From assembly GCA_000442015.1 (NCBI GenBank), contig KE561167.1, positions 1 through 64,000 on the forward strand: a stretch of 64,000 nucleotides of DNA. The letters are read 5' to 3'. The stretch is from Rozella allomycis CSF55 (taxonomy: Eukaryota). The translations under genes and the position numbers were made by a program. The notes below the pieces were generated by a model. It did no database searches, was not told where the DNA came from, and worked only from the letters and a program-made list of their open reading frames with translations. Every line of letters starts with the position of its first letter. The first letter of the stretch is position 1. Of this stretch, positions 1 to 64,000 are shown piece after piece.

Positions 1-557
1 TTCTCCTTGAACATATGATACGCAGAAACCAACGACGCACTAGCAACCCCGCCACTACGGTCCACAATCGCCTGCTTATAGTATCTCTCCACAGACTGCA
101 TCATACTCGCATCGCTAATCTTGCTCAGCGCCCTTATAGCATTCGACTTGTACATCACCTCGCCGCGCGAATTCATATCCTTCATCAACGAACTCGTAAC
201 CATTATCACATTCTCACTCAGGCGCGAAAGCTCCTTGATGGCTATATACACAAGCCGTCTCAAACTATTCTACTTTACTTAATCACCCCCTCTTACATCA
301 TTCGACTGGAAAAGCTTCGTCACACTGAAAAACGCATCAGTCGCCTCCACACTCGAAATCGGCTGCCCTGAAAGCATCAAAGCTATCAGCTTTGTCAGAA
401 TCATGCTGCAGCGACGCGCTCGGATTGGCGTTTCATTGAACACTCGGCATTCTTGCAGAATAGTGCTCTTGTCAAGCGCAAAGTATTCTTCTGGTTTTAT
501 TTAGAGGGTTTAATTGTTACCGATTCCACCTGCATTGTCTTCGTCCTTTTTTCTCAT
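1..557 (-). CDS. SEC21: Coatomer gamma subunit (gamma-COP), intact 5' part, runs off the window
   Basis: Manual minus-strand translation MRKKDED...ALDKSTILQECRVFNETPIRARRC...FFSVTKLFQSND...LRRLVYIAIKELS...VIMVTSSLMKDM matches the gamma-COP N-terminus; two small introns. Confidence 0.9.
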
Positions 558-1140
558 GACGTGCGATTGAAATTGACAGGGGTTGGATTATTGTTGTCAA
601 TATTTGGTGACACATTGCTGGTAGGTTAATAATTAAATTTAAAATTATAATGAATATGAAAGCAGTTGCATTGTGGATTTGTAGTTTTATTTGAATTCTA
701 ATTGAAATTTGTCGCATTCAGATTCTGTCGTAAGCAGAAAACATATATCCTTTTGTTTTTTTTAAAAAAAACAAAAAATCAAGTTTTCACATTAAATCAG
801 GGCTGGGGAAACAATTAATGTATTGTGATTAAATCAACGGAATTCTGCTTTATTGCGCAATATGTGATAGTTCGAAATTTGAAAAGAATAAGAATATGCG
901 ACGGTTTTCTTACAAATCTTCAAAACTAATTCTATTTAAATATCTATGCCAGACTTCTACTTCTTAGAATCATTGATGTATTCCTTTTTGCTAATGCTTT
1001 AATCTGAACCTGTGGACATACTTTCGATATTTGGCCAGTCCATTTCGTTCGAATGTGGTGCGATTGATGCGTTTTACGGTGTGACGAAGCTTTTCCAGTC
1101 GAATGATGTAAGAGGGAAGTTTCAGGTAAAGTAGAATAGT

Positions 1141-3470
1141 ATGAGGCGGCTTGTGTATATAAAGTCGAATGCTATAAAGGCGCTGAGCAAGATTAGCGAT
1201 GCAAGTATGATGCAGTCTGTGGCGAGATACTATAAGCGGGCGGTTGTCGACCGTAGTGGTGTGTCGCTGGTTTCTGCGTATCATATGTTCAAGGCGAATA
1301 GGGATGTGATTAAGCGATTGGTGAATGAGGTGCAGAAGGCTGTTGGCAATTCGAATGCGAGTGTGCAGTATCATGCGATTGGGCTGATGTATTTGATTAG
1401 ACAGCATGACAAGCTGGCGTTGAATAAGTTTGTGAATTATTTTGGAAAGAATGCGATTAGATCGCCGCATGGGTATGTGATGGTGATTAGGATTGCCAAG
1501 CAGGTGATGGAGGAGGAGCGGGATGCCGAGTAAGATGTGGTTTGGTGGATGAGTAGGATAAAGATGGGGATGTTTAAGATGATTGAGGGGTGGTTGAGAC
1601 ATGGGAATGATATGGTGTCGATTGAAGCAGCCAAGGCTATTTGTGAGTGGAGTGAAGCGACGCCGAAAGAGTTGTTTGGGGCTGTTGCAGGTAAAGTGGG
1701 TGAAGTTGGGGTGATTAGTGTTGCAAGTGTGTTTGAGTAGTGGAAGATCTGCGTTGAGATTGGCAGCGATTAGAATATTGAATAAATTGGCTGGGAAGCA
1801 TCCATTGACTGTTGCGACGTGCAATGTTGATATTGAAGCATTGATTAGTGATTCTAATAGAAGTATAGCAACGTTTGCGATCACAACATTGTTGAAGGTA
1901 AGATGATTGTGGAAGTGTTTAGAATAAGACTGGGAATGAGAGTAGTGTTGAGAGATTGATGAAGCAGATTAATTCATTTTTTAATGAGATATCAATTGAG
2001 TTTAAGTCTATTATAGTTGAGGCGATAAAGAGTTTGTGTTTGAAGTTTCCAAAGACGCATTCGATGATGTTACCATTTCTGTTTAATACGTTGAGGGATG
2101 ATAGGGGATTGACGCATAAGACGTGTGTGGTGAATGCATTTGTAGAGATAATATATTCTATTAAAGAAGCGAGTGATGTAGGACTTGGATATTTAGCAGA
2201 GTTTATTGAAGATTGTTCGCATAGTTCATTGATAGTGAGAATATTGTATTTGATTGGTGATGTTGGGCCAAAGATGAAAGAGCCATCTAAGTATATAAGA
2301 TATGTTTTTAATCGAATAATGTTGGAGAAGGCGGTAGTGAGAGTAGCGGCTGTTGATTGTTTGATAAAATTTGCTAATGAGTGTAAAGAGTTGAAGCCCA
2401 GTGTTATTTCAATGTTGAAGAGTTGTTTGAAAGATGAAGATAGCGAAGTTAGAGAAAAAACATTAATTTATTTAAAATCAATGGAGAAGGGATTAAAAGT
2501 TGAAGAATTATTTTCATTTGATTCTTTTTATTCATTAAATGAATTAGAAAACAATTTAATTGAATATTTGGATAAAAACAATAATTGTGAAATTGATTTT
2601 TCTAGAATTCCAATGATTCCATTGAGAGAAATGAGAAAGAAGAAGAAGAATGTTGAGATTGAAGAAATTGTTAAAGAAGAAATCAAGCCAGAATTTAATG
2701 TGATGAATATTCCAAATGTAGCCAGTCTGGGTGAATGTTTAAAGACTTGTAAATCTATTCAATTAACAGAATCAGAAACAGAATATAACGTTGTTTTGAC
2801 TAAATATTTGTTTAAAGAACATTTAGTTTTGAGATTTGAAATTGTTAATACATTGAATGATCAAATTTTAAATAATGTTCATGTTGAATCAAAATGTGAT
2901 TTAGAAGATGAAATTGTTTTAATAAATTCTACAAGAATTGATGAATTGAAATTTAATGAATCAAAAGATATTTATTTGACATTTCTATTAAAGAATAAAT
3001 TCCCTTCTGCTTCATTCACAAATCTATTAAAATTTAATGTTAAAGAAATTGATCCAGACACAAATGAGCCAGAAGAAGAAGGCTACAATGATGAATATTC
3101 TTTAGAAGAATTTGAATTAAACATTTCTGATTTTGTTCTTCCAATTGAATCTAAAAACTTTGATATTGAATTCAACAATCTCAAATGTGAATTAATTGAA
3201 ACTCTTGTCTTATCTTCCATCAAAAGTATTTCTGTTGGTATTTCTGAATTAATCTCCATCTTTGGTTTATCGCCAAACAACAATTCTCAATCCATTCTTG
3301 ATCAAAATTCAAACTCTCACACTCTCTTATTGTCTGGCTCTCTATTAAACAATGAAAGAGTCTTGATCAAAATTAGAATGGTCTATCATTCCTCTGTTGG
3401 TCTCACTATTGAACTCAACGTTCATTCAAACGATGATGATATCTGTGAAGCTATAGTAAATTCAATTTAA
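1141..3470 (+). CDS. SEC21: Second gamma-COP copy, N-terminally truncated with internal deletions
   Basis: ORFs 1141-1533, 1537-1740, 1718-1906, 1956-3470 carry gamma-COP motifs ([41 protein letters not shown]); degenerate homology extends upstream to ~1035. Confidence 0.8.
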
Positions 3471-3735
3471 TAAAGTCAACTTAACCTTGCTATAATTACT
3501 TATTGTGAGTTTTTCTTTTTGATCTTCATCGTTCAGCTATCACAATTGATAAAGTAATAACATATCCCACCTTAATGATTTCATCACACCATACTTTTGA
3601 CTATTGGACTCATGCAAACGATAATGAATCAGATGATTATATAATATATTCAATTTTAATAATTAGATTTATTTATTATCTACGTGCTTCCTTGTTGTTT
3701 ATTACACTCTTTTTACAGTGGTATTACCTCGCCAT

Positions 3736-4608
3736 TTAAATTCCATCAAGGAATTCGTCTAACATTGATTCAAGGCTATTCAATTGTCCGTTATTCATAT
3801 TATTTCCTGAACCTTCTTCATCTTCTTTAACTTGCTCTTTCAACACTCTCGTCGGCATCTTTGATTCCTTGGTTTCTTCCTTTACCGCTACATCGTCATT
3901 CAAAGATAACAGAGATTCCAATTCCTCTGGCAATTCCTCCTTTATTCTCAAAACTTTGCCCTTCTTTTCAACCTTTTCGAATTTCAATTCAATATCATTC
4001 ACACTCTTCACAACATTTCTACATCCATTCGACTCCTTATTCATCAACAGCTCAATCCCATTCACACCTTTATCCATCCGAAACTCAACGCAATCTTCNT
4101 TTATCCATCCGAAACTCAACACAATCTTCGTTCATCTCCCTCTACAAAATAAAATCACTTGCACCACCTTACAATCTGATCAACCATCTCAGGGTCCATC
4201 AACACTCCCAAAAACTCCAACTCTCCAATCCCCTCATCCCCATCCTCCCTCCCAAACTCTACAGGATTCCGCAACACCAACCCATCAAACACCCTCTCCT
4301 CTTGAAACTGGAAATAATTCTTCACAGCATAATCCTGGCTCGCATTCCCTAGAAAATCCAAAAACTCATTCGTTGCCTCCTGCCCGTAATCCTTGTCCGC
4401 GTCTATTTATTTCTTAAAATTCAAATACCATAGTCAGATTCTTCCTCAAAGTACCTATCAGCGTTTGTTCCTAGGTTTTTGGGCTTCCGCTTTGGCTTTT
4501 CTTCGACTACTACCATTAATATTGTTTTGCGATCGTACGCTTGCCCTTGGCTTTTTGCTTGGCTAGATATTGTCTGGTTAGCTTTTGCTTGTATGGATCT
4601 GGCTTCAT
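3736..4608 (-). CDS. Hypothetical protein, weakly AVEN-like; spans an assembly N
   Basis: MKPDPYKQKLTRQY..., NLGTNADRY motif and C-terminal LESMLDEFL; exon structure uncertain. Confidence 0.35.
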
Positions 4609-4829
4609 CTAAAAGAATTTCTAAATTCTTAAATTTTGGGAAACTCTGAATACAGTATCAAAGCATAGCTAGAAAATAGATGAGGGTGATATGTTTTGGT
4701 ACGTGTGTATTAGATGGTAAAGGTGTAATTCTCCAATCTTCGACTTGAGTTCCTTTGCATAAATAGAAAAGAAGACTTTTATGTCGCATGACGCTCTAAC
4801 ATAATAACTTCATTTAAATATGTTTTTTA

Positions 4830-6201
4830 TTAATATACAGTGCCGCGACATGTTCTTGCCCCACAATAGCACTTGCAATCATTAATGCCAGTGCGTTTGC
4901 CTACATCAGTTTTGCGTACCTCATCAGTGCCTCTTAACCCAAGATAATCAAACAATAATTCCTCTCCAGGCTCTATATCACGCGTTGCGAAAAATGCATT
5001 CAAATGCAAATCGGGATTCGGATTATCAATTATCACAGGGACAACACGAAGATTGGGCTCGCATGAATGGTTAATAAAATGACTTTCGTTTCCATAGAAT
5101 ACTGCATCACATGTAAATGGACAGGATCCGGAAGGTTTGAAATAATCAAGATCAAACAGATACGTTCGTTGGTCTCGATTGTAACGACCTAGTCGCTCCT
5201 CGGCTTCATGCTTGGTTATAACCTCGCCAATGTAGTTTGTAACAAAGGAGCCCTTTGCAATAAATTCTCGTGTAACTAGACCCCAGCCTTTCTTTGGAAA
5301 CCGCAGTATGCATAGCTTCAAAGAGCATCCTTTCTGTACAATCCTGTTGATGCAGTCTGGTGAGCATTTGCAGCAGGAATTGCATTCATATATTACAAGG
5401 CGTTTATTATTCTTCAATCTTCTTTCTTTGTCAAACGGAAATATACCATCCGCGTAGTTTTCCTTTATACAATTGCAATCCTCCGTGCAGGAGCCTTGAC
5501 AATCACAACCAGCAAGAAATGAAACGTCCACCTTTGGGACTCCCTTTCTATGTATTGATTTTATTGTCCAAAAGAAATTTGGGGGAACTCCTTCGTCATC
5601 TACAAAGTTTATAACGTTAATGTCAACATTTGTAGAGTCGCAGATCAAATCTTTCAGTTTCTCCACCCCCGCATGTTTAAATGGTTGGCCCTATTGTAAA
5701 AATAATATTTCTCTACTTGCTCCAAAACAAGGGAATAACTTGGTGGATAATGTGGATTATCAGTTAAAACTCTTGTCAGCAATCGTCTGATTTCCAATTC
5801 CTCGTGGTTTAAATTTGATATAACGGATATTTTAGGTTCTTTTAATTTCCTGGTTGCTTTTTCTCTTTCCAGCCTTTGCTTAAGTGGATCTAATTTCTTT
5901 GTAAATTCAACGTGCTCCATTTACTGAAAAACGATCTAGTCGGCGCTCTTTTAATAAAAGAAATGACTTTAGCAGATTTTCACAGCCAACAAGATTATCA
6001 ACTGGTTCCCAAGTGCTTTGTTCCAATTCCCAACCCTTCCATTTTAACAAATATCGCGCTTCCCCATCCTATTAATCTTTAATATCCTATTATTGTTACT
6101 TGAAGTGATTCATTTAAAACACACTCTACTTCATATGCACCGTCAGGTATAGATTCAGAACTCACATCACTTTCGTCTAGATGTTCGGGTTCGGGATCCA
6201 T
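4830..6201 (-). CDS. clr4: Clr4/SUV39H-type H3K9 methyltransferase (chromo + pre-SET + SET + post-SET)
   Basis: Chromodomain YEVE...YLLKWKGW...TWEP; Cys-rich pre-SET; KGWG, FINHSCEPN, ELLFDY; post-SET CYCGARTCRG. Confidence 0.9.
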
Positions 6202-6370
6202 TGAAATTTCGGGAATGCTAAAATTTTGCTTTGTGATTATCTCCAAAAGAATCAAAAGCATGCAGGCTTTAAGAAACATTATGGCGATTAATTAATTATC
6301 TCTTTAAAAGTTGTAGAGAAAAGAGAAATTATGCTGAAGCAGAAGAAATCAATTTATTTTGCTAATGTTG

Positions 6371-7293
6371 TTAATTCGGACGGTATGAGCCAGGCTAAAT
6401 TAAAAAGCAACAAATTTGGTTACATAACCTGGTTGTCCCTGATTCGTGTTAGGATTGTAGTATCCATTTGGAGGGTTAGGGTAAGGAGCTTGATTGTTCA
6501 TTGGATATGGATACTGAACAGGAACGCCAGGATATCCAGGCTGAGGGATAGTCATTACTGGAACAGCTTGGGGCGGAACGGCATATGCTTGGGGTGGCAT
6601 TGCATAACTTGGCTGGGCCGGAGCTGGATATCCGGGATTGTATTGAGTTTGGACCATCGGTACTTGATTTGGATAAAATCCAGGATAACCAGCTTGATAT
6701 TGTACAGGCGGAGGCTGATATTGAGGCGCCATATTTGCTGGTTGTTGGGCTTGAGCTACTCCAGTGGCAGTGGCATAATTTGGCTGGGGTGTAGAATCTG
6801 GGATTGAAAAATTAAATGAAATTTTTACGGTTAATGCGTTCGAAATTGAATATTATTCTTACATCACCAGCATGTTTACCATGCTCAGTACGAAGATTTA
6901 TCCATGTATCCAACGTCCCTAATCGAACAGCATCGGCCAAATTAATGCTTCCAGACCCAATAAAGTCATCTTTCCCGGCATCTTCGTCATAGGCTTCAAC
7001 GAATAAGGCTTCAGTTCCTGTTATTACACCACTGTATTTAGAATTCACAATGAAAATTACAGGGAGATACTTTGATTCCATGTAGGATTTTTGCCACCTC
7101 CTGTGACCGTCTTTGATCTCCATTTCTGACTTCCAATTCGTAGATTAATGTATGGATCCTAAAATACAATATGAGATCAAGATACCATTTTACCAAAGAC
7201 ATCTTTATCTTTTAAACCCTTTCCTTCCATAACTAGTTATATAATTAAGTTGCTTTTACTAACAACACCCAATTTCCCTGCTGTCGTCTGCAT
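6371..7293 (-). CDS. C2-domain protein with Pro/Gln/Tyr-rich tail
   Basis: GLKDKDVFGKM/DPY...GGKNPTWN and AYDEDAGKDDFIG C2 motifs; PQY-rich ORF 6400-6732. Confidence 0.8.
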
Positions 7294-7421
7294 TTATAAA
7301 CTGTCCTGGAAACCAAACAACAAATAAACTCTGTTTTTATTAGTTTCCTTATAGAGATATTGCACCAAATAATAAAAACCTGAACACATGTGGCACGTGC
7401 TATTTCCATAAAATTCAATTA

Positions 7422-8864
7422 ATGAAGGCGATCAACCATTTCATCGTATTTTACCTACTCTCTAGCATATTTACTATATGCGATCCTTTGTGGGATGTAA
7501 ATTTAGGAAAGACAAGCATAGTATTCAAATCATCACAAAAAGAGGCAAGAAGTAAGCGCTACAATTTTAACTGAGGAAGTAATATTTTCGGTTAACGGAG
7601 CTAATGAATTTAGTGTAGTACCTAGGATGCGGGATAATGAACTTTTTCACTTTCCAGTTGTGTATCATCGACCGTTTCTTGATGGCGCATTGAGAATGCG
7701 ATTGATGTATTCTAGCTTAAATGAGGAAACATACATCGTGGAGGATAAATTTATGTGGATATCATTGACTAATGTTCTAACTGTTTTTAACTTGATTGAA
7801 GATAGCTCATTTGAAAATCATTTAATCAAAAGAACATCAATAGATATGAAAACCAAACAGGTAATCGAGCTTGAACCTTTCTATGTTGAAAATGGGCTAG
7901 TTTATATAAGAATGGTTTCAATATTTGACTCCAATAATAATATTGCCTTTCGACTACCAATGTTAATTTTACAGCACAATAACGCAAACACACATGATAT
8001 CATGCAGTTTACATTCTTTCAAAAGTTCACAACAATATTTGATTGGAGAAATCTATATCTTTCGCACAAGAACAAATTTTTCATGTCTAGATATTTAAAT
8101 ATAGAAGAGCCTGATAATTTTGTGGAAACATTGACTGAGATAGAAAAAGAAAATATTTTTAATGAGTTTTACGAAATATCTGTTAGGGGTCCCAAAATTA
8201 GCTACAAAACTTCATCTGGTTTAGGTAATATATTTTTGTAAACATGAAAGAGTTATCAATAAAGACTAACAGTCACCAAGATAATAACATTGCAGTATTT
8301 CTTTCACCTAGGAGGCCTGATAACAAAATGATGGCCATACTAGAGACTGATTATACTGTTGTGTCCATTGAAGTTAAAAATACCGAACTTTGGAATAATA
8401 TCTATATAAATGCCAAAATACTTGAAGAAGATGTCTTAAAACTTAGCAGTGTGTGGGCGGATAGGGATGTCTTCCTAATGCCAGACTGGAAAGATTCATA
8501 TATCCCTGAATCTAAAATCAAAGGATATTTAATAATACCGCCAGGTGGGACTCTCAAAGTTTTTAAGATCGAGGTATGGAAACGAGACTCCGGAGCGGGC
8601 CGAGCGGCAGGAGACCAATTGCTTTTTGTAGACCTTATGGTTGTGTTCAAAGGTTCTAATTACTTAAATGGATATACTTCTCAATATTTGAAATTCGTAA
8701 ATGATGAAATGAAGTTTAAAGTGCCAAGATGGCTGAAATACAACCCAATTACTCATGATATCAGCAAAGTTATAAACGCATCGGGTTACTTTGATAACAA
8801 TACAGAGAAAAATCAAAAACAAGAAAATGATATTAGACCGGAAAAACTGGGACCTTTCATTTAA
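7422..8864 (+). CDS. Orphan secreted protein, paralog A
   Basis: Signal-like MKAINHFIVFYLLSSIFTIC; exons include ORFs 7627-8241 and 8244-8864; shares motifs with the gene at 10805-12270. Confidence 0.65.
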
Positions 8865-9025
8865 TTAATAAATTACTTTAGTTTAATCTTTCGGCTTTAA
8901 CTAAATCAAAAACAGCAAACAATTTATATGAGAATTGAATGTTGCTGCTAACTGCTATGAGATTGCGTAAATGCTTTCACGTAATTGGTTGTATACAATA
9001 TGAATGCTCCGAAGTGGTAACAACA

Positions 9026-10697
9026 ATGTTATTTTTCAAAATAGCGATTGTGTTTCCTTTACTTTATTATCAAATATGCTGCAAGAATGTTGTCGGATTT
9101 TTTACTTCATGGAGTTCATATTCAGGTTTCAGCGTAACAGATATAGATCCTACAAAATACACTATTGTGATGTACGCATTTATGAATATCGACCCTAATA
9201 CAAATACATGTGTACTAGGTGATAGTTACATGGATGCTACCAAGATATTCCCTGGGGATAACCCTTTTTGCAATTGTTGCGCCCGCGGTTCCCTCAATCA
9301 GCTCTTTGGGTTGAAGAAACAATATCCATATTTAAAAACAATGATATCGATCGGTGGGTGGACTTGGTCTTCTAACTTCAATCCCGTATCTTCGACGTCT
9401 GCCAGGAGGCAGGCTTTTGCAGCTTCATGCATTAAAATAATGACAGACTATGGCTTAGATGGAATTGATATCGACTGGGAATATCCCTCTTCACAAAATG
9501 ATGTTCAAAATCTCATAGCTTTGCTGCAAGAATTTCGGAATCAAATGGATTCAATCGACCCTCAAAGGTATTTACTGACAATGGACTCAGCGCCCATGCC
9601 ATGGTATGGTGGAGCTTTAGATTGGCTAGAGATTTCCCAAGTTGTAGACTGGATTAACATAATGACTTACGAGTTTTCTTTAGATGATAAGCCATGGACA
9701 CGTCATAACGCAAATTTACAAAGTAATTCAGCAGATCCCAATGCGGCGATCATTCCGTACCTTTCTTGTGTCAATTCGATAAATAAGTTCATTGGGTATG
9801 GTATTCCTTCGAATAAATTAATGCTTGGAATTCCTGTCTTTGGTCGAGTATATGCAAATGTTACTCAAGGGATAAGTAATGGACTTTACCAAATGCACGA
9901 CGACGGAAACAATCCATCGATGATATCTTATAAAGACATCATAGACAGCTCTCTGGATCAAAGTTTTCAATTATATTATGATAACATATCAAAAGCGTCT
10001 TATGCATACAATAATCAATCTAAACAATTTATAACATTTGATAGTGTGGATTCTGTCATTGAAAAGTCATTGTTTGCTAATCAGCAGAACTTGGCTGGTC
10101 TGATGTTCTGGGAAATTTCTTCTGATACAAACGGAGCCAATTCTTCACTAGCATACACTGCCAGAAATAATGTTTTTGGTTTAGATCTTACAAATGACTC
10201 ATCTGTTTATGAACCAAGATCAGCATTCTGCAATATAAATGGAGGCCTTCCTGCAAGAATAGTAACTTCAACAATACTGCCGACTACGAGTACTTCGTTA
10301 AATAAGTTATCATATACCAGTACTACATTAATTTTAAGGTTTTCAATTCAAACCTCTAATACGCTTACTTCGGGTAAACAGCTTAATATTGTATCATTTC
10401 AGGTGTTTTGTCACCTAACTCTAAATCGACTGCGATTCCAATTTATAGTAATTCTGGCCAAGGTAAGAGGACTTTAAATGCCATTTAATAGGAGATCAAA
10501 TGCTCTTGAATAATATTGAAATTACAACGATAAGTGTTGGCTGCTCAATCGTTTTTGCGGCGATTTTAGGGACTATTGCTTTTTATAGGAGGCGTAAATT
10601 GAAAGCCAGAAAAATAGAAATCCAATATCATAAGAAGATTACGTTAGGCCCCACCAACGTTGTGAGTACAAAAGGGCTACTGTCTCCTAATAAATGA
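9026..10697 (+). CDS. GH18 chitinase with Ser/Thr stalk and C-terminal transmembrane segment
   Basis: Signal peptide, SIGGW, catalytic DGIDIDWEYP, GLMFWE; last exon has hydrophobic helix followed by RRRK. Confidence 0.92.
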
Positions 10698-10804
10698 ACT
10701 GGTTGATTATTGCTACAGTCTCATACATTAAAAATATTGATAAGATTTCAGATCAAAAATATGCCCACGTGTAAACTATTTTTGGAGTCTAGACCCTTCT
10801 CAGA

Positions 10805-12270
10805 ATGGAGTTCTTTTTTTGGTCACTTTTCATTATTCTATCGTATAATTTGTGTTTATGCGAACTTTGGGACTTGACCATTCATAAAGACATCGTAATA
10901 TTTCAAGGCTACGAGGCTAGTAATGAACAAACCTAGTTATTTCATTCAGAAATCATATTAGATATCTTAGAAGACAAAAGTTCTTCGTTTCAAGTCCTTA
11001 CGTTTTATGCTGATAACCAATATTATCATCTTCTTGGATTGCATCATTCACCAACTGCCGGTCCATCAAACTTGAGACTCCGATACGAGAGCGCAATTCA
11101 TTCCGAACAAATTACACTTTACGATGCAAAAATACCGTTTTCAAGTTTTGATCTTAATGATGTATTCAAATTTTTCTGGTCAGGTTCAATTGAAACTTGT
11201 GAAATGTTCTTTACAAAACATGAAGTGAATGGAAATGAATCATACAAGCTCATTCCGTTTTTAATTCCAAGAGACGAATTGCTTATAAGTGTTATTAGCA
11301 TTCAAAAGAACACAGAGAAAAAAGGGACCTTGGTTTTTCGGATACCAATTGTCGTCATACCTTACCAAATTAAAAATCTCGAAAGCCCCAGGGATTTTGT
11401 TTTTAGTCAATTTTTCTTTGGTATATTTTTCAAAGAGAACTATTTCTTCGTCAGTCCGCAAGAAAAATGGAATTCTGGATATGAATCGACTCCAAGCTCA
11501 GTAGGTTCCATCACAGATAGTTCTAGCTCTTCAACATTGATTTCACCTACGAGTATGATGGATTTCAGTGAAAGTTTCGAAATATTGATTAAACCTGGTG
11601 AAGTAATTTATAAAAACAACAATAATTTCGGTAAGAATATTGATGAATGATTTCAGAGTTGAAAGTCAAATCTCATTCCAATAAGAATGGAGCAAGCCTA
11701 TTCAAGCTTCCAAAAGATGATAGAGGTTTAGTGGCATTCGTGGATGAAGACACATCAATTTTATCTATTCATGCAAGTCATTTAAACCACAAAAAAGTGG
11801 AGGTGAATGTCTATTACATGGACATAGATTCAGTATCACTGACATCACGAGATTCACTGTCAGATATATATAGTCTGGAAGGTTGGAAAGATGGGATAGT
11901 ATATACTTTTCACAATGACAAGTCCATGGGATACTTAATCAATTCTAAGTGCCAGAGTAAAAGGCTTTTTAAAATTGAAGCATGGGCACCCGGAAACCCG
12001 AATCAGCTTCTATTTGTAGATCTACTCCTAGTTTTCGCACCAGGATTTAAAATGATGCACTTAAATGATCCATCATTTTATTTTCCCTCAAGATTGGGAG
12101 GTAATATAAAGTTATATTCATTCCGCTATCTTGTGTTCAATCCAAATACGAAGTTGATTCTACAATCAAATGCAAATTCGATAAATTCTCTTGTATATAC
12201 TTCTCAAAAACAAATTGATTTGGAAGTAAATTTGTACATGAAGGAAGAGATAGAAAAGTTGCTCACATAA
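10805..12270 (+). CDS. Orphan secreted protein, paralog B
   Basis: Signal-like MEFFFWSLFIILSYNLCLC; ORFs 11039-11650 and 11647-12270; FKIEAW...QLLFVDLLLVF matches paralog A. Confidence 0.65.
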
Positions 12271-12532
12271 TTTGATGTTATGATGCAGCATGAATAAATT
12301 AATGAGTTAAACAAGTTAGTTGTCGCATTTCCTACCGTATCTTACATTACAACTCTGCAAACTGTAAATATTTAACTTTACTATAAAGAGACCTTAAAGA
12401 TTTAACCAAAAATTTTCAGAATTGAATTTGTGTATCAAGAAATACAGTCCTCCCCCAACGCATGTGATAACTATTTTTAGTTACCACGTCTGTAACAACT
12501 AAGCCCACCATGGTACCCCTTGTTACATAAAA

Positions 12533-12946
12533 ATGATTCGTTTAATAGCCATTATATCCTTAATCGAGTTTTCTTTCTGCGCATTAATGCAAAGGCCAAT
12601 AATTCCGGTACCCCATGGGGATCACCCTTCTGCCATAAATTTGGGCTTGACAAAGGCAAAGAGCATACCAATTCCATCCAAAAGTTATAGAAGAAATATC
12701 GCTGGTTCAACAAGAGTAGTCAAGAAAGATATATTTAATATAGGCGCCCGTCGAAAATATAATGCGCCCTTTCTAGCACAAAAATCTAAACCAATGGCAC
12801 TAAGGGATTACGAAAGAAGAATGGAGACATTTAGCTATCTTAAAAGCATAGACAAAACAAAATTGAGTCCCGAAGAATTAGAGTTATTCGAAGACGTATC
12901 AAAAATTGCTAAATTAATGGAGCAGGGAAAACGGCTACTTTCATAA
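12533..12946 (+). CDS. Small basic secreted hypothetical protein
   Basis: Intronless 137-aa ORF with hydrophobic N-terminus MIRLIAIISLIEFSFCA. Confidence 0.6.
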   Translation: MIRLIAIISLIEFSFCALMQRPIIPVPHGDHPSAINLGLTKAKSIPIPSKSYRRNIAGSTRVVKKDIFNIGARRKYNAPFLAQKSKPMALRDYERRMETFSYLKSIDKTKLSPEELELFEDVSKIAKLMEQGKRLLS

Positions 12947-13228
12947 AATTACAAAGATACCGCTCAATAAATTAAATTTGAAACTGAATATTCATATGTA
13001 ATTCTCAATATTATGCAGTTTAGAACAATGATATATCCGAATTTTAAATTTATTCTTGCAAAAGTTTGTACACTATTTCAGGACAGGGACTCATTTTCAC
13101 TGGGACAAAAAATACAAGCATAAAAATTTCATAAAAAACACATGGCTAGACTATCCAAACTAGGAAATCAAAAAATTTATTGATTAAAACCTCGTTGTAA
13201 ATTTCCATCGATTGCCAACTGCGCCACT

Positions 13229-14626
13229 ATGCTTTTTTTCACAATAGTGTTCCTGACAGGGATACATTTCACTGAACAATCTAGTTTTGAAGAAGATCTT
13301 GGTGCAGTTTTATCTCAACAAAATTATCCTAATGGCGAATCTATCGTGAAGAAGCGCCCTGACGAAATAGACGTCAGGAGAGCAAACGAAGGCACAACAT
13401 ATGATAGAAATATTGCCAGTCCGATCAGTCCAGTAGCACAATTTCGACCAAGTCCTTTGTCAGATGATGAGTATTATGATCTTGAACGTCAGGAAAGTCA
13501 GTTGCCATCAAGTAGCGCTGGCAAGGTAACAGACGGTGATTTAGCTCTTCTAACGGCTGCCTCAAAAGATCAGACTCCCGCTGAAACTGCAGGTAGCTCC
13601 TCTAGTGTAAAGACTTCGCAACTGACGTCACCAGAAACTAGCCAGTCGTCATCTTTGTCAAACACAGAAATTATCAATAAAGAAAATCAATGCTCAAAAC
13701 CAATAGCAGAACATAATGGACTTCTTTTAGCCGGCGAAAATTCGAAGTCCCTAGAAGAAAACCCTGACAAAAGTTTAACAAGTCCTGTAATTGTAGATTC
13801 GTTTGCAGAGAAAGCAAGAGGATACTTAAAAGGATGGAAAAAAATTTTGACACCTTCCATTGAGAAAGATGAAGATGATGTGCAAAGAAAAATAAATCCA
13901 TATCTTTACCAAAACAAACCTGACGAAACAGAAATACGACATGAGAAACATGATCAAAAAATAGATTTACCGTTTATAATGCACGAAAAAAGTTTACATA
14001 GAGATAGTGAACCCCAGTTTAATACAAAAACTGTTTTAGAAAATAAAGCAGACTCTTTTCCTGACAACATCGTTGATGCGCCTGAAAGTACACCGAAATC
14101 TGTAAAAAATGAGATTACTATTCCTGGTTTTACAAAAATGGGAATGGAAGAAACTACGACAACATCCAACCACCATCTCTCTAAACCTGTTAAGCTCAAG
14201 CAAATGAAAAGATTGAAAGCTAAGGATAAAGAAAAACGCACAAAGAAAACGAAAAACAAAACCGGGGAAGATACAATTATTCATAATGTTGAAATTAATG
14301 ACTTTCAAGAAAAGCAACGAAAATATCCCTATTTCACTAAGCACATGGAAGCTAACGCTGAAGAGATATTAAGCGATAGAATAGATGAAACTATACAAGA
14401 ATATAAAGAAAGAAAAAGGACAAAAAACCGATCTTCTCAATTTGATATTGATAGAACTGTATCTGATACCATGAACGACACGCAGGAAGAGAGCAAAGAA
14501 GCCCAGTTAGATATGGTATTTTCTGCCTTGTTGATCGTCATTTCCTGCGTTTCCGTTTTTGGGTTGTTAGCATTAACATTTCATTCTTACGAACTTTTAA
14601 AGGGGAAAGCGCGCTCAAATTTTTAA
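13229..14626 (+). CDS. Hypothetical type I membrane protein with low-complexity ectodomain
   Basis: Intronless 465-aa ORF, signal-like start, S/E/K-rich middle, C-terminal helix MVFSALLIVISCVSVFGLLAL. Confidence 0.7.
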   Translation: MLFFTIVFLTGIHFTEQSSFEEDLGAVLSQQNYPNGESIVKKRPDEIDVRRANEGTTYDRNIASPISPVAQFRPSPLSDDEYYDLERQESQLPSSSAGKVTDGDLALLTAASKDQTPAETAGSSSSVKTSQLTSPETSQSSSLSNTEIINKENQCSKPIAEHNGLLLAGENSKSLEENPDKSLTSPVIVDSFAEKARGYLKGWKKILTPSIEKDEDDVQRKINPYLYQNKPDETEIRHEKHDQKIDLPFIMHEKSLHRDSEPQFNTKTVLENKADSFPDNIVDAPESTPKSVKNEITIPGFTKMGMEETTTTSNHHLSKPVKLKQMKRLKAKDKEKRTKKTKNKTGEDTIIHNVEINDFQEKQRKYPYFTKHMEANAEEILSDRIDETIQEYKERKRTKNRSSQFDIDRTVSDTMNDTQEESKEAQLDMVFSALLIVISCVSVFGLLALTFHSYELLKGKARSNF

Positions 14627-14785
14627 ATTAAAGTAAATAAAAAGTTTTGGTTGTTTTGTTTTTGTAAAATTGTAGATAAGAACCGGTTTGAGCGATATTA
14701 ATCTGAACTTATACAGTTCAGTTAATTGAAGTCAAGTTTGGACTTTGGGGTAAACGCTTAAGCCACTGGCAATTTTGTTCCCTTA

Positions 14786-15917
14786 ATGACGATTACAGTA
14801 TTAGTCAAACATATTCCAAATGTCGATTCTTTCTCTGAAATATGTTCTAGCCTTGGTGCGATAGATATAAGACTAGGATCTAAATATGGAAAAATGGTAA
14901 CTCGTTAATTCTATTTTGAAAGAGAAATTCAGCATTTATAGATTTCCCCAATACAGAAACTGTTCTAAAAGCGCAGAAAGTGATCCAAAGTCTTTGTCCA
15001 AGCTCACAATTTGAACTAGCAAGGCCATTGTCGGACGAGAAAGTATACTACAGGTATCCATCAATCAACGAACAGATTGCCCAAAATATTGTGCATGCGC
15101 TTCATAAAGTTCCTAAATTGTATGTACAAGTGTTGCATATGATGAATAAGATGAACATCCCACCTCCGTTTATTGACCAGGTAAGGTGGTTTGATGGATT
15201 TTACAGGAACTATTTTCAAATGAATTGATTAAAAGAATGTTTATTATCGATGAATGGATGTCTAGTGAAGAATCGGAATTAGAATCTGAAGCGGAGGAGC
15301 CAAAGAGGAAAAGGGCAAGGGAAGATATAAAAGTAGAATTGTTGAGAAATGAAGTATCGAATAATCAACAAGAACAATTGAAGATAGTCACATCGAGTGT
15401 GAAAGTAGATGAAAAAACTTACGAGACAAATCATGAGCGAATTGAGCCGGTGAATGACGACAATTGCATTGTAGAAAAGGCGGAGGAAGAATGGTGCCTC
15501 TCTCTTGAAGAAACTCTAAAGAATAAGTATACCAACCAAGGTAATGTATTGAATTAGATGTTATAGAAATTATACGAATGAAGTCGTTTTCAAAATACCA
15601 TCCTGGAAACCCTTCAAGAACCTTGTACATTAAAAATTTAGACCACAAAAAAGTAAAAAAAGAAGATCTAAGATTTGTATTTGGTAGATTCTTTGGAAAA
15701 GACATAGAGTAATGTTTTACAATGACGGAGAAATTGAATAGATGTAAAATTGATGACAGAAGGGCGTATGAAAGGACAAGCATTTATAAAGTTTCCTAGT
15801 GTTGAGATTGCACAAAAAGCACTTGATGAGGTTCATGGATACATTTTATACGACAAGCCGATGATCATTGTAAGATAATATTTGGCGATAAAATAGCAAT
15901 TTGGGAAACAAGATTAG
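14786..15917 (+). CDS. RNPC3: U11/U12 snRNP 65K protein (minor spliceosome, two RRMs)
   Basis: YRYP...NIVHAL.KVPKLYVQVLHMMNKMNIPPPF, SSEESELES and C-terminal RRM GNPSRTLYIKNL...GQAFIKFPS. Confidence 0.85.
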
Positions 15918-16303
15918 AACAATATAATTAAACCAAGGAGGCGGCCGATAATTTTTTGGATCAAAGAGAATAAACCATTATTAAGTTTTCCTTTCAGGAG
16001 CGAGGTTNAGTTTTCCCTTTTTCAGGAGCGAGGTTAAAAGTTTATCAGATACACGATCTTTTAAGTATTTTTATTCAATTTATTTGATAATCAATGTTGT
16101 CAAACTCAAAGTGATGATGTGATGGCTCCATTTATTTAGACTTTTAGACTTTTAGATTCTTGATCGATGACAACCCCTTTGAGCGAATTTAATAGAAATA
16201 AAATAGACTTGAATTGCTAGTATGCCAGTATTTAATTATTTCAATAAACGGATTTGAGAATTTTGAGAGGAATTTTGGCTGTGTGATACCCCTGCATAAA
16301 AAA

Positions 16304-18696
16304 ATGTCAGAATCCACATCTTCAGAGGAATGGCTGTGTCCTTTGTGTATGGAGGAAATGGATCTAACTGATCGACATTTCAAGCCATGTAGTTGTGGCT
16401 ACCAAGTAAAATTGATACTGAATATAGAAAAGATTTGTAGTTTTTGTTGGAATCACATTTGCCAGAGTTTGAATGGGAAATGCCCAGCATGCCGAAAGCT
16501 ATATCATGAGCAAGAAGTGGAATTTACTCCTATACCTGAAGAGTAAAGATATGATACTTTTTGTGAAAGGTTGCTTTCAAGGAAGAAGGAAAAGAAGAAA
16601 AAGGAAAATTCCAGTGAGCCTGAGAAAAGTACTGGAAGTGTGAATAAAAAGCATTTGGAACATTTGAGAGTGATTCAGAAGAATTTAGTTTATGTGATAG
16701 GACTGTCAACAAGGGTGGCATCAGAAGAAGTAAGTTTTTGAAATTTAGATGATTGTAGATTTTAAAGCAGGCAGAGTATTTTGGACAATTTGGAAAGATA
16801 ATTAAAGTTGTTGTGAATAGAAAACAAGTTTTTAGTGGGACGTCTACAGCGGGGCCCAGTGTGTCTGTGTATGTGACGTTTGCAAAGAAGAGAGATGCAG
16901 CGTTGGCTATTCATACGATTGATGGATCGACTTTAGATGGAAGAATATTGAGGGCATCGTTTGGGACGACCAAGTATTGTTCATTCTTTTTGAAGAATCA
17001 AACATGCCCCAACCCAGGATGTATGTATCTTCATGAGCAAGGGGAAATGTGTGATTCATTTACGAAAGAAGAAATGACTTTGGGAAAACATCATTTATTT
17101 AGATTGGAAGAAGAATCAAAGCTTAAACCAATTCAGAGATTGGGATTGTTGATAAAAGATCAAGAAAGACCTTTAGATAATGATCCTAGTTTACCTTTGA
17201 TTACAGTTAAAGCAGCTGAATCAATGAATTTAAAAACAAGAGAAGATATTTTAATAAAATTTGGAATTATAAAACCAGAAACCAAAAAAGACGAAATTAA
17301 ACCAGAAAATGTAGAGCTGCACTGTGAAGGGAATGAAGCGCAGAGTTCGTGTTTAAATCAAAGCGCATCTTTAAATCAAAGTGCATCTTTAAATCAAAGT
17401 GCATCGTTAAGTCAAAGCGCATCTTTAAATCAATTAAATCAAGGTGACAAATTCAACCAAGCAGAGACTATTAATCAAAGTGAATCTAAGAGAGCTGAAA
17501 AGAATGAAAATAGTTTCTCTTCTCCATTCACGTCTCCATTTGCACCGTTTGCATTATTTAATAATCCGTAATTAATTTCTTTTTAGTTTTAATTTTAGAG
17601 ATTTGAATGTTGAAACTAAAAAATCGCCTTCAAGATCAACAACCCCTGTAATTCCATCCAATGTTTCTTCATTTTTTAATTCATTTTCACAAAACAATTC
17701 ACAATTTCATTCACCATTTTTAGAATCTAAAAATAATTTGTTTGATGTTCCAAAACCAACTCAGTTTAATAATGTTGAATCTTTCTTTAAATTTGATTCT
17801 ACAAAATACAGGGGTGAATCTTTACTTTCAGAAAAAAGAAAGTCTAGATTTAATTTCGCTCAAGAAAAAGATGAAAAAGATTTCAGAACGATGCTTCCAA
17901 ACGTTAATGTTCGCTTTTCAGATAATAACCAATTTGATTCATTTTCGCAACCGCAACCTTTACAATTAAATAATGAGATGAGCGCTACTGTGAGTGGTCG
18001 TCCATTAGATATTAATAGCCAGGTTAATAGTCGTCCATTAGATAATCGCCCATTAGATATGAATAGCCGTCCATTAGATGTTAATAGTCGTCCATTGGAT
18101 AATCGCCCATTAGAGTTTGATGCATTTAATCCATTTTTACATCCACAATTTCATTCACAGTTTAATCCACAATTACAACAACAAATTCACAATAATCACA
18201 CACATTTTAATTCTATCAGACCTTTTCCTTTACAATCACATCCAACAATGTTTTATGATCCAGCAATCATTTCTCAATCTTCTAAAAACACTTCAGATTT
18301 AAACAATCATCAGACTTCAAGAGGCAGTGGAGTAAGATATTCCACTCCTCAATCAGGTAACCTATTTTCTTTCCCCTAATAAAGATAGACTCTGAAAATT
18401 CTCAGTTTCTTGTTGATTCTTCTAAACTCTCTGTTGTCTCTCACAAAAATCTTGAACAATTATTTTCAAAACTCTTGCAAATTCAACAAAATATTCACAA
18501 CAATAATCATTCTCAAAATAATATCGATAACATCACGTTACTCCCCCCTTCAAAAACTAAACTTCCTGAAAATGATTTATCAAATATGAATATTGAAACA
18601 ATAGAACAAGAATTAAAAAGAGTTTCTTCTGATTGTTCTTTGATCGAGTCTCAACTTAAAAGTTTAATAAAGAAAAACAAGAAACGAAAGAAATAA
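16304..18696 (+). CDS. NOT4: CCR4-NOT subunit 4 RING E3 ligase
   Basis: CPLCMEEMDLTDRHFKPCSCGYQ RING, RRM with LRASFGTTKYC, CPNPGCMYLHE finger, long low-complexity tail. Confidence 0.93.
17352..17440 (+). repeat. Coding 18-nt tandem repeat (LNQSAS x4) in NOT4
   Basis: ttaaatcaaag(c/t)gcatct units visible in sequence. Confidence 0.85.
17995..18115 (+). repeat. Coding tandem repeat (RPLD units) in NOT4
   Basis: cgtccattagat/cgcccattagat repeated about six times. Confidence 0.8.
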
Positions 18697-18856
18697 CAGA
18701 AACCACAAAATAAACTATTTGCTTATATTAATGCTATTATGACTTTAATTTTTATTATAATTTTGAGATTATTTTTATTCTTTCTATTCTTTCTATTCTT
18801 TAGTCTCTCGCCTAAGCGTATTGAATAGTAAATTTCTCATTGCAAGGGTCAATTGA

Positions 18857-19745
18857 ATGGTAATCAAAAATCACTATATTTCTCTAGTTTCGCAATCAAT
18901 ACGATAACGATGCCACAACCTTCAGTCCTCAAGGTCGTCTCCATCAAGTTGAATACGCTATGGAAGCCGTCAAACAAGGCTCACCATCAGTAGCCCTTCG
19001 CTCATCAACACACGCAGTTCTCCTAGCCATAAAAGTATCTCAAATTTCTATATTAAAATTAGCGCTCGCAAGCAGAGCTGGCTGCCTACCAAAAGAAAAT
19101 ATTCAAAGTGGACGATCACATTGGCATTGCTATTGCTGGCTTGACTTCAGATGCTCGCGTTCTATCAACAATCATGCGCAACCAGGCAATCAAAAGCAAA
19201 CTCGTCTACGATCGCCAGCTGCCTGTTCAGCGTATCGTTGCTGAAATCTCTGACCGTGCACAGAGAAACACTCAGCTGTATGGAGGACGTCCTTACGGTG
19301 TTGGGTTGCTAGTTGCTGGCGTGGATGTAAGATTATTATACATTTGTCAAAGGAAAATGGCGCGCATATTTATGAATTCTCGCCTTCAGGAAACTACTTT
19401 GAATATGTTGCAATGGCTATTGGCGCTCGTGCACAGTCTGCTAAGACTTATTTGGAGAAGCAGTTTGAAGCATTTGAAAACGCTTCCGTTGATGAACTGG
19501 TCTTGCATGGTTTGCGCGCTCTGAGAGATACTCTTCAGCAAGACAAGAAACTTGATATGAATAACACTTCTATAGCTATTATTGGTGTCAATCAGCCATT
19601 TTCCTTTGTAGAGGGTGCTGAATTGGAAGGGTACTTGCAGGAATTAGAAAAGGACCCTAAACCACTCAGGCGTCCTGCAGCCGCACAGGACCAAGAAATG
19701 GTTCCCGCTGAAGGAGAACAACAAGCGCCTATGGATGTTGAATAA
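18857..19745 (+). CDS. PRE5: 20S proteasome alpha-6 subunit
   Basis: ATG-only first exon then [54 protein letters not shown]. Confidence 0.95.
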
Positions 19746-19774
19746 ATTTATACAATCTAGTTAAATATCATTTA

Positions 19775-20192
19775 TTAAAATCCGTGGATTTTGATGCTTT
19801 CCTTGCTGCTCAACTTTTGCTCCACTAGAAAATCGAAAATCTTTTGGCGATGGTCTCCCTGTAATTGGATAACAGGTCCAAGTTTCTCATCGTCCACCTA
19901 TTATAATTGACAAAATTTCTAATTACGATAGATCCGTTGCAAGCAAACGACTTTCTAAACATTTTCAAAAGGTTCTTTTGGTCAACAGTAGCTGGTATTC
20001 CTTGAACAGACGTAATTGTTTTTTTAGAACTTCTTTGTTGAATACGAATATCTTTGAAAGACAAAATATGTGGTTACGAATGTGCTGTTGAGAGCCTATT
20101 TCTTGCTTGTTGGTCGTTGATCCTGCAGTGTCAGCAAACGGGTCTATGTTGCGTAGTGTAAAGAGCTTACCATAGTTTTGAACGGTTTGCAT
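19775..20192 (-). CDS. SUI1: Translation initiation factor eIF1
   Basis: DPFAD...IRIQQR...FACNGSIV...VIQLQGDHR...IKIHGF. Confidence 0.93.
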
Positions 20193-20343
20193 TCGCCTAG
20201 GCCAGGGTATGAATTATTTTCAAATTTACGGAACTGGAACATAATGTAACGGGTTTAATAAAGACGGGATGATTAGATATGATTTTAATGTTTTATGTTT
20301 GTTTCTGTGTTTGATGCTTTGACCCTGGCAAAGTGGCATTTAG

Positions 20344-22376
20344 ATGAAGGACGTTCGGATACAGTTTGGAAGTCCGGGTAATGTGAAAATAATAAAAATT
20401 GGGAATGAAGATAATATAGAAAATATCCTTATTGGTGCTTGTCAAAAATTTGAAGTGAATGAATTTGACAGATACTGTCTTAGGGACCATAATACACTGG
20501 AAGTAATTAATGATATGGTAATTAATTTAATATTGCGTAAATAAGAACATGGAAAAGATTTCTCAAGATACTATTTTGCTATTAGACTATTGCGACATAG
20601 TGTTAGCAGCTAAATCTGTAAAGGATTTGAAGGATAATCTGAATGATGCTCTGCAGACAAAAAAGATTATATTTCAGCTTCAAAAATATTTAAAATTGGA
20701 GAATTTTTCAATTGAGTTTTTGAAAATGAATGGGCTACAGATTTTAAAGAAGATTGCGTTAAACAATGGAGGGAATATATTGGCTTACACACTTTGCTGT
20801 TTCAGTAATTGCCTGAAATATTACAATGGCGAAATGTTTGAAGAAATTTTTGATGTTGATTTTATTAATTTTCTATTGAATTGTGTGTTTACCCCGACTT
20901 TGACGATATCCAGATGGGCTACAGCAACATTGATATGTATTGTTCAACAAGATGTATTCAACTTGGAGGTCATTTTAACTACAGGAGAGAGATTTAGTGA
21001 TTTGATAGACAAGTTAAACTCGTCTGATCTGCAAACGCAGTTGTTTACTTTGCAATTGTTAAATTCAGTCTATAAACGCATTCTTAAAGATGAAAGAGTC
21101 ATAAATGGTGAATTGGAAATATTTTATGGATCTAAAATCCGGGATACATTAATCAAATTCTCATTCATAGATGAGATCAGTGATGAAATTGTCAAGTTTC
21201 AATCACTGTTTGTTCAGAATTGTTATTTCAAAAGGAATTCTCTTGTTCAAGATTATCGAAGATATTTAGAAAGATTTAGTTTGCAAGATGATTTAACTGA
21301 AATGGTGATTTCCGCTATTCAAGGTCAAACTTGCAATGTTTTGAATTTATCCAATTTGGCTCACTTTGTTAAAAACAATTCCGATAGATTTTTAAAGGTA
21401 TTTCGACATTAATTTCTGTATTAAAGATGGCTGACTTGAATTTCTCATTCTGTTATTGTAGTTTTGAAATAACAGAGTTCTTGTCATATATTTGGCATTT
21501 CGATTCGAAAGTTATTTCAAATAACCGAATCGACCCACCGTTGCTTTGTTTAGAGCGAGTTCATGATACTCTTTTAACCACGGTATTTCGAATTTGGCGG
21601 GAAGAAAGAGCGAACGTTAAGATTGAATTCTTAATAGATTGCCATAAAGTTTACTTTAAAAATCTATTGGAAAAAGAAGAATTCACATGGATTGATCAAT
21701 TTGAAACCTTTGCAAACTCTTTAACTTTCAATGAAGCTAAAGAATTCTATGAATTACATAAACTGGATGGTTTAATGAACTCAAGCAACATAAAGTAAAT
21801 CACATAATTCATTTTCAACTGAGGAAACTGAAAACAAATCTTTTGGAACGCAATACAGAATTTATTAAAAGGCAAAGAATTCAATGTTTGACCAAAGGTG
21901 AATTCTTTCTAATTTCAAGTAAAGAATTAAAGCTTCAAAAAGCTAAAATGTTTATTCGTCTATCTTCCAGTCAAAAATATTTGGCGTTCTCCATAGAAGA
22001 GACGAGTGAATCTGTCAGCAATAAATTGGATTTAAATTCAATCTCAAATATCAAATGGAAAAAAGAAAATTCATTTTTTCACATTTTTTTACATTCACAA
22101 GAAAATGTTGTAGCAGATTTAGCAATAGAATCAGAAACTTCTTTCAATGAATGGTTAGATGGTTTGTCATTTTTGATCTTGGACAAATGCCAAACAGAAG
22201 AAACATTGGCATTGATAAATAATCTAAGTAATCTTGAGTTGGAAGCTAGAGTTTTCAATATTGATGAAAATGAATCTTTGGAAAGAAATAGATTCAATTA
22301 TTCAGATATTTCACTTCCAAGCGATTGCGAGTTTAAATTATCAGATAATCAAATAAAAGATATTTTTTACGCATGA
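20344..22376 (+). CDS. ELMO/CED-12 family protein
   Basis: N-terminal ubiquitin-like segment, ARM region (FLKMNGLQIL), PH domain starting FIKRQRIQCLTKGEFF and containing WLDGL. Confidence 0.7.
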
Positions 22377-22461
22377 TCATTAAATATTAAAGTTTTCTTT
22401 TGATGTATTCACTGAGAGTCTGAGACATTACCATTAAACTAAAAATTGTGTTCTTAATGTT

Positions 22462-23357
22462 TTATTTAATGAGTGCCTCGAAAGACTTGAATAGTTCTGG
22501 ATGTGAATTGCCTATCAATTCATGAACAAGTCCAAGCGTTGTGTGCTTTGATTGCTCTCTGTTATTGTACGCCTTTACCGAGTATAACAGCTTCGTAAAC
22601 TAAAAAACAACAGAAATTAGAATCTACTTTATCGTAAGGTAACATCGACCTCGCCGCCTTGAAGAATTCTCTTCCATCGATTGCAGGTGGGGTAGTTTGA
22701 ATTGGCACTGCATTGTGAGGGGATATCGTTGTCTGGGGCTTATAGTTGGTCGAATTTTTTGTCTGGTATATCGGGTTACTTTGATTAATTGATTTTATAT
22801 TTACGGCGAGGGTAGATCAAAGTAGCTAGACGCCGCCTGCGTCTGGGAGCCAAGATTTTTCGTGGGAGCTGAAGAAGTTTGCGAATCTATCTAATTTGCT
22901 GAAATTAAATTTACATGTCGAATAACTATTGCCATAGTTATCTTTTTCCTGGTTCACCTTCCCAACCTTTTCTTGATACCATTTCGTCTATATATTCCAA
23001 ATTCTATCAATTGTTACCCTATTCTTCGCTTCATAAATATCTTCTTCATCCAAGGTCTCAACAATCATTTGCCTAAATGTTGTAAGTTTGGAAAGACCTT
23101 TAGCCAGATCTTCATTCTTTTGATGACTTCTAGTCAATTCATTTTCCAAATGCATGACCATCCTCTGAAGCTCTATAATTATGCATCTTTTAATATACCC
23201 TCAATTCTAGAATCCTTTTTCACCAATTCTTCTTGTAATTGTTTCAATTCTTGGTCTTGTAAAGATAACTGTAACAATTGAACAATATAATTACACCTTG
23301 GCGAAAAGTTTTTCTAATTTCTTCAAATTGATTCTCTAGCTTGGATTCTAGAGACAT
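22462..23357 (-). CDS. Coiled-coil protein with At4g15545/NAIP-like C-terminal helical domain
   Basis: Manual splicing gives IDGREFFKAARSMLPYDK-FTKLLYSVKAYNNREQSKHTTL...ELFKSFEALIK*. Confidence 0.6.
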
Positions 23358-23404
23358 TTCTCTCCTTAACTACCTCACGTAAACATTGATCAAGCCACGT
23401 TCAA

Positions 23405-24961
23405 ATGAAAGTGCAGGATATTTTATCATCTTACGAAGCCTTTCGAACATTAAAACCAGATCAAATTAACACCATTGCTTCATTGTTTAAGCCATTCAAA
23501 ATATCCAAAGGCCAAACATTGGCTAAACACGGAGAGCGCCATTCAAGCGTTTACATGTTGTTCTCGGGAAATGTTAGCGTCTATTCACATCATGGAAGTG
23601 ACCAACATAAAATCAATGACATCAAAGCGCCATGCTTGGTTGGATTTACATGTTTATTCATAACAAATGCAATCGCAACCGCTACCCTCATAGCTGACTA
23701 CGATTCTGATGGATTCATTGCCGACAGATCTGCTTTTGAAACTCTAGTTATTCAAGATCCTGAATTAAGTGCTTGTATGCTGAAGTACATGGCATTGGAG
23801 ATCAGATCTTGGAGAGTACAAGATGCCGCCACATTGTCCTCCCAAAAGAAATCCAAAATTGTTGTATTCGATTCCAAACCATATGATATATTGTATTTTA
23901 ACAAACATGCAGAGAATTACAACGATTTAGGTCTTGAACTTGACTTTGTGGAATCTAGACTTTCAGAAAAGACTGTGTCTCTTGCACAAGGTGCAACTGT
24001 AATATATATTAATACTAATGAAATAGGTGGTTTCTGTATTTGTTAATGACACAGTGAATGCCCAGGTGGTACAAATGCTGACTGGTTATGGTGTTAAATT
24101 GATAGCACTTAGATGTGCAGGCTTTAATAATGTTGACTTGAATGCATGCGACATGTTAGGCATGTCTGTAGCGCGAGTTCCTGCATACAGTCCTTACGCA
24201 GTAGCAGAACATGCACTTGCGCTCATGCTCTCACTTAACAGAAAGACTCATCATGCGTATACAAGAACCAGAAACGGTGATTTCACTTTATCAAATTCTC
24301 TTATTGGATTTGACATGCATGGAAGAACAGTTGGTGTAATCGGCACTGGTAATTCATTCAATATTAAAACAGAGGTAAAATTGGAAAAATATTAGTCAAC
24401 ATCTTAATTGGACTGGGATGCAATGTTTTATGTTACGATGTGTATCGTGATGAAGAGTTATGTCATAAGCAGAACGTGCGATATGTGGATACTGTTGATG
24501 AAATATATACATCTTGTGATGTAATATCGCTTCACTCACCTTTACTCCCTGACACAAAACATATGATAAATGATGATGCAATCTCCAAAATGAAAAAAGG
24601 TGTCATGCTAATCAATACCTCGCGGGGAGGCCTTATCGATACCATGGCTTTAATCCGCGGCCTTAAAAGTGGTATGGTTGGATCTGCAGGTTTAGATGTT
24701 TATGAAGGCGAAGAAGAATATTTCTTCAGAAATTGGAGCGATCATGTTATTAATGACGATTTACTTGCCCGCTTAATGACCTTCAACAACGTTCTTGTCA
24801 CAAGCCATCAGGTAAAATTCAGATAAAAAATTTGAAAGGCCTTTTTTACTAAAGAAGCATTGGATGCCATTTCATCAACAACATACCTGAATGTTGAAGA
24901 ATTTGTTAAAGGGGGCAAAAAGATGAAGCAACTTACTAATACCGTCAATAAAAGTGCTTAG
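23405..24961 (+). CDS. D-lactate dehydrogenase (LdhA-type) with N-terminal cNMP/CRP-like domain
   Basis: [62 protein letters not shown]; first ~140 aa resemble a CAP effector domain in the same exon. Confidence 0.9.
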
Positions 24962-25516
24962 TCCATCAACAATCAATTTATCTGGTTTTATTTTGTTTTT
25001 GATATTGGAAAAGTCGTCTGACTTATTAGCCCTTTGTGGGGGCAAGTCAATTATACCAAATTCCTTGGCATAGTATGCATGTTTATGTATATTGTATTGC
25101 ATAATGGCCCAAGCAATTCTCATGGTAGCATGATGTAGTAAAGAATAAAATTGACTAACAGGTGTACTAACTTAAGAATCAGGAATACTCCACAACATTG
25201 CAACTTTCACAATGAAATTCTTCTGGAATTGAAGGCAAAATACCAGAATGTCAATTGCCTACATTTAATGGATCGAATTTAAGCTGATGAGTGATGCTCA
25301 GTCATATTGCAAAGTACGAGAGTTTGTGGAATCTAATTAGCAATATATTTTATGTCCAATAGACTGGAGGATATTCAGGATAGAATTTTTTATTATCCTG
25401 AAAAGTGAAAAACTGAGAAATAAAAATACACACTTTTAGTTTTGTTCTAGCGAAAACAATTACAAAAATGTAGCGGTGTTTTTATGATTGACTAACTCAA
25501 GCAACTGTTAATTTAT

Positions 25517-25916
25517 TTAATAGTAGTAATAATATTTCTTATAATGTCCGTGGCCGCGATGTCCATGATTGCGGTGGCCATGATGATTTCCGTGATGGCC
25601 TTTATGTCCGTGGCCATGTCCATGGCCTTTGCCATGCCCGTAACCATAGCCGTAGTCTTCATACGAGTCATAATAATCATTCTTTCCATCAGAGTATTTG
25701 TCGGAGTAGTAATCATCATAAGAGTCATCATCCCCACGCTTTCCGAAATGACCACGTTTATGATGTCTACCACCATATCCATATCCATTACTAATCATTA
25801 TCATTATATATATCATACTAATCATATGGGGAATAATCATCAGAATATTTGTCGTATCCGTAGGCCAATGTGGCAGGAGACAATGCAGACAAGAGAGCCA
25901 AGATTGTGAACTTCAT
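25517..25916 (-). CDS. Small secreted Gly/His/Tyr/Asp-rich protein
   Basis: MKFTILALLSALSPATLA signal, 28-nt intron, then GYGYGGRHHKR...GHGHGHKGHHG...YKKYYYY. Confidence 0.8.
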
Positions 25917-26170
25917 TATAGTTAGTGCACAAACAGTGGTATTTTATAGTTTTTTGGCATTAAGGTGACAAATTATTATCTGATCTTGATTTAGGGATTA
26001 CCAATCCCCAACAAACTTGTCACCGGCGAGAAAGATGATGTTTTTAGGTCTCTTAATTATCGACTCGCACCTGCTTTAACAATAATATAAAAGGAGGGGC
26101 TAAAAAATGAACACTAGATATTATTGGTCGGTAAATCCTTTTATTTATAATGCCGGAGAGTGAGCCTTGT

Positions 26171-28434
26171 TTAAAATGCAGCAAATTCTGAAGCCGGATT
26201 TATCTTTTGACGCATGACTCTTCCACGTTTCTTGGCTGCTTCTGCTTCCTCCTTTCTCTTTGCTGCTCCTGAGAGATATTTCTTTGACTCTATAGGTTTT
26301 TCTTTCAATCCAAATGACTTGGCAACGTGACCTAAATGCAAATTCTTGACATGAAAATAAGCCTTTTCAGATTGAGGATGAGTGGAATAGGCCTTTAAAT
26401 AGGACATTAAAGCAGTTCGAGCCATTTTCACCATCTAATTAAAGAAAAAAGATTTAAAATTACTTTTTCTTCAACGAATTGTTCGTATTGATATTGAAGT
26501 TTTATTTGAGCATTTTCATCGCCGATTCTGGAGAGCAAAACGTCGCATTCTTCAGAAATAAATTCCATTCCCATTTCTTTTAATACTTCAACATATCCAA
26601 TTTCACTTGGCTGCATGAAAAGAACCGCTTCACCTCGATTGTTAAGTCTGGCAGTTCGTCCGATTCTATGAACGAAATCTTTCACATCACAAGGAGCATC
26701 GAATTGCACAATCATGTTCACTAAAGTGGATGCGTTCCAATCCAATCCACGAGCAGCAACGTCTGTACAAAACAATATCCCGTTCTGGGATTTGGAATAC
26801 TCTTTGAAAATATTCGAACGATCAATTTGTTCCATTGACCCATGAAGTCTAAATATAGGAAAATTTGATAAAATAGCGCTAGTGCTCTTGGCAGCAGTAA
26901 GTTTCCCATCTTCTAACTGTTCTTCATCTTCACTGTCTGATTCATCATCGCTTTCTGCGTCCTTTAATGATTCACGTTTGAAGAATGTGAGTAAAGTATG
27001 ATAAAATTCTACTGAATCTTTGCAAGCCAGAAAAACAATTGCCTTGAATGGTTCTTTGTTATGAATCATGTTAAGCTTAATATGTTTTTCTAATAAAGAA
27101 TATAAAGCTAGAAATCTTAATTTTGTAGGAACAACGACACATTTTTGAATTAAATTTGATGGAATGACTATTTTCCCTTCTTCTTGCAATTGACCATGTA
27201 TTGTGACTGGATTCTTCAATGTTTCCCCCGCTAAACTTGAAACCTTCTCTGGAAGAGTTGCACTACACAAAATGACTTGAAATGTCTTTTCACTCTTATT
27301 CTTCAGTAGTTCCAAAATTTCTTTAACTTTCTTCTCAAATCCCATATCCATCAATCGATCAGTTTCGTCTAAAATCAATGTCTGTATAAACTTGGAATCA
27401 AAACTAGAAGTAGTTTGCAAATGATCTAATAATCGTCCAGGAGTAGCAACAAGGATGTGGATTCCTTTTCTCAATCTTGCCTTTTCAGACTTCCTTTTAT
27501 CCCCACCAACAATAACACCTGGCACTAGAGTCACTCTACACTCATCAGACACTTGCAGCGGACCTGAAAGCAATTTCTCTAACACACTATAAATTTGCTG
27601 CGCTAATTCTCTAGTAGGCGTCAAAACAATGGCCAGGGTCCCAAGATCTCTAATATTCGTGTTTTGAACCTTCAAAGATTCCGCTAGGAGAAGACACCTC
27701 TGTATCACAGGTAGTAGAAATGCAAGAGTCTTGCCAGAACCAGTCATTGATTGCATACACAAATCACGCTCAGGTTGTTCCAATAAACACCCAATAGTTT
27801 TGGATTGAATAATAGTTGGTTTTGATATACTGTTTTTATCCAGTTTTTCTATAACTGAGGGCAATAACCCAAGCCCTTCAAAACTCAATTCTTCATTACC
27901 GAAAATATCTTGAGAGTATTCTTGTGATTTACGCTCTGTAGTAATTAATTCAATTCTATCTATAGTTTTTTCTTGTGGGACTTGTTTGGTTGACAATTTT
28001 GAATTTCCAGTCGCTGGTCTCTTTGCCCTCTTGATTTGTAATTCTGGTTCAGATATGTCGTCTTCATTGTCTCCAGTTTTTTCCAACTTTCTCTTGACTG
28101 GTTTTGAGCCTTTTGATTTGTTTTTTAACTTTAAAAGTAATTCCTTGGTTGATGTTGACGGCGACTTCATTTTATCAATTAATACAATATCTTTATTTGA
28201 CACTTTCGAAGGCTCTGTATTTTTTATTGTAGCCATATCACTTGGATTATTTTTCTTTAACTGTTCCGCTTTATCCTTTTGTAGATTCTCTAAAAAGTTC
28301 TGTCTGTCGGATTTTTCTTTCGCATATGTTCTCTTGGACTTCTTTTTTCTATTAGCTTCTACTCTTTGTTTCCATGTAACTTTTTTCTTCTTCTTTACGC
28401 TGTCATCTTGGACAATATTTAACAAAAAACTCAT
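26171..28434 (-). CDS. DBP7: DEAD-box rRNA helicase Dbp7/DDX31
   Basis: TGSGKT, PTRELA, KRKSEKARLRKG, DETD, SAT, HRIGRTAR, LHLGHVAKSFGL. Confidence 0.92.
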
Positions 28435-28731
28435 TAAGATTTTTGTTGCAGCCAAGCCACAGTTGTGTATTCACTTTGTAAAGTCACATCGTGTTTTCAT
28501 CATGCACAAAAAACTACAACAACTTCTGTTACAAAAACTATAGACCGTTCATTTTTTAAAATAAACTCACACCCTGCCTTTTTTGTTGAACACGTTTATC
28601 GCAATCTCCAAAACTGGTAAAATTATCAATCACATTGTTTGTAAAATATTTCATCCTTCAAGTCAAATTATGCACAGGAATATGGAAAAAGGTGCCTATA
28701 AACATTTTTATACCCTGGTCGAACTTCACAC

Positions 28732-29707
28732 ATGACCGAATCAGCTGGCCTGTTTCCTTCTACAAATTCCCTTCGCCGCCACAGTTATGCCGCGCATACC
28801 CCATACACGAATGTGCGAAGCCATAGTCTCAGCGAAATAGACGGTCAGGACCGTAAAAAGCGAAGTCGCACTACCCCTGAGCAATTAAAGGCTTTGAACG
28901 AGGCCTTTTATGCAAACCCCATGCCCACTGCAGCGATGAGAAATATTCTTGCAGATAAGCTAAACATGCTTCCGCGCTCGGTACAAATATGGTAGTCTTT
29001 ATGTTAGTTTTTGTTGTGATAGGTTCCAGAATAGAAGGGCAAAGGAGAAACACGATAGAAAGCGGAAAAAGTATGATGAGGTAGCAGAAGCTCATAAACT
29101 AAGGTCTAATGGTCATTTGACAGATTACATGCCGTCATCTTCACTATCATCATATGGATTCAATGACCAACAGTTGAACCACATGCTGCCTCCAACCACT
29201 CCTAAAAAGGCCCATCCATCGATAGATTTTGGTATTAACAAGTTTTACAATTCGTCAGGCGGTGAGTATGGATTTACATATGCAAATCCAGAATGGCGCC
29301 AAATTGATCCACAGATGATTACTTCGACAAATAGCTCAATACATGCAGATATGCCTCAACAACTAGTCTATGCCGATGAAAGCACGTATCAATCGCCATA
29401 TACTCAAGATTATATTTTTGGTTACGACCCTTCTCCAGTTTTGCAAATGTCCGCCACTGAGGATTCATTTAATTTTGATTCATTAGGTTTGAATAATTCA
29501 AGCAGTTATTTTGATCCAAAGTTTCGCCGTTGCTTTTCACTTCCAGATATAATGCACTCTATGCCCCAGACCCAAGTAGAAAAATATTTTGATAATGAGT
29601 AGGTTGATTATTTGCAGCAAATGAAGCCTAGCGAAATGACTCTGGAAGAACTTGAGCTGGAAGACAATATAATGAAAGAATTTATTGTCGATGAAGAACT
29701 TTTGTAA
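28732..29707 (+). CDS. Homeodomain transcription factor
   Basis: RKKRSRTTPEQLKAL...RSVQIW-intron-FQNRRAK. Confidence 0.9.
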
Positions 29708-29838
29708 ACCGATTATTTCAGTTTTAATAAATTTTATTAATTTTTGAATGCGCTTTGAGATTTGAAATGCTAATTGATTCATAGTGCATTAATAACGCCC
29801 TTGACGATTTGAGCGGGAGGGTTAAGTAAATTTCAAGA

Positions 29839-32142
29839 ATGGACGAAGATGATTTGTTTGAGCTAGAACAAGAGATTATGAAAGAAGAAGAATCTAAATC
29901 CAGGACAAGTAAAATATATTTGAACTTTTTACCAGAACGCCTGTACACATCTCTGATGGAAATGGATAGTAAATTGTTTCTGAAATATTGATAGAAATAA
30001 AGCTATATACAAGCTCATCACCAAGACAGATATCAAAGAAATATAAATCATTCCAAGGCACGCCAATTCCCGAGTATGAAGACGAGAATCTAGAGTTGGG
30101 CACTTTTGTAACCATGAAAATGGGCAATGGACATTCCATGAAGATTAAAAAACGCGATTCTATACCATGGATTGCAAAAACAGTAAAGCAATAGGATGTG
30201 TATTATAGAAAACCAATGCGGACTGTAACAAAGTTGTGGAGACTATATCAAACTTGGCCGAGTATTCCACGAGGGCACTGAATGATGATTTTGAGGATCT
30301 GAGAATGCTTGAGCATGGGGATTTGTGGGTAGATAGATACAAACCTAAGGACTTTGGCAAGCTGTTGACGGATGATGTGATTAAGACTGATGTATTAAGA
30401 TGGGTTGGGAAATGGCGCCATGTGGTCTTTGGGACTGATAAAAAGGAAGCAGTAAGTTGAAATAATTTAAGAGAAAGGAAAAAGCGTATAAAAATCTGGA
30501 ATGGAAGATGATGATGATTCATGGACCGCCTGGACTAGGAAAGACAACGATGGCGCATACGATTGCGCGAACGGCTGGGTATTCGGTGGTTGAAATCAAT
30601 GCGAGGTAATTTTAATTTTATGAGGAGAAGAGTGATGATCGATCCGGAGAAAAGGTGAAGGATTTGATTAAAAGAGCATTGGAAGTTAAGCAGAATATTA
30701 AAGAAGGGAAACCAAACTTGATAATTGTTGATGAAATAGATGGAGCTTTGGCTGGGGATAATGTAAATAGATGAAAAATTAGATTACCAGGGATTAATTA
30801 GTTATTTGTGTAAAATAAAGAATAAGAGACCAATAATTTGTATTTGCAATGACGCATATTCATCAGTGCTAAAGAATTTAAAGCAAAGATGTTTATTGGT
30901 TGGGATATCGAAGCCGAGTGTTTCATTCTTAGCAAAGAGATTGAAAGAAATTTGTGAGCGTGAAAAACTTCTAGTTGACATGCGATGTCTATCTGCGTTG
31001 TGTGAAATTACTAATTGTGATATCCGCTCGTGTCTTTTCACTTTGCAATTCTTTCATAGAAAATTGAAGCAAGGACAGCCATTAACACTTCAAATGTTGA
31101 TTGAAAGTAGCATCGGAATGAAAGATCAACATTTGGGTTATTTTTCAGAGTTGAATGAAATTTTATTTGTTTCTGATATAAAACAACAAAGAGTTAAACA
31201 AGAAAAGTCAAAAATTAAAAGTGTTGTTGATAAAATTGATTTTGGAAATTTCGAAAAACTTTTTCAAGGTAAAAATGATTTGAATCGTTTAAAGGATGTT
31301 TTGAAAATTATTTGAATTTAAAGTTTCATGATGATAATAAATTTTCTAAATTAATTTCATTGCATGATTGGATTTTGTTTTATGATAGAATCCAGAAGAA
31401 TATGAATTGTAACCAATACGCTGTTTACTCATTGGCGTCATTTCATTTAACAGTAGCTAATAGAAATGTAAATAATTATTATTTAATTTATCCAAAATCT
31501 GATTATGAAGTAAGTTAAACTTTCTTGTCATCAATAGGCCAATTTGTTAAAGAAACAAAATAGAGATCTAATAACAAGATTCATGACTAATTCACCATTT
31601 CTGAAAAGTTCAAATACAATTGAAAGAATCAGAATTGAATTGATTTCAAAGTTTTTAAGAATTATCGATCCAAATGTTTTATCTGTAAGTTTATTTCATT
31701 CCATTGAAAAGGTGAATCCGCAAATCTTGAAATCTAAAGATAAACAAAAATTAGAAAGAATTATTGATTTAATGGTTTTCTATAAATTAGATTACATTGA
31801 AGCAAGCCAAAATGAATACAAATTATCAACTAATATATCAAGCACACTATTAACACCTTTAAACGTTAAAAAACATTCTTATGCTATTCTTCAATACATT
31901 CATTCGCACATTTCTAATGGTTCAATATCAAAAACTGACTTGAAATCAAAAAAGCAACCTCTTCAGTCAAAGCTAGTAAAAATTTATCTTTTAATTCATA
32001 GAATTATTTTTCTTCTGCTCAGAATATTCCTAAACAGGAAACCAAAAAGATAAAGCAAGAATCATTTCCATTCTTTTATAAATACAATGAGGGCTTCAGT
32101 AACGCCGTCAGAAAATCAATTAAAATAAAAGATCTCATTTAA
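29839..32142 (+). CDS. CTF18: Ctf18 alternative clamp-loader subunit
   Basis: LWVDRYKP, GPPGLGKTTMAH, EINAS-DDRS, VDEIDG, RPIICICND, YKYNEGFSNAVRK. Confidence 0.92.
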
Positions 32143-32252
32143 ACATCATTAATTTTATATTTGATCTGATAATAAATGTCATCTAATCGTTTTCAACAAT
32201 TGACCTGAAATTTTTTAGTTGAATCAGATATTCGCTTTACCAAATTTCAGAA

Positions 32253-34624
32253 ATGCCACCCAGAAAGAAAACATCAAAACGAACCAGAAACGATGAAGTA
32301 GAAGACTACGACGACGAAATAATGCCTGTTGCTGAAATATCTTCAGATGAAGATGATAATTCCGACAATTTACTGACTACCATGCAAGCCTTAAAAGCAG
32401 ATCACGAAAACAGACCGCTCTGGGTTGCAGATGACGGTAGAATATTTTTGGAAAGCTTTTCGCCAATTGTCGAACAAGCTCAAGACTTTTTGGTTGCGAT
32501 AGCGGAGCCAGTGAGCAGGTACATTTGAATGGGAAATTAAATAGACCAACATTTATACATGAATACAAGTTGACACCTTACTCTTTGTATGCTGCTGTTT
32601 CTGTTGGCTTGAAGACTCATGATATTATTGATGTGCTGAATAGACTGAGTAAAATGGTTGTACCTCCAGGCATCAATGAATTTATAAAGTCTTGTACAAT
32701 GAGTGTAGGAAAAGTGAAACTTGTCTTGAAACAAAACAGATACTTTGTTGAAAGTTCTGCACCTGACTTACTAAAAGTTCTCTTGAATGATCCTACAATA
32801 TCAAGTGCAAGGGTTGTAAAGGAAGGTGATGAAATTGAGCAAAGCAGAGCGGAAAAAGAAAAGCAATTATTTCAGTTTCAATCAAATGATAAAAAAGAAG
32901 AAGATTTGAAAGAAAAGAATGTACCAGAAGACATATTGAAAGCGATGCTCCAGATTCAAGGTAAGTTGATTCATTGGCTGTGATAGAAAATCATGAAGAG
33001 AATGAAGAAATAGGAGAAGAGGGTGAAATGCTTCATTCGTTTGAAATAATGGCATCTCACGTTGAAATAGTAAAAAAGAGATGCATTGAACTGGATTTAC
33101 CAATGTTGGAAGAATATGATTTTAAGAATGATTTAATAAATCCTAATCTTGAAATAGATTTAAAGCCTTCTACTATCATTCGTCCTTACCAAGAAAAGTC
33201 TTTAAGTAAAATGTTTGGGAATGGAAGAGCGAGATCTGGAATCATTGTCCTTCCTTGTGGTGCCGGTAAAACTTTGGTTGGAATAACTGCCGCTTGTACA
33301 GTGAAGAAGAGTATTTTAGTTTTGTGTACTTCTGGTGTGTCAGTTGAACAATGGAAAAGACAATTCATGTTCTTTTCTTCTATACCTGCAAATAAAATAG
33401 CAATGTTCACTTCTGATAGCAAAGAACGATTTTCTTCTGATGCTGGTATCGTGATCTCAACGTATACGATGGTTGCTTTTTCAGGTAAACGTTCTCATGA
33501 TGCCCAGAAAATGATGGAATTTCTTCAGTCAAGAGAATGGGGACTGCTTATTCTTGACGAAGTTCATGTTGTTCCTGCACAAGTTTTTAGACGAGTTTTA
33601 ACTAATATCGCTGCTCACGCAAAACTTGGGTTAACAGCTACTCTAGTACGAGAAGATGAGAAAATTGGAGATTTAAACTTTTTAATTGGCCCTAAACTGT
33701 ACGAAGCTAATTGGCTGGATCTGAGTAAACAAGGTCACATTGCAAATGTTCAGTGTGCTGAAGTTTGGTGTAGAATGGTGCCTGAATTCTACAGAGAATA
33801 TTTAAAATCTTCAGCTGATAAACAAAAAGTTTTATATGTCATGAATCCAAACAAGTTTCAAGCGTGTCATTATCTTCTGAACTTTCATGAAAGCAGAGGT
33901 GACAAAATAATAGTCTTTTCTGATAACGTTTTCGCCCTAAAGAAATATGCGATTCACTTCAAAAGACCTTTTATTTATGGCGGTACAAGTCAAGCTGAAA
34001 GGGTTGCCATTTTACAACAATTCCAGTCCAATCCAAATGTCAACACAGTTTTCCTTTCTAAAGTTGGTGATACTTCAATTGATCTTCCAGAAGCAACTTG
34101 TCTTATTCAAATTTCTTCTCATTATGGATCTAGAAGACAAGAAGCACAGCGACTGGGCAGAATTCTGAGAGCGAAAAGAAGAAACGACGAAGGATTTAAT
34201 GCCTTCTTTTATTCTCTAGTGTCCACAGATACTCAAGAAATGTACTATTCTTCAAAGCGGCAACAATTTTTAATCGATCAAGGCTACGCTTTTAAAGTTA
34301 TCACAGAGTTCAAAAATATCGAAAAGACTCCAAACCTTGTTCTAAGTTCAAAGCAAGAGCAAAAAGAATTGCTGCAGGAAATACTTTGGACTACAGAGGT
34401 AAGATGTATATCTACACTGTATTTAGGCGGACTTGAAAGAAAAAGATGATGAACCAAAGCAATCCAGTTCTTCAAGTCAATCCGTCAAGCGAACAAAAAC
34501 TGCACTAAAATCTTTATCTGGGGGCGATTCAATGGCCTATTTGGAAATTAATCAAGCATCTAGAGTCGAGAAACCTAGACACAAATTGTTTCAACAGTAT
34601 TTTAATTCTGGCAAAAAGAAGTAA
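32253..34624 (+). CDS. SSL2: TFIIH XPB helicase
   Basis: [53 protein letters not shown]. Confidence 0.97.
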
Positions 34625-34743
34625 CCTAATGATTATCAATAAATAATTTTATAGTAAAATATTTAAAATTGCATTCTTTACTCAAAAATGTGAAGAGCTT
34701 TGGTTGTATTCTGTTGTAAAAAACACGCGATTAATACTTACAT

Positions 34744-34825
34744 GGTGAGATGGCCGAGCGGTCTAAGGCGTATGGTTCAAGTTCTTATCTCTTCGGAGGC
34801 GTGGGTTCAAATCCCACTCTCACTA
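34744..34825 (+). tRNA. tRNA-Leu(CAA), type II, intronless
   Basis: Acceptor GGTGAGA/TCTCACT, D arm, anticodon loop TT-CAA-GT, variable arm CTC-TTCG-GAG, GTTCAAATC T loop, T-run downstream. Confidence 0.88.
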
Positions 34826-34923
34826 TTCTTTTGTCCTTTTTCCTTCTTTTCCTTGGCCCCTTTTGTTTTAAGGCAAACTGTCGAGAAACAGAATTGTAGT
34901 TAAAACGATTTATTTTATACAGT

Positions 34924-36917
34924 TTATGGTCTGCTAAAGGAATAATTTGAGGAATATCTACGATTAGCATATGATCTTGAATTTAGGATTGAGCTATCAA
35001 AAGTTCTTCTATGAGGGTGACTGTTATGGCCGCTGAATTGATAGTTTTTGGATGAGAGAATGTCTGATTTCAAGTGCGATAATCCAGAACGCATTTCATC
35101 CAAAGTTTCAGGAAAGCTGTACTTTCTATGGTGTGAATTAAGATAACCTGTGTGGGGGTTATATGTCTATACTAAACCAAGGGATTAAAAGGTACTCTGT
35201 AAGATCTCCGATAATCTGAAATGGAATCTGACAATTTCGAATTCATGTATCGCCTGTGATCGTTGATTAAATCATCGCCTCGGTTTAATTCCTTTTGAAG
35301 ATTTCGAAGATAGTTTGATCTACTGGAGTAATCTGGTGCACTAAGGTGTGTTGGTTTCCTGTAAGTCTCTAAATAATCATCAAATGATGTAGCTTGCTTA
35401 GATAATTCAATTGGTCTGTTTCTTAAATATTCTTTGATTTTTGATATTTCTTGTTGTTCTAAATCCATTTCATGTTTTAATTGTTTTGCTAAACTTTCTC
35501 TATTCTAAAATTGAACTATTTCGATTACGTGTTCAGATTTTCTGAATTGTTTGAAACTTGGTTTTTGAGATTTAAATCCTCAAGTTTTTTCACGTATTGT
35601 TTTATTTCCCCAAGTATTTTATCATCTTCTGTTAAAGTTTGTTGCATTGTTTGATCGTCTTGAGAATTTGACATTAATTTTGTTTGTTGATTATTTTCTT
35701 CCTTGGAGACAAAATTTTCATTTTGAATTTCTCTGAGAATTTTTTCTTTTTTAGATTTTTGAAAATAAAATTCAATTTTGGAAGAATCGATAACTTCCAT
35801 TGTATTTTTATGACAATTCTTTACAATTTCATCTAATTCAACAAACTTTCTTTCTTGCTCGTCAACTTTTAAAGTTAATTCGTCTACTATTTTGGTTGGA
35901 TCAAATTCTTTCAATGTATTTGAAGATATTCTCTCAATTTCAATAAAACTATTTTCTATCCCCTGGTCATTCCTGTCTTGATCTATTCCTGATTTCACAT
36001 GACCAATTTCGTTTATTTCCAAATGGGAATTTTCATTTAAATCGTTCAATTTTAATGTGCTATCATTTTGAATGCTAATTTCTTCTTTCGGTAAAATACT
36101 CAAAATTGATAAATCTTCTTCATTCTTTTCATCGACATTTGAACAGGCCTCGCTTTTGAAATCATTTCCATTACAAACCCCAGGAATAATACTTTCTTCT
36201 ATATCCTTAAATTGTTCATCATCATGATCTTGCGTTTCATCTTCAGAGTCACTGAGGTCGAATTTATTGTCCTCAAAATATGCCGGCTTGTCTTCCTTGT
36301 TATAAATTCTTTCATTATTTGATTTGCTTTGTGGTTCTTCAATCTTGCAAACTTCAACTTTAGCATGCGCAATAGATTCGGGTTTATTTGACAATGACCC
36401 GAGTACTTTTGGCTTTTCTATCTTCTTCATATTTATTTCCGGTAAAGGTGTCTTTGCCTTTGGCGGTTTCAAAGAATTTTTTGGTGTCATCACCAAGTTG
36501 TTAATTTTCCTCGCAGTTTCTATTTTCTCCACTTTAACGTCTTCCTCATTTTTGGTGTTTCCAAACCCCGTTTTCGTTCTTTTCAATCTTTCTTCTTCTA
36601 CCATCTCCTTGAAAACAGGATCACAAGGATGCTCCCATGAACTTTCACCAGTCACAAAATTAAAGTAATACAGCATGCCATCCTCTGTTTGACTTTTCAT
36701 AACATCTTTTTCATTTTACCATGGTTTCCAGTTTTTAGGAAGTGGCGTTTGCAATCCCTTCTTGGCAATCCACATTAAATGACCTTCTGTCTCCATATCT
36801 ATTCCAATATATTCAGCGTATTCTTCCAACTCTATTTTAAGAATTGTGGATCCGTTTACCCTCTTGTGTTGGCTCATGGTTAGAATCAATTCCATCCTCT
36901 ATAATAACACCATCCAT
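34924..36917 (-). CDS. CEP164: CEP164-like centriole distal-appendage protein (N-terminal WW)
   Basis: EPTQEE..EYAEYIGID...LMWIAKKGLQTPLPKNWKPC...YYFNFVTGESSWEHPCD then coiled-coil. Confidence 0.8.
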
Positions 36918-36987
36918 AAGATTTCAAATTGTCAATTAATTATTATGTAAACAACTCTACTTGGAAAAATGCCAAATCTATTCTATT

Positions 36988-38072
36988 TTATTTATGAAAA
37001 ATTGAAAACCCAATAACGCCAATGGCCACAATAAATGTCGCCAAAATTTTATACTGATTAATGCATTGAGATTGTGATATAGAACAATAAAGCAGAGATG
37101 ACGCAAAAAACACTGAGCATGCACGAACAGCTTGTATTACACCCATACTTACAGCACCCACAGAATTTAGAAGTTTGAAATATGAAAAAGAATGTGAAAA
37201 GGAAGCGAAAATCAAACTTGCGTAACAAATGATAACATACTTGACACCTGTATGAGATTTGCTTTGGAAAGGAACTTCAACAATTTCATGCCATTTTGGT
37301 ATCGTAAAAGATATTATATAAATCAAAGATATAATGAAAGATGTAAGTCCTACACAGCAGCAAATTAATTCTGGACTATGATTCTTCTTGGCGAGAATGC
37401 GCTCATTGAATATATAGACGCACGAAAAGAATAAGGTACCCGTTATTGTCAGTAAAAGGCCAATTATATCTTTTAATAAACTTGTTCATTATTACTTGTA
37501 TTCGATCTAAGCGTTTTCCCACCAATAGTACCTGTGCTGCCTAAGGAACTTATCCAAAGTCCAATAGTGATCAAAATCAAAAACATCCATTGCTTTTTTG
37601 TTAATGTTTTCTTTAGAATTAATTTGGACAACATTGCATTAAATATAACTATTGATGAGCTCACTACTTGATAAATCTAAATATGACCGGCCAAACTTAT
37701 TGTTACTCCACTTCCTACCATAAAAAGACCAACAGTGGCACATGATATCGCAGCAATATCAAAAATAGACACAATGAGAACTTCTTTCCATGGAAGAGCA
37801 GGTTCAGGAAGTATTTCAAATGGCTTCCTAGCACCAGTTGGAGTTAATGGTGACATGTGGAACTTTTCTTTGCCTTTATCTCCTGCCGATGGTATTACGA
37901 AATAGACCAATGCCATACCTAGATAGTTGGCGGCAATGGTCAAGAAAGAACTTTTAGAAGCCGCGCCTTGATAGAATAGCCACTGTTGTCCCAAAGTTTG
38001 GAATATTCCTGTAAGCAAAAAATTAATTTGGTGAAATAGAACCCATGGAGAACGATGCTTAAAAAACGCCAT
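36988..38072 (-). CDS. DMT-superfamily (SLC35/EamA-like) membrane transporter
   Basis: Multiple hydrophobic helices over three exons; IVIFNAMLSKLILKKTL.KKQW motif. Confidence 0.7.
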
Positions 38073-38176
38073 CCTTCTTGATTGTATGTGAATTGTGGCG
38101 TATACCGTGTACGAAAATGATCGAGGCCAACATCTAAGGTTTAAGCAGATTTATTTATATTAATTGAGCATGTCTT

Positions 38177-38923
38177 CTAGGTGTATATTATATCAACTGG
38201 GCAGGAACCTGATTTCGACACACACTTGGCCATCCCATTGGCTACTTCACATGTAGATCCGGCAGGACATGTTGTGTTGTACCAGGAGCCAGAATCACAG
38301 ACAAATACAGTTCTTCCATCACACTTCATTTGCATGTCTTGGCAGTCTGCCTGGAACTCCTGTACATTAATTGACGACTTCGATGCACAAACAGGATAGT
38401 TAGCTAAAGTTTCGGTACAGTATGTTTGAGTAGGACATCTGAAATCGACCCAAGAGTTAAAGTTACAAACCGAAATAGTTGTCTGATCTTTACAAATGTA
38501 TTTTCCATGACTTGAGCATTCTTTGTTATCAGGTGTTGTTGGGGCCGATTTGCATGTCGTTTTTCCGTTAAGTACTACGCATGTAGCATTTTCTTCACAT
38601 TTATCTTCAATTTGTTGGTTATCTGTGCAATGTACGCGTGTCTGCAAATCTTTGCAGTACTCTACGCAGGTGTTATGAAGCAAAGCCTCAGTGACCGATA
38701 ATTCGGATGCATTGGCGCAGACAGGGAATGCTGATCGCTCTTTGGTACACGCTGTTCCAGGAGGACAACCTAACGACACCCATCCAAGGTGTCCGCATAC
38801 TTCGATGTTTGCAGAGTCTCCTGAGCATCGATATGTACCAATTTTGCAATCATCTTTCTTGCTAATTACGCTAGATTGACATAGAGCCATTAAAAGAGAT
38901 ATGCCTAAGAGGAAGCAATTCAT
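38177..38923 (-). CDS. Secreted Cys-rich protein with tandem CBM19-like chitin-binding modules
   Basis: Signal peptide; repeated C..G.Y.C....VC....W....CP.G..C units. Confidence 0.7.
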   Translation of the reverse strand: MNCFLLGISLLMALCQSSVISKKDDCKIGTYRCSGDSANIEVCGHLGWVSLGCPPGTACTKERSAFPVCANASELSVTEALLHNTCVEYCKDLQTRVHCTDNQQIEDKCEENATCVVLNGKTTCKSAPTTPDNKECSSHGKYICKDQTTISVCNFNSWVDFRCPTQTYCTETLANYPVCASKSSINVQEFQADCQDMQMKCDGRTVFVCDSGSWYNTTCPAGSTCEVANGMAKCVSKSGSCPVDIIYT

Positions 38924-38992
38924 TACCTATTGTTTTGTAAATAAACAATTAACAAACGCGATTAAATTAAATATATTTGAAATTGAAAAGAT

Positions 38993-40082
38993 TTATTTTT
39001 TCTCTGGAATGCCATAAAGATAAATGGAAAATAATACAAAAAAGGTTCCAATCAAAAAGAGGAGAGAAGGTCGAAAATCCCATAAAATTGCAGATACAAT
39101 CATTGATATGATTATGGATAATGCGGCTGCAAATGATTTTAGTATATTATCGGCATACTTCATTACAAGGGCGACAATTAAGCCTCCTGCAGCCTGAAAT
39201 AAAATTACCAGCCACGTAGTTGAATTATATCCATGAAAAAATCCTAATTTTGATATCTGGCTTCCATCATTCATGAGCATTCCCGCAAAAGAAAACCCGA
39301 GACTAAAAACACCTAACTGTAAATTTCTAACCCATAAATTAGATGCCTTTGATTTAATTATTCTCTCGAAATAAACGCCAGCAAATCCAGATGAAAAACA
39401 TGCCAACAAAATGGAAACCAGCCCAATTATGGTAGTTCTATAATGATCATAATCCATGTCAACAACTTTCGTTTCTTGCTTTTTAGGTGAAGATGGAATT
39501 TGTACAAAGGCAACTCCTAAAGTCAAAATGATAAGAGCGAACCATTTCATTAAAGGAATTGATTTTCGGAGCAAAAAAACTGAAAATAAAGCTGTTGTCA
39601 GAATTTTCAATTGGTATGTAACCTGAAAGGTTACAGCGTCTAAATATGAAATAGCAAGAAATAGTATATTGTTTTGAAAGGCATATAATCCGGCAGGGAC
39701 CATCATCTTCATAGTTTCGTTCCAATCCTCTAGAAAACTCGATTTCAAGATCTTTGAAAAGCTCTTCTTTGAATTGAAACCAATGATCGTGGAACATATA
39801 AGAATCTTCAAAAATTCCATCATTACAACGGCTGTGGATGGGATATATAAACCATCTCCTTTAACAGCAGTCCTACTGTAACGCATTAATAGCACAAGAG
39901 CCGAATTTTGCAACACCAAACTAAATAAGCTTATCAATTTCATATTTCTTAATATCCTTGATTATTTTCAGTATTGTTATAACATACCAAGGAATGGTTA
40001 CTGGCCCATTATGAAGGGGAAGAAGATGTTCATTATCATATCTTGGTAAAATGGGGGAGTTATTTCGTGAACGACCATCCAT
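38993..40082 (-). CDS. SLC35A nucleotide-sugar (UDP-Gal/UDP-GlcNAc) transporter
   Basis: VPAGLYAFQNN, FQVTYQLKILTTALF, SGFAGVYFE, KYADNILKSF. Confidence 0.92.
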
Positions 40083-40189
40083 TTTATGCAAACAAAACCG
40101 TTGTGTTACTAACGGTTTGGGAAATTTCAGCAAAACATTTCTGAATTTTCCATATGTTTTTGTCAACCACCCTGGTCGGCAAAAAAGAA

Positions 40190-40802
40190 ATGACTGAATC
40201 AAAGGTAGGTATTTTCGAAATTTAAAGCTTTTTTGAGATCCTATGCTTTCATTTCTTGAAGAAAATTTTCTAATGTTTAGTACCACGAGTACCAAATTAT
40301 TGGTCGTAAGCTTCCAACCGCTGCGGAACCAGTTCCACGTTTATACAAGATGCGCGTCTTTGCTAAAAATGAAGTCGTTGGAAAATCTCGCTTTTGGTAC
40401 TTTTTGCAAAAGTTGAAGAAAGTTAAGAAAGCAAACGGTGAAATCGTTGCTGTTAACGAGATCTTTGAAAAGAGACCAAATCAAGTTAAAAACTATGGCA
40501 TCTGGTTACGTTATGACTCCAGAACTGGAACTCATAACATGTACAAGGAATATCGTGAAATGTCCCGTGTTGATGCTGTCCACTCTTGCTACCAAGATAT
40601 GGCTTCAAGACACCGTGCTCGTTTCCGTTCTATTCAAATCATAAAAGTCGAAGAAATTGCTAACTCTGACGTCCGTCGCCCATACATCAAACAACTCTTG
40701 GAACCTGGTCTCAAGTTCCCATTGCCACATCGTGTCTACCGCGCACCATCAAGACGTTACAAGAAGTTGTTCGTTGCTCATCGCCCAAGTACTTTTCAAT
40801 AA
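40190..40802 (+). CDS. RPL18A: 60S ribosomal protein eL20 (L18a)
   Basis: MTESK, 76-nt intron, [12 protein letters not shown]...KSRFWYFL...[16 protein letters not shown]. Confidence 0.95.
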
Positions 40803-40854
40803 ACATATTATTTGTCACTCATAAAACAATTGTTGAGTCAGAATTTAAATAGTT

Positions 40855-41744
40855 TTATTTAATGAATTTCGCTTGCAAAAAGATTCGATCGAGGTTCATC
40901 TGTTGTTTATGATTCGTTGTTTTCCGTAAGACGTAATCCGAATACTGGCATTTGAAGCCACATTCATGAAACAAAGATTGTAACTCGTCGCGTTCAAAAT
41001 AATATGCGAATGTGCCATCTTGCCTTACATAAAAGTTGTCATTGATTTTGTTGTTAGAATTAAACCGTAGTTGCGCTGCGTCGTATCTAGCATAATCGCG
41101 AAATAAAATAATGCCACCAGGTTTCAAAATCTTTGACAAAATTTGGATAATTTTACATTGTAGATATTTTTAATGGCCTTTTTCATGGAATCTGGGTTCA
41201 AGGCTGAAAATACAAAAACACTGGACACGATATCAACGGAATCGGCTGAAATAGTTTCCAGTAAATTATCTTCTACAATATTAGCAACAAAGGCTAGTCG
41301 ATTTTCATCATTTCCGTTTCTGTACAATTCATTTTCCTTTTAATGACTTCGTAACACGATTACCTTCAAAATATCTATGGCGCTATTGGCGAAATCACAA
41401 GCGTAAACTTTAGCCAATTGAAATTCATTCATAATTGGTAATATAAAGTTGCCAACTCCACATCCTATCTCCAAGATCGTTTTCCCGTTCAATGAAAGTA
41501 ATTCTGGGAACTCTCGCGTTGTCCAATGTCTGTCTTTATAAAATCTATTTCCATTTCTTTTATAAAATTTGTCCCAATTTTTTGACGCTTCCTTGGTATA
41601 TTTATTTTGCCAGAATTCTGGAACACCACTTGACACGTTTGAGATGGACTGTTTTGCTGACGAAACATAATTATCTGGCAAACTATCTAGTGTCTCTATA
41701 GAGCATTTCTTCTCCAACTGTAGTTCTAAATTATTTTCAGTCAT
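40855..41744 (-). CDS. tRNA m3C methyltransferase (METTL2/6, Trm140 family)
   Basis: WDKFYK...FYKDRHW..REFPEL, LEIGCGVGN, FRDYARYD, YVRQDGT. Confidence 0.9.
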
Positions 41745-41758
41745 ACGGTGGCGAGGCT

Positions 41759-42014
41759 ATGCGTACAACACTAGAGAAAAAGCAACTAGAAATATATGAC
41801 ATGATTGCTTTGAAACAGACCATAGAAAATAAAAGGGACGCAATCAAACAACTTAACGCCAATGTCGATTTAGTTTTGAAGGCTGTAGAGGGTATCACTA
41901 TTTTTTTTCTCTTCAAAAGGTTCTAATAATGTATTGAAAAAATGGGATGATACATTTAAAATAGCTAAGCAAATCAATCAAACAAATTCTATAACAAAAG
42001 CCTCTGAAAACTAG
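41759..42014 (+). CDS. Small coiled-coil protein, possibly DASH/Dam1 subunit Dad2
   Basis: Not in ORF track; manual splice of a 28-nt intron gives MRTTLEKKQLEIYDMIALKQ...AVEGSNNVLKKWDDTFKIA. Confidence 0.4.
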
Positions 42015-42105
42015 ACAATTTGACATCAACCTTTGATCACATAAAAAAAGTAGCTTAAAATTGATTAGATCAGAAGATTTTTATTTTTGGCTTTTGTTAC
42101 TAAAA

Positions 42106-44095
42106 ATGAGCTATTATGCCCGTTTTAAACTTGAAACAGTCACTCCTGAGGAACTGGTCATGTACACATCCGAGTTCAATTTAACATTATTGAATCGCTC
42201 TCAACGCGCAATTGATAGACTTTCAACCCGGAGAGTCTCTTTATTTTACAATTCGAAAATTGGACAAGATGCGAATGATACGTTCTACACTGCGCAAAAC
42301 TATTTCTTTGGAAGACACAATTTTGACCAGGATTTTGTCGAAGCCTTTAAATATTACCGTGAGGCAGCAGAATTGGGTCATGGATTAGCTGTAACCCTTG
42401 TCGGCTTTTGCTATGAGTTTGGCTACGGAGTTTCGATAGACTACAGCAAAGCCGAGAAGTATTATATGGTAGCTTTGGAATCCTATGTGGAGCCTTTTGC
42501 CCTTTGTAGAATGGCATTTCTGAGGAAATATGGCAGACCAGGAATAAAAATTGATATTTTGGAGGCTGAAATATTGGCCGAAAGACTTCAAGAGTACAAA
42601 TTGGCAGAGCCTGTCAAGTGGTTGGTATATGCAGCTGAAACTTATCAAAATTCATCGGCACAGTATTGTTTGGGAGTTTGTTACCATGATGGCTTCGGTG
42701 TAGATGTAAATTTGACCAAGGCTGTCTATTACTATGAATTATCTGCTAATCAAGGGCATGCTCGAGGTCAAGGAATATTGGGCTATTGTTTTGCTGAAGG
42801 AGTTGGTGTCCAGAAGAATCCTGTAGCATCTTTTCGCTGGTACATGAAAGCCGCGCAGCAGGCTGAATGCGTGGCCATGTACAATGTTGGGTAATTTCTT
42901 TTATTTCCTCGAGATTTAGATTCTGTTTGGAAGACGGTGTTGGTTGCAAAAAGGACTTGGCTGAAGCATTTTATTGGTATTCAAAATCAGCTGAGCTAGG
43001 GAATTGTTTCGCTCAAAATTCTCTAGGATACTTTTACGAAGAGGGTATTTATGTTGAGAAAAATCATTTAATGGCTTTTAAATATTATTTGCTTGCGGGA
43101 GAACAAGGCTATCCGTGGGCACAATGCAATTTGGGCTATTGTTGTCAACAAGGAATAGGATGCGAAATAGATATGGAAGAAGGAGCTAAATGGTATTTAA
43201 AGGCCGCTCTACAAAATCATTCTAGAGCGATACACAATTTAGGTAACCTTGTAAACGTTAAAATAATTAAGGCTATTGCTATCAGCATGGATTGGGTGTT
43301 CCAAAAGATTTAAAGAAGGCATTAGAATGGTATTATAAAGCAGCTGAACAAAAGAATACTTTCGCGTTGCATAGTTGTGGTTATTGCTATCAAAACGGAA
43401 TCGGAGTTGAAAAAGACGACAGAAAAGCATTTAGCTTTTTTTACCAGGCGGCAGAATTAGACCACGCACCCGCGATGCTTTCTTTGGGTCTTGCGTATCG
43501 CCAAGGTAGCGGATGCGAAAAAGATGACGTCGAAGCGTTGAAATGGTTCTTGAGAGCAGCAGAGTTGGGCTTGGCTACCGCCCAGAATTCCGTTGGTTAT
43601 GCTTATGAAGAAGGCATTGGAACTTCAGTTGACATACAAAAAGCGGTTAAATGGTACAAAAAGGCTGCTGAACAGGAAAATTTATACTCCATGTGCAATC
43701 TTGCATCCTTGTTGATAGATTGGAAAAAGAATGGCCTGGAAAGAAATGATAAATACGCTTTCGAATTGCTGTTAAGATCATCAGAATTGGGACTTCATAG
43801 AAGCATGAATAAATTGGGGCATTGCTATGAAAACGGGATTGGAACTGACATAGATTTGTCTACGGCATTTTCATGGTATTTAAAGGCATCTGAAGAATAC
43901 ACTTGTGCCTACATTAACGTAGCAAAATGCTACGATTATGGCATAGGAGTTGAACGCGACACGGAAAAGGCCATTGAATTTTATTCTAAGTCTGCCGTAA
44001 GTGGTAACAGAACTGCAGCTGAGCGTATGCTGTCACTTCTTACCAGCTCCAATGGGATTTCATTCGAGCATGGATGCGCTGCTATGTGCGCTTAA
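42106..44095 (+). CDS. Sel1-repeat protein
   Basis: Many AQ..LG.CY..G.GV..D..KA..WY..AAE.G repeats over three exons. Confidence 0.92.
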
Positions 44096-44196
44096 ATAAA
44101 AAATTAAGACTTCTATTTTCATGGATATATTTTAATATAGAACGAACGTATGTTAATTTCTACAAAAAACAGCCACAGATTTGGAAAACTTCCGAT

Positions 44197-45561
44197 ATGG
44201 CCTGGACATCTCATCACTCTGAATTACTATGCGTGATAGTGGCTATGGGCATTTTCTACGGTTTTCCAGCCTTTTTATGTATAAAACAAAGACGAATTAG
44301 TATGATACACATGCGAATGGTTCCATTAATGCTCCTTTGTATGATTTCGTCATTTTGTGCATCACTCAACACAGTTATAAATTTGGAATATTTTAAGGAG
44401 GAGATTTATTATCCATGTCTGGCTCGTGTAATTGTAGGTAACTTTGTTGTCCCGCTTTGGATTTACACTTACATTTACCGGGCACTATTTTTGATCTGTC
44501 AAGATTATATTCAAAACAGAAAAAGCAAAAGTACAAAAAATCAAATTGAAAGTTATGACAAACGTAAGAGGTCAAAATTCATAAATTGGCTGGCCGTAAG
44601 ACTTTTTGCAGTAAAGACAACATACAAGGCAATAGAAAACTCAAAATCAGCAAATTCAAATTCAGAGGGTAATAAAGGAAGCAACAGTCATCAAGATGGT
44701 TATTCTTATGTAGTTTATGGAATTCCATCAAGTTTATCTATTCGCTCGACTATCAAGTGTAGTTTTATAGCTATAGGAATAGAGACATTATGTTGTATGA
44801 TCAATTTAACAACTGCTTATGAATCATTCTTTAAATCATGTCCATTCTCTGTGCTTTGGCCTTTGAACATTCACCGCATCTTATTGTATTGTTTATGCTC
44901 GTTAATAATGTTTGAGATGCGCCATGTACACGACTTGTATAATATTAAGAGAGAGCTTTTTATATCTATATTTGTTTCTCTTATATTTTCGATTGTATAT
45001 TTTGCTGTGAATTTATGGCCAACTGAAAATATTCTAAGAAGCATTGGTAGCAATATTTGGACCTTATTCAGTTATATTGTAGGGCATGTATATTCATGTA
45101 TTCTTCCTTTGGTATATAGCTTCCGTAATAAGTCTATTCAATTAAATTGTACAAAAGATGAGTTCGAAAAGGCAATGAAAGATCCCTTGGTGTTTGAGCA
45201 ATTGAAAGACCTTGCTATTAGACGATTTGAAGTGGAAAATGTTATTTTTTATGAAGACTATCAAAAGCTTCTTGGTATGTATAATATGGACATGTCTTCT
45301 TCGCAACTTTCCCCAAAGGGTAATCAAGGTAAAATGCTAACATTGCCGTTAAAAGAATTAAAGAAATATGTAAGCCATATGTACGCTAAATTTATTGTTT
45401 CGGGCGCGCCATACGAACTCAATGTTCCCCACAAAATAATTGATGCGGCTAGAAATGAGGAAAACTTTGAGCAACTAGAAATTATAGCCAAAGAAGTCAA
45501 TTCAATGCTATATTCAAACACTTTCCGTCAGTATGTATTGCGTCAGGATAAAAAGCAATAA
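44197..45561 (+). CDS. Multi-TM (7TM-like) protein with C-terminal RGS domain
   Basis: About seven hydrophobic segments, then EVENVIFYED...MYAKFIVSGAPYELNV RGS motifs; intronless. Confidence 0.8.
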   Translation: MAWTSHHSELLCVIVAMGIFYGFPAFLCIKQRRISMIHMRMVPLMLLCMISSFCASLNTVINLEYFKEEIYYPCLARVIVGNFVVPLWIYTYIYRALFLICQDYIQNRKSKSTKNQIESYDKRKRSKFINWLAVRLFAVKTTYKAIENSKSANSNSEGNKGSNSHQDGYSYVVYGIPSSLSIRSTIKCSFIAIGIETLCCMINLTTAYESFFKSCPFSVLWPLNIHRILLYCLCSLIMFEMRHVHDLYNIKRELFISIFVSLIFSIVYFAVNLWPTENILRSIGSNIWTLFSYIVGHVYSCILPLVYSFRNKSIQLNCTKDEFEKAMKDPLVFEQLKDLAIRRFEVENVIFYEDYQKLLGMYNMDMSSSQLSPKGNQGKMLTLPLKELKKYVSHMYAKFIVSGAPYELNVPHKIIDAARNEENFEQLEIIAKEVNSMLYSNTFRQYVLRQDKKQ

Positions 45562-45634
45562 ATTAATCACAAATTCACAATCAAATAATCAATCCATTAT
45601 TTTTCATCTGTGATATCATCGATGATTTATCATT

Positions 45635-46764
45635 GATGAAATAGGGGTATATATATTCTAGCCAAAGCGACGACCTACACAAATAATGATCCAATTGGCT
45701 TTGTTTGCTACTTTGGCATATCCAGTTCTAAGTCAAAATTTAACGGCGGCTATATCTAATCAACAAAACCTTACTCAATTCTCAAATCTAACGTCTTCTG
45801 CAGCCAACTTTACGACAATTTTAAATAATCAAGGGCAAAACGCAACTTTATTCGTGCCAATCAATTCAGCTTATACGTATCAAAATAATTCAGGGATGGT
45901 ATCAGTCAACGTAACAAGTCCATTTTTGAATCAATCCATTTCTAATGCTCTAAATTTGACCAATTTATTGTCGTATCATTTGATTCCAGGACAGTCTCTT
46001 CAACTAAACGTGTCAAACAGTTCCTCACAAATGCTTTTCCATACGCCAGAAAGTCGAAATCAGTCTGTGGAAATTTTTTACACTGCTTTGAATGACACTC
46101 AAGCTGTGATGCTCCCAGGAAACAATTCTCAAGTGCTCATAATCCACAATCACAATGATACAAATCCATACATCAAGTTTGGTCCATATAAAGAGGCTAA
46201 TGTATTGCAAGGAGGAAACGCAACTAACGGTGTTTGGTACAGTCTAGATTCAGTTTTGGTTCCACCAAGAAATCTCAGTTTTACGTTATTGCAAGCGAAT
46301 TTATCCATGATGTATTCAATTCTACAAGCATCCAACATGTCAAATCAGCTAGAAAATACGCCAGGAGTAACTCTTTTTGCCCCAATTGACAGCGCATTTC
46401 CAAGCAATTTTAACGCATCCAACATGACCATGGCAAATTCTTTTATTCAAAATTATACTGTAATTTCCAACAAGACTGCTTATTACTCTCCATTATTTTT
46501 GAACAATTCAATTCCTCAAAATGAAACAACCATGGCCGGTCAAAACCTTTCTTACACTGCTCAAAACTGGTTCAACATTACTATCAATGGATCTCAAATA
46601 GTTAACTCTGATATACTTACCATGAATGGAGTTGTGCAAATGATAGACAAGTTCTTTAACAATAACATGAATTCAACTGCTCTTCCACCCATTCAACAAG
46701 CGGCGGGCGCTTCTTTTTGGAAGCAAGTTTTCGGTTAAATTAACTAAATAAATTTGGCATTTGA
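45635..46764 (+). repeat. Left arm of ~1.1 kb inverted duplication (partner 57767-58895)
   Basis: Whole fasciclin CDS plus TATA-like upstream and AATAAA region recur in reverse complement. Confidence 0.92.
45686..46738 (+). CDS. Secreted two-domain fasciclin (FAS1) glycoprotein, copy 1
   Basis: TLFVPINSA, LLSYHLIP, TLFAPIDSAF, NGVVQMID; many N-x-S/T sequons. Confidence 0.88.
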   Translation: MIQLALFATLAYPVLSQNLTAAISNQQNLTQFSNLTSSAANFTTILNNQGQNATLFVPINSAYTYQNNSGMVSVNVTSPFLNQSISNALNLTNLLSYHLIPGQSLQLNVSNSSSQMLFHTPESRNQSVEIFYTALNDTQAVMLPGNNSQVLIIHNHNDTNPYIKFGPYKEANVLQGGNATNGVWYSLDSVLVPPRNLSFTLLQANLSMMYSILQASNMSNQLENTPGVTLFAPIDSAFPSNFNASNMTMANSFIQNYTVISNKTAYYSPLFLNNSIPQNETTMAGQNLSYTAQNWFNITINGSQIVNSDILTMNGVVQMIDKFFNNNMNSTALPPIQQAAGASFWKQVFG

Positions 46765-47109
46765 TATTATTTTAATTGTTTTTTTGGAAGATAACGACCT
46801 CTTCGACCTTCCTAGTTTGATTGCACAATCGCCATCATCAATGGAAAAAGCAAGGTGCATTATGTCCATTTGCTTCTTTCACAGAGGCGGAAGAATAGAA
46901 AAAGTAAGAAAAAAAGGATTCATCTTTTCTATGAATCTATCGTTTTAGGCACGAGGCATTGTACGTCTATCTCTGTTGCAGAAGTTGCCTTGGTTTTACT
47001 ATGTAAATCTAAAGGTAAATTTTGTAAGGAAAGGTTTAAATAGAGATGATTGAACTTAAAAAATGAACTCGCCCCTTAAGAAGATGATTATGCTAGCTAA
47101 AAAATATCT

Positions 47110-48816
47110 TTATTCCAATTGTATAAATTCATGTGATAAAGCTACCGATTTCTTGTAGAATGCAGCACCAATCAAATGAACAGAGTACCCATGAAGATCA
47201 TGATAATACTGTGTATTATGAATTTGCTGCCGAGCCGCGCCTGGATCTTGATCAGTGTTGTTACCTGACCGATCAACCTTGAACTCAAAAATAAAAGCTG
47301 TTTTAAATTTCACAAATTGGATTCTAATATCATATCTCCCAAGAGCTACCTCCTTGATCGAAGTAACTAGAACCGAATCGTCCTCATGTAGGCAACCAAG
47401 AAAGATTCCAAAGTAAAAGCAATGGTAAGGTGCTTCTGGATACTGCCTTCTTGTCAAATCTTGACTAGAGGCATTGAGTAAAACGTCTTGCATAAATTCT
47501 AGACAACCTTGACGACTGAATTCCCCTCGCGGATCAAACAACGCTCTGACTTGATCACCATACTTGTTTTTAACAGCGGTTTTAAATAAAGGAAGTATTT
47601 GCGTTTCCCAATAATTTTTCACTTCAGTGTTTGGAATAATCACTTTATTTTGATGGAAAGTCAGATAACCAGACAATACAAGAAACGTCACTACCTTCGG
47701 CGTATCCCATTCGTCATCATAATTGACTTGTGTGTTATTCAGATTAATATCAAATGGATCGCCATCAAAGAACAGATTAAAAACTTCCATAAGCATCAAT
47801 TGTTCATGGCCTTTGAGGTAATTCTGAAGTTCACTATAATTAGCAGTTCCAATCCAATAATTCCTAAACTGTTTTCCTTTAAGTAGCCACGAGTTCACAG
47901 ACCATGGATTCATGACATGTGAATTTCCAAAGTGGTACCCATTGTACCAGTGAACTACTTCATTCAATTCCTCCTCATCAACTCCCAACTGACGAACTTC
48001 TTCTAACGTAAATCCAAAGCATGAAGAATATTTATCATCCAAAAATGAATAGATAGTAACATTATTCCAACTGGACAGTATGTCTGTTCCCCTGATTTCT
48101 AGTATTCCCATTAGGCAAGCCTTGTAAAGTGCATTGTTATCCTTCAAAGCCATAGAAAAAAATGAGACAAAGAAATCTATAGCTTCATCATAAAATCCTT
48201 TTCTGTGTGCATTGTTCAAAGGTGCATCGTACTCATCGATCAGTACAATGACTTGTGTTTTGTGGTACTCGTATAGTATTTTCATCAGCATTGCCAAACA
48301 CTTTCGAACATTTGTCAATTTTGGAGTAGACGATGATTCTTTGTACATACCATAAAGTGGATCATTCGGACAAACACCTTTCATTGCTTCATGGTGAGGT
48401 CGCGCTGATACTTTAACTACTTCCCAAAGCCCATCAATACACTCCTCAAATGATTTTCCGGTAGCATCCTTCAAATTCATGTGAATCACAGGGTATTTCC
48501 CACAATATTTTTCCATAAATGTTCCCTGGTCTTCAACTTTTCTCTTTTTTGACGATGTAAAAGGGCCTTTATCAACTTCAAACTCTCTGTCAAAAATATA
48601 TAATCCCTTAAATAAATTTGGATTAGTTCCGATGCTGAAAAAAGAGTTCAACATGGACAAGTTCAAACTCTTTCCAAATCTTCTTGGACGGAGGATAATG
48701 TCAACTTCTGATGCACTTTGAATGAATTCTTCGATAAAGTGTGTCTTATCCACGAATACAGCGTTTGTTTGCCGAAATTCTTCAAAAGATGATGGGCCTA
48801 CCAACAAAGGCTTCAT
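47110..48816 (-). CDS. Bacterial-type AAA-ATPase-like protein with C-terminal PD-(D/E)XK nuclease
   Basis: FVDKT, Walker A RPRRFGKS, Walker B LIDEYD, WYNGY, NPWS, then E.PYH...GRYDI...IFEFK...ARQQI; intronless. Confidence 0.88.
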   Translation of the reverse strand: MKPLLVGPSSFEEFRQTNAVFVDKTHFIEEFIQSASEVDIILRPRRFGKSLNLSMLNSFFSIGTNPNLFKGLYIFDREFEVDKGPFTSSKKRKVEDQGTFMEKYCGKYPVIHMNLKDATGKSFEECIDGLWEVVKVSARPHHEAMKGVCPNDPLYGMYKESSSTPKLTNVRKCLAMLMKILYEYHKTQVIVLIDEYDAPLNNAHRKGFYDEAIDFFVSFFSMALKDNNALYKACLMGILEIRGTDILSSWNNVTIYSFLDDKYSSCFGFTLEEVRQLGVDEEELNEVVHWYNGYHFGNSHVMNPWSVNSWLLKGKQFRNYWIGTANYSELQNYLKGHEQLMLMEVFNLFFDGDPFDINLNNTQVNYDDEWDTPKVVTFLVLSGYLTFHQNKVIIPNTEVKNYWETQILPLFKTAVKNKYGDQVRALFDPRGEFSRQGCLEFMQDVLLNASSQDLTRRQYPEAPYHCFYFGIFLGCLHEDDSVLVTSIKEVALGRYDIRIQFVKFKTAFIFEFKVDRSGNNTDQDPGAARQQIHNTQYYHDLHGYSVHLIGAAFYKKSVALSHEFIQLE

Positions 48817-49118
48817 ATGTGGCGCATCATGTGCCTATAGCAAGACTTTTTAAGAGAGGCAAATTTTCCAGGTCATCTAAGCCCAAGTTAGGAGAATTAT
48901 GGTGGGCGAGACTTAGGAACATTAGCGCAACAGTTAATTGTTAATCCACCTTTAAAAACATAGCATTGGGATATAGATCTATTTAAACATCGATATAAAT
49001 ACATACTTGATGCTTCAAAGTTTGCAAACGATAAAGCAATTGGTTATTTAAGTAAAGAAAATTAATACGTGGCTGACGCGACCGTACTCTCAATTTGATC
49101 TTTGAAAAACTTATCCAG

Positions 49119-52100
49119 ATGACTATAGAAAAAATCAAATTCAATTTAGCATATGCATTTAAAGAGGCATCTCGACAAAAGTCTAACTATGCCGTGGGTT
49201 GTCTATCAATATACATTGTAGTTTTGTTGGTCACTGTATTAATCACCTGTTTGCAATACAGTCCATTAGTATTTTTGACGCTTGCAGAAGTTCAAGGTGG
49301 ACAAATCGACATGACAATTAAGTCTGGGTTCTGGACTGGGAACAGCCGACTTAATTTCACTGAATTGACACGGATATTACCTAATCGATATATGTCTCCG
49401 AGGATAGTATTTGATCTTCATGTATATAATCCTTCATTATGCAGGGCGTATGGTAACGAAAGACGGTGGAACAATACAGTTTTTTACAAGGGAGATCAAC
49501 TAACAGCGTCAACTGGATGCGCTGACAATGAATATAATGAATATTGCGTTCCATTACTATGTCAGGCGTATTCGTGGGGCCATTTGGCTGTCATTGACAC
49601 TGAATTGGAAAGACAGATAGGCATCGGGAGAGGATATACACTCCCTCCGGTTCCTGAAAGAGGACATATATTTCTGGAAATTTGGCGCGTTCACTAAATG
49701 TCATGGAAGGGGATATGATAATGTTATCTATTGGTCGAGATTTTAGTTCAACTATAGCTTCAACACTGGAAGAGAGGGATAATATAGATATAGGGTTGGG
49801 CACTACATTTATTTTGTTGACTGTTTCATCAATACTAGACGAAAGCTATGGAAAGTTTCCCGAATATATTAAAAGCGAAGTCTTTGTGGAATATGATACA
49901 TTTCTTCAAGTGTTTGCTGAATCGATTCATCCGGATGTTGGTAATAATGTAAGAGGAAAGATATTGAATTACGCAAATGCAAATCTGTTACGGGAATTGG
50001 CGACTGAAGTTATTTTTTCATGTGATAAGCCGAGAACGAATTGCTACTTGGATTCTGGATACACTTCGATGGCGAAACGAGTAATAAAATGGGCGACGGA
50101 AGTTTTAACAAGCGCGGGCTTTAATCAAGTTTATTCCAGTACATTGCTGCTAGAAGAAATGTCATCTAATCAATATTTATCAGCTTTTTTAAATTTAATT
50201 CTTAGCACGGTGCTTGTTTTAATGACAAGTCTTTCTATTTTTCTGGTTTATAGTTTACTGATGGTGTCAGTTGAGACTAAAATTTTTGAAACAGGAATAT
50301 TGAGAATGATTGGTTCTACTAGAAAAGGTCTCACATTATTAATTCTAGTAAAGTGCTTTAATTCAATCCATGTAGTCTCAAGCACTTATATATGCCATAC
50401 CAGCTTGGTTCTTTGGAATTTTAAGCGCACAAATCGTAATTTTGATTTTAAGGCCCATTTTCTATCATTATTCACTTTTACAAATAGATTATTTTATTTC
50501 AATTCCTAGCATTATAGCTGGTACAGGGATAGGATTGATTGTTCCTATTTTATCTTCTATTCTTCCCATTAGAAGGGCGCTAAATCATAATATTCATGAC
50601 GCATTAGATAAGAGGCACTCAAGAGCAAAAGCAGTTAAGATAACAATTGAAAGATCCAAAGGGGATTCAATTTCTTCAACAATGTTCTTATTTGGTCTCT
50701 TGATTGCAACATTCGGATTCATGATTTATTACTTGTTACCTTTGGCCTTGATATCAGTTGACATTGCCCTTTTATTTAATATTTTTCTTGTCATTATCAT
50801 TGGTTTGCTGGTTGGTTTAGTATTATTAGCTTTGAACTTACAGCCCCTGGTTGAAAAGATTGCCTTGTTTGTCATTTTTAAGATTCTATTTTTTGAAAAT
50901 AAATCCCTTCAAGATCTTATAACTACAAATTTGTTGACACACAGGGATCGCAACAAGAAGACTTCCATAATGTACGCACTATCCTTGGGATTTATCTTGT
51001 TTTTAGCGGTTTCTATAAATATAGAATTAGAATCTGTTAATTATCAGTAATTTGTATATTAAATCTTTAGAAAAGAAATTTAAGAGATCAGGCAGCCCAG
51101 TTTAAAGTTTATGGCTGGGATTATTCAAAATACAATCAAATGAAGGATTTCGAAAGCTTTGTTCATAGAAGCCCTTTAGTGTCACAAATTGCGTGGGCCA
51201 GTCAGCCCATAAGGGCAACAAAGAATGCTTACATTGGCGAGAGTTTAATGAACGTAGGAAGAACTTTCAATGTTCCTTGCTCAATATCTGCCGTATCACC
51301 TAATTTTTATCAAGCAACAGACGTTAAATACCTCAAAGTCGCCGAAAGTATTTTTGACATTGAGAAAGAAAGGATTGCTGAATCTCTATATGCCATTGAA
51401 GGAATCAACACTATGATAGTTAACGATGACCTCCACAACTCCCTGGCCCTAGATTTAATAGACAATAATGAATTTTTCACAAGCATAACTTGGTCAAACA
51501 CAACTGGTTCATTTAGAAATATTACACGACGCAAAGCAAGTACCTTTTTATCAGAATCCCCCGAGTTTCGCTACTTTTCTTCTTATCCAACTAGCAGATC
51601 TGATAACCTAATTTCTTTCCCTCAATTCGTTGCGATTTCAAAGGGTGCCATTCAAACAGTCGAACAAATCCCACTGAAGGCAATGTATATTAAATTACAT
51701 GAAAATTGCACCAAACAGCAATTTAGATCTTTTAAACAAAGCTTGATGCAAAGGGCATCTGATGGATTGGTTGTCAGAGCTGTGGATGAAGTTGGAAACA
51801 GTCTCAAGACAACAAGCAGCATGATTCAAATGATTTTCCAATTAATCATAGCGTTTGCAATGACTATAGCTTTCTTCAGTCTTAACATGTCTATGTATAC
51901 CAATATCATCGAGCAGTCTAAAGAAATTGGAATATTACGCGCATTGGGTTTCAGCAAAGCTAAGATATTCAGATTATATATTTATGAAGCATTTGTTCTC
52001 GTAGTCGCTTCAGCGATTCTAGGGGTAATTAATTCTTTTTATTTAGATTAGATCGCAATTGGAACAATTATTGGATCAACAATTTCAGCTCAAAGATCAC

Positions 52101-52249
52101 TACTCACTAGGCTGCCAATCCTATTCACATTTCCCTATGAGCTCATTCTAGAAATATTATTGATTTCAGTGGTTTGTGCGATTTTGGCAACATTCGGTCC
52201 TATTCTTAATTTAAATTCCAAATCCCTGGTTCGTTTATTGGTTTCATAA
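49119..52249 (+). CDS. Large FtsX/MacB-like permease with two FtsX domains
   Basis: ETGILRMIG and EIGILRALGFSKAKIFRLYIYEA motifs; TM bundles separated by long loops. Confidence 0.8.
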
Positions 52250-52305
52250 TAAACTATTTTTAGATTTTTAATGTATATATAGGTAAAACAATGCCCCCTT
52301 TTTAA

Positions 52306-53103
52306 ATGTTACACAGTTTTATCTTCTTGTCACTTTTCGCGCTTGCCTTTTGTACAATAGACTTGGAGAAGGCTTTGGTGGAGGCATTTTTTAACGAAAC
52401 CTACCCTGAAACAGCAGAGAGCTTTCTTCCTGAAGGAGTGAGTATCAGAAAGTGTACAAAACCAGACGTTGTTGCTTTGACAGTAGACGACGGGCCTTAC
52501 GTTAGCATGGCAGAATTACTAAAAACCCTGGACCTTTTTCCCGACCAAAAGTTGACATTTTTCGTCACTGGCGTTCGGTACAAAAATACAACGCATAATC
52601 CTAATAATCCTAAGCTCATCGAACAAGCCATCTCAAAAGGACACGATATAGCTCATCATTCGTATGGACATCAGAATTACGTCACAATGCCAGAAGAGAT
52701 GATGAAGCAAGACTTTCAGAAAATGGATAAAATATTAAGTGGCATTAATGGTTCGTCAAAAGTATTCAGACCGCCATTTGGAAATATCAACGCAGCTGTC
52801 AAGCAGTATGTCGAATCCTTTGGGTACCAAATTGTTTCATGGTCGGCGGATTCATTTGATTGGAAAATATATTCTGGCTCCCAACCGTTGGAATCTTTAG
52901 CTCACGTCACCCAGGGAATGTGTAATCAAGACATAATCCTTATGCATGACACCCACAAACGTTCTCCAGATGTTTTAAAATCTCTCTTGACTCAATTCGC
53001 TGCCAGGAAATTAAGATCTGTTAGTATTTCAGAGTGTCTTGGTGATAACGTGGTACATAAGTATAAAACAAATGGTCAACAAACATATGTCAGAAGACCT
53101 TAA
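52306..53103 (+). CDS. Secreted CE4 polysaccharide (chitin) deacetylase
   Basis: LTVDDGP, HSYGH, RPPFG, DSFDW, ILMHD NodB motifs; signal peptide. Confidence 0.9.
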   Translation: MLHSFIFLSLFALAFCTIDLEKALVEAFFNETYPETAESFLPEGVSIRKCTKPDVVALTVDDGPYVSMAELLKTLDLFPDQKLTFFVTGVRYKNTTHNPNNPKLIEQAISKGHDIAHHSYGHQNYVTMPEEMMKQDFQKMDKILSGINGSSKVFRPPFGNINAAVKQYVESFGYQIVSWSADSFDWKIYSGSQPLESLAHVTQGMCNQDIILMHDTHKRSPDVLKSLLTQFAARKLRSVSISECLGDNVVHKYKTNGQQTYVRRP

Positions 53104-53183
53104 ACAACGATAAATAAATTTGTAAATTCTACTAGTATTTTTAATTTTGAAATTGCTAGAGTGTGAGAATCTTTTAAAGGGGT

Positions 53184-53199
53184 GGCTTCTAAAGAAGCC
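53184..53199 (-). promoter_or_regulatory. Histone-type 3' stem-loop of H4 mRNA
   Basis: Sense strand CCAATC-GGCTTC-TTTA-GAAGCC-ACCCC, 14 nt after the stop codon. Confidence 0.85.
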
Positions 53200-53213
53200 G
53201 ATTGGATAATCAA

Positions 53214-54110
<897 letters not shown>

Positions 54111-54128
54111 ATAATCAAATTATTAAAA

Positions 54129-54144
54129 GGCTTTTCTAAAAGCC
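54129..54144 (+). promoter_or_regulatory. Histone-type 3' stem-loop of H3 mRNA
   Basis: AAAA-GGCTTT-TCTA-AAAGCC-GCC, 18 nt after the stop codon. Confidence 0.8.
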
Positions 54145-54267
54145 GCCTGATTTTGTTGGATAACAAGTATTCTTGTATTCCAACTGATTTGGTGGTAAAA
54201 TAAAATCGGCTTATAAATCAACTTGTAAAACTAACTCATCTTGTTTTTTACATTTAAAATTTATTAA

Positions 54268-56750
54268 CTAAATTAAACCGAATCCTTCAGCGTTTTGAAT
54301 GGCTGTTAAGAGTCTTTCTCTCAATTTTTCTTTGGAGCTATATTCATTTAGTAGCAATACATTGAAGCAAGTATGCGATGTAGGAAGCCTATCGCAGTCA
54401 GGACCGTTTCTAGCGATAACAAAGTTCAATTTTGAAAGACCACCGATAGGAACTCTATCAGTTCCAGTTGTAAAAAAGAGTAACAATTTCTTTTCCTTTT
54501 CAGAAAAGGCGTGTACAACTTCCCAGAACCATCTGCATTATTAATGAGTATTTTAATTACTGAATGACTGTGGTGTCTGGAGAGTAACCGCCATCGTAAG
54601 CTGTGTTGGCTTCCAACGCTTCAAAGTCCAAGTCGCTTGATCCACAAACTAATTGTTCCAATTCTTCAGGTCTGAATATCTTTTATCATTAAACTTTAAA
54701 GATTTTACTGTTATAGCTGTGCCTTTACAAACAGATTCAAAACCACCTCTAAAAGCTTCGAATTGTTTAAAGACGGATTTATTGAATACAAAATCAATGT
54801 AAAGATCAACAAATTCTTTTCTATTTTCGTTGGTGAGAGAAATTTTTGAGCCGCCTGGTTTTAATTCGACGCATTTTCTATTTCCGAATATTTCATATTC
54901 GATTTCAAAAGTTCGATCATAAAATTCTTGTACGGATTCTTTAAAGTTTAAAAGTTGGTTGAATCCTTGGGCCATCGATGGATCCAACTGCAATAAATCT
55001 TGAAATGAGATTGGCCTATTTAAGAGTTTCTTGTACAAGGCTAGAGGGAAATGAACATCCAAAATGACATTGTTGTAGATCGCTAATCCAATCAATCTTC
55101 CCACAAGACGATATTCATCTAGAGCGACTTCATCATCTTCTGGATTATTCATAAACCAACAAAGATTAGAATCTTCATAAAGACGAAACATTCCATATTT
55201 CTGATCAAACATTTCTCTGAAAACTAATTGAAAAAATTCCTTTTGTACTCCTCCTTCATCAACGCCTTCTTCACCAACAAATTGAACCCTCAATTGCTTC
55301 TTTAAATCTTGGGGACTTTTTAAATCTAATTGAAACAATGCGTCTCTTATAATGTGATCTCTTCTAATCTCTAATATAAGATATGGACTTTGAATCCCTG
55401 CAAACATTGCCCTAAAAAATGCATCTTGAAGCTCATGGCGCATTTGAACCATGCTCTCCACTTTCAAAATATCAGTCTTCACAGCAGCATTCAAGATATA
55501 CGAAAAATAACAAAATGAAAATCTACATCAAAACAGCAAATAATCCTTACCCATCTTTGGCTTTCCAATGAGGGAAATCCTCCTTGATGTCCAACTGTTC
55601 GTTAATCGCATCATTATAAAATTCAGCGTAATTTATAAATTCAGATTGCTCATTTGCATCATAAAGCAACTTCAATGCTTTAGTAGCTTTAACTACCAAA
55701 GTGTCCTTGTTGGGAGAATTAAGCCCAGTCAACAGTCTAATAGTTATAAACTGTTGAAATACAGCAACCAATCTCGAAAAGGTTTCTGCATCGTAACCAG
55801 AACTAATCCAATGAGACATCAAATGTGTTGTTTTATCCCTTAAAGAATCAATAGACCCCGACTCGCGCGACATTCTATTTTCTGTAGTTTCTTGTAATGC
55901 GCAAAGACATTCAACCAACTTTGGTAGTATTCCAGTATAAGCATCAGTCTCCATTAAAAGTGGGTTCTATCGTGAAATAGAAACATGAATTACCTCCAGG
56001 GAAATAATATAACATGCAATGTATTTGTCACTTTGCTGGCTTGCTTGGGCATATGGGTGAATAGAACTCAACATCGTTTCGATTCCGGTACTCATGGCGC
56101 TAACAACAACTTCTGGGCACTATATCAATATTTTTATGCGCGATTACTTGCAAAATTAATTTGTAAACTTTCCTTACAGTCTCCAAATCAACAGGACACA
56201 ATCTTTCATCTATTTGCTTTTTGGTAAAGCTAGTAATCAAATTCTCAGGCCTTGAAAATACAGCATATATATGCGACGCTAATTTCTGATAATTGCTTTC
56301 TGCCCTAGATTCATCTATCCTTCTCTCTAAATCCTCCAATTTCAATACAAGAAAGTCTATCCCTAAACCATTTTAATACTACCTTCTGTTAAAATGGACC
56401 CATTATCCAAACTTATTCCCCCAATCTCTGAATCTTCCAAGCATAAATGCTCCGTTCCTGTCTTTGCCAATGTGAGGCTTAGCGAAGTTGCCTCGGCTGC
56501 GTCCATCTTTTCCATTCCTTTTATTTCATTTATAACAACTTACGCTTACTTCCAGTAGCACAGTATATATTTTCACAATTGGCGTTAGAACAGCCAAACG
56601 TTAATTGATAATAGTAACTTGAATTATGGATGGTGTAATTAATTACCGCTTCACCAGCTGGCTAAATAGTCTCTGTTTCTCACTATAATTCAGTGATGCA
56701 TTTTGCTTGGACCCTGATGGAGTCGTAAATATGTGCTCCTGGTTATTCAT
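54268..56750 (-). CDS. HECT E3 ligase with N-terminal AZUL-like zinc finger (E6AP/UBE3A-like)
   Basis: [56 protein letters not shown]. Confidence 0.9.
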
Positions 56751-56909
56751 ATCGGGAATTTAAGTTGGGGATTTTTCTTGGTTGCAAATTGTAAGGCGGA
56801 GTAAATTAATTAACGCTAATAAGACATTGTCAAGACCATAAATTACAATTATTCTCTCAATGCTTTATAAATTATGTGAAGATTAATTATTTATTATCCT
56901 TCCACACAT

Positions 56910-57691
56910 TCATTTTGGATAATTTTCTTCAAAATACTCCTTGGATTTCTTGGGATCTGGTTTCATGGCATTGTCGCCTTTTTTCCAGTTTACTGGACAT
57001 ACTAATTCTCATTTGAAGTTATTCAATTACCTTCTCCGTGCTCATCTGTATATTGCAAAGCTTGTACTACTCTTAACGCCTCATCAACATTTCTCCCAAT
57101 CGGCAAATCATTCATGGTTATATGACGAATAGTTCCCTTTCCATCAATTACAAACAGAGCTCTTCATTCCAGAGTAAAAACTGGATTACCTGACTGCGAC
57201 AGCATCATTAATCAAAACTCCGTAAGACTTTGAAATAGATTTGTTCAAATCTGACAAAATTGGAATCTTCATCTCTCCTAAACCTCCTTGGTTTCTTGGC
57301 ATATTAGTCCAGGCCAAATGTGAGTAAACACTGTCCACTGATGCTGCAATCAAATTACAATCGAGTTTTTTGAATTCTTCAAATCGATCATTAAACGCTA
57401 TAATTTCAGTTGGGCATACAAATGTGCTAATTTATGTAACCATATTATTGTTACAAGTCCAAAGGATAAAAGAACAAGACATGATATTTACCATGTAACT
57501 TTTCACTACTTAGCTCTTTAATTTCGCCATTAACTAATGCATTGGTCTTCCATTGTGGAGCTTTTTGTTGAACTAATAAAGCCAATGAAACAAAATTTAC
57601 TCATGCACATATTATGATAGAAAAGGGCATTTAGAGGTTTGAATGCCTTGGTTCGAAAAACTCTTGAAGCGGAATTAATTGCAAAAATCAT
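56910..57691 (-). CDS. Typical 2-Cys peroxiredoxin, probable mitochondrial presequence
   Basis: [18 protein letters not shown] and HGEVCPVNW after manual splicing; basic N-terminal extension. Confidence 0.9.
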
Positions 57692-57766
57692 TGATTTCGA
57701 CAAGGGTAAAAAGAAAGCAAAGGGATCAATTGATGACGAATTTAAAAAATTACAACTAAATAAATT

Positions 57767-58895
57767 CAAATGCCAAATTTATTAATTAATTTAACCGAAA
57801 ACTTGCTTCCAAAAAGAAGCACCAGCGGGAGCCTGAATAGGTGGAAGAGCAGTAGAATTCATGTTATTGTTGAAGAACTTGTCTATCATTTGCACAACTC
57901 CATTCATGGTAAGTATATCAGAGTTAACTATTTGAGATCCATTGACAGTAATGTTGGACCAGTTTTGAGAAGTGTAGGAAAGGTTTTGACCGGCCATGGT
58001 TGCTTCATTTTGAGGAATTGAATTGTTCAAAAACAATGGAGAGTAATAAGCAGTCTTGTTGGAAATTACAGTATAATTTTGAATAAAAGAATTTGCCATG
58101 GTCATGTTGGATGCGTTAAAATTGCTGGGAAATGCGCTGTCAATCGGGGCAAATAGTGTTACTCCTGGCGTATTTTCTAGTTGATTTGACATGTTGGATG
58201 CCTTTAGAATTGAATACATCATGGTTAAATTCGCTTGCAATAACGTAAAACTGAGATTTCTTGGTGGAACCAAAACTGAATCTAGACTGTACCAAACACC
58301 GTTAGTTGCGTTTCCTCCTTGCAATACATTAGCCTCTTTGTATGGACCAAACTTTATGTATGGGTTTGTATCATTATGATTGTGGACTATGAGCACTTGA
58401 GAATTGTTTCCTGGGAGCATTACGGCTTGAGTGTCATTCAAAGCAGTGTAAAAAATTTCAACAGACTGATTTCGACTTTCTGGCGTATGGAAAAGCATTT
58501 GTGAGGAACTGTTTGACACGTTTAGTTGAAGAGACTGTCCTGGAATCAAATGATACGACAATAAATTGGTCAAATTTAGAGCATTAGAAATGGATTGATT
58601 CAAAAATGGACTTGTTACGTTGACTGATACCATCCCTGAATTATTTTGATACGTATAAGCTGAATTGATTGGCACGAATAAAGTTGCGTTTTGCCCTTGA
58701 TTATTTAAAATTGTCGTAAAGTTGGCTGCAGAAGACGTTAGATTTGAGAATTGAGTAAGGTTTTGTTGATTAGATATAGCCGCCGTTAAATTTTGACTTA
58801 GAACTGGAAATGCCAAAGTAGCAAACAAAGCCAATTGTATCATTATTTGTGTAGGTCGTCGCTTCGGCTAGAATATTTATACCCCAATTTCATCA
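57767..58895 (-). repeat. Right arm of ~1.1 kb inverted duplication (partner 45635-46764)
   Basis: Reverse complement nearly identical to the left arm. Confidence 0.92.
57791..58843 (-). CDS. Secreted fasciclin glycoprotein, copy 2
   Basis: 350 aa, about 10 substitutions relative to copy 1. Confidence 0.88.
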   Translation of the reverse strand: MIQLALFATLAFPVLSQNLTAAISNQQNLTQFSNLTSSAANFTTILNNQGQNATLFVPINSAYTYQNNSGMVSVNVTSPFLNQSISNALNLTNLLSYHLIPGQSLQLNVSNSSSQMLFHTPESRNQSVEIFYTALNDTQAVMLPGNNSQVLIVHNHNDTNPYIKFGPYKEANVLQGGNATNGVWYSLDSVLVPPRNLSFTLLQANLTMMYSILKASNMSNQLENTPGVTLFAPIDSAFPSNFNASNMTMANSFIQNYTVISNKTAYYSPLFLNNSIPQNEATMAGQNLSYTSQNWSNITVNGSQIVNSDILTMNGVVQMIDKFFNNNMNSTALPPIQAPAGASFWKQVFG

Positions 58896-59046
58896 TAAGA
58901 TCTATCAAATCAAACGATATAATCTAATCAATGATGCTTGATTTTATCATAACTTCAATTATGTAATAAACAACATAAAATTCGTTCAAATATTAAACAA
59001 GTGCATAGTCTCTTTGCATTACTTTCGCTTAGCCACAAAGGTGTTA

Positions 59047-60022
59047 ATGACACAAACATCGATAACAATTGGAACCCGGAAGAGTCAGTTAGCCCTGGCA
59101 CAAACAAATTTTGTAATAGAAAAACTAAAAATAGAATTCCCTGATTTAGAGATTAATGTGATTCCAATGTCAACGACTGGTGACTTGAATTTGACACAAG
59201 CGTTACCAAAGATGAATGATAAAGCATTATTTACCAAGGAATTAGATATAGCTCTTTTAGATCGCCGTGTTGACATGGTGGTGCATTCTTTGAAAGATGT
59301 TCCGACCACGCTGCCGCCGGGTCTTTTACTGGGTGCGATTATGGAACGAGAAGATCCTAGAGATGTTCTTGTATGTAAAAGTAAATATGAGAAGGGCACA
59401 AAATTAATTGATCTGCCTGACGGAGCAGTCATCGGAACTAGTTCATGGAGGAGGACTGCGCAAATTAAGAGAAACTATCCAAAATTAATTGTAGAAAACA
59501 TCGTAAATTTAAAAGAATTTAATCAATTAGAGAGGGAATTTGAATACACGGATGCGAAAATTAGAAGAAGAGAATTACGATGCGATTATTGTAGCTTATG
59601 CAGGAATGAAAAGGCTTAATTGGACAGAAAGAATAAGTAGCGTGATAGATTATGAAGAAATTTATTATGCGGTTGGGCAAGCAGCACTGGCAATTCAATG
59701 TAGAGAAAGCGACGCCTTTTGTTTGTCATTGTTGAATCCTTTGAATCATCAGGAAAGCTTTATTAGATGTTCAGTAGAAAGAGAATTCTTAAGGACTTTA
59801 GAAGGCGGATGCAGCGTTCCCATCGGAGTGAATTGCTTTATTTTAGATAATGAAATTCTTTTAAAAGGGGTTTTGATTTCATTGGATGGATCGAAGCAAA
59901 TTGAATCTGAAAAGAAGATCTCTTTAGAAAAATGGCCTTCCCTCGGGACTTTGGTGGCAACTGAAATCATCAAGGAAGGAAGTGACATTCTGAATGAAAT
60001 AAGGCGATTAAAGAACTCATAA
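59047..60022 (+). CDS. HEM3: Porphobilinogen deaminase (hydroxymethylbilane synthase)
   Basis: IGTRKSQLA, LFTKELD, VHSLKDVPT, GTSSWRR, LEGGCSVPIG. Confidence 0.96.
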
Positions 60023-60042
60023 AATACAAATAATTCTCTAAT

Positions 60043-61377
60043 TTATTCCATATATTCTTTGCAAATATCTTCTAAACTTGCATTTTGATTCATCAATTTG
60101 CAAGCTCGCATAAATTCTCCTCGTATATCGTAAAGGGTATCTCTGTCTACTAAACGGCCTAAATTATGTGTGATTTCAAAGGGATCTTCAACACAAAACC
60201 AATATTTGTCCGTCTTTGTGTTATTCTGTTATTTTTTATGTCAATATATTACTGTAACTGTCCAATTTTTATCCTCCTTGGATAAAACAGATCCCTCTCG
60301 AATGCTAACCACTCCCTCCTTTACAGGGAAATCGTAAGCAAAATAATGAAAGATTTCAAATAGCAATTCTCCGGTTGATTGTTTATTTCTTCCGACTCCT
60401 TTCCAAACAGACTTCAACTTGGAAATATCTTTGAAGAAATAGGCGTTATACCCTTGCACATTATTTTCTCCATTAAAATCGTGCGGTAATCGTTGAAGAA
60501 CAGGTAAAATCGGAACCTTTCTAGTCTGAAATATAAATATTATCATTATAATGTAGCAATAACTATCAATGCCATTCGAATCGATTACCTGCTTAGGCTA
60601 CCAAAATAAGGCTCGTTAATCTTCCGCCTTTTAGCCCAATATTTTATTAAGAATGCGACTTTTTTTAATCTTTCATCGATATCAGAGTAAGCTCTTAGCA
60701 TTAAAGTATTATGTACAGCTAGAACATTATTGTACCCAATATCACAAGATATATTAGATCTCGCAGATTTTAACTTTACAATTGGTATTCTTGCTCTAGG
60801 CAGCATTAAAATATCCTTAAAGTCGTTTTCTTATTAACTATCACTGTACATCTTACCCATTCTAAGTTTTTCGCCCAGAGTCTCAACTATTTGAACAGCT
60901 GTCAACACGGAAGCATCATCCATTACAAGGCAAAGATCCATATCGGCATTCTTTAAGCTAAATCCATTTGACATTGATCCAAATTTGTACAACGTAGATC
61001 CTACTACAGAAAAGCAAAGATCTCATACCCGGAAACAGTTCATGGCATATTTTTTCCAATTTTTTAAACAAGTCCTCCTTTTCCTGAATTTCATTTTCGG
61101 TCGGCGACAACTCCATCACCAGTTCGTCTATCTTGGCGGAAATCGTCTTTAAATAGCCATCATCGGGTTTTTTAATTGTTTTTGAATCAGCAGTCAATGG
61201 AAGCTTACGTATATGCTTTTCTATTCCATTTTTTACGCACGTTTCGTTTTGTTTTTTTAATGCCATGTTCTGTAGATCCCTCTCAACATCTTCAAGTGTA
61301 TGTACAATCTTCTTTGCCGTATTGCTGCTAATGGATGTCTTTTGTTCTGTGGTTCTGCTGGTGGTCATCCTATTCAT
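60043..61377 (-). CDS. Cid1/TUT-family terminal uridylyltransferase
   Basis: FGSNVNG...ADMDL catalytic motif, ARIPIVK, KYWAKRR, CVEDPFEITHNLG. Confidence 0.85.
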
Positions 61378-61420
61378 TCACTTGGACCCTGGTCACTTTT
61401 CACATTCTCTTCACCGCTAA

Positions 61421-62002
61421 ATGTTCACGACTGCTTTCAAATTTTCTCCCTCTTTATTAATTAAAGGACGATGGCTACCCGATGAAAAAGAAAAACTGCT
61501 CTCTATTTATGAAAAGTATGGTCCTGCATGGCCAATCTTTGAGAGGTTTCTTAAAGGAAGAAGAGCAAAGCATTGCAGATATTTTATAAGATTTAGACAC
61601 ATGAAGCCTCCAACAAATAATAAACGTGAATTGGGACTTTACCAAATGGGGTGCGAGCTGATTAACAATAAATGGTATTATGTTCCTGAAGTACCAATTC
61701 CGAAAAGATATGTTGATATTCTATACTTGAAAACTAGGCCGAATTATCTGACTGGCGTTAAAATAAGAAGATTAGGATTTGAGGATACGGAATTGCGATT
61801 ATTAATTGAGGCTTACGAAGAATTCGGTTCGAATTGGAGGAGAATAAAATATTTGCTAAAAGGAAGAGATGAAGAATTTTGCTATGAAATGCTAAGACAG
61901 AGGTCAATGGACTTTTATTCGATCAATTACTACGAAGACAATAAGGAAAGGCTAGTCTCAGAAATGAATGAACATCAGGCAAAGTACAAAGATGTTATGT
62001 AA
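61421..62002 (+). CDS. Myb/SANT-like repeat protein
   Basis: GRWLPDEKEKLLSIYEKYGPAW and ELRLLIEAYEEFGSNWRRI. Confidence 0.6.
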   Translation: MFTTAFKFSPSLLIKGRWLPDEKEKLLSIYEKYGPAWPIFERFLKGRRAKHCRYFIRFRHMKPPTNNKRELGLYQMGCELINNKWYYVPEVPIPKRYVDILYLKTRPNYLTGVKIRRLGFEDTELRLLIEAYEEFGSNWRRIKYLLKGRDEEFCYEMLRQRSMDFYSINYYEDNKERLVSEMNEHQAKYKDVM

Positions 62003-62034
62003 GATGAAAAATAAAGAATTAGTTCTAATTTTTT

Positions 62035-64000
62035 ATGATTGATTTATTCTAACGCTTCGAGCAATCTTTTTGTGTCAACTGTTGCATTATCTATTTTCAA
62101 CAATCTTATGACTAATTGTCTTTCATGTAGAGTTAATGATGGCAAAAGCTTAGAAAATTGTTCTTCGAATTGCTCTAATGGAACTAAATCCGGTTTTATC
62201 GTTTTCTTTAATTCCGGTGATTTGATTTTAGCCTAGTATTGAGATATTAGGTTTATTACTAGTATTTCATTTAAGTTTGATTGAGTAAATTCTTTATGAT
62301 TTTGCTGCATATAGTTCAATGCGTATTCGTCCGCTTTTTCCAAAACAAAATGATGACCAAAGCAATTAATTTCCGCGCCTTTATAAAATAGAGACTAATT
62401 ATATTACCTAGATAGAAATCTTTGCAAGTGTATGCATCGCCATTTTCTTTTTTGAGTTTTGTTCTCTCGAGGAATTTCCCACCCAAAATTCCAGTGTTTC
62501 TTTGGTGTGGCTCAAAAACTTGAACTGATTCATCAGCAACATAAAAGCAAATCACAAATCTCCTATCTTTATCTACCATGCGCTTCGATTTCAATTTCGC
62601 CTCAAAGCGAAGTACTATTCTATCATAGGCCATCAGTCTCTTAAAGTCTTTATGAGGAGGTTTGGGAATTAATGAAATGCAACTACCTAACGAATCGTCT
62701 TCCAATCCAAATCCATTATACGGCGGATATGTCCTTTGAGTCATGGCTTGTAAAAGTTCGGCATTGTCATCGTCTTCAAAGGTTATTGGATCATTAAGTG
62801 TCACACAATATTGTTCTAGATAGTAATTTCTAGTAAACGCATCACAATCGCACAGGATAAATGGTCTTCCGTACACGCTTATAATTGCCCCGATTCCCAA
62901 GTCTCTGTCAGTGTAGTAATCGTTTGGATCCTTTGATGATGCATCAGGAGAATATAATTCAGGGTTTTTAGGCAGTTTCCCGCGCCTCAGAAAGGTGTTA
63001 TTTCTTTTGTCTCTACCGGAGTTTTGTTCCACATCTTCAAATATCTCAAACGTATCATCTGCAAGAAAATAATTAATCAACATTTTTCTTGTCTCTCCAA
63101 ACTTGGATAAAGTATCATCCCATAAACAATAAAACCTTAAAACATGCCGATCATGCTCTAGAAACTTTTTTAGTCCAAAGTTGGTCTCTCTTGAATGAAC
63201 CGCCTTCATTCTAGAAGTAAGCTCGTGTCTTAACTCTTGGTAGGAATCACGTGGATAATGGCAATTTTCAGGAACATCAATTTTACATTTTCTTAAAAAG
63301 TCCTAATCAATTAATAGTAATGACCAAATTTACCCTAGTAAAGGCGTCACACCCAATAATTTTGAAGGTTTTTCCATAGAACACTACCGTTTTGTTGACA
63401 TTCAAATCACCCAGAGTATAGTGTTGAGAGTTGGATTGACCAGGAATTGGAATTCTATGTCGGGCGATTAAGGCACCTTGAGGTATGCCACTGTTAAGTT
63501 CTCGAGGTTCACTGACATATATAGAATCATCTTCGAGGTAAAATAAAATTTGGCATCTAATTATATATGGTCTTCTTGATTTTACTTTCGAATGCGAAAT
63601 TGTTCATCTCGACGCTCGTTAACAGACTCTTGAAAGTACGCATAGAATCTTAAAACCTTATTTAAGTAAAAAATAATCTTTACTTGGCGGTCAAAGAGTA
63701 TCCAAGATGGTTGGGCTTTTGCGTTTACGTCAGCGACATTTTTGTATATTAAATGTGAAGTCCGTGGCTCGATGTTTACTTGATTTGGTATTGACACAGC
63801 CCCTTTTAATAGTAAATCATTTGCTATTACCGATTCCTGGCTTCCCTTGATGACAAAAGGCAACACCGCCTTTGTAATCAAATACATGAGACTTTCTGAA
63901 CTGGTCAGGTTTCTCCTAAAGTAATATTATATCTTTTACTTTATCATAATCAAATGTTAAACCTGGAAGAAAAGGAAGGTTGCTGCCCGGCATTGATAAA
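62035..64000 (-). CDS. EFHC1/Rib72-family axonemal DM10 protein; start probably beyond the window edge
   Basis: Three DM10 blocks: VLRFYAYFQE, HVLRFYCLWDD...YFLADDT, VLRFEAKL...RNTGILGGKFLER. Confidence 0.88.

Follow-up and report, generated by a model that had tools for sequence, protein, structure and literature searches.

Only a handful of protein types are known to be acted on directly by cyclic nucleotides, namely kinases, exchange factors, channels, CRP-type regulators and a single family of acetyltransferases. In the last of these, the mycobacterial acetyltransferase Pat, passages of PMC8556138 describe an autoinhibition that is relieved by cAMP, and Pat offers a working model of gating for fusions of a cyclic-nucleotide-binding (CNB) domain to an enzyme. 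Other ligands, too, are sensed with this fold: in the CRP-FNR superfamily, NtcA responds to 2-oxoglutarate, CprK to o-chlorophenol and CooA to haem/CO (PMC10187061). Literature searches found no paper on a fusion of a CNB domain to a D-lactate dehydrogenase (D-LDH), nor a characterisation of any member, and in the searchable text of a 2007 census of CNB families (PMC2246266) the term 'dehydrogenase' has 0 occurrences. The architecture, which the initial annotation did not know as characterised, does appear to be uncharacterised going by the literature searched, but it is not rare, being present in 84 of the 120 best relatives of the protein described here. One candidate for relevant prior work, PMC5381614, was set aside as irrelevant, since its subject is a microsporidian malate/lactate dehydrogenase.

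The gene analysed here lies on the plus strand at positions 23405-24961 of a window of 64,000 nucleotides, the whole stretch of Rozella allomycis CSF55 DNA that was analysed (contig KE561167.1), and no further copy of it was found within the 64-kb window. It was resolved into four exons and three introns of 26-28 nt, all on the plus strand, with a spliced frame of 1476 nt that contained no internal stop, ended in a TAG at 24959-24961 and encoded a product of 491 amino acids. Exon 1 (23405..23998, 594 nt) was opened by an ATG at 23405, had an in-frame stop upstream and formed a continuous ORF covering residues 1-198, which according to frame check, Pfam and AlphaFold2 (AF2) comprise the CNB-fold domain, the linker and the first approximately 50 residues of the D-LDH catalytic domain. 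Exon 2 (24027..24348) held the remainder of the catalytic domain together with the first part of the NAD domain, including the substrate residue Tyr252 at 24186-24188 (Pfam 2-Hacid_dh and alignment to solved D-LDHs). Exon 3 (24375..24811) encoded the NAD-binding domain (Pfam 2-Hacid_dh_C and alignment to 5z21 and 3wx0), with Asp327 at 24437-24439, Arg389 at 24623-24625, Glu416 at 24704-24706 and His450 at 24806-24808, and in exon 4 (24839..24961) the chain returned to the catalytic domain at its C-terminal end, before the TAG stop (frame check and Pfam). All three introns were bounded by GT..AG: intron 1 (23999..24026, 28 nt, GC 14%), intron 2 (24349..24374, 26 nt), which splits the GTGKIG NAD-binding motif (24342-24385), and intron 3 (24812..24838, 27 nt). 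Within exon 1 a complete CNB domain (about residues 1-143) was followed by a short linker and then by the start of the dehydrogenase, and the beginning of the LDH part held no ATG. Because both sides of the junction lie within exon 1, in one continuous frame, splicing cannot explain it; this bears out the earlier proposal that sensor and LdhA N-terminus share a single exon, and the sequence strings quoted in that proposal were all present in the exon 1 translation.

The locus corresponds to the deposited protein ROZALSC1DRAFT_29799, in which 42 nt within exon 1 (23775..23816, plus strand), encoding the core of the sensor's C-helix, are treated as an intron. This segment most likely is coding: at 45% its GC content was above that of the three real introns (14-23%), its 42 nt exceeded their 26-28 nt, and the residues that it encodes are retained in homologues (CILKYIASELRYWRD and similar). 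Judged by these sequence properties, its removal in the deposited model is probably an error, by which the public gene model probably loses 14 residues of the sensor-helix core.

The N-terminal domain is a genuine CNB/CAP fold, as had been claimed for the first approximately 140 residues. The Pfam cNMP_binding family (PF00027) matched residues 32-117, corresponding to the beta-roll core (23498..23755, plus strand; Pfam and Foldseek), with 33.5 bits (E 4.1e-8) against a gathering cut-off of 27.5. The AF2 model of exon 1 had a mean pLDDT of 91.5 and showed a beta-roll with a long C-helix (strands between residues 29 and 107, helices at 108-117 and 119-143), and Foldseek matched this model in the PDB to GlxR, a PKG CNB domain and M. 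tuberculosis CRP (E about 4e-11, probability 1.00). In a phmmer search of the PDB with the sensor, the best match was the cAMP-regulated acetyltransferase Pat (E 1.2e-7), and PKG, PKA-R and Crp/Fnr proteins ranked after it. The sensor has been evolving much faster than the enzyme half, with 30-37% identity to the closest homologues compared with 64% for the LDH domain. When the sensor was searched with phmmer against 1.84 billion representatives, 411 matches were obtained at E<=1e-3, only 5 of them at E<=1e-10, and among the best 150 of the 411 two carried an LDH domain, the matches being mostly generic multi-CNB proteins.

The phosphate-binding cassette of this domain (G80-A97; 23642..23695, plus strand) is degenerate, as established by alignment to Pat and by family alignments. 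In the HMMER alignment the GE of Pat was paired with G80-F81 and its RTA with A91-T92-A93, which places F81 (23645-23647) at the position of the Glu and A91 (23675-23677) at that of the Arg, and the cassette was one residue longer than the bacterial type. The canonical Gly-Glu, which contacts the ribose 2'-OH, and the Arg-(Ser/Thr)-Ala, which contacts the cyclic phosphate, are therefore not found in Rozella, and the earlier observation that Glu and Arg are missing was correct. In a census of 84 fused rows, the Arg position was occupied by Arg in 68, by His in 7 (a second chytrid/protist group) and by other residues in 9, while Glu was present in 30 and both residues in 29/84; Arg occurred without Glu in 39 of the 68 Arg-bearing rows. 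Of 10 bacterial loci, all kept the cassette Arg and 9 had it without the Glu. Among close relatives the Arg position was C in Boothiomyces and Terramyces, N in Globomyces and A in a further relative (P0123). Rozella and its sister chytrids had neither Glu nor Arg, a one-residue insertion and, in place of the canonical residues, a conserved hydrophobic GF(T/S)xLFI; the motifs GF(T/S)(S/C)LFI and E(I/L)RxWR were common to this subclade. Since Glu and Arg are gone and the cassette carries an insertion, changes that are common to the chytrid sister group, binding of cAMP or cGMP has most likely been lost from the Rozella sensor. The suggestion that the sensor may bind something other than cAMP is in keeping with this. 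A Cys/His metal, haem or redox site was also considered and rejected: C77, C83 and C124 showed no conservation even within the nearest fused relatives, so the Cys and His residues to which the initial annotation had pointed receive no support from conservation as a guide to the ligand.

The enzyme half had the features of an NAD-dependent, LdhA-type D-LDH, which upholds the identity proposed for it. Pfam matched 2-Hacid_dh in exon 2 (E 5e-18) and 2-Hacid_dh_C in exon 3 (E 1.4e-36), and this half aligned end to end with solved D-LDHs, with E values from 1.7e-98 (F. nucleatum 5z21) to 1.9e-94. R389, E416, H450, Y252, D327 and the GTGKIG motif (residue 304) all matched their equivalents in 5z21 and 3wx0; the catalytic, substrate and NAD roles given to R389, E416, H450, Y252 and D327 are those established for the family. 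The NCBIfam D-LDH models scored below their cut-offs (PRK08605, 210.3 versus 356; vanH_gen, 242.2 versus 540), as they also did for a bacterial fused protein, P0028, and because these models were built for other subgroups, confidence in the name is lowered only slightly. As every catalytic and NAD-binding residue is kept, the Rozella enzyme would be expected to reduce pyruvate to D-lactate and so regenerate NAD+.

The fused architecture was visible in the precomputed Pfam domain strings of the protein collection, and 88 of the 120 best relatives matched the N-domain HMM, 84 of them strongly; in addition, 10 of 10 bacterial loci were a single ORF with cNMP_binding and 2-Hacid_dh, and two clusters in the ESM Atlas (111 and 74 members) carried both domains. 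Members were found in Boothiomyces (HDV06_003752), Globomyces pollinis-pini, Terramyces (HDV01_001680), Nowakowskiella, Batrachochytrium salamandrivorans (BASA50_006563) and Balamuthia mandrillaris, and among proteins of Opitutaceae, Spirochaetales and Aureabacteria MAGs. The range covered Myxococcota, Planctomycetota, spirochaetes, chytrid fungi, ichthyosporean-type protists and Balamuthia, and probably also includes diatoms. An IQ-TREE phylogeny of 51 LDH-domain rows placed Rozella in a clade of seven rows with Globomyces, Kappamyces, Boothiomyces and Terramyces (support 100/98), nesting it with chytrid proteins of the Rhizophydiales type, and FastTree recovered the same Rozella-chytrid grouping at 97 with 128 rows. 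The backbone of the LDH tree had no resolution, and fused and unfused rows interleaved, with 14 changes needed. The Rozella protein is an orthologue within a CNB/D-LDH fusion family of chytrids, other protists and bacteria. Three apparently unfused close relatives (P0012, P0014 and P0015) still bore remnants of the sensor and look like truncated gene models rather than domain losses.

The sensor halves are less easily connected by sequence. An HMM built from 65 bacterial-type fused N-domains did not separate fused from generic CNB domains, scoring generic ones at up to 107 bits and Rozella at 62 (rank 125/173), and because it ranks generic CNB domains higher, the case for a single origin of the sensor halves in eukaryotes and bacteria rests on shared architecture and not on sensor sequence. 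A search with exon 1 among longer proteins returned only the Rozella protein itself, and the N-domain of the nearest homologue returned only itself and Terramyces; since both queries returned almost only themselves, such word-based searches cannot list divergent sensors. The gene neighbourhoods of the 10 bacterial loci contained no conserved partner and no adjacent cyclase, and therefore gave no hint of function.

The long C-helix (residues 119-143; 23759..23833, plus strand), which ends in E(I/L)RxWR, was the predicted interface of a CRP-like dimer according to AF2, the dimer model and conservation. Modelled as a homodimer with ESMFold2, residues 1-147 reached a median score of 0.73 over three runs, compared with 0.00 for the best of three controls; the runs shared at least 93% of contacts, and the partner pLDDT was at least 84. 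The modelled interface consisted of residues 122-145 and 82-87, with symmetric contacts at 126:126, 129:129 and 133:133, such that C-helix packed on C-helix and each cassette was buried against the helix of the partner, which we take to be the CRP-like arrangement. In calibration of the dimer tool, 20 of 30 solved same-chain pairs and 1 of 23 solved single chains from microbes came up to the mark, as did 17 of 29 solved pairs versus 0 of 30 single chains from eukaryotes, counts that are only approximate for the Rozella dimer, for which a custom alignment was used. The passing score may also reflect model memory, because CRP-family dimers have already been solved, and a CRP-like homodimer of the sensor is accordingly given here as a prediction. 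The C-helix is followed by the interdomain linker (residues 144-149; 23834..23851, plus strand), which was of low confidence in the AF2 model of exon 1 (pLDDT 60 for the block 141-150). For the closest homologue that is complete, a full-length AF2 model contained two confident domains (pTM 0.70), a linker at residues 136-142 with pLDDT below 50 and no predicted fixed contact between sensor and enzyme. The sole functional hint for gating was the predicted CRP-like homodimer of the sensor. A rigid helical coupling of sensor to enzyme was considered separately and set aside, the low-confidence linker and the pTM of 0.70 in the homologue model speaking against it.

We favour, with moderate confidence, the reading that the protein is an active D-LDH whose degenerate sensor does not bind cyclic nucleotides and serves, as a CRP-like module, for dimerisation or regulation. 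Despite loss of the cNMP residues the sensor has kept its fold, a conserved hydrophobic cassette, GF(T/S)xLFI, and a conserved C-helix; in the model two sensors pair in the manner of CRP, C-helix to C-helix, with each cassette packed on the partner helix. Tethered to the dehydrogenase by a flexible linker, the module could then set the oligomeric state or the domain closure of the enzyme, controlling it either without a ligand or with one other than a cyclic nucleotide. Allosteric gating of the D-LDH by the sensor, as put forward in the initial annotation, is a putative mechanism that is plausible by analogy, with Pat as a precedent. The idea that the fusion is an annotation artefact, from two merged genes or a translation start downstream of the sensor, might draw on the deposited model, which already deviates inside exon 1, but it is hardly credible given the unbroken ORF from 23405 to 23998 with its upstream in-frame stop, the lack of an ATG where the LDH part begins, and the recurrence of the fusion in 84 of the best 120 relatives and in all 10 bacterial single ORFs, for which splicing is no issue.

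The same loss of ligand residues that underlies the favoured reading, together with the faster divergence of the sensor (30-37% versus 64% identity) and the flexible linker, would fit an evolutionary relic attached to an ordinary LdhA. We consider such a relic improbable, as the frame is open, the fold is predicted at pLDDT above 90, GF(T/S)xLFI and E(I/L)RxWR have been conserved between Rozella and a number of chytrid genera, and the relatives with domain remnants look truncated. Retention for canonical cAMP or cGMP reception, switching the LDH on or off despite the odd cassette, would fit the Pfam cNMP_binding score, the precedent of cAMP-activated Pat and the 29/84 family rows with both Glu and Arg, many of them bacterial-type; the replacement of Glu by F81 and of Arg by A91, the cassette insertion and the equal loss in all close relatives make it very improbable for Rozella. 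A switch gated by another small molecule, the binding of which alters LDH activity, is a possibility to which we give some weight while thinking it unlikely; the ligand could be a carboxylate metabolite, with pyruvate and 2-oxoglutarate as candidates, or else a nucleotide or nucleoside that lacks the cyclic phosphate. The fold and the pocket-forming cassette are kept, with a conserved motif, and not decayed, and the frequent absence of Glu with retention of Arg across the family (39/68; 9/10) hints that the ligand of the family may not be a standard cNMP. The sensing of non-cNMP ligands by CNB folds (PMC10187061) also speaks for this possibility. Against this, no candidate ligand-contact residue was conserved, the Cys and His residues varying within the subclade, and the hydrophobic cassette was buried on the partner helix in the dimer model. 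Old biochemical reports describe a nucleotide-inhibited D(-)-LDH in lower fungi, which would also favour another small-molecule ligand; the literature searches found nothing on this enzyme. If those reports concern this protein, the sensor would be their allosteric site, long without an identity.

The fusion family is widespread and apparently unstudied, and the Rozella copy is a member that has lost the cNMP residues. A CNB-type domain on a fermentative LDH would link signalling or metabolite sensing directly to redox balance. Rozella is an obligate endoparasite with reduced energy metabolism, and its fused D-LDH, going by the conserved residues, is a probable route of NAD+ regeneration. A far-reaching and doubtful extension is that the CNB/D-LDH fusions, spread over several bacterial groups and eukaryotic lineages, make up a so far unrecognised class of fermentation enzymes that are gated by small molecules and in which the sensor directly sets the rate of NAD+ regeneration, and that the Rozella/chytrid sensor was retuned from a phosphate-bearing ligand to another effector or to ligand-free control of the dimer. 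The Rozella branch may be regarded as a natural experiment, with fold and helix retained and ligand residues gone, and setting it beside a bacterial member in which Glu and Arg are intact would reveal the role of the domain with and without nucleotide.

Among known systems, the enzyme half was alike to LdhA of Gram-negative bacteria (E. coli 3wx0 and 5z1z, P. aeruginosa 5z20, F. nucleatum 5z21), with the catalytic Arg/Glu/His, the substrate Tyr and GxGxxG conserved, and also to the eukaryotic D-LDHs of Dictyostelium (7wn9) and Chlamydomonas (4zgs). Unlike the Rozella fusion, none of the solved D-LDHs has an N-terminal extension: the full-length homologue model gave TM scores of 0.87-0.94 against them when normalised by target length, while the best structural matches spanned 331-346 columns of this 486-residue model (TMq at most 0.66). 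D-3-phosphoglycerate dehydrogenase (SerA-type; Ser33 8q2i and 8pir, at ranks 49-50 among the structural matches of the homologue model) likewise combines the same dehydrogenase fold with an added allosteric domain, but there the regulatory domains stand at the C-terminus, have another fold (ACT/ASB) and take serine as ligand.

For the sensor, the best structural matches were CRP/FNR factors (GlxR, M. tuberculosis CRP and DNR), the long C-helix included; in these the C-helix is followed by an HTH DNA-binding domain, whereas in Rozella the 2-Hacid_dh domains take that place and Pfam gave no HTH match. Mycobacterial Pat (MSMEG_5458 / Rv0998; 4onu, 4oll, 4orf and 4ava), which likewise carries a CNB domain at the N-terminus of an enzyme, was both the best PDB sequence match and the best NCBIfam match of the Rozella sensor. 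The NCBIfam model ActPatMycb56 gave 42.2 bits against a cut-off of 460, from the CNB part alone, which places the protein outside the Pat family; Pat has a GNAT catalytic domain, a canonical GE...RTA and binds cAMP, whereas Rozella has a dehydrogenase and GF...ATA. The other CNB/D-LDH fusions match the Rozella protein in domain order, in length (about 486-495 aa) and at the junction, with the C-helix leading through a short linker into (V/I)xxFDxKxY. Bacterial-type fusions retain the cassette Arg, whereas Rozella and its sister chytrids lack both Glu and Arg and carry the one-residue insertion.

The gene at 23405-24961 on the forward strand was resolved into four exons, the first of which (594 nt, opening with an ATG at 23405) holds residues 1-198, that is, the entire N-terminal domain and, after a short linker, the initial approximately 50 residues of the dehydrogenase. 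The exons are separated by three AT-rich GT..AG introns of 28, 26 and 27 nt (23999-24026, 24349-24374 and 24812-24838, respectively; GC 14-23%), each with GTAA at its 5' end, and the second interrupts the GTGKIG NAD-binding motif. Joined, the exons give 1476 nt with no internal stop codon and a TAG at 24959-24961, encoding 491 residues. Because both sides of the sensor/D-lactate dehydrogenase (D-LDH) junction lie inside exon 1, the fusion is not a product of splicing, as the initial annotation had maintained; its coordinates and all of its quoted peptides also agreed with the ORF translation. The sole close database match was the 477-residue 'hypothetical protein ROZALSC1DRAFT_29799 [Rozella allomycis CSF55]', which equals our translation minus 14 residues (a 15-residue stretch replaced by L), since the deposited model splices out 23775-23816 as a 42-nt intron. 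This segment has an exon-like GC content (45% versus 14-23% in the three real introns) and is longer than those introns, and the corresponding residues are kept in homologues (for example, CILKYIASELRYWRD in Boothiomyces); for these reasons it is read as probably coding.

Upstream on the same strand, an ORF at 21843-22376 contains a pleckstrin-homology domain (PH_12, E 2.2e-13). A His/Gly/Tyr/Asp-rich ORF of 107 residues on the reverse strand (25517-25840), with GHGHGHGH and YYYYY runs and no Pfam match, may encode a low-complexity protein or may just be a repeat with an open frame. Two adjoining reverse-strand ORFs at 26171-28455 encode a DEAD-box helicase (DEAD, Helicase_C) with an SPB4-like C-terminal extension, and these presumably belong to a single gene that a short intron or a change of frame breaks near 26430. 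The tRNA-Leu (anticodon CAA) at 34743-34826 on the forward strand was both the sole tRNA and the sole Rfam match in the window.

The N-terminal half has the CNB fold and forms one gene with the dehydrogenase. Pfam cNMP_binding matched residues 32-117 (33.5 bits, cut-off 27.5, E 4.1e-8), and a PDB sequence search with the sensor returned the cAMP-regulated acetyltransferase Pat (E 1.2e-7), followed by PKG, PKA-R and Crp/Fnr proteins. The AlphaFold2 model of exon 1 (83 aligned sequences, mean pLDDT 91.5) consists of a beta-roll whose strands fall between residues 29 and 107, two helices (108-117 and 119-143) and the first dehydrogenase strand at 150-155; Foldseek matched it in the PDB to GlxR, PKG CNB domains and M. 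tuberculosis CRP (E approximately 4e-11, probability 1.00). The CAP-type domain recognised in the initial annotation is confirmed. Exons 2-4 matched Pfam 2-Hacid_dh and 2-Hacid_dh_C, and the D-LDH half aligned over its full length with fermentative D-LDHs of known structure from F. nucleatum (5z21, E 1.7e-98) and E. coli (3wx0, E 1.9e-94). The dehydrogenase residues are intact: Arg389, Glu416 and His450, which we take from established family knowledge to be catalytic, Tyr252, likewise taken to be the substrate residue, the GTGKIG motif and Asp327 are all present in this alignment. The predicted reaction is the conversion of pyruvate to D-lactate with NADH. NCBIfam D-LDH models matched the protein with scores below their cut-offs, and NCBIfam held no model for the CNB/D-LDH fusion. 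Allosteric, nucleotide-inhibited D(-)-lactate dehydrogenases have reportedly been described in older work on lower fungi, which offers a possible lead.

Of 8000 scored relatives, the 120 best were listed, and 88 of these matched an HMM of the N-domain (84 strongly, 4 partially); since the query is itself a fusion, such a listing favours fused proteins. Fused members included chytrids (Boothiomyces, Globomyces, Terramyces, Nowakowskiella and Batrachochytrium salamandrivorans), Balamuthia mandrillaris, the EukProt entries Sdes and Awhi (presumably ichthyosporeans), one record labelled Zophobas morio, and bacterial MAGs including Opitutaceae, Spirochaetales and Candidatus Aureabacteria. Scanning bacterial and archaeal species genomes with the junction pattern [VIL]A[FV]FD[STA]K[PK]Y gave at least 598 matching stretches, and ten loci were confirmed, in MAGs of Phycisphaerae, Planctomycetaceae, Spirochaetaceae, Leptospiraceae, Leptospirales, Deltaproteobacteria, Myxococcota, Myxococcales, Polyangiaceae and Thermoanaerobaculia. 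All ten are single ORFs of 480-616 residues with cNMP_binding (41-78 bits) and both dehydrogenase domains, and their neighbours included no conserved gene and no adjacent cyclase. Two look-alike clusters in the ESM Atlas (score 0.98 each) carry both domains, one with 111 members (cNMP_binding in 77%; Bacillariophyta the commonest phylum) and one with 74 (96%; Myxococcota); one of the two may be the Rozella protein's own cluster. No solved structure in the PDB combined the CNB and D-LDH domains, the best matches of a full-length model spanning 331-346 of 486 columns. Relatives of approximately 680-820 residues (P0002-P0008 and P0013; MMETSP, EukProt and JGI entries and Symbiodinium natans) lack a CNB domain and instead consist of a tandem pair of complete LdhA-type domains, a different elaboration of the LdhA-type enzyme.

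The Rozella gene is orthologous to chytrid fused proteins. An IQ-TREE analysis of 51 of 128 LDH-domain rows (all named and eukaryote-type rows plus bacterial-group representatives) placed it in a seven-row clade with Globomyces, Kappamyces, Boothiomyces, Terramyces and two more proteins (support 100/98), which FastTree recovered at 97 from all 128 rows. A second chytrid clade (99/98 in IQ-TREE) united Nowakowskiella, Cladochytrium, B. salamandrivorans and Entophlyctis. The backbone of the LDH-domain tree is a polytomy in which fused and unfused rows are interleaved, requiring 14 changes. Three proteins of the Rozella clade classed as 'unfused or partial' (P0012, P0014 and P0015) retain the cassette and/or the C-helix and look like truncated gene models. 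The apparently unfused LDHs P0029 (Cladochytrium), P0045 (Entophlyctis), P0072, P0101 and P0081 are close sisters of fused ones, reflecting either recent domain loss or N-terminally truncated gene models. The fused Zophobas morio record (P0068) grouped with the protist entry Awhi and another protein at 99/94, and its source may be a symbiont of the beetle gut or contamination of the assembly.

The Rozella sensor lacks the canonical ligand residues. In a census of 84 phosphate-binding cassettes (83 fused relatives and the window), the Arg position was Arg in 68, His in 7 (Nowakowskiella, Sdes, Awhi and Zophobas-labelled proteins and two others) and another residue in 9, while Glu occurred at its position in 30 and together with Arg in 29; the ten bacterial loci kept Arg in all cases and Glu in one. 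Rozella has F81 at the Glu position and A91 at the Arg position, in a cassette with one extra residue, so that the initial annotation's reading of a cassette lacking both was confirmed. The pattern is shared by Boothiomyces (GFTSLFIDKPTCSH), Globomyces (GFSSLFIPEAVNTS) and the fragment P0123 (GFTSLFIKDAIATC), which makes the loss of the cNMP-holding residues old and shared. Conserved among Rozella and its relatives are the replacement motif GF(T/S)(S/C)LFI and the C-helix end E(I/L)RxWR. No such conservation is seen for the Cys and His residues to which the initial annotation had drawn attention, C77, C83 and C124 varying among relatives. We infer from the sequence that the sensor probably binds neither cAMP nor cGMP. 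Among the 68 rows with Arg, 39 have I, M, V or L, all hydrophobic, at the Glu position, as do 9 of the 10 bacterial loci, and even the bacterial sensors may be other than ordinary cAMP/cGMP receptors. The sensor is highly divergent: phmmer against 1.84 billion representatives gave 411 matches at E<=1e-3, of which 5 reached E<=1e-10, an LDH domain was present in only P0009 and P0123 among the best 150 matches, and an HMM of 65 bacterial-type fused sensors scored Rozella at 62 bits and generic CNB domains at up to 107 bits.

A homodimer of residues 1-147 was modelled with ESMFold2 on our own alignment with a score of 0.73 (runs 0.70, 0.74 and 0.73) versus 0.00 for the best of three controls, with at least 93% contact agreement between runs and partner pLDDT of at least 84. 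In calibration, the dimer mark was reached by 20 of 30 microbial proteins solved as one-chain pairs and 1 of 23 solved as single chains, and by 17 of 29 and 0 of 30, respectively, in eukaryotes; the score may derive from the model's memory of solved CRP-type dimers. The modelled interface is formed by the C-helix, in which residues pair symmetrically (126:126, 129:129 and 133:133), so that the 14 residues missing from the public model would constitute the interface core. Cassette residues 82-87 pack on the partner's helix, and such packing would account for the conservation of a hydrophobic cassette that lacks ligand residues. The full-length Boothiomyces model comprised two confident domains (pLDDT 91.8; pTM 0.70) joined by a linker (136-142) with pLDDT below 50, and no fixed sensor-enzyme contact was predicted. 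As a working model, we propose that the sensor is a tethered dimerising module that would control how the D-LDH oligomerises or how its domains close.

Public databases already contain the Rozella protein together with its domain string, and many dozens of proteins, at the least, share the architecture. A search of openly available full-text literature returned no paper on a CNB/D-LDH fusion, and a term search of a 2007 census of CNB families found no mention of a dehydrogenase (PMC2246266). We rate the fusion as a putative member of the CNB-domain-regulated enzymes, with the Rozella/chytrid branch as a further variant with a degenerate cassette. A precedent for a CNB-gated enzyme is mycobacterial Pat, whose autoinhibition, as summarised in PMC8556138, is relieved by cAMP, and examples of non-cNMP ligands in the CNB fold are provided by the CRP-FNR superfamily, for which PMC10187061 describes sensors of 2-oxoglutarate, o-chlorophenol and haem/CO.
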